52,011 bases of DNA, taken from the IMG/VR virus record IMGVR_UViG_3300030372_001232, positions 1 to 52,011 of that record. One strand, 5' to 3'. Positions 1 to 52,011 of this stretch are shown here, in pieces. The notes under the pieces were generated by a model. It did no database searches and was not told the DNA's origin. It was given only the letters and a program-made list of their open reading frames with translations. The position numbers were made by a program, and so were the translations under genes. Numbering within the stretch: position 1 is the first letter of the stretch; each line of letters opens with the position of its first letter. The stretch comes from a virus (taxonomy: Duplodnaviria > Caudoviricetes).

Positions 1-8825: not shown

Positions 8826-11800
8826 ATGCCTTTAGAAATTAAATCTTTTGAGGGAGACATACAATCTCTTCCTCAAGCAAATATATCAGAACAACCACAA
8901 TCTCTTGTTCAAGCTTATGAACCTAGTGAAACTAGAAAAGCACAATATGGTGCTGCTAAAGAAACAATGGTTCTTGGCAGTGCTTGGAGAATGTTTAAAG
9001 CTGGAACTGGTTTTGGTACAGAGGGTGATACGTTTTCTGAGCGTCGTGAAGATGCTTATAACCAGCATATGGAAGAAGTTTTTGAAGCTTACCCTGAATT
9101 TAGAAGCGGTGCTTATGATAATGATGTTTCTGTTTTTGCTGGTCAAATGGGCACAATTATAGCTGACCCTATTCTTTGGATTCCTTGGATAGGTTGGGGT
9201 GGTAAAGCTTATAAAGCAGGACAAGTTAGTATAAAAGCTGGACAAGCTGCTCTTGCTACTGGTCAAAAAGTTAAAGGGGGTGCTAATATTGCTTTAGGTG
9301 TAGGTAAATCTGGGGCAGCTTTAGCGGCTCTAGGTGGTGGAACTGCAGGAGCTGACTTAGGTTTAAGAATGTTAGACCAAGAAGGAAGAGTAGACCCTAA
9401 AACATGGGCAACAGGAACTGCATTAGGTGCGGCTTTTTCTCCTGCATTTGCAGCTTTAGGCATAGGTGCTAGAGCAGGTATAAATAAAGTATTTCCTACT
9501 TTGTTTTCTAATAAAAGTATTGCAGATGATGTAATGAAAACATCTCTTGGTGAAATAAATAAAAGAAATAAAACTTCTAATTTATCTTTTGAAAAACTTT
9601 CTGAGATAGCTAAGAATCCAGTCATTCAATCTGCAATAAAATCTATTCAAGATAACACTATTGAGTTTAGAAACTATCAACAACTTACAAAAATTTTAGA
9701 CCAAGTAGGTTTAAACAAACAAACGTTAAAAGAATTACGAAAAAAACTAAAAGAAACTCCACTTAATAAAACTAGGTCTTTTAAAGTTTTTGACGAAAGA
9801 GCTAAAGTTATAAAAGAAATAGCAGATATAGAAGAGTTACTAAATGTTAAAATTAAAAATACTTCTATTAGTAAAATAACTAAACTAACGGATATTACTT
9901 TAGGAAGAGCAGAAAAAGAATTAAAATTAGAAATAGCTGACAACTATAGAAAAGCTACACAAGCTCTTACATCAGCTAACTCAGAATATATAGCAGCAAT
10001 AACAGAAGAAATTTATAAAAAAGGTGGTGCAGCAGCTCTTACTGATAGAATAATGAGAGGTATTTTAGCAAGTACTGTTTACCCTACATTCGGTGGAGTT
10101 ATTGGAGCTACTTATGGAATAATGTCAGAGGCTGATGATGATACTGCATCTTCTGCACTTTTAGGTGCTACTATTATGGGAGCTTATAGACTTATCGGAC
10201 AACGAAATATAATACCTAAACAAGTAAATGATGGAATATTTAATAAAATAATTAATCAAAAATTAAACAATTTTTTATGGCAAATTAAAAGAGGTCCTGC
10301 TATGACTACAGCTACAAGAGTAGAAGCTCGTGGTCCTGTTATGAAAAGATTTTCTAATTTATTATTTCATAGTTTTAAAGGTGGGACTAGAAGTGTAGAA
10401 CAAAAAGCTGGTGAAACCAAAGATGCTTTTAAAGCTTTAATATATGCTGAAGGTGGTATATTAGATGAAAGAACTTATAGTAATGTTTTAGTTCAACAAG
10501 TATCTAATAATATAGTTAGAGGAGCAAAGAAAAATAGTGTATTTCAAATAACTGAAGATGGTGGTAAAACTTTTAAATCTGTCAGTATAAAAGATTTAAT
10601 TAAACAAGACGAATTAAATAATACTACTGTAGTTAAAGATGCTTTTGAAGTAGCTAAAAAAACAAAATCTTTTTTAAGAGTACATAAAAAATATTTAGAA
10701 GATGCTGGTTTTGATATAAAAGAAGTTTTAACTGATTATTTTCCTAGAGTATATAACTTAAATTATATAGCACAAAATCAAGATGCATTTATAGATGATG
10801 TAGCTAGAGTTTTATTAAACAAAAATAAAGGTAAGGGAGGCATAGCCACTTACAGAGAAGAAGCTCAAAATATATTTAATAAGCTAATGAAAGTAGACTA
10901 TGATAATGTAATAAAAGATGTAGGATTACTTTCAGGAACAAAAGGTTCTAAAACTATATCGGGTTTTAAACTTCCATTAAGTGAACATGTGGAGCTTGAT
11001 AGATTAATAAAAGGAACATTTGATGAAGTAGAAGGTCCTCTTAGTAAATACTTTATAAATGATATTAGTTTTGTTCTTAATAACATGGTATCTAAATCTA
11101 CAAAGTCAGTAGAGTTTGCTAAAGTTTTTGGCGTTGATGGTAGAGGTCTAAGTTTACTTTTAGATGACCTATCTGAACAATATGTAAAACAAGGATATAA
11201 ACCAGGTGTTCTTTCTGGTTATCAAAAATCAGATTTAAAAGCAGTTAGAGATTCTATTAATGCTTTTTTTGGAAGACATGGAAATGAGTCTATTCAAGCC
11301 GCAAGAACAATTGCAGGTTTAACTTCTTTTCTTACTAACACAAGATTAATGGGAACTGTAGCTCTTGCAAACTTAGGTGATATAGTACAAGCTTTTAGTA
11401 ATAGTTATTACTTTAGTACATGGATGAAAGGGGTAGCAGCTACTCCATTCTTACCTAGAAGGTTACCATTTAGTAAAGTTCCTTTAAAACAAACTGACCA
11501 ACCTGTTGACATTTTATATATGCAACATGACAATGTAGCACGACAAGCTTTAAATAAATTAGGAGCTTCTGCGTTTGTTCAAGAGGCTGACCCAGGAAGA
11601 GTTTTAAAAGCTATATCTAGAGGTAATGAATATTTTTTTAAAGCTGTAGGATTAGAAGATGTTACTTTATTAGGTAGAAGATTTGCTTATAACTTTGGAG
11701 CTATTGATGGAATAAATTTAGCTAAAGATGTGGCTAGATTAGTTGCTAAAGAAGGAAAAAGTTTAGAAGATTTAATACGTTCTTCAACTTTTGCAGGTAG

Positions 11801-13343
11801 AAAAGCTAGAAAACTATATACAAGATTAGCTGACTCTGGTATGGCTAAAGTAGATAGCACAGGAAAAATAATTAATTTAGATGAAATAGCTAAACTTGCT
11901 ACTTTTAAAAGCTGGAGAGAAGCAAAACTTGATGAAGTTGGTCTAAGATTAATGAATCAATCTGGTAGAGCATCTATGGATAGAGATGCTATTATTCCTG
12001 CAATAGGTAATCGTTTACTATTTACTCAAACTAGAAATCCTCTTTTAAGATTAATAGGACAGTTTAGTTCTTGGGCACAAGCAAAATCTTCTCAAACAAA
12101 CGCATTACTTCAAAGAATTGAAAAAGGAGATGCTAAGTTAGCAACAGGAATGCTTATGGCTCTTCCTGTTTATAGTGCCATACATCAACTTAGAAGATAT
12201 ATAAAAAATGGATTTGAAGCAGAAGACACTAGACCTGTAGACGCTTTTGCTGATGGGGTAATTCTATCAGGTAATCCTGGTTGGGTAGCTTCTCAACTAT
12301 ATAGTTTTACAACTTATAATCCTAGAGAACCTTTAAATTTTTTTCCAGGATATGAATCTATATCAGATACTTTTTCTGCGGCAAAAGATTTAGGAAGTGG
12401 TAGACCTTTTAGAGAAGAAGGTGCTCTTCAAGATTACGTGTTAGAGTACGTGGATAAATTAAATTTATGGTTTATACCCCCAGAAATAAGAGACTTAGCA
12501 GTAAAAGTAGCTCCTGAATATTTATGGTGGCTTAATTATAACCCACTAGTAGACAGAAAGTTTGATGTGAGTCCTGAAAGTTTTGGTTTAGATTTTGGTG
12601 GTAGTGATATTCAAACACCTTTTGAATTTAATTTGGGAGGAGTAGTAGGTAAAGCCGTAAGTAAAACTTTAACTGATGTAGCTAAAAAATCATCTAAAAA
12701 AACTGATGATGTTTTATTAGGAGACCCAGCTAAAACTCAAATAACAACTACTTCTAATACTTATGATAAATACGCAGCTTTAATAAATGAGGTGGGTATA
12801 AATACAAAAAATTATGAAGCTGTTAATATTTTAGATTATGGTTCTGGTTTAGGATTGGGTTCTAAAATTTTAGGAGAGGTGGGAAATGTTAAAAGTTTTG
12901 AGCCATATGTTAATGCTAGCAGAATAAATAAATTAAACGGTAAATTACCTGATTATACAGAGGTAAAAGATTTAATCAAAAAAGAATCTAAAACAAAATT
13001 TAATGCTATAGTTAGTCATGCTGTTTTAAATGTAGTTGAAGATATTAAAGTAAGGTCTTCAATAGTAAAGAATATAGCTTCGTTATTAGATGATGAAGGA
13101 ATAGCTATTATAAATACAAGACCTGCTATTAGTGGAGCAAACAAAAGATATAAAGATGGTTTTTTAATGGGTAGCGGTAAAAACGTAACTTTTCAAAAAC
13201 CTTTTTCTCAAAAAGAATTAATTAAATTTATTCAAAAAACTTTAGGTAGTTCATATAATGTAATTAAAGTTCCAGAAAAATATAAAATATCTGGTTCTAA
13301 TGTTTTAATAAAAAGGAATATAAGTAATGTTATCAATGAGTAG
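8826..13343 (+). CDS. Large internal virion (ejection) protein with a C-terminal SAM-dependent methyltransferase domain
   Basis: 1505 aa with Gly/Ala hydrophobic segments. The C-terminal part has ILDYGSGLG (motif I), KSFEPY and IVSHAVLNVV. Confidence 0.7.
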   Translation: MPLEIKSFEGDIQSLPQANISEQPQSLVQAYEPSETRKAQYGAAKETMVLGSAWRMFKAGTGFGTEGDTFSERREDAYNQHMEEVFEAYPEFRSGAYDNDVSVFAGQMGTIIADPILWIPWIGWGGKAYKAGQVSIKAGQAALATGQKVKGGANIALGVGKSGAALAALGGGTAGADLGLRMLDQEGRVDPKTWATGTALGAAFSPAFAALGIGARAGINKVFPTLFSNKSIADDVMKTSLGEINKRNKTSNLSFEKLSEIAKNPVIQSAIKSIQDNTIEFRNYQQLTKILDQVGLNKQTLKELRKKLKETPLNKTRSFKVFDERAKVIKEIADIEELLNVKIKNTSISKITKLTDITLGRAEKELKLEIADNYRKATQALTSANSEYIAAITEEIYKKGGAAALTDRIMRGILASTVYPTFGGVIGATYGIMSEADDDTASSALLGATIMGAYRLIGQRNIIPKQVNDGIFNKIINQKLNNFLWQIKRGPAMTTATRVEARGPVMKRFSNLLFHSFKGGTRSVEQKAGETKDAFKALIYAEGGILDERTYSNVLVQQVSNNIVRGAKKNSVFQITEDGGKTFKSVSIKDLIKQDELNNTTVVKDAFEVAKKTKSFLRVHKKYLEDAGFDIKEVLTDYFPRVYNLNYIAQNQDAFIDDVARVLLNKNKGKGGIATYREEAQNIFNKLMKVDYDNVIKDVGLLSGTKGSKTISGFKLPLSEHVELDRLIKGTFDEVEGPLSKYFINDISFVLNNMVSKSTKSVEFAKVFGVDGRGLSLLLDDLSEQYVKQGYKPGVLSGYQKSDLKAVRDSINAFFGRHGNESIQAARTIAGLTSFLTNTRLMGTVALANLGDIVQAFSNSYYFSTWMKGVAATPFLPRRLPFSKVPLKQTDQPVDILYMQHDNVARQALNKLGASAFVQEADPGRVLKAISRGNEYFFKAVGLEDVTLLGRRFAYNFGAIDGINLAKDVARLVAKEGKSLEDLIRSSTFAGRKARKLYTRLADSGMAKVDSTGKIINLDEIAKLATFKSWREAKLDEVGLRLMNQSGRASMDRDAIIPAIGNRLLFTQTRNPLLRLIGQFSSWAQAKSSQTNALLQRIEKGDAKLATGMLMALPVYSAIHQLRRYIKNGFEAEDTRPVDAFADGVILSGNPGWVASQLYSFTTYNPREPLNFFPGYESISDTFSAAKDLGSGRPFREEGALQDYVLEYVDKLNLWFIPPEIRDLAVKVAPEYLWWLNYNPLVDRKFDVSPESFGLDFGGSDIQTPFEFNLGGVVGKAVSKTLTDVAKKSSKKTDDVLLGDPAKTQITTTSNTYDKYAALINEVGINTKNYEAVNILDYGSGLGLGSKILGEVGNVKSFEPYVNASRINKLNGKLPDYTEVKDLIKKESKTKFNAIVSHAVLNVVEDIKVRSSIVKNIASLLDDEGIAIINTRPAISGANKRYKDGFLMGSGKNVTFQKPFSQKELIKFIQKTLGSSYNVIKVPEKYKISGSNVLIKRNISNVINE

Positions 13344-14640
13344 TAAAAAATTTCTATCAGAATTTATAAGAGGTTTGTTTAATAAAAACTCTGTGGAGCA
13401 AACAAATGAAAATTTTCCTGTTCGCCCTGCATCTACCACTCCTTCTTCTAATCAAAATTTTCCTGTTCGACCTGCATCTCTTCCTCTTGCTGAAGAATCT
13501 CCCCCTGTTTTTGAAGAAGTTTTAAAAGAAGCAGAAAGCTCTAATAACTATCAAGCTGTAAATCCTCAAGGATACATGGGAGCATTTCAATTTGGTGAAG
13601 CTAGATTACAAGATTTTAAAGATGCAAAAGACAAAGATTTTTCTAAAGAAGAATTTTTAAAAAATAAAGAATTACAAAACGAAGTGTTTGATTGGCACAC
13701 TAATGATATTAAAAAATATATTAAAGATAGAAAATTAGATAAGTTTATAGGACAAGAAATACAAGGAAATACTGTGACTATGGACGGTTTAGTAGCTGTA
13801 GCTCATTTAGGTGGTAAGTTTGGCATGAGAAAATTTTTAGAAACTAATGGAGAATATAACCCTAGTGATTCTAATGAAGTAAAACTTTCTGATTATTTAG
13901 TTAGATTTGGAAATAGTGAAATGGGTAGACTTGGTTTTAGATTTGGAGGAGGAGCTGATGCAGGTGCAGGAAGTCTTTCAGGTGATAGAGGTTTTGGAGC
14001 TGGAGTAAGTAAGGATGTTAGAGATAGAATAGGAAATAAAGAAAGACAAAAAGATAAAAACACTGGTAAATTTGACTCGACTCCTAAAGCAGGACCAAAC
14101 ACAGTTGTTGGTAATCCTGGAGAGCAACAACGGCAATATGAATCAGAACTTAAAAGATTAGAAAAGATACAAAAAGAAGCAGAAGAAAGATATCAAAAAC
14201 AATTACAAACTGATAACCGTTTGAAATTGGAGTTTCTACTGCGAAGAAAAGAAAGACGTGACAGGTCTGCTGGAAGTAACACTACTCCATCTAACGCACC
14301 GTCAGGTTTTGGTCCTTTATTTGATAGTAGCTATCTAGGTCATGGTGTTTATCTAGACCCTAATTCTTCAATATATAATCCTAAATATTTTGAAACATAT
14401 GGATTTAGTGGTTCTAATTTAAACATGGCAGAGCAAGCAGAGATAACTAAAAAAGGAGTACAAGAAGATAAATTTACTGGTGAAACCAGCATCATAGATG
14501 ATATTAAAGATACTGTATCAAGTTTAACAACTTTTGATACTCCTGTTGGAGAGCTTAAGATAAAGCCTAGTACATCAGAATTAAAAGCAACACTTAGTTT
14601 TAAAAAGGGCGGTCTGTTAGATAGAAGCTCTAAAAAATAA
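13327..14640 (+). CDS. Virion-associated lysozyme-like / lytic transglycosylase domain protein
   Basis: AESSNNYQAVNPQGYMGAFQFG (catalytic ES and GxxQF) and VAHLGG, then a low-complexity C-terminal region ending FKKGGLLDR. Confidence 0.7.
   Translation: MLSMSSKKFLSEFIRGLFNKNSVEQTNENFPVRPASTTPSSNQNFPVRPASLPLAEESPPVFEEVLKEAESSNNYQAVNPQGYMGAFQFGEARLQDFKDAKDKDFSKEEFLKNKELQNEVFDWHTNDIKKYIKDRKLDKFIGQEIQGNTVTMDGLVAVAHLGGKFGMRKFLETNGEYNPSDSNEVKLSDYLVRFGNSEMGRLGFRFGGGADAGAGSLSGDRGFGAGVSKDVRDRIGNKERQKDKNTGKFDSTPKAGPNTVVGNPGEQQRQYESELKRLEKIQKEAEERYQKQLQTDNRLKLEFLLRRKERRDRSAGSNTTPSNAPSGFGPLFDSSYLGHGVYLDPNSSIYNPKYFETYGFSGSNLNMAEQAEITKKGVQEDKFTGETSIIDDIKDTVSSLTTFDTPVGELKIKPSTSELKATLSFKKGGLLDRSSKK
13409..13479 (+). 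repeat. 26-bp direct repeat encoding NFPVRPAS twice
   Basis: aaaattttcctgttcg(c/a)cctgcatct at 13409-13434 and 13454-13479. Confidence 0.85.
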
Positions 14641-14669
14641 TTGACAAATTACTATTTTTATGGTATAAT
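14641..14669 (+). promoter_or_regulatory. Consensus sigma70 promoter for hsp20
   Basis: TTGACA-17 bp-TATAAT with TGn extended -10. Confidence 0.9.
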
Positions 14670-14722
14670 AAATATTTGGAGTGGCTATAGGTAGCACTCT
14701 AGATGACAATAAAAACAACAAT

Positions 14723-14751
14723 AACTTGCTTAATGAAAGGAGTTAATTATG
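14723..14751 (+). promoter_or_regulatory. ROSE-like RNA thermometer hairpin over the hsp20 Shine-Dalgarno sequence
   Basis: AACUUGCUU-aauga-AAGGAGUU. The U(U/C)GCU motif pairs with AGGA, leaving a bulged G. Confidence 0.6.
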
Positions 14752-15186
14752 AACCTACCTACAAATAGAAGAGGTCTCGTATTCAACGCAGACCCATTTA
14801 AAAACTTAACAGTTGGATTCGATTCATTGTTCGACCAACTATCTTCACTGTCAGACTTTGAAGCACCGAGTTATCCGCCTTACAACATTCGTAAGATTGG
14901 TAATGATGGTTACGAACTTGAGATGGCTTTAGCTGGATTCAGTAAAAGTGATGTCAATGTAGAAGTAAAAGAAGATACATTAACTGTATCAGCTTCAAAA
15001 GAAGGTAAAGATGAAGAGGATAGTTTTCTTCACAGAGGAATAGCTAAAAGGTCTTTCACTCGTAAGTGGACTTTAGCAGAACATCTTGAAGTAAAAGATG
15101 CTGAATTGAAAGATGGTATTCTTTTAATTAAGATGAAACTCAATCTTCCAGAAGAGAAGAAAGCTAAAACAATAAAAGTAAAATAA
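14749..15186 (+). CDS. hsp20: Small heat-shock protein, Hsp20/IbpA family
   Basis: VGFDSLF, SYPPYNI, LAGFSK, FLHRGIAKRSFTR and AELKDGIL motifs. Confidence 0.95.
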   Translation: MNLPTNRRGLVFNADPFKNLTVGFDSLFDQLSSLSDFEAPSYPPYNIRKIGNDGYELEMALAGFSKSDVNVEVKEDTLTVSASKEGKDEEDSFLHRGIAKRSFTRKWTLAEHLEVKDAELKDGILLIKMKLNLPEEKKAKTIKVK

Positions 15187-15297
15187 CCTCGTGTTTGGGG
15201 CAGGAGGCAATTTTTTGTGCATCTTAGACGAAAAAAAACGCTCTAGGATGCACGAGGATTAACAAATCGGAGGTGTCTAGTACCCTAGCACCCCCCT
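15187..15297 (+). other. Structured intergenic element (two hairpins with an alternative pairing)
   Basis: GTGCATCTTAGA/TCTAGGATGCAC stem (15217-15253). CCTCGTG (15187) is complementary to CACGAGG (15251). A second stem, GGAGGTG-TCTAG/CTAG-CACCCCC, spans 15269-15296. Confidence 0.55.
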
Positions 15298-15311
15298 AAA
15301 AAGGAGAAAAA

Positions 15312-15368
15312 ATGATAGAAAAGATAAAAGAACTAATCAAGAAGATTAGAGCTAAACTAGGAGTATAA
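15312..15368 (+). CDS. 18-aa cationic amphipathic peptide
   Basis: AAGGAG RBS. MIEKIKELIKKIRAKLGV ends 1 nt before the holin-like gene. Confidence 0.5.
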   Translation: MIEKIKELIKKIRAKLGV

Positions 15369-15369
15369 T

Positions 15370-15807
15370 ATGGGTATTCCATTTGAAATGATAACCATGC
15401 TGGGTTCTACAGTGCTCGGTGGGGTTATGAGTATATGGTCTCAAAGTATAAAAGCTAAACAAGCTGAACAAAAGATGTTGTTACAAAGAGCAGAAGTTCA
15501 GACTGCAGCTTTTAAAGAGGCTAGAGAATATGAAAATGTAGGATTCCAGTGGACTAGAAGAATTATAGCATTGACTGCTATCTTTGCTATCGTTGTCCTT
15601 CCAAAAATATTACCATTGATAGACCCTCAAGCACAAGTAATCGTAGGTTATTTAGAATTTAAACCTGGATTCTTATTCTTTGAAGGCAAAGAAGTAATGC
15701 AATGGACACCTATGGCTCATAGAGGTATAGTAATTACACCTCTAGATACTAACTTGGTTGCTGCAATAACAGGACTATACTTCGGTGGAAGCTTGGTGAA
15801 AAAATGA
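15370..15807 (+). CDS. Holin-like membrane protein
   Basis: Three hydrophobic segments, a WTRR motif before the second, and C-terminal LYFGG. Confidence 0.5.
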   Translation: MGIPFEMITMLGSTVLGGVMSIWSQSIKAKQAEQKMLLQRAEVQTAAFKEAREYENVGFQWTRRIIALTAIFAIVVLPKILPLIDPQAQVIVGYLEFKPGFLFFEGKEVMQWTPMAHRGIVITPLDTNLVAAITGLYFGGSLVKK

Positions 15808-16031
15808 TTTGGATATTGTCAGCGATGCTTTGGTACACAGATGTAGAACAACCAAAGTATTCAGATTATAATGTTCAAGTATTCGAGACACGAGAAGAGT
15901 GTCACGATTATTTATTCTGGAATCAAGCTAAAATAGTAACTGAACTAGCACTTGCTCACGGAATGGAAGACGGCAAAGCTTTAAAAACTTGGGCGTTTTT
16001 CTGTGAAAATAGGAAGTTACAAGAAGTCTAA
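15804..16031 (+). CDS. Hypothetical protein
   Basis: 75 aa with FETREEC...C. Last gene of the plus arm; its stop overlaps the stop of the convergent gene. Confidence 0.6.
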   Translation: MIWILSAMLWYTDVEQPKYSDYNVQVFETREECHDYLFWNQAKIVTELALAHGMEDGKALKTWAFFCENRKLQEV

Positions 16032-16408
16032 GGATTTAACCACTCTTTTATGTTGTCTCTGGTATAAATAAAATTATCAGAGACAGCAAGATGTGGCTCT
16101 TCTGGGTATAAAAACATAATACATTTCTCATTTACATCTTTACTTATTTTTATTTCTGCAGGTTTATATCCTGCTCCTATCTCTAACAAATGAACACTCC
16201 GTTCTATATCTCCTTTTAATTTATAAGCTTCACCTTTAATTTTATATCCTGGTTCTTTTCTATATACAATAGGAAAACAACCATGAGAAAAATCCTTTAT
16301 ATCAAAATCACTGTGTAAAGTTTCACACTCTCCTATAAACTCTGACTCTTCTAGAATCCAGTTTAGTCTGTGGTTTTTCTTTAATGTTCCGTATACAAAA
16401 TATATCAT
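16028..16408 (-). CDS. Gamma-glutamylcyclotransferase (AIG2/GGCT-like)
   Basis: YFVYGTLKKNHRLN signature, plus IKGEAY and LLEIGAGY. Confidence 0.85.
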   Translation of the reverse strand: MIYFVYGTLKKNHRLNWILEESEFIGECETLHSDFDIKDFSHGCFPIVYRKEPGYKIKGEAYKLKGDIERSVHLLEIGAGYKPAEIKISKDVNEKCIMFLYPEEPHLAVSDNFIYTRDNIKEWLNP

Positions 16409-16644
16409 TAATTAATAGATGAAACATATCTTTGAATCCATTGTTCTAGTTCTTTAAATTTTAATTTAAGTTCTTTTACAAGGCCAATATAAAAATGTTT
16501 CTCTTCTTCACTCCTTTTAAATGTATCATTCATAATATCTGCTTCGTCTTCTGGAAGAGCTGACACTTCTGATATCAACTCTCCATCAGTGTTAATCATA
16601 ACACTATAACTAGCAATAACTCCTTCTTTCTTTTTCTTTGTCAT
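16408..16644 (-). CDS. Hypothetical protein
   Basis: Start moved to MTKKKK (16644), after a GGAGG RBS. Confidence 0.6.
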   Translation of the reverse strand: MTKKKKEGVIASYSVMINTDGELISEVSALPEDEADIMNDTFKRSEEEKHFYIGLVKELKLKFKELEQWIQRYVSSIN

Positions 16645-16645
16645 G

Positions 16646-18583
16646 TTAGTCCTCCTGTGGGGCAGTAACATCAACTAACTCACAAACACCGCCAGTGCAT
16701 GCAAGCTCTTGAGAACCTGTAGTATTATCTTCAGTCTCATACTTTATAAGCTCACTAAAGTCTATAGTAGTAGGCATATCTTTTCTTAGCTCTAGATATT
16801 CTTTTCTTTCTATGTCTTGATAAGGAGCTTGTTTATATATGTGGTCGGTATAAGGTAAGAAACTAATACCAGACACTTCATCAAAGTATTTGTACACCCA
16901 AGAACCTACTTCCATCCATTCATCTTCTTTAACACTCACAGTGCAAGAAGGTTTATGTTCACACCATTCTCTTTGATACTTTAACCACAACTCTAATTGT
17001 TGTATAGCTGACATACTGTTTCTAGTTATCGAGCCAGTTGGAGATGCAGTAGGAAAAGAAAACACCATTACTGAATCTGGTTTAGTTATGTCTGGTTCGT
17101 TAGGAACTCCTTGGTCTATCATGAGTTGAGTTAGTGGGTCTTTCTTATCACATCTAACTGTTCTTATATAGTAAGGGTTGTGTCTAGTATGAATACCAGA
17201 AGCACTATCAACTAACTGACTTACTGTTCCACTAGGTTTTACACAAGTAATTGCTGCAGATTGATTTATCTTTAGCTTTTTAGCCATCTCTTTATTAGTA
17301 TCTATAGCAACTTGTTTTAGTTCAGATAAGAATCCTCTATCTGGATTGTTGGTAAGTTTACTATCCATTATACCTGTAAGAGATACACCTAATAGTCTTT
17401 CATCTTCTGTGTTTTGTTTCCATATCTTACGAATGTACTTAAAATCAGTAAGTGTAGATTGAAATGTACCTAGTATAGTAGCGAGTCTAATTTTTTCTTT
17501 TAGCTCTAACTTATTATCCGTAGCACGAACAACTACTTCTGTAAGGTTACAGAACTGATAAGGTCTTAAGATAATTTCTGAACAAGGATTAGTACCAAAC
17601 TCATGTTCACTATCTCTTCTTCCATTCTCTTTTGCCTTTTCAACTGCAGCTTGTCTATTAAAGATACCTCTTTCTCCAGACTTACTATCGTATAAAGCTT
17701 TCCATTCAGACATAAATAAAGCCATGTCTGGTCGTCTTGCATAACAAGCAGAGTTATTAGCTAATGCTCTTTGTCCATTATCTAACCACCATTGTCCGCT
17801 TTTTGCATTACGAAGTCTATCATCTTGTATATTACTAAGTGATATTAAAGCTGACCTACGAACACCACCTACAACAACAACTTCTCCTATCTTACAAACT
17901 AAATCATGACACTCAAGAGCATCAAGCTTTCTACCAGAAGCATTTTTAAATGTAGTAATTGCAAAGTCAAACAAATCTACAAGAGGTTGTGGACCACTTG
18001 CACGACCACCAAATGTTTTAAGTCTAGCACCTGCAGGTCTTACTCTTGTTACATCTATCTTTGGAACTTGACCACCATATAACATGCCAAGTAATTCTCT
18101 CAAAGATTTTGCCCAACCAGTTCTACTGTCTTGAACTACAACAACTGTATCACTATCCTCAAACTCTTCAGCAATAGTGGGTAATTGTTCTACATAGTTT
18201 CTTTCAACAGAAAAACCAACACCAGTTCCACACATTAATATATACATTATTTCATCAAAACTTCTCACATCATTGATAGGTATATAACTACAATTATAAC
18301 CAGCAGTATGGTCTTTAGATAAAGCATTACCTGCCGTCATCAAAGCTCTCATAGAAGGCATGATACCTAAACTAAGAACTGCGTTTTCTAAATCGTTTCT
18401 TAATTCTTTTGATAAGTTATATTTATTATTTTCTTTTAGATGTTCTTGCATAAAGTCAAAGTATCTTGATACAGTTTCTTCCCAAGTCTCTCTTCTTTTT
18501 TCTGAATCAACAAACCTCGCATACCTAGATGCATGGATAAATTGTTGATAGGTCGTTGGTAGATAATTATTATTATTAGTCAT
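16646..18583 (-). CDS. nrdJ: Class II adenosylcobalamin-dependent ribonucleotide reductase (monomeric RTPR type)
   Basis: YNCSY, GTGVGFSV, VRRSALISL, TNPCSEI, CNLTEV, TCVKPSGTVSQL and C-terminal ACTGGVC. No beta-subunit gene is seen. Start set at MTNNN after AAGGAG. Confidence 0.9.
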   Translation of the reverse strand: MTNNNNYLPTTYQQFIHASRYARFVDSEKRRETWEETVSRYFDFMQEHLKENNKYNLSKELRNDLENAVLSLGIMPSMRALMTAGNALSKDHTAGYNCSYIPINDVRSFDEIMYILMCGTGVGFSVERNYVEQLPTIAEEFEDSDTVVVVQDSRTGWAKSLRELLGMLYGGQVPKIDVTRVRPAGARLKTFGGRASGPQPLVDLFDFAITTFKNASGRKLDALECHDLVCKIGEVVVVGGVRRSALISLSNIQDDRLRNAKSGQWWLDNGQRALANNSACYARRPDMALFMSEWKALYDSKSGERGIFNRQAAVEKAKENGRRDSEHEFGTNPCSEIILRPYQFCNLTEVVVRATDNKLELKEKIRLATILGTFQSTLTDFKYIRKIWKQNTEDERLLGVSLTGIMDSKLTNNPDRGFLSELKQVAIDTNKEMAKKLKINQSAAITCVKPSGTVSQLVDSASGIHTRHNPYYIRTVRCDKKDPLTQLMIDQGVPNEPDITKPDSVMVFSFPTASPTGSITRNSMSAIQQLELWLKYQREWCEHKPSCTVSVKEDEWMEVGSWVYKYFDEVSGISFLPYTDHIYKQAPYQDIERKEYLELRKDMPTTIDFSELIKYETEDNTTGSQELACTGGVCELVDVTAPQED

Positions 18584-18851
18584 TTGTTTCTCCTTCCGAT
18601 AATTCACCTGCTATAGAACTATAACCTACCATGTCAACATAATCATCTATGTTATGTGAACCTGCTTTAGTTCTTGCAACTTTTAATAATACCATCATCA
18701 ATGCAACATCACGACCGTTAATGTCTCTGTCAAGATAGGCTGACCACATCTTTGCTATATTATCATGATTTATTTTTTTGTTACCATGTGTCAACTCTCT
18801 ATCAGTAGACACAATATCTTTTGCTTTATCAATGTATGCTTGGGTCTTCAT
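18576..18851 (-). CDS. DUF6378-like phage protein
   Basis: DR..THG...IAKMWSAYL...DVALMMVLLKVAR...DDYVDMVGY pattern. Confidence 0.7.
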   Translation of the reverse strand: MKTQAYIDKAKDIVSTDRELTHGNKKINHDNIAKMWSAYLDRDINGRDVALMMVLLKVARTKAGSHNIDDYVDMVGYSSIAGELSEGETND

Positions 18852-19083
18852 CTTTTGTCTTTACCTTTCCTTTAGCTAAATTATCAATTAGTTCCATTTC
18901 CATTTCTCTAGCTCCTATATAATATAAAAGCTCTGGATTACTAGTAATCAACCAACGAATACCATAAGAGATAGTATCTACTGATGGGTCTTCAGTGTAG
19001 TTTATCATTTCCAAACCAACATCACCTTCTCTTGGTGTGTTAGGTGTCAGTATTATGTAGGCTTTATCTTTATTTATCTTCAT
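18829..19083 (-). CDS. Hypothetical protein
   Basis: Start set at ATG 19083, coupled to the stop of the endonuclease gene. Confidence 0.6.
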   Translation of the reverse strand: MKINKDKAYIILTPNTPREGDVGLEMINYTEDPSVDTISYGIRWLITSNPELLYYIGAREMEMELIDNLAKGKVKTKDEDPSIH

Positions 19084-19448
19084 TATTTTATCCAATCTAA
19101 AGGTATACTTTTGTCGCACCAAATAAAATTATTAGCTTCACACCAATCACTATACTTAGTTTTAGAACCCTTTCTTATTTTGTTGTTTGCATTCATAAAA
19201 CAAAAACGAATATCAAAATCTGTTTGGTCTTGTATCCATAAATGTTTTTTTCTATCATCGAGAGTTAGTCTTCCTTTTAACTCAACGAATATCTTAGTCT
19301 TTGGAAAGTATAAGTCTGGTAGATAAGTTCTATCAATAGCAGGTTGAACATAATCAATCTCATACTCTTCATATTTATACTTTACTTTTTTCTTTCTAAG
19401 TTCGTTGACAATATTTTCTTCAAACTTAGAGCGATAACGAACCTTCAT
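19083..19448 (-). CDS. T7 endonuclease I-like Holliday junction resolvase
   Basis: YRSKFE, YLPD, IFVELKG, DRKKH, DIRFCF and YSDWC motifs. Confidence 0.9.
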   Translation of the reverse strand: MKVRYRSKFEENIVNELRKKKVKYKYEEYEIDYVQPAIDRTYLPDLYFPKTKIFVELKGRLTLDDRKKHLWIQDQTDFDIRFCFMNANNKIRKGSKTKYSDWCEANNFIWCDKSIPLDWIK

Positions 19449-19737
19449 TCTCCATTCTTTCTTTTCTTAATCGTCTAGCATTAGGTAAAGCACTTTGTTG
19501 TAAGTCTTCAAATGCCCAATGTGGATTTCTTTTTAGTCTTTTCATTACCCATTTAAATGACCAAGCACTTAAGTGTAATTGAAAGTCGTGTATATAATGA
19601 GTCTGTGTTGGCATTAAACTTAATATATTATTTATATTAACTTTCTTTTGTTCTTCTTCTGGAAGTAAAGACTTTAACCACAAAACCAAAAACTCTTTTG
19701 CTCTTCGTCTTAATACTTTTATTTTTTTTCTATTCAT
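19426..19737 (-). CDS. Hypothetical protein
   Basis: 103 aa, overlapping both neighbours in the operon. Confidence 0.65.
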   Translation of the reverse strand: MNRKKIKVLRRRAKEFLVLWLKSLLPEEEQKKVNINNILSLMPTQTHYIHDFQLHLSAWSFKWVMKRLKRNPHWAFEDLQQSALPNARRLRKERMENEGSLSL

Positions 19738-20635
19738 ATTGTGCAGTTATCTCCTCAACCTTTGGTAAGTTAACTACCTTAGTCATAAATACATTTGCGT
19801 TTGCATACTTGAACACCCTGAGTCCACTGCCAGAATTAGCGTCAGAATGACAAACGAACTTATGAGAACAGTACACACACCCAACAGGAAGCTTGAGGTT
19901 TCCAGTTTTATCGTGAGGAATCGGTTCATAACATTTCTCAGGTGGTTCATTTTTACTTAGTTTCTCCTTTAAATTAATTATTAAATCTTTAGCATTGGGT
20001 TTCATTAATTCATCTGGTCTGAACAATGCTATCTCTCCAGATGATTTGTTTACTGCAAGTAGTCCTCCGTTACTAGTGCCTTCATTGTGTTCGTAACCTG
20101 CGACTTGTGCAATATATCCGAATGGGTCATCTTCATACAGAGTTCCATTCTTAAACTTCTTGAATGACATGGCTGAAGCAGACTTAACATCAACAACTTC
20201 TCCATCAATCTTACAGTCCATGTGACCATTAACATCTTCTACTTGTACTTTCTTTTGTTGGTCAGTAACTTTATGTCCCGCAACTTCAACAAGAAATAAC
20301 AGTAAGTGTTCTAGTACATGACCATATAAAAACTTTAACTGTGTTGATGGGTCATGTATTTCTTGTTTTCTTTCTATATGATTGTCATACCAAAGTTGTC
20401 TAGCAGGTCGACCAATAACAGACATTCGTAAACCTTTACCAGAACTTTTTCTTGGTTGTAACCAATCTAGTAAAGCAAGTTTAGTATTGTTTAAGAACTT
20501 ATCTATCTGTTCTTCTTTTACATCAGGTGCTTTACCACTCGATATACCAGTAAGTATATTATTTACATCATCAACTAATGTATCTAAAGTCTTAGTGTGT
20601 TTCTTGCCAGTTGTTCCCATACTTATATTCTCCAT
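19730..20635 (-). CDS. PD-(D/E)xK (Cas4-like) exonuclease
   Basis: LRMSVIGRPARQLWY, KFLYGH, GHMD...VVDVKSAS, GYIAQ and C-terminal CVYCSHKFVC. Confidence 0.8.
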   Translation of the reverse strand: MENISMGTTGKKHTKTLDTLVDDVNNILTGISSGKAPDVKEEQIDKFLNNTKLALLDWLQPRKSSGKGLRMSVIGRPARQLWYDNHIERKQEIHDPSTQLKFLYGHVLEHLLLFLVEVAGHKVTDQQKKVQVEDVNGHMDCKIDGEVVDVKSASAMSFKKFKNGTLYEDDPFGYIAQVAGYEHNEGTSNGGLLAVNKSSGEIALFRPDELMKPNAKDLIINLKEKLSKNEPPEKCYEPIPHDKTGNLKLPVGCVYCSHKFVCHSDANSGSGLRVFKYANANVFMTKVVNLPKVEEITAQYE

Positions 20636-22319
20636 TTAAAGGACATCTAATTCCTAGTTCTTTACCTGCGTTGATAATAGAGTCAACTGCAAGACTACCA
20701 AAGTCTTCTGCTTGAGTTTCTAATACTTCATATTGAAATTCATCATGAACATTAGCAACTGGTCTGGCTTTTAGTTTATGTTTACTAACTTGTTCTTCTA
20801 AAAGAATCAAAGCTTTCTTCATAACTATCGCCCCTCCACCTTGTATTAAGGTGTTGAGGGCGGAGTGTCGGTTTCGGATTCTGAGTTTTCTTCCGTCGAT
20901 TCCTTTGAGCCAACCTTTTCCAGTAGCTTTGTCCACTCGTTTTCTAAAGTTTGCAAGGGCTGGAGTACGGCTGAGAAATCTGCTTTTAATCGCTTTGCCA
21001 TGATTTCTAGACCCTCCGCAGATAGCTCCGAGCTTTTCGTCACCTGCCCCATATATGAAGGCATAGATGAAAGTTTTTGCCTGGTCTCTCGTGCTAAGTC
21101 CTGCAAGACTTTGATTTGTAGTGTGTATATCTCCATTAATGATAGCATCTATATATTCCTTATCGTTCATGTAGTGGGACAATATTCTTAACTCAAGTCC
21201 AGAAGCATCTACTCCCACTAATTTGTAGCCTTCTGGAACTACCCATAGTTCTCTGCATTCTTTACCGTAGGGAGAATACACTGCAGGAACTTGAGCCATG
21301 TTGGGCGACTGGTGACTCATTCTACCAGTGATAGCACCATTGGTTATCACTCTTCCGTGTACTCTCCCATCTTCTGCTACTGCCTCTACCCAAGATTCAA
21401 CTTGAGCTATTCGTTTCTGCAGTAGTAGAAACTCTTTAATAAGTTCTGCCTCTGGTATATCTGTAATACCTTGTAGAACTTTCTCATCTACTATTGGTTG
21501 TCCATGTTCAGTAAACTTAGTCGGATTCCAACCAAAGTATCTTAAGTATCTTGCAATCTGTTGTCGACTACCAAGATTAAACTCTTTCATTTCTATGAGA
21601 GAAAAATCTCCCATAACATTGACCCACCCCTCTCCCAGACCATTCAGTCCAACCGTACTCAGAGAACCGTCTTTACGATAACGAGGCTTCACTATCTTGA
21701 CGAAGGTTGGCAGTGGTGTAAATCTTTCTCTAACCTTTTGTTCAATCTCATTTATCTTCTCTCTCAACTTACCTAACAAAAGGTCTGCCTTCGTTACATC
21801 AAAAAGAAAACCATTGTTCTCTTGTTGTGTGATTATCCTAGCTATGTCGTGTTCTAGTCTAATCGCCTCACGAGAAAAGTCTGGATTATGTTTAATCAAA
21901 TAACCAAGAACTCTTTCCGTAAGTTCTACATCTCTGATACAATACTCAAGCATCTCATCAGAGTATTCAGAGAAATCTTTAAAGTCTAACTTACCAAACT
22001 TTAATCTTTCTCCAAAAGATTTTAAAGAATGTCCACCCTCTCTAACTGGGTCGAACAGTCTTGACAAAACTAAAGTATCAATAACTTTACCTTTATCATG
22101 TAGGTCAATACCAATAATCTTTTTAATAACTGGTGCATCAAATCCTATAATGTTATGCCCAACGAACTCATCATACCTATCAATATAAGAACTAAACTTA
22201 TCAAGCTCATCTTCTTTAAAGTATGTGATTTGTTTGTCGTCTTTACATACAATAAGAAAAATTCTATCTGGTAATAAATTCGTAATAGCCGTTGTTTCAA
22301 CATCTAAAAATACTCGCAT
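20592..22319 (-). CDS. polA: Family A DNA polymerase (T7 gp5-like) with 3'-5' exonuclease
   Basis: LDVET, GHNIIGFD and YCIRDV exonuclease motifs. Polymerase motifs DASGLELR (A), RDQAKTFIYAFIYG (B, Tyr-762 type) and VHDE (C). Confidence 0.97.
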   Translation of the reverse strand: MRVFLDVETTAITNLLPDRIFLIVCKDDKQITYFKEDELDKFSSYIDRYDEFVGHNIIGFDAPVIKKIIGIDLHDKGKVIDTLVLSRLFDPVREGGHSLKSFGERLKFGKLDFKDFSEYSDEMLEYCIRDVELTERVLGYLIKHNPDFSREAIRLEHDIARIITQQENNGFLFDVTKADLLLGKLREKINEIEQKVRERFTPLPTFVKIVKPRYRKDGSLSTVGLNGLGEGWVNVMGDFSLIEMKEFNLGSRQQIARYLRYFGWNPTKFTEHGQPIVDEKVLQGITDIPEAELIKEFLLLQKRIAQVESWVEAVAEDGRVHGRVITNGAITGRMSHQSPNMAQVPAVYSPYGKECRELWVVPEGYKLVGVDASGLELRILSHYMNDKEYIDAIINGDIHTTNQSLAGLSTRDQAKTFIYAFIYGAGDEKLGAICGGSRNHGKAIKSRFLSRTPALANFRKRVDKATGKGWLKGIDGRKLRIRNRHSALNTLIQGGGAIVMKKALILLEEQVSKHKLKARPVANVHDEFQYEVLETQAEDFGSLAVDSIINAGKELGIRCPLNGEYKYGNNWQETH

Positions 22320-22333
22320 CAATCTCGCCCTTG

Positions 22334-23986
22334 TTATAATGTTTCATCTTCAAACTCTTCGCCAGTTGGTTTCTCAGTCTCGTGTAGTCTACCAGTTTCT
22401 TTATCATAGTACAGATATGTAGCTGGACCAGTCATACCTATAAATCTATTCTTCAATACTCTTACGCAAGTTGTATTCCTTACAGTAGGACTATCATTCT
22501 GTGCATCTCTTTCAAGACCAATAACCATATCAGATAACTGACCAATAGAAGCCGAACCTCTTAGTTGTGATAGTGAAGTTGCCGCTCCCTCTTCATGTCC
22601 TTTACCATCTGGTCTACGCAAGTGTGAGATAAGTATCAAAGCTATATCTGTTTCTTCGACAAGAGTTCTTAGCTTTGTCATAATCTCATCAAGTGCTTTT
22701 CTTTCATCTCCATACTCTTGAGATGATACAACCATACTAACATGGTCAAGTACAATGTATCTACAATCTAATGCTTTAGCCATGTACCTAACTCTAGATA
22801 CAATATTATCTACTGAGTTAGAACCAAAGTGTTTGTAGAAATAAAATCTACCAGTACCTACAGTAGCATCAAAGTATTTTCTTTTATCTTCATCACTCAT
22901 ATGAATGTCTGGTCTACGCAAAGGTAGGTTAGCTTCGACACTCATGATATCTAATGCAGTAATCTTAGGACTTTCTTCAAGCATAATCATACCAATCTTT
23001 TCTTCTGTTTTCTTGAATAGATTGTATACTAATTCTTTTATGATAGAAGTTTTACCAAGACCTGTGCCTGCAGTAAATGTTACTAGCTCGCCACTACGAA
23101 TACCATAAGTCATTTCATCTAGTCCTTGCCAACCATAATTAACTGTTGACCTTACGACTGGAGAAAGAACTTCTTCTAGTAATGACTCGCCCTTGATAAT
23201 ACCATCTGGTGCATAGGTAGGTGCATTCCACCATGCTTTGATATACTCTTGATACTTGTTAGCTTTGAGTAAATCATTCGCATCTTTGTATCCTTCTGGT
23301 AATTTTAATATCTTAACTTTTGATGGGGCGAACAACTCGGCAACTTTTTTACTTGCCTCTCTACCGACATCATCATTATCAAAGTTAATAACAATGTTAT
23401 CGAATTGGTCTAACCAATCATAGCTTTTCTTGATATCTTTGAGGGCAGACGCAACACCATTCTTGATACTAACTACTGCATACTTTGAACCAAGTAATTG
23501 ATAGACTGATAACGCATCAATCTCACCCTCTGTTATGGTAACATACTTACCACCATTGTATAACTGCTGACCGAACAATCCTGAGTCGGAGGTTGAACCC
23601 TTTATCGAGAATTGTTTATTCTTCACATACCTAGTCTTGGTAGCTAAAAGAGAACCAGTCGAGTCATAGTATGGGTAGATGTGTCTGTCTATCGTGCCAC
23701 TTGCGTCGCTGATAACTTTGACCCCGTACTTTTTAACTGTGTCTTCGTTGATACATCTATCGCCGATAGCACTAAAAGTACCTGCGTTATTTTCTATTAT
23801 TATTGGTTTTGTTTGAACTGTTTGTATGCCCATTGTGTCGCCCTCATCTATATTTGTTTGTTCTGCTGGGAAGTAAGTGTTGCAAGAGAAACAATAAGAA
23901 CTACCGTTTCTATTAACACTTCTTGCATCACTACTCCCACACTTATCACAAGCTATGTGATACTTAACAAAGTTGTTGTTATCCAT
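22334..23986 (-). CDS. T7 gp4-like primase-helicase
   Basis: CDKC/CFSC zinc finger, ITEGEIDALS and FDND TOPRIM motifs, AGTGLGKT Walker A, VLDH, LRGSASIGQLSD and LKNRF. Confidence 0.96.
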   Translation of the reverse strand: MDNNNFVKYHIACDKCGSSDARSVNRNGSSYCFSCNTYFPAEQTNIDEGDTMGIQTVQTKPIIIENNAGTFSAIGDRCINEDTVKKYGVKVISDASGTIDRHIYPYYDSTGSLLATKTRYVKNKQFSIKGSTSDSGLFGQQLYNGGKYVTITEGEIDALSVYQLLGSKYAVVSIKNGVASALKDIKKSYDWLDQFDNIVINFDNDDVGREASKKVAELFAPSKVKILKLPEGYKDANDLLKANKYQEYIKAWWNAPTYAPDGIIKGESLLEEVLSPVVRSTVNYGWQGLDEMTYGIRSGELVTFTAGTGLGKTSIIKELVYNLFKKTEEKIGMIMLEESPKITALDIMSVEANLPLRRPDIHMSDEDKRKYFDATVGTGRFYFYKHFGSNSVDNIVSRVRYMAKALDCRYIVLDHVSMVVSSQEYGDERKALDEIMTKLRTLVEETDIALILISHLRRPDGKGHEEGAATSLSQLRGSASIGQLSDMVIGLERDAQNDSPTVRNTTCVRVLKNRFIGMTGPATYLYYDKETGRLHETEKPTGEEFEDETL

Positions 23987-23996
23987 TGTGTCGCCC
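23830..23996 (-). repeat. Identical 14-nt initiation sequence at the primase start and at internal Met52
   Basis: GGGCGACACAATGG on the minus strand at 23983-23996 and 23830-23843, both in frame. Confidence 0.85.
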
Positions 23997-24013
23997 CAAT
24001 CATTTTAACTTAA

Positions 24014-24442
24014 TTAAAATTCATCAACGGAATCTGTTGCAACAAAGCCGTCAACCTTATCGAACTCTTCCCCATAAGGAATTAAGTCAATAACTTGAAC
24101 TGCTTGTAAGTCTAAGCCTACACCAGATTTACCTGCGTAATTCCAATCGTATTCTTTGTACATAACTTTCACTTCAGAACCGTTACCTACAAGAACATCA
24201 ATCGCATTCTTAGCAGAGTCCACTAGCTTTGGAGCAGGGTTACTCGTACCGTCTGCACGATTAACTCTTCGTTTGAATTTAACAATCTTACCTCGCTCAT
24301 CTTCTTTAACAGTAATGCCTTTGCTGCTAAAGTCTTTAGCAACATCATCATCAACTGCTAAGTCAATCTGATAAACAGGGTCGAAAGTTGTGTTGGGTCT
24401 AGTGATAGATGCCCAATATGCTTTTCCTTGAACTGTAGCCAT
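24014..24442 (-). CDS. T7 gp2.5-like single-stranded DNA-binding protein
   Basis: GKAYWA, VGNGSEV, LQAVQVIDL and an acidic tail ending in Phe. Confidence 0.85.
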   Translation of the reverse strand: MATVQGKAYWASITRPNTTFDPVYQIDLAVDDDVAKDFSSKGITVKEDERGKIVKFKRRVNRADGTSNPAPKLVDSAKNAIDVLVGNGSEVKVMYKEYDWNYAGKSGVGLDLQAVQVIDLIPYGEEFDKVDGFVATDSVDEF

Positions 24443-24488
24443 AATGTTTTCTCCTAATGTTATTTGTTAATGTTATTATAATGTTTGC

Positions 24489-24517
24489 ATTATACCATAG
24501 AACTTTTTACTTGTCAA
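24489..24517 (-). promoter_or_regulatory. Consensus sigma70 promoter for the replication operon
   Basis: Minus strand TTGACA-17-TATAAT with TGn. Confidence 0.9.
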
Positions 24518-24632
24518 CAACATAATGCAGTTATTTAAAAACAGGACACAAAAATCCCATTTAAAAATATTTTAAAATGTTATTATTGTTTTTATTATTA
24601 TTATAATAATAACTCTTTAAAAATCTATATAG

Positions 24633-24661
24633 ATTATATCACGATTCGTTTTCATTGTCAA
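24633..24661 (-). promoter_or_regulatory. Second consensus sigma70 promoter upstream of ssb
   Basis: Minus strand TTGACA-17-TATAAT with TGn. Confidence 0.85.
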
Positions 24662-24878
24662 GAACTTTTTTATTGTTATCCACAATTCTTAATCTATTTC
24701 TCTTCCTAATGTTCTCGCTTTGTTCTTTTAAATAGTTAAGGTATTGAATATCCTTGATTTTTACTTGAGGTAAACAATCCCAAACTGTTTGTATATACCA
24801 AGCTATGTTGTCTTGATTTATCTCTCCCTTAATTAAAACATTAAATAATTCTTTAGCTTCCTTTGTTATCGTAGTCAT
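24639..24878 (-). CDS. Hypothetical protein
   Basis: 79 aa, GGGGAG RBS. Confidence 0.6.
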   Translation of the reverse strand: MTTITKEAKELFNVLIKGEINQDNIAWYIQTVWDCLPQVKIKDIQYLNYLKEQSENIRKRNRLRIVDNNKKVLDNENES

Positions 24879-25047
24879 GTAGTCGCTCCCCTCTTTTTAT
24901 TAAAGTCCAATATGTTTGAGCCTCTCTCAATAGTTTTTTTATTGTTCTTCTCTGTACTATTATGTCTTTCTCTTTTAAAGAACTAGAGATATACTCACTC
25001 ATAAAATCTTCAAAGTCTTTACCGAATAATATTTTGTATGAGTCCAT
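24853..25047 (-). CDS. Hypothetical protein
   Basis: 64 aa within a tightly packed operon. Confidence 0.55.
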   Translation of the reverse strand: MDSYKILFGKDFEDFMSEYISSSLKEKDIIVQRRTIKKLLREAQTYWTLIKRGERLHDYDNKGS

Positions 25048-25188
25048 TTATAAATCCCATCTTACATTCTGATAAATCCAAATTAAACTTTCTATTGGTT
25101 CATGTTGACCTCCATAAGGCGACAAATAAACCACTAATATAAATATAAATATTGCAGATATTATAGATGATAAAAATAATTCTTTCAT
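25048..25188 (-). CDS. Small membrane protein (46 aa)
   Basis: MKELFLSSIISAIFIFILVVYLSPYGGQHEPIESLIWIYQNVRWDL, ATGA-coupled. Confidence 0.55.
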   Translation of the reverse strand: MKELFLSSIISAIFIFILVVYLSPYGGQHEPIESLIWIYQNVRWDL

Positions 25189-25268
25189 AGTAATCCAAAA
25201 TAATATGAAACAACAAATAATATTACTCCAACTATAATACCTATTGTTAATAATTCTAACTTGTTCAT
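25185..25268 (-). CDS. Single-TM microprotein (27 aa)
   Basis: MNKLELLTIGIIVGVILFVVSYYFGLL, with ATGA overlaps at both ends. Confidence 0.55.
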   Translation of the reverse strand: MNKLELLTIGIIVGVILFVVSYYFGLL

Positions 25269-25345
25269 GTCATAACACCTACTGTAATAACAAAAACTGT
25301 AAACACAATAGCTATTATAATTACTTTTATATCTTCTTTACTCAT
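25265..25345 (-). CDS. Single-TM microprotein (26 aa)
   Basis: MSKEDIKVIIIAIVFTVFVITVGVMT overlaps the upstream stop and the downstream start. Confidence 0.5.
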   Translation of the reverse strand: MSKEDIKVIIIAIVFTVFVITVGVMT

Positions 25346-25733
25346 CTGACATACTATAAAATTGTTCACTAAATATTTCTTTGATAGGTATAAGTACACA
25401 CTTAGATGCTTTACTATCCCCTACATTCTTTGTAAGTTTATCTTTGTATTTATCTACGATACCTTTCAATACCTTTGTTGGAAACACAAGGGTGCAGAAC
25501 TCGCCCTCTTTTAATTCTAATCTATGAAACCAATAGTCACTTTCAGTTTTATAGATACCGCTCGGCTTACCTCGATACTCGTACTCGATTGCTATGTTTC
25601 CAGTCTTTCTCCACCAAGACCTCTCACTTTTAACTTCAATAGTTTTATTCTCAAACATTTCTTTGACTTTATCTTCTCGTATTTGTCCATAAGATAAGTC
25701 AATATCAAACTTTGTAAATCCTTTTTTAGTCAT
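25338..25733 (-). CDS. Conserved phage protein, putative PD-(D/E)xK nuclease fold
   Basis: FDIDL.YGQ..E, IEVKSE, TGNIAIEY and KPSGI..TESDYW. Confidence 0.65.
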   Translation of the reverse strand: MTKKGFTKFDIDLSYGQIREDKVKEMFENKTIEVKSERSWWRKTGNIAIEYEYRGKPSGIYKTESDYWFHRLELKEGEFCTLVFPTKVLKGIVDKYKDKLTKNVGDSKASKCVLIPIKEIFSEQFYSMSDE

Positions 25734-25936
25734 AGTTTAACCCCCAATACTACTAGTATTCCTGTTAACAATACTATTATTATAAATAATTCTATTCCTA
25801 ATATAGTATGATACCATATCCATCTAGTTTTATATGCGTTGTCAATGCTCAAATCATCTGGGTCTGGACTGTCATACCCATCTATGTCTGTTTCTGGATT
25901 TTGACCCCACATTGTTTTCATTATCCGTCTAAACAT
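25730..25936 (-). CDS. Small membrane protein
   Basis: GGAGG RBS. AYKTRWIWYHTIL followed by a hydrophobic helix. Confidence 0.7.
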   Translation of the reverse strand: MFRRIMKTMWGQNPETDIDGYDSPDPDDLSIDNAYKTRWIWYHTILGIELFIIIVLLTGILVVLGVKL

Positions 25937-25945
25937 AAGTCCTCC

Positions 25946-25974
25946 ATTATAACATTTTTATTTAAAAAAGTCAA
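25946..25974 (-). promoter_or_regulatory. Near-consensus sigma70 promoter
   Basis: Minus strand TTGACT-17-TATAAT with TGn. Confidence 0.75.
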
Positions 25975-26135
25975 GATATATTACCACTTTCTTTGTATAA
26001 AGTATCTAGCATATCGCTTTGTTCTCTATCAAAGTGTTTGATAATATCTTCTATCCTATAGTAAGGAATAGAATCTTCCTCTCTAAACTCATCAAGAATA
26101 TATCTTAATCTTGCTACTACTTTGTCTGCTCCCAT
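25971..26135 (-). CDS. Hypothetical protein (54 aa)
   Basis: MGADKVVARLRYILDEFREEDSIPYYRIEDIIKHFD..., AGGGGG RBS, fills the gap. Confidence 0.55.
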   Translation of the reverse strand: MGADKVVARLRYILDEFREEDSIPYYRIEDIIKHFDREQSDMLDTLYKESGNIS

Positions 26136-26143
26136 TGTTCCCC

Positions 26144-26440
26144 CTATCCTAAGTCTACTATTAATCTATCTCGAAGTTCATCATCACTACAGTTATCGTA
26201 GTTAGTATCGAAATACTTTTCACCTGATATTAAATCTTCAGAAGGGCAACCATGCTCATTAAAAAAGTCTACAAGTTTTTCCCTCATGATATCTATATCT
26301 AACTCATTGTAAATAATTTTTCTCATTATCTCTATCTCTTCTGGCGAAAAATACTTTTCATACTCATTATAAATTTCATCTCGCCACATATCTAGTTTTT
26401 GTTCTAGATATCTTTCATGGTGTTCACAACTCATCTTCAT
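26144..26440 (-). CDS. Acidic hypothetical protein
   Basis: 98 aa in the early operon. Confidence 0.6.
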   Translation of the reverse strand: MKMSCEHHERYLEQKLDMWRDEIYNEYEKYFSPEEIEIMRKIIYNELDIDIMREKLVDFFNEHGCPSEDLISGEKYFDTNYDNCSDDELRDRLIVDLG

Positions 26441-26630
26441 TCCTTTCTAATTTATATACCTCAACAGGTATTGTTTCTACTGTGTTAATTGCATTAGGTA
26501 TTTTAATTTGTTCAATGTGATACATATCTGCGACATCTTTATTATATCCTAACAATACACCAACTATTGCAATCAATCCCCATGCCCATATTATTCCTAA
26601 GAAGAACCATACTATTACATATCTATTCAT
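26424..26630 (-). CDS. Small membrane protein
   Basis: N-terminal hydrophobic helix. Confidence 0.6.
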   Translation of the reverse strand: MNRYVIVWFFLGIIWAWGLIAIVGVLLGYNKDVADMYHIEQIKIPNAINTVETIPVEVYKLERNEDEL

Positions 26631-26934
26631 AATCTGCCCCCATTATTTTTTTTAATCCTTTTATATTTGCTTCTAAATCTTCTTGTTGTTTTGTTGATAG
26701 GTTTAATTGTCTTTCGTCTTCTCTATCAAAGAAATCCTTATCGTAAGTATTACCACCTTCAAATAATTCAATTCCTTCGCTAATTAAAAAAGCCAACTCA
26801 TCATTAAACACATTGACTTGAGACTCCCCATATTTTTTTATAAAGAATTCTCTAGCAGTTTCAACTGTCATTGATTCTATTAGGTAATGAGAATACTCTT
26901 GCATTTCCATTAACCAATTTTTTACTCCACTCAT
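26623..26934 (-). CDS. Hypothetical protein
   Basis: AAGGGAG RBS, MSGVKNWLMEMQE N-terminus. Confidence 0.7.
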   Translation of the reverse strand: MSGVKNWLMEMQEYSHYLIESMTVETAREFFIKKYGESQVNVFNDELAFLISEGIELFEGGNTYDKDFFDREDERQLNLSTKQQEDLEANIKGLKKIMGADYE

Positions 26935-26956
26935 ATTTATACTCCCTTATTATTTA

Positions 26957-27112
26957 TTAATCGTAAGTTTCATCTTCAACTTGATTGACTCCACTAACAA
27001 TAGTATCGTCATCTTGTCCAAATAAAAACTCATCTACATTTTCATCTAGTATATCAAACTCATCATAGATGTCAATAAGTTTTTTCTTTTTCTTATAAGT
27101 ATTTGTTTTCAT
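26957..27112 (-). CDS. Very acidic small protein (51 aa)
   Basis: MKTNTYKKKKKLIDIYDEFDILDENVDEFLFGQDDDTIVSGVNQVEDETYD, GAAAGGA RBS. Confidence 0.55.
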   Translation of the reverse strand: MKTNTYKKKKKLIDIYDEFDILDENVDEFLFGQDDDTIVSGVNQVEDETYD

Positions 27113-27133
27113 TATGTTTTTTCCTTTCTGTTA

Positions 27134-28015
27134 TTATTTTTTATTGCCGATATCGTAAAGGTCGTGAACGAACATAGCCATGCCAACAGGGTTAGTTTCT
27201 GCTACTTCAATCATTTCATCTACTGTTAAACCACACAACATATCATCAGTTAATTGTTGACCATTGGAAGTTAAATCTTCATCAAGACTATCCCAACTTG
27301 TACTGTAAGTATTATCATATTGAATATTACCGCCTTGATAATTACCATACATATCATAATCATTCAACCAACCTGACCAAGATTTTTTCGTGGCTACTTT
27401 CTTACCTAAGTCAATGTCATAGTCATATCCGACACCACGACTAATAGAATAAGTATTAGATACCCAACCTACATTCTTAACATCTTTACCCTCGCCCTGA
27501 TTAATGATAGTAAACTCTTGCGTCTTACCATCAAGAAACAATAACTTGTCCGAGCCTATCAAATCTTCAAGTGATTCAGTCCACTCGGCATTGTAAAGTA
27601 AGTTAGGATTGTTAAGTAATTGGGGTCTGATAACCCATTTGATAAATTGGTGGGTGTCAGATTTATTCTTATCAATCATTGGTGTCGGCAACTTTGCTCC
27701 ATTATGCATTACCCATAAATCTCTATCTGCTCCATTCTCGCCCTTACGCAAGACTTGAAATGGGTGTGATAAATCTCTACAAGTATTCCCTGCCGTTGTA
27801 AATCTGAAATGAATACCAACTTGAGTATTCAAATCTTGATAATTCTTCCACATCTTGTGTATATCTTGGAAGTTTTTTGGTACTATCTTATGGGTATGTA
27901 CCTTACCTTTATTATAAAACATAACCCCAAAACCATCTGAATTATTTTGATAGGCACATTCCATCAAATTTAAATCCAAGTCTTTAGGACTGTTAGCTTT
28001 TATTATTAAACACAT
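27134..28015 (-). CDS. Class II (Ntn) glutamine amidotransferase
   Basis: N-terminal MC nucleophile, NSDGFG, HFRFTT, HPF, MHNG and SDT motifs. Confidence 0.9.
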   Translation of the reverse strand: MCLIIKANSPKDLDLNLMECAYQNNSDGFGVMFYNKGKVHTHKIVPKNFQDIHKMWKNYQDLNTQVGIHFRFTTAGNTCRDLSHPFQVLRKGENGADRDLWVMHNGAKLPTPMIDKNKSDTHQFIKWVIRPQLLNNPNLLYNAEWTESLEDLIGSDKLLFLDGKTQEFTIINQGEGKDVKNVGWVSNTYSISRGVGYDYDIDLGKKVATKKSWSGWLNDYDMYGNYQGGNIQYDNTYSTSWDSLDEDLTSNGQQLTDDMLCGLTVDEMIEVAETNPVGMAMFVHDLYDIGNKK

Positions 28016-28056
28016 AATTTACTTTCCTTTCATTGTTATTTAAAGTTAAAAGTTTG

Positions 28057-29415
28057 TTAGCCATTACTTACACTATTGAATTGTCTTGATACATTTCTGC
28101 TAGGTGTACCAAGTACATATCCGTTAGTAATTAACCAACTCCAAAAATTAGAGTACTCACTTCTATTTTCTGGTTTCCTAATATAAGATAGAAAAGATTT
28201 ATAACTTAAACTTTGCTCTCTCATAGAAGATTGTTTTAAATAATGTACTAAAGCATCAGTAAATTCTAATGCTCTCATAAAGCCATGCTCTGATACATTA
28301 CTTTTAAATATTCTTAACTCTACTGTTTTTGATGGTACTGTATTGACCGCCTCGTATCTATCATCACTTCTATATTGACCATCAGATATCTTTTTAGTTT
28401 CTGATTTACACCAACGACCCATTGAACGACCCGCAATATCTTCAATAAATCTAGCATTTTTCTTATCATTAATAAACACTAGCAATTTACCAACCTCCAA
28501 TGGTGTTAATGCTTTCTTATTAATATGTATATGTAGCCCCGCACAACTTGTATTCCAACCTTTAACATAAGTACTCCCATTTTCATCAGTCCAATAATCA
28601 CTATTAAACATTTGACTAAACCTATCTTTTAAAAACTTATATGTACATGGAGCTGTAGTAATCTCAAAGCCACCATTACCCTCATCAAGTGACCCATCTT
28701 TTTTACATTTGAACCAACTCCCATTGTATTCGTGTAAAGTATCAGGGAAATTATCAGGCATTGAATTTCTAGCCATAACCTCCAATTCTACACCATACAA
28801 TAAATCTCTAGTGTTTCTTAAATTTTTATTAATTACTTCATCTTCTCTACATTGTACATCTAATTCATCATGTACAGGGAATGTATAGTTATAACAATAT
28901 CTCTCATGCTCATAACTACAATCTTCATCATAATCATCATTGTATTCCTCTTCATCTCTGCGGGCATCTGCACAAGATGAGCAACTATCATAGTCACCAT
29001 CATAATCATCTGCATCTCTCACTTCATCACAACTATGACAATAGTAGACATAATCTTCATACTCACATACTAGCCATCTCTCAATCTCATAGTATAAATT
29101 ATTGATTGCACTATCTAATTTACTTTCACATTCACGAGCAAGACTATTTCTGTTTGGATTAACAGTATCATATACATTTTCATTATATAAATGTATCTTG
29201 CCTCTAAGGTACTGTAATCTGTTTAGTATTCTTTGATTATCCCAAAAATCTCTACTAATTATATCTTGATATTCTACTGTATCATCAACAAAATGTCCAT
29301 TATTATTAAGTTTATATATCTTAATCAAGTTATATAAATCTCTTCTTTGCCAAACTGAATACTCTTCAAAAAATTCTTTTATCAAAGTATTTCTGTAATT
29401 AAATCGTAAAGTCAT
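28057..29415 (-). CDS. Putative amidoligase (COOH-NH2 ligase, Amidoligase_2-like) with a Cys/acidic N-terminal region
   Basis: YGVELEV, KKDGSL, GFEITTAP, CAGLHIHI, RYEAVN and TVELRIF. CHSC...CSSC lies upstream of the catalytic domain. Confidence 0.85.
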   Translation of the reverse strand: MTLRFNYRNTLIKEFFEEYSVWQRRDLYNLIKIYKLNNNGHFVDDTVEYQDIISRDFWDNQRILNRLQYLRGKIHLYNENVYDTVNPNRNSLARECESKLDSAINNLYYEIERWLVCEYEDYVYYCHSCDEVRDADDYDGDYDSCSSCADARRDEEEYNDDYDEDCSYEHERYCYNYTFPVHDELDVQCREDEVINKNLRNTRDLLYGVELEVMARNSMPDNFPDTLHEYNGSWFKCKKDGSLDEGNGGFEITTAPCTYKFLKDRFSQMFNSDYWTDENGSTYVKGWNTSCAGLHIHINKKALTPLEVGKLLVFINDKKNARFIEDIAGRSMGRWCKSETKKISDGQYRSDDRYEAVNTVPSKTVELRIFKSNVSEHGFMRALEFTDALVHYLKQSSMREQSLSYKSFLSYIRKPENRSEYSNFWSWLITNGYVLGTPSRNVSRQFNSVSNG

Positions 29416-29458
29416 AATTTTTTACTCCCTTTATTATTATTATCATTACTATATAATT

Positions 29459-29476
29459 ATGTCAGAATTATGACAT
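29459..29476. promoter_or_regulatory. Pho-box-like / TGTCA-N6-TGACA operator upstream of the amidoligase
   Basis: Minus strand ATGTCAT-AATT-CTGACAT. 19 of 20 bases at 29455-29474 match the inverted copy at 31401-31420. Confidence 0.5.
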
Positions 29477-29478
29477 AA

Positions 29479-29625
29479 CTAAATTAATTTTATAAAGCTA
29501 TATGCTATTCTTAATATACCATATACACCCAAACAGAAACCCAAAAATGGATATCCGCTAACACTAATTAAAACACTACACAAAAAGCATAGTACAATAA
29601 TCATTACATCTAAATTAGTTTCCAT
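29479..29625 (-). CDS. Small two-TM membrane protein (48 aa)
   Basis: METNLDVMIIVLCFLCSVLISVSGYPFLGFCLGVYGILRIAYSFIKLI, GAAAGGA RBS. Confidence 0.55.
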   Translation of the reverse strand: METNLDVMIIVLCFLCSVLISVSGYPFLGFCLGVYGILRIAYSFIKLI

Positions 29626-29643
29626 TATTTTTCCTTTCTTTTA

Positions 29644-29874
29644 TTATTCTTTGAATATAGACCAACCAATATTATCTTTTTGCATTAGTCCTCTATTAAA
29701 ATGATGATACTTTGTTTGTACAAGTCTATCATCTTTCATTAAAACAAAATACTCGGTATCTCTACCGACAAGCCACCCATCATCTTTGACCCATCTTTTT
29801 AGAATTTCCCAACCTTTTTGTTCTAAGTCAGTTATAATATTATTTATAATTTCTTTATGATTATATTTAGTCAT
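29644..29874 (-). CDS. Hypothetical early protein
   Basis: 76 aa, coupled to the upstream gene. Confidence 0.6.
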   Translation of the reverse strand: MTKYNHKEIINNIITDLEQKGWEILKRWVKDDGWLVGRDTEYFVLMKDDRLVQTKYHHFNRGLMQKDNIGWSIFKE

Positions 29875-30145
29875 TGTTATTCTGCCTATCTTTTATTATT
29901 TTTTCAATGTGAATATTAACTTTAGGCGAGCCACCTAAATATTTAATAACACTTTCCATTCTTTTTTCTATTTGGTCATTGACTTGTTTAATTTGTTTCT
30001 CAGTCATTCTATTCCCAAATTCCTCATTTACATTAACACTAAAATTTTCTAGCCAAAATTCTTTGTGATGTTGCATACCATCAATTAAAATTTCTTTAGC
30101 TATTTGATTAGGTGTTAAATCGTAGTCATCAAATTTAATTGTCAT
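29867..30145 (-). CDS. Hypothetical early protein
   Basis: Start set at MTIKFDD (30145), overlapping the upstream stop. Confidence 0.6.
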   Translation of the reverse strand: MTIKFDDYDLTPNQIAKEILIDGMQHHKEFWLENFSVNVNEEFGNRMTEKQIKQVNDQIEKRMESVIKYLGGSPKVNIHIEKIIKDRQNNND

Positions 30146-30272
30146 CTTCATCATACCTTTCATCTTCTAATTTTAAAACATAGAATGGATTTTGAAATGC
30201 CTCGAATACATCACTTTCATATTCAATTTTAATTTCATTATCATCTTTTAAAGTCTTATTATATTTAGTCAT
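30135..30272 (-). CDS. Small acidic early protein (45 aa)
   Basis: MTKYNKTLKDDNEIKIEYESDVFEAFQNPFYVLKLEDERYDEDDN. Starts inside the 37-bp repeat. Confidence 0.55.
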   Translation of the reverse strand: MTKYNKTLKDDNEIKIEYESDVFEAFQNPFYVLKLEDERYDEDDN

Positions 30273-30496
30273 AATTATAGTCCTTTCTTTTAGTTATTAA
30301 TATAATCTACAAATTTTACTTTATCAAATCTTCTATTATCTAGTTTAAACATTGTAGACATTTCCTCAATAATATAATCTCTGACATCTTCATTAGAAAA
30401 ATGTTCAGGTAAATTATTTATGCCTTTTATTATGTCGGCAATTTTTATATAATCTTTTCTAGTCATAATTATAGTCCTTTCTTTTAGTTATTAATA
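30266..30496 (-). repeat. Exact 37-bp direct repeat spanning stop codon, RBS and start codon of early genes
   Basis: tagtcataattatagtcctttcttttagttattaata at 30266-30302 and 30460-30496. A degenerate third copy lies at about 30754-30791. Confidence 0.9.
30290..30466 (-). CDS. Conserved small early protein (MTRKDY...DNxRFD type, 58 aa)
   Basis: MTRKDYIKIADII...FKLDNRRFDKVKF, bounded by the two 37-bp repeats. Confidence 0.7.
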   Translation of the reverse strand: MTRKDYIKIADIIKGINNLPEHFSNEDVRDYIIEEMSTMFKLDNRRFDKVKFVDYINN

Positions 30497-30757
30497 TTTT
30501 GTATATTTACCCGTTTCATATTCTGATGGTATAGCGGGAGCAAATCTTTCTTTTTCAGGTCTTTTTTGATATTCTTCATCTATTAATCTTCGTATTTCCA
30601 AGCAATCTGCATTGACTGGAAAATTCATAGTAAACCAAATATAATCTAATTTCTTTTTATTTTCTTTGACATTGATGTCATGTCTAATTAGATTTTTTAG
30701 TAATAAAATTTCATATTTAAGTAATTCAGGGTTATCCATTATATATTTTTCAATCAT
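30491..30757 (-). CDS. Hypothetical early protein
   Basis: 88 aa, AAAAGGAC RBS within the degenerate repeat copy. Confidence 0.65.
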   Translation of the reverse strand: MIEKYIMDNPELLKYEILLLKNLIRHDINVKENKKKLDYIWFTMNFPVNADCLEIRRLIDEEYQKRPEKERFAPAIPSEYETGKYTKY

Positions 30758-30906
30758 AATTATTAGTCCTTTTATTTAGTTATTATTAATAGTGATAGTT
30801 TTTAGTCATATATTCTAGATATAAAAACCATCTAAAAAATTCTCTAAAATTCCTTTTCAAGAATTGCCTGAAAACATCTATGCGTATTACATCAGGTCTT
30901 ATGCTT

Positions 30907-31089
30907 TTAAAACTTGCCTAGTGCCTCATTACTGTTTAACTTCATTCGATAAAATATATAGTTATTATCGGCAGTCTTAGTCAAGTTCTTATAAGCTTTG
31001 TTAATCTTACTACCCTTTTTTAGCTCATAGTGCCTAATTAATTGGCGGGCTTTTTTATCAGGGCGTTTGATATAAATTTTGCTTCGCAT
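30907..31089 (-). CDS. Possible small basic protein
   Basis: 60 aa, first ORF of the early arm, no clear RBS. Confidence 0.35.
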   Translation of the reverse strand: MRSKIYIKRPDKKARQLIRHYELKKGSKINKAYKNLTKTADNNYIFYRMKLNSNEALGKF

Positions 31090-31156
31090 AATTATAATAT
31101 GACATAGATTTGAAAAAAATAAAAGGATATTTGAAAAAATATTTTTTATCTAATAA

Positions 31157-31239
31157 AATCAATGAGTTAAAATGTAAATTATTTTTGTTTTTTGGGTGGG
31201 AATTTATAAAAAGTGTATCGGCTAAATAAGTTATTGAAA
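31157..31239. promoter_or_regulatory. Two inverted IHF-like sites
   Basis: AATCAAtgagTTA (31157-31169) matches WATCAANNNNTTR exactly. Minus-strand TTTCAAtaacTTA (31227-31239) has one mismatch. Confidence 0.45.
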
Positions 31240-31300
31240 ATAAAGGGAAATTAAGAACATTTTTGAAAAGGGCTATATTACATATATATATTGTTTTAAG

Positions 31301-31348
31301 TGTTGTATAAATACCACAAGTAATTGAATATGTTGTATATTTGCAACA
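31301..31348. promoter_or_regulatory. Tandem palindromic TGT-N12-ACA operators
   Basis: TGTTGTATAAATACCACA (31301) and TGTTGTATATTTGCAACA (31331), 30-bp period. Confidence 0.55.
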
Positions 31349-31398
31349 GTAAGAATAAATATATTAGTTATAAATTTTAGCTATAACTTTGTTAAGTA

Positions 31399-31485
31399 GT
31401 GACATAATTCTGACATAATTCTATGAGATGATTCTAGCGAAGGTCTATATTAAATTTTGTATATATAGGTCATAAGTTCTGACAT
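31399..31485. repeat. TGACATAATTC 11-bp direct repeats (Pho-box-like)
   Basis: GTGACAT-AATT-CTGACAT-AATT at 31399-31420 and a related GGTCATAAGTTCTGACAT at 31468-31485. Confidence 0.6.
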
Positions 31486-31516
31486 ATCTATTGAGATTGG
31501 CAAGGTCAGGCTAGTA

Positions 31517-31537
31517 CCACCCCCACCCCCCACCCAC
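31517..31537 (-). other. G-rich tract (G-quadruplex potential on the minus strand)
   Basis: The minus strand reads GTGGGTGGGGGGTGGGGGTGG in an otherwise very AT-rich region. Confidence 0.5.
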
Positions 31538-31574
31538 ATATATAGCAATGTCGTACAAAATGGACAAGTTAGAG

Positions 31575-31656
31575 TGTTAACCAGTAGCTGGCCCGCTTGG
31601 AAGTTGACTGCAATGTAAAGGGAAATATTGGGAGAAGTTTAAAATGTTAACCAGTA
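31575..31656 (+). repeat. TGTTAACCAGTA direct repeat (70-bp period)
   Basis: Copies at 31575 and 31645, each followed by GCCC. The TGTTAAC core recurs at 31699 and 31825. Confidence 0.75.
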
Positions 31657-31763
31657 CCTTGCCCACTGCAAGTACAGGGTCGGGTGTTGTCGGTTTTGTG
31701 TTAACTTGATAAATCTATATAGTGTATACTAGGTATATAACCGCCCCCAGGGGGACTAATATT

Positions 31764-31792
31764 ATTATACACCCTAATAGCGGTTTTGTCAA
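31764..31792 (-). promoter_or_regulatory. Consensus sigma70 promoter firing leftward into the non-coding region
   Basis: Minus strand TTGACA-17-TATAAT. Confidence 0.85.
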
Positions 31793-31815
31793 TACTTATT
31801 TTTATTATTTTTTAC

Positions 31816-31844
31816 TTGACAATTTGTTAACTAGATGGTATAAT
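31816..31844 (+). promoter_or_regulatory. Consensus sigma70 promoter for the terminase operon
   Basis: TTGACA-17-TATAAT with TGn. Only 8 nt separate the -10 from the ATG. Confidence 0.9.
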
Positions 31845-31852
31845 AGGGGTAT

Positions 31853-32293
31853 ATGAGTTTTTTACAAACAACAGATAAACAAAGAAAAAGAAAATTAACA
31901 GAAAAGCAAGAGAAGTTTTTGTCAGCTCTTGCTGGCGAAGCCAATGGAGATGCACGACAAGCCCTCACAATAGCAGGATATGAACAAACATCATACTATG
32001 CTGTTCTAGACTCCCTAAAAGAAGAGGTAGTAGATGTTGCAAATAGCATACTTGCTCACAGTGCTCCCAAAGCGGCGGCTAAATTAGTAGATGTTCTTGA
32101 GAGTGACGCTCCCATACCACAAGTCGGTGCTAAGTTGCAAGCCGCCCAAACTTTATTAGATAGAGTTGGTATCAGTAAAAGAGAAAGAGTTGACGTTAAT
32201 CATAGTGTTACAGGTGGTATTTTTTTATTACCAGACAAAGAAGATATAAAAATTATAGATGGAGAAGTAGAAGACAATGGCACTGAAGCGTAG
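31853..32293 (+). CDS. terS: Terminase small subunit (putative)
   Basis: LTEKQEKFL...A..IAGY HTH-like N-terminus and AAQTLLDRVG. Lies upstream of terL. Confidence 0.75.
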   Translation: MSFLQTTDKQRKRKLTEKQEKFLSALAGEANGDARQALTIAGYEQTSYYAVLDSLKEEVVDVANSILAHSAPKAAAKLVDVLESDAPIPQVGAKLQAAQTLLDRVGISKRERVDVNHSVTGGIFLLPDKEDIKIIDGEVEDNGTEA

Positions 32294-32549
32294 AACAACT
32301 TCAACAATACCATTTGGTTATAAAGAATCAGAAGAAGTCCAAGGATTTCTAGAACCTATCCCTGAACAACTCGAAGCGTTAGAAGAAGTTAAAGGTTACA
32401 TACTAAACGGCTCACTATCTCTTCGAGGGGCTGCAGAACAACTACAATATAAAACAGGTAGAGGTATGTCAGCAGTAGGATTAAAAAAGATTGTAGACAA
32501 AGAACGAAGCAAGAACGGATTATTAGCAAAGCATGGAAGAACCGCCTAA
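32277..32549 (+). CDS. Small DNA-binding protein (recombinase-domain/HTH-like)
   Basis: IPFGY...P.PEQ...SLRGAA..L...GR.MS..GLKK pattern. Confidence 0.6.
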   Translation: MALKRRTTSTIPFGYKESEEVQGFLEPIPEQLEALEEVKGYILNGSLSLRGAAEQLQYKTGRGMSAVGLKKIVDKERSKNGLLAKHGRTA

Positions 32550-34122
32550 GAAAAAAAGAGGTAGACCAAAGGGTTCTAGTAGTCCAAGGCATCTAACTCG
32601 AGAGCATCAAGCACGATTACAAGCAGCTCGTGAATTGAAAGCTAAAAAGAAAAAGATAGAAAAGCTAGAAGTAAAGCTATCACAAGAGCGTGGTAAGTTA
32701 AAAAACAAAAAAGAAGCTTTAACTTCGCCTGTTCTTACAGATACTACAAAAGAAAATTTACCTACAAAGGTAAAAGAGTTTATAGAAGATAACAAAGAGT
32801 CTATTGTTTTTAAACCAAACGCTGGACCACAGACAGATTTCTTAGCTGCACCAGAGCAAGATGTGTTATATGGTGGAGCTGCAGGTGGTGGTAAGTCATA
32901 TGCAATGTTAGTTGACCCACTACGGTTTATGCACAGACCAAGCCACAGAGCTTTATTACTTAGAAGGTCTATGCCAGAACTAAGAGAGCTTATAGATAAA
33001 TCAAGAGAACTTTATCCAAAAGCTTTTACTGGAGCAAAGTTTAGAGAAGTAGAAAAGATTTGGAGATTTCCAAGCGGGGCTATGCTTGAGTTTGGATACC
33101 TGGACAGAGATGCTGATGTATATAGGTATCAAGGACAAGCTTATAGCTGGATTGGAATAGATGAGTTAACTCAGTATCCAACTGAGTTTCCACTTCAGTA
33201 CTTGCAATCACGATTAAGAACAACTGACCCAGAGATTAGAACTTATATTCGGTGTACTGCAAACCCTGGAGGAGTCGGCGGAAAATGGGTAAAAAAGAGA
33301 TATCTTGACCCATCTCCACCTAATGAAACTTTTAAAGGTTCAGATGGATTAACTCGTAAGTTTATACCTGCAAGATTAGATGATAACCCTTATCTTGCAG
33401 AAGATGGTAGATACGAACAGATGTTAGCATCACTACCACCAGTACAGAGAAAACAGTTAATGGAAGGTAACTGGGATGTTGCAGAAGGTGCAGCATTTGC
33501 AGAGTTTGATACTGAAAAACATATTATACCTCCATTTCAAATACCTTATCACTGGACAAGATATAAAGGTATTGACTACGGTTATGCAGCAGAGTCAGCT
33601 TGTATATGGGCTACCATTGACCCAGAAGATGATACAATTATAATTTATAGAGAGTTGTATCAAAAAGGATTAACAGGTGAAGACCTTGCAGAAGTTATAA
33701 CTGAAATGGAAAGAGATGAGCGTAGAAGTATACAAGGTGTTCTTGATACTGCAGCATGGAACAGAACAGGAACAACAGGTCCTACAGTTGGTGAAACTTT
33801 AGTAAGAGCTGGTCATAAACTTAGACCAGCAGATAAAAATAGAATACAAGGTAAAATACAAATACATGAAAAGTTAAAACCAAACAATACTACAGGAAGA
33901 CCAAGACTTCAGATTATGTCTAACTGTGTAAATTTAATTAGAGAGTTACAAAGTATTCCTTGTGACCCTAATAGACCTGAAGATGTTGATACAAAAGCAT
34001 CTGACCATGCATATGATGCTTTAAGATATTTAATTATGTCTAGACCAAGAATGCCTAGTACATATAGAGAGATGGGCGAAATAAAACGGTTTACTCCTAG
34101 TGACCCGACATTTGGATATTAA
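32533..34122 (+). CDS. terL: Terminase large subunit
   Basis: LYGGAAGGGKS Walker A, IGIDE Walker B, CTANPGG, GIDYGY and DHAYDALRY nuclease motifs. Confidence 0.96.
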   Translation: MEEPPKKKRGRPKGSSSPRHLTREHQARLQAARELKAKKKKIEKLEVKLSQERGKLKNKKEALTSPVLTDTTKENLPTKVKEFIEDNKESIVFKPNAGPQTDFLAAPEQDVLYGGAAGGGKSYAMLVDPLRFMHRPSHRALLLRRSMPELRELIDKSRELYPKAFTGAKFREVEKIWRFPSGAMLEFGYLDRDADVYRYQGQAYSWIGIDELTQYPTEFPLQYLQSRLRTTDPEIRTYIRCTANPGGVGGKWVKKRYLDPSPPNETFKGSDGLTRKFIPARLDDNPYLAEDGRYEQMLASLPPVQRKQLMEGNWDVAEGAAFAEFDTEKHIIPPFQIPYHWTRYKGIDYGYAAESACIWATIDPEDDTIIIYRELYQKGLTGEDLAEVITEMERDERRSIQGVLDTAAWNRTGTTGPTVGETLVRAGHKLRPADKNRIQGKIQIHEKLKPNNTTGRPRLQIMSNCVNLIRELQSIPCDPNRPEDVDTKASDHAYDALRYLIMSRPRMPSTYREMGEIKRFTPSDPTFGY

Positions 34123-34123
34123 T

Positions 34124-52011: not shown

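What the first reader, a model, noticed from the sequence alone, without database searches (positions are those of the whole stretch)
12627..13343. Methyltransferase cargo fused to the largest ejection protein
Seen: the last 240 or so residues form a Rossmann SAM-binding domain (LDYGSGLG, FEPY, HAVLNVV) appended after an FNLGG junction. Established: phages inject anti-restriction enzymes with their DNA (for example P1 DarB), and methylase domains occur in large polyvalent virion proteins. Inference: the domain is co-ejected and methylates incoming DNA or a host target before any gene expression.
Basis: partly seen in the sequence, partly recalled or inferred. Interest (0 to 1): 0.7.

Follow-up and report, generated by a model that had tools for sequence, protein, structure and literature searches.

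The report
Methyltransferase cassette on pelagiphage ejection-type protein
The tail end of the largest virion-module protein of this marine SAR11-type phage is a genuine methyl-transfer enzyme domain, one of several swappable end-modules (mostly cell-wall cutters), but it does not look like a DNA-adenine methylase and what it methylates is unknown.

Summary
ORF 8826-13343 (1505 aa) ends in a ~205-residue class I SAM-methyltransferase fold (residues ~1297-1500), preceded by a disordered linker that starts at FNLGG (12627-12641). Support: AF2 pLDDT 87, structural Z 15.9 to solved methyltransferases, profile E 8e-8.

The window is a complete HTVC103P-type pelagiphage genome. The ORF lies fourth from the end of its + strand virion-gene block, after 205-aa and 559-aa ORFs. 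That order and size series resemble T7 gp14/15/16. I found no sequence or fold homology to T7 gp16.

In 56 complete homologues the ~1230-aa core is followed by:
- a muralytic domain without methyltransferase: 24
- a methyltransferase, with or without other modules: 14
- a short basic tail only: 12
- unassigned modules: 6

Modules are joined at a recurrent [FY]-x-x-G-G motif, so cargo swapping at the junction is supported.

The "N6-adenine DNA methylase" reading is not supported. There is no (D/N/S)PP(Y/F) motif and no DNA-methylase family hit. The nearest relatives are TehB/UbiG-type enzymes and the uncharacterised dnd-associated TIGR04096.

The family is large (555 representative hits). It is found as standalone phage genes and inside polyvalent proteins.

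Enzyme domains on internal virion proteins are already described (Hardies 2016; Iyer 2017), so this is a new variant of a known kind. Virion presence, ejection and substrate remain untested.

The parts
8826..13343 (+). ORF of 1505 aa: large virion-module protein (ejection/internal-virion-type by context) with a C-terminal methyltransferase module
   Evidence: homologues in HTVC103P/104P/115P and in 80 IMG/VR loci
8826..12521 (+). Conserved core, residues 1-1232, predicted largely alpha-helical
   Evidence: alignment A2 has its invariant columns between residues 1 and 1222; core-end HMM; AF2 of residues 700-1232 is all-helical but low confidence, pLDDT 56
12522..12722 (+). Variable linker, residues 1233-1299, holding the junction motifs LDFGG (12588-12602) and FNLGG (12627-12641) followed by a basic stretch
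   Evidence: dN/dS 0.60 against 0.31 in the core; low pLDDT
12723..13325 (+). Class I SAM-dependent methyltransferase domain, residues 1300-1500
   Evidence: family HMM E 1.4e-59 and 8.9e-62 at 12723-13331
12732..12764 (+). N-terminal family motif KTQ..T..TY (holds the invariant Thr)
12831..12854 (+). Motif I, LDYGSGLG (glycine-rich SAM loop; Asp and second Gly invariant)
12897..12908 (+). FEPY: acidic residue at the end of strand 2 (motif II position)
13017..13037 (+). HAVLNVV: post-strand-4 segment with invariant Asn, in place of the (D/N/S)PP(Y/F) of amino-methyltransferases
13188..13205 (+). TFQKPF: conserved C-terminal family motif (Gln invariant, Lys nearly invariant)
13327..14640 (+). 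Downstream ORF of 437 aa, overlapping the large ORF by 17 nt: lysozyme/transglycosylase-like domain, low-complexity region, and terminal FKKGGLLD (14599-14622). In some relatives these modules are fused to the large protein.
   Evidence: phrog_26675 endolysin 2e-15; blastp to internal parts of the L007 and L009 large proteins, and the same split in L003, L004 and L005
7145..8824 (+). 559-aa ORF directly upstream (T7 gp15-like slot, by position only)
   Evidence: no family hit
6535..7152 (+). 205-aa ORF with one hydrophobic segment (T7 gp14-like slot, by position and size only)
   Evidence: BLASTP to T7 gp14 finds nothing
2637..3092 (+). HlyC-family acyltransferase gene in the + strand virion-gene block, about 5.7 kb upstream of the large ORF
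   Evidence: Pfam HlyC 1.3e-17; an acetyltransferase-like IVP-A slot is described by Hardies 2016

Best explanation
The window is a complete genome of an HTVC103P-type podovirus of SAR11. ORF 8826-13343 is its largest virion-module protein. It has a ~1230-residue helical core that plays the part T7 gp16 plays (internal virion protein, ejected to build the DNA conduit), followed by a C-terminal cassette site.

In this phage the cassette is an intact class I SAM-dependent methyltransferase. It belongs to a large family, found here mostly in phage contexts, related to TehB/UbiG-type enzymes and to the uncharacterised dnd-associated TIGR04096. It is not a (D/N/S)PP(Y/F) amino-methyltransferase.

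Proposed working (inferred): the protein is packed into the head. On infection it is threaded out with the other ejection proteins. The muralytic module, here on the next ORF, cuts peptidoglycan. The methyltransferase module reaches the cytoplasm, the only place with SAM, and methylates a target other than an exocyclic amino group of a DNA base.

Shown here: the fold, conservation of the SAM-binding motifs, purifying selection, modular swapping at an [FY]xxGG junction, and recurrent linkage of this methyltransferase family to muralytic, head-module and polyvalent proteins.

Inferred: packaging, ejection, the compartment where it acts, catalysis and the substrate.
For: Genome identity:
- tblastn hits HTVC103P, HTVC104P and HTVC115P only, for the core.
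- The record is 52,011 b with CheckV completeness 100.

Methyltransferase:
- 7 invariant columns across 48 sequences include the motif I Asp and Gly and the post-strand-4 Asn.
- dN/dS against the 90%-identical relative L003 is 0.16 in the domain, 0.31 in the core and 0.60 in the linker.

Ejection-type role:
- The order 205 aa, 559 aa, 1505 aa lies in the + strand virion-gene block; an HlyC-type acyltransferase gene sits about 3.4 kb upstream of the 205-aa ORF.
- Muralytic Pfam domains of 5 families were found on 25 of 51 C-terminal extensions scanned. Endolysin-type PHROGs were found on 6 more.
- The downstream ORF in L004 hits phrog_342, 'internal virion protein with endolysin domain', at 5e-15.

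Cassette behaviour:
- 14 of 56 complete non-identical homologues carry the methyltransferase, 24 carry a muralytic domain only, and 12 only a short tail.
- The junction motif lies within 90 aa of the core end in 53 of 56. [FY]xxGG occurs at 0.52 per 1000 aa in cores against 4.75 in extensions.
- Two pairs have methyltransferase identity of 95% and 92% against core identity of 51% and 58%.

Family context elsewhere:
- ART-PolyVal, LPD38, LPD22 and SNF2/Sno helicase occur in the same giant proteins.
- CRP-3 gp36 is Hydrolase_2 + methyltransferase + DUF7178, and lies three genes downstream of the portal gene.
- In MJing1 the methyltransferase is a standalone gene between the portal gene and a DUF7178 gene.
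- Myrna gp97 is a large protein two genes upstream of the major head gene.

Against: - There is no detectable homology of the core to T7 gp16: hhalign probability 0.8%, no PHROG hit for the core, and no PDB sequence hit. The core model was too poor for fold search (pLDDT 56).
- I found no virion proteome for any relative.
- In relatives, muralytic (periplasmic) and methyltransferase (cytoplasmic, SAM-needing) modules sit side by side on one chain. That is awkward for a single topology unless the chain is processed or threads stepwise.
- The Pfam score is marginal: 27.6 against 27.
- Fold and profile matches are generic across small-molecule, RNA and protein methyltransferases, so they give no substrate.
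- Only + strand ORFs of 60 aa or more were screened in the loci.
Confidence: 0.6

Rival explanations
1. One reading: the domain is a DNA methyltransferase (N6-adenine type) that is co-ejected and methylates the incoming genome to escape restriction, as proposed for P1 DarB.
For: Methylases delivered with DNA are an established theme (Iyer 2017, passages read). The nearest named NCBIfam family for 32 of 48 family members is 'DNA phosphorothioation-associated putative methyltransferase' TIGR04096, best E 2e-11. Some giant proteins with this domain also carry SNF2/Sno helicases. Conserved Arg and Lys residues could bind phosphate.
Against: No (D/N/S)PP(Y/F/W/H) motif anywhere in the protein. No N6_Mtase, N6_N4_Mtase, D12, Dam, MT-A70 or C5 family at E <= 0.01. 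No DNA methylase appears among the profile or fold matches listed. About 205 residues leave no room for a target-recognition domain. There is no LPD36 or helicase dyad, which defines DarB-type modules. TIGR04096 scores are far below its cut-off (22 against 150 bits) and its own function is only putative.
Confidence: 0.15
2. The module works in the producer cell or inside the procapsid, not after ejection. It could methylate DNA as it is packaged past the internal core, or methylate virion or ejection proteins during assembly. Fusion to the core protein would then simply place it there.
For: The protein is made late in a SAM-containing cytoplasm, which removes the periplasm/SAM difficulty. The family often sits next to portal and head-assembly genes. 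Other enzyme genes, such as the HlyC-type acyltransferase, share this virion-gene block, and Hardies 2016 describes the IVP-A slot as non-structural.
Against: No direct evidence. The family's membership in polyvalent proteins with ART and helicase domains points to action in the newly infected cell. Cassette position varies (before or after muralytic modules), which argues against a fixed structural placement.
Confidence: 0.15
3. The module is catalytically dead or only a ligand-binding or structural plug, or the large protein is a tail-associated lysin carrier that never enters the cell, so no host methylation occurs.
For: The motif IV segment (VLNV) is unusual. The core has no demonstrable IVP-D homology. 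12 of 56 homologues do without any module.
Against: The SAM-loop Asp and Gly, the strand-2 acid, and Asn, Arg and Gln positions are invariant or nearly so over 48 diverse sequences. dN/dS is 0.16. There are 555 representative family members, many of them standalone enzymes of about 200 aa. That pattern is typical of an active enzyme.
Confidence: 0.1

Closest known systems
Internal virion protein D class of podoviruses carrying enzyme domains (T7 gp16 with its transglycosylase; Pseudomonas phage H66 gp60 / F116 with a SAM-methylase site; N4 gp50 virion RNA polymerase), as in Hardies et al. 2016, Virology (PMC4819975; passages read)
   Same: It is the largest protein of the virion-gene block, directly preceded by a ~200-aa and a ~560-aa ORF, with an acyltransferase-like gene about 3.4 kb further upstream. 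It is predicted helical. It hosts muralytic domains and an enzyme that needs a cytoplasmic cofactor, and domain content varies among relatives.
   Different: No detectable sequence or profile similarity to T7 gp16. Hardies' Table 2 lists no IVP-D for the HMO-2011 group. The modules here are C-terminal, whereas T7's transglycosylase is N-terminal. Hardies describes the H66 site as matching DNA methylases, whereas this domain is of the TehB/UbiG/TIGR04096 type. I did not compare it with H66 gp60 directly.
Polyvalent proteins of phages and conjugative elements, including the DarB-type methylase-helicase dyad (Iyer et al. 2017, J Bacteriol, PMC5512222; passages read)
   Same: Unrelated activities are strung on one virion-associated polypeptide. 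Lysozyme domains are common. The same methyltransferase family is found in giant proteins with ART-PolyVal, LPD38, LPD22 and SNF2/Sno helicase domains.
   Different: The passages I read describe the polyvalent methylase as EcoKI/TaqI-like with NPP(Y/F), flanked by LPD36 and a helicase. None of these features is present here. I did not see this family named in the passages returned. The paper's supplementary domain lists could not be read.
Pelagibacter phage HTVC103P gp52, HTVC104P homologue and HTVC115P gp40 (GenBank MN698242, MN698243, MN698247; Zhang et al. preprint 10.1101/2019.12.14.876532, passages read)
   Same: Same protein family and gene order. HTVC103P gp52 is core + FNVGG + methyltransferase + GH24 lysozyme. 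In HTVC104P the tblastn match extends through the methyltransferase module (query residues 361-1497); I did not fetch or annotate that gene.
   Different: About 29-30% identity. The module sets differ: the window has the methyltransferase alone, with the muralytic part on a separate ORF, and HTVC115P has no methyltransferase. All three are annotated 'hypothetical protein'. The preprint passages returned do not mention this domain.
TehB / UbiG / 'type 11' class I SAM methyltransferases, and TIGR04096 (dnd-associated putative methyltransferase)
   Same: Same fold and motifs I and II. These are the best profile hits in the PDB and in NCBIfam.
   Different: Scores are far below every curated cut-off. 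The family has its own signature (KTQ..T..TY, VLNV, TFQKGF). The hits whose source I could check are phage contigs, phage records or virus-only Atlas clusters.

Membership tests
Class I (Rossmann-like, seven-strand) SAM-dependent methyltransferases | Glycine-rich motif I after strand 1 and an acidic residue at the end of strand 2 | tested here: met
   LDYGSGLG with invariant Asp and Gly. FEPY: the acidic residue is Glu or Asp in most of the 24 rows shown (one in two of the 48).
Class I (Rossmann-like, seven-strand) SAM-dependent methyltransferases | Fold: alternating beta/alpha sheet superposable on solved methyltransferases | tested here: met
   AF2 pLDDT 87.0, pTM 0.83. VIA Z 15.9, rmsd 3.2 A, 180 residues aligned to DesVI, and 424 chains at Z >= 8. 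Foldseek E 5e-9, TM about 0.5.
Class I (Rossmann-like, seven-strand) SAM-dependent methyltransferases | Curated family score (Pfam Methyltransf_23 gathering cut-off 27 bits) | tested here: inconclusive
   27.6 bits for the 238-aa piece and 23.3 bits for the whole protein. The family profile against the PDB reaches 7.9e-8.
Class I (Rossmann-like, seven-strand) SAM-dependent methyltransferases | Binds SAM and transfers methyl | not testable with these tools
   Needs biochemistry.
N6-adenine / N4-cytosine DNA amino-methyltransferases (including DarB / EcoKI / TaqI-like) | (D/N/S)PP(Y/F/W) motif after strand 4 | tested here: not met
   A regex finds none in the 1505 aa. The position holds VLNV with an invariant Asn.
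N6-adenine / N4-cytosine DNA amino-methyltransferases (including DarB / EcoKI / TaqI-like) | Match to a DNA-methylase family model | tested here: not met
   Pfam at E <= 0.01 returns only Methyltransf_23, plus a stray Sigma70_r1_1. HMMER filters drop most matches above about 0.1.
N6-adenine / N4-cytosine DNA amino-methyltransferases (including DarB / EcoKI / TaqI-like) | Target-recognition domain, or the LPD36 + SF2-helicase partners of the DarB dyad | tested here: not met
   The domain is about 205 residues and ends the protein. No helicase or LPD family is found on the protein. The dyad is defined in Iyer 2017.
T7 gp16-type internal virion protein D (ejection protein) | Sequence or profile homology to IVP-D | tested here: not met
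   hhalign of A2 against T7 gp16: probability 0.8%, E 0.074. No PHROG hit for the core. A2 profile against the PDB: nothing below E 0.47. A single T7 sequence was used, not a deep IVP-D profile.
T7 gp16-type internal virion protein D (ejection protein) | Position, size and helical nature: largest gene after gp14-like and gp15-like genes in the tail/IVP block | tested here: met
   Order 205 aa, 559 aa, 1505 aa in the + strand virion-gene block, with an acyltransferase-like gene about 3.4 kb upstream. The helical prediction is low confidence.
T7 gp16-type internal virion protein D (ejection protein) | Carries or neighbours a muralytic domain | tested here: met
   28 of 56 complete homologues have one fused (24 without and 4 with the methyltransferase). 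In the window it is on the overlapping next ORF.
T7 gp16-type internal virion protein D (ejection protein) | Present in virions and ejected into the cell | not testable with these tools
   No virion proteome of an HTVC103P-type phage was found.
Polyvalent proteins (Iyer et al. 2017) | Two or more domains of unrelated activity on one polypeptide in a virion or late-gene context | tested here: met
   The window has the core plus the methyltransferase. Relatives have the methyltransferase plus a muralytic domain on one chain.
TIGR04096 dnd-associated putative methyltransferase | Score above the curated cut-off (150 bits) and the full 478-position architecture | tested here: not met
   22.2 bits over model positions 77-152. 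32 of 48 family members hit it, best E 2e-11.

The most novel reading that the evidence does not exclude
The large virion protein is a 'cassette train'. The conserved helical ejection core ends in an [FY]-x-x-G-G junction. Behind it, phages string interchangeable modules, each bounded by the same short motif. The motif is a processing or docking signal that lets periplasmic (muralytic) and cytoplasmic (methyltransferase) modules part ways during infection.

On this reading the methyltransferase belongs to a large, uncharacterised family of virion-delivered enzymes. It would methylate something other than a DNA base amino group, such as a host RNA, a protein, a small molecule or the DNA backbone, in the first moments of infection of the ocean's most abundant bacteria.
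Probability: 0.2. Interest if true: 0.75.

Novelty: new variant of a known kind. Interest (0 to 1): 0.45.

Why it matters
[quoted passage not shown] Yet their largest virion protein is annotated 'hypothetical'.

This work gives that protein a reading: an ejection-type core plus exchangeable end-modules. It gives a clean comparative system, because the cultured phages HTVC103P and HTVC104P carry the methyltransferase and HTVC115P does not. That system can be used to ask what a virion-borne, non-DNA-type methyltransferase does.

The same enzyme family has 555 representative hits at E <= 0.001, 150 of them listed, and it sits in polyvalent proteins. One substrate assignment would therefore annotate many phage genes.

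The [FY]xxGG junction motif is a concrete, testable candidate for how multi-module ejection proteins are built or processed.

Tried and rejected
1. Single-sequence phmmer against the PDB gave only a Rossmann dehydrogenase (1wwk, E 0.0011), which is uninformative.
2. Core against known structures. The A2 profile against the PDB gave nothing. hhalign against T7 gp16 gave probability 0.8%. AF2 of residues 700-1232 with 26 sequences gave pLDDT 56, and Foldseek on it found no match at E <= 0.001. The model is too poor to say anything about the fold.
3. BLASTP of the window's HlyC-like ORF against T7 gp13, and of the 205-aa ORF against T7 gp14, found nothing.
4. I asked whether the HlyC-type acyltransferase gene tracks the terminal FK[KS]GGLLD module, which would suggest lysine acylation of the motif. 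The 2x2 table over 26 evaluable loci was 5/5/6/10, so there is no association. The 6-kb flank is borderline for finding the gene.
5. PADLOC gave only weak, generic hits: PDC-S42 at 0.0052 for the window domain, and mad2 at 2e-6 for one relative.
6. A programmed frameshift joining the 1505-aa ORF to the next ORF is rejected. The stop plus the overlapping ATG, preceded by AGGA, is kept in L003, and a stop followed by a start 2 nt later is kept in L004 and L005.
7. Composition shows no GC anomaly at the module: 0.31 against 0.31-0.32 nearby.
8. A hydrophobicity scan found only one weak segment in the large protein, so I make no membrane-topology claim.
9. The word-indexed homologue search with the domain alone returned only 4 proteins. 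The exhaustive search was needed.
10. The Phi-GT1 podovirus paper (PMC10386132) held none of the six search terms. The dnd-reappraisal paper passages did not discuss TIGR04096-type proteins.
Full report
**What is at the coordinates.** The window holds an ATG-initiated ORF at 8826-13343 (+) of 1505 residues. The finding starts exactly at FNLGG (residues 1268-1272, nt 12627-12641) and runs to the stop. GC content across the region (0.31) does not differ from its surroundings.

**Is it a methyltransferase domain?**

- On its own, the 238-residue piece scores 27.6 bits (E 2.9e-6) on Pfam Methyltransf_23, whose cut-off is 27. The whole protein scores 23.3 bits. That is marginal, so I built better evidence.
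- An exhaustive phmmer search of 1.84 billion cluster representatives found 555 proteins at E <= 0.001, 71 at <= 1e-10 and 6 at <= 1e-30.
- I aligned the window domain with 47 short relatives: 43 taken from the 150 listed and 4 from the word-indexed search. The alignment, A1, has seven invariant columns. These include the Asp and second Gly of motif I, an Asn in VLNV, an Arg, and the Gln of TFQKGF.
- The A1 profile matches solved class I methyltransferases: 3sm3 at 7.9e-8, TehB at 2.5e-7 to 3.6e-7 and UbiG at 4.4e-6. In all, 93 distinct PDB sequences match at E <= 1.
- AlphaFold2 with A1 gave pLDDT 87.0 and pTM 0.83. Only the first ~25 residues, the stretch after FNLGG, fall below 50.
- The model superposes on DesVI (Z 15.9, rmsd 3.2 A over 180 residues), 2p8j, YunM, Trm9 and many others. 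Foldseek puts glycine N-methyltransferase, TylM1 and CypM at E of about 1e-8 with TM about 0.5.
- In the model, LDYGSGLG follows strand 1, FEPY ends strand 2 (the ribose-binding acid) and HAVLNVV follows strand 4.
- Against the 90%-identical relative L003, dN/dS is 0.16 in the domain, 0.31 in the core and 0.60 in the linker. This is a single pair.

The folded domain is about 205 residues, and the remaining ~30 are a flexible linker.

- The protein has no (D/N/S)PP(Y/F/W/H) motif anywhere.
- At E <= 0.01, Pfam returns no DNA-methylase family.
- No DNA methylase appears among the listed profile or fold matches.
- There is no target-recognition domain, and none of the LPD36 or helicase partners that define DarB-type modules (Iyer et al. 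2017, passages read).
- The closest named families are TIGR04096, the 'DNA phosphorothioation-associated putative methyltransferase', and TehB. TIGR04096 is hit by 32 of 48 A1 members (best E 2e-11; the window scores 22 bits against a cut-off of 150). TehB models are hit by 11 of 48.
- The protein-atlas neighbours are virus-only clusters labelled Methyltransf_11/23. The best BFVD matches are unnamed phage proteins.

The family has its own signature: KTQ..T..TY, VLNV and TFQKGF. More distant members carry a PPPENARKTQ lead. The substrate cannot be read from these data.

**What is the large protein?**

- The window is a complete virus record: 52,011 b, CheckV completeness 100, linear, with one methyltransferase copy.
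- It encodes terminase, an SU10-type portal, major capsid, tubular tail proteins and fibres. On the other strand it encodes DNA polymerase, primase/helicase and ribonucleotide reductase.
- tblastn of the large protein finds its core only in Pelagibacter phages HTVC103P, HTVC104P and HTVC115P, at 28-30% identity. In these phages the homologues are annotated 'hypothetical protein'.
- The local gene order is: an HlyC-type acyltransferase gene (2637-3092, Pfam 1.3e-17), then a 417-aa ORF and several small ORFs, then ORFs of 205, 559 and 1505 aa, then a 437-aa lysozyme-like ORF. The 205/559/1505 series parallels T7 genes 14-16 in order and size; the acyltransferase gene lies about 3.4 kb upstream of it rather than directly before it as T7 gene 13 does.
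- Hardies et al. 2016 (passages read) describe such blocks across podoviruses and note an acetyltransferase-like IVP-A slot. [quoted passage not shown] Their examples are the N4 virion RNA polymerase and a SAM-methylase site in H66 gp60. Their Table 2 lists no IVP-D for the HMO-2011 structural group, to which the HTVC103P-type virion module is related (Zhang et al. preprint, passages read).
- I could not show homology of the core to T7 gp16. hhalign gave probability 0.8%. There was no PHROG hit and no PDB sequence hit. A structure model of residues 700-1232 was all-helical but too poor for fold search (pLDDT 56).

The ejection-protein role therefore rests on context, not on demonstrated homology.

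**Comparative anatomy.** The word-indexed search found 11 homologues of 1202-1942 aa with very different C-terminal ends. A scan of IMG/VR returned 80 loci (83 encoded a relative; the best 80 were kept).

I located the end of the conserved core with an HMM, at window residue ~1232, and classified what follows. Among 56 complete, non-identical proteins (the window, HTVC103P, HTVC115P and 53 loci):

| What follows the core | Count |
|---|---|
| Muralytic domain, no methyltransferase | 24 |
| Methyltransferase alone | 4 |
| Methyltransferase plus a muralytic domain | 4 |
| Methyltransferase plus other or unassigned modules | 6 |
| Short basic tail of 26-45 residues only | 12 |
| Unassigned modules | 6 |

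- Pfam found muralytic domains of five families on 25 of 51 extensions scanned: Glucosaminidase 17, Phage_lysozyme 3, SLT 2, Phage_lysozyme2 2 and Pesticin-type 1.
- PHROGs added endolysin-type hits on 6 of 17 further pieces.
- The methyltransferase HMM hit the large ORF in 17 of the 80 loci and hit no other + strand ORF of 60 aa or more. The minus strand was not screened.
- The window's downstream ORF (13327-14640) is a separate gene. It overlaps the large ORF by 17 nt and has an AGGA upstream of its ATG. The same split is kept in L003, L004 and L005. Its modules are fused into the large protein in L007 and L009.
- In L004 the downstream ORF hits phrog_342, 'internal virion protein with endolysin domain', at 5e-15.

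**The junction.**

- A motif [FYLM]-x-x-G-[GD] lies within 90 residues after the core end in 53 of 56 proteins.
- [FY]xxGG occurs at 0.52 per 1000 residues in cores and at 4.75 per 1000 in extensions.
- An [FYLM]xxGG motif lies 10-55 residues upstream of the methyltransferase HMM start in all 14 complete, non-identical cassettes.
- Where another module follows, a further motif comes within a few residues in five cases.
- The motif also sits 6-13 residues before many C-termini, as FK[KS]GGLLDKKRG or FNQGGYVKELTRRLQQRNN. In the window it is FKKGGLLD at 14599-14622.
- It is not part of the methyltransferase family itself.
- Cassette exchange is visible. L007 and L016 share 51% identity in the core but 95% in the methyltransferase. 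L053 and L068 share 58% and 92%. Overall the two identities correlate, r = 0.80.

What the motif does is unexplained. It could be a processing site, a docking peptide or a tolerant linker. It does not track the HlyC-type gene.

**The methyltransferase family elsewhere.** Of 149 representatives examined, only 6 contain this core. By length, 53 are 320 aa or less, 47 are 321-1000 aa, 20 are 1001-2000 aa and 29 exceed 2000 aa.

- Giant members carry ART-PolyVal (3 proteins), LPD38 (2), LPD22 (1) and SNF2 or Strawberry-notch helicase domains (2), among the 19 scanned. They are polyvalent proteins in the sense of Iyer et al. 2017.
- Roseobacter phage CRP-3 gp36 is Hydrolase_2 + methyltransferase + DUF7178, and lies three genes downstream of the portal gene.
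- In Microcystis phage MJing1 the methyltransferase is a 231-aa gene between the SU10-type portal gene and a DUF7178 gene.
- In mycobacteriophage Myrna it lies inside gp97, a 1211-aa protein two genes upstream of the major head gene.

Repeated linkage to muralytic domains, head-module genes and polyvalent proteins is the main argument that this enzyme family travels in virions.

**How it most likely works, and the rivals.** My best reading (0.6) has three parts:

- A virion-packed, ejection-type protein carries an active methyltransferase cassette.
- The cassette acts in the newly infected cytoplasm, the only compartment with SAM.
- Its target is something other than a nucleobase amino group.

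Every step after 'intact fold under purifying selection, modular, recurrently virion-linked' is inference.

One difficulty needs stating. Relatives put muralytic (periplasmic) and methyltransferase (cytoplasmic) modules next to each other on one chain. That needs stepwise threading or processing.

The rivals are:

- DNA methylation for anti-restriction (0.15).
- Action in the producer cell or procapsid (0.15).
- A dead or purely structural module, or a protein that is never ejected (0.1).

**Novelty.** Enzyme domains on internal virion proteins, including a SAM-methylase site, and injected methylases in polyvalent proteins are in print.

I did not find the following in the library: this domain in HTVC103P-type phages, this non-DPPY family as virion cargo, or the [FY]xxGG junction. 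The searches were made, with passages read.

Earlier notes of this scan describe other cassettes on ejection proteins in other genomes. I treated these as leads only.

Verdict: the feature is real. It is a new variant of a known kind, of moderate interest.

Noticed in passing
window 2637-3092 (+): An RTX-toxin-activating lysine acyltransferase family (HlyC) gene sits in the virion-gene block (Pfam 1.3e-17). HTVC115P gp46 is annotated the same way. It may fill the acetyltransferase-like 'IVP-A' slot that Hardies 2016 describes, which raises the question of whether a virion protein is lysine-acylated. BLASTP to T7 gp13 found nothing, and there is no association with the FKKGGLLD tail.
   Followed up: partly
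window 12588-12641 and 14599-14622; loci L003-L082: A recurrent [FY]-x-x-G-[GD]-hydrophobic junction motif bounds the C-terminal modules of this protein family. It is about 9-fold denser in the extensions than in the cores, and its function is unknown.
   Followed up: partly
window 13327-14640 (+): A 437-aa ORF overlaps the large ORF by 17 nt. It has a lysozyme/transglycosylase-like domain (ESSNNY...GAFQFG), a low-complexity middle and a conserved tail. The same modules are fused to the large protein in L007 and L009 but split off in L003, L004 and L005.
   Followed up: yes
window 14749-15186 (+): An Hsp20/alpha-crystallin gene (Pfam 2.7e-18) lies directly after the virion block. It is conserved at the same place in HTVC103P, HTVC115P, L012 and L021.
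   Followed up: no
window 28057-29415 (-) and 16028-16408 (-): An amidoligase-like ORF (phrog_2443, 1.2e-10) and a gamma-glutamyl cyclotransferase-like ORF (phrog_2520, 1.9e-6). These recall the gamma-glutamyl-amide gene set mentioned for phiRIO-1/LUZ24-type podoviruses in the Hardies 2016 introduction.
   Followed up: no
window 37499-38191 (+): A 230-aa ORF matching phrog_3704, labelled 'ferredoxin' (2.8e-30), sits between the portal gene and the scaffold/capsid genes.
   Followed up: no
proteins P0061, P0066, P0085, P0091 and others: Distant members of the methyltransferase family share a conserved proline-rich lead, (D/E)-(L/I)-PPPENA(R/K)KTQ, immediately before the domain. The pelagiphage cassettes have DPAKTQ instead.
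   Followed up: no
L004 10547-12271; L005 8365-10098: In the 50%-identical relatives, the ORF after the methyltransferase-ended large protein matches the T7 gp16-type 'internal virion protein with endolysin domain' (phrog_342, 5e-15). It ends in FK[RK]GGLLDKKRFKKA.
   Followed up: partly
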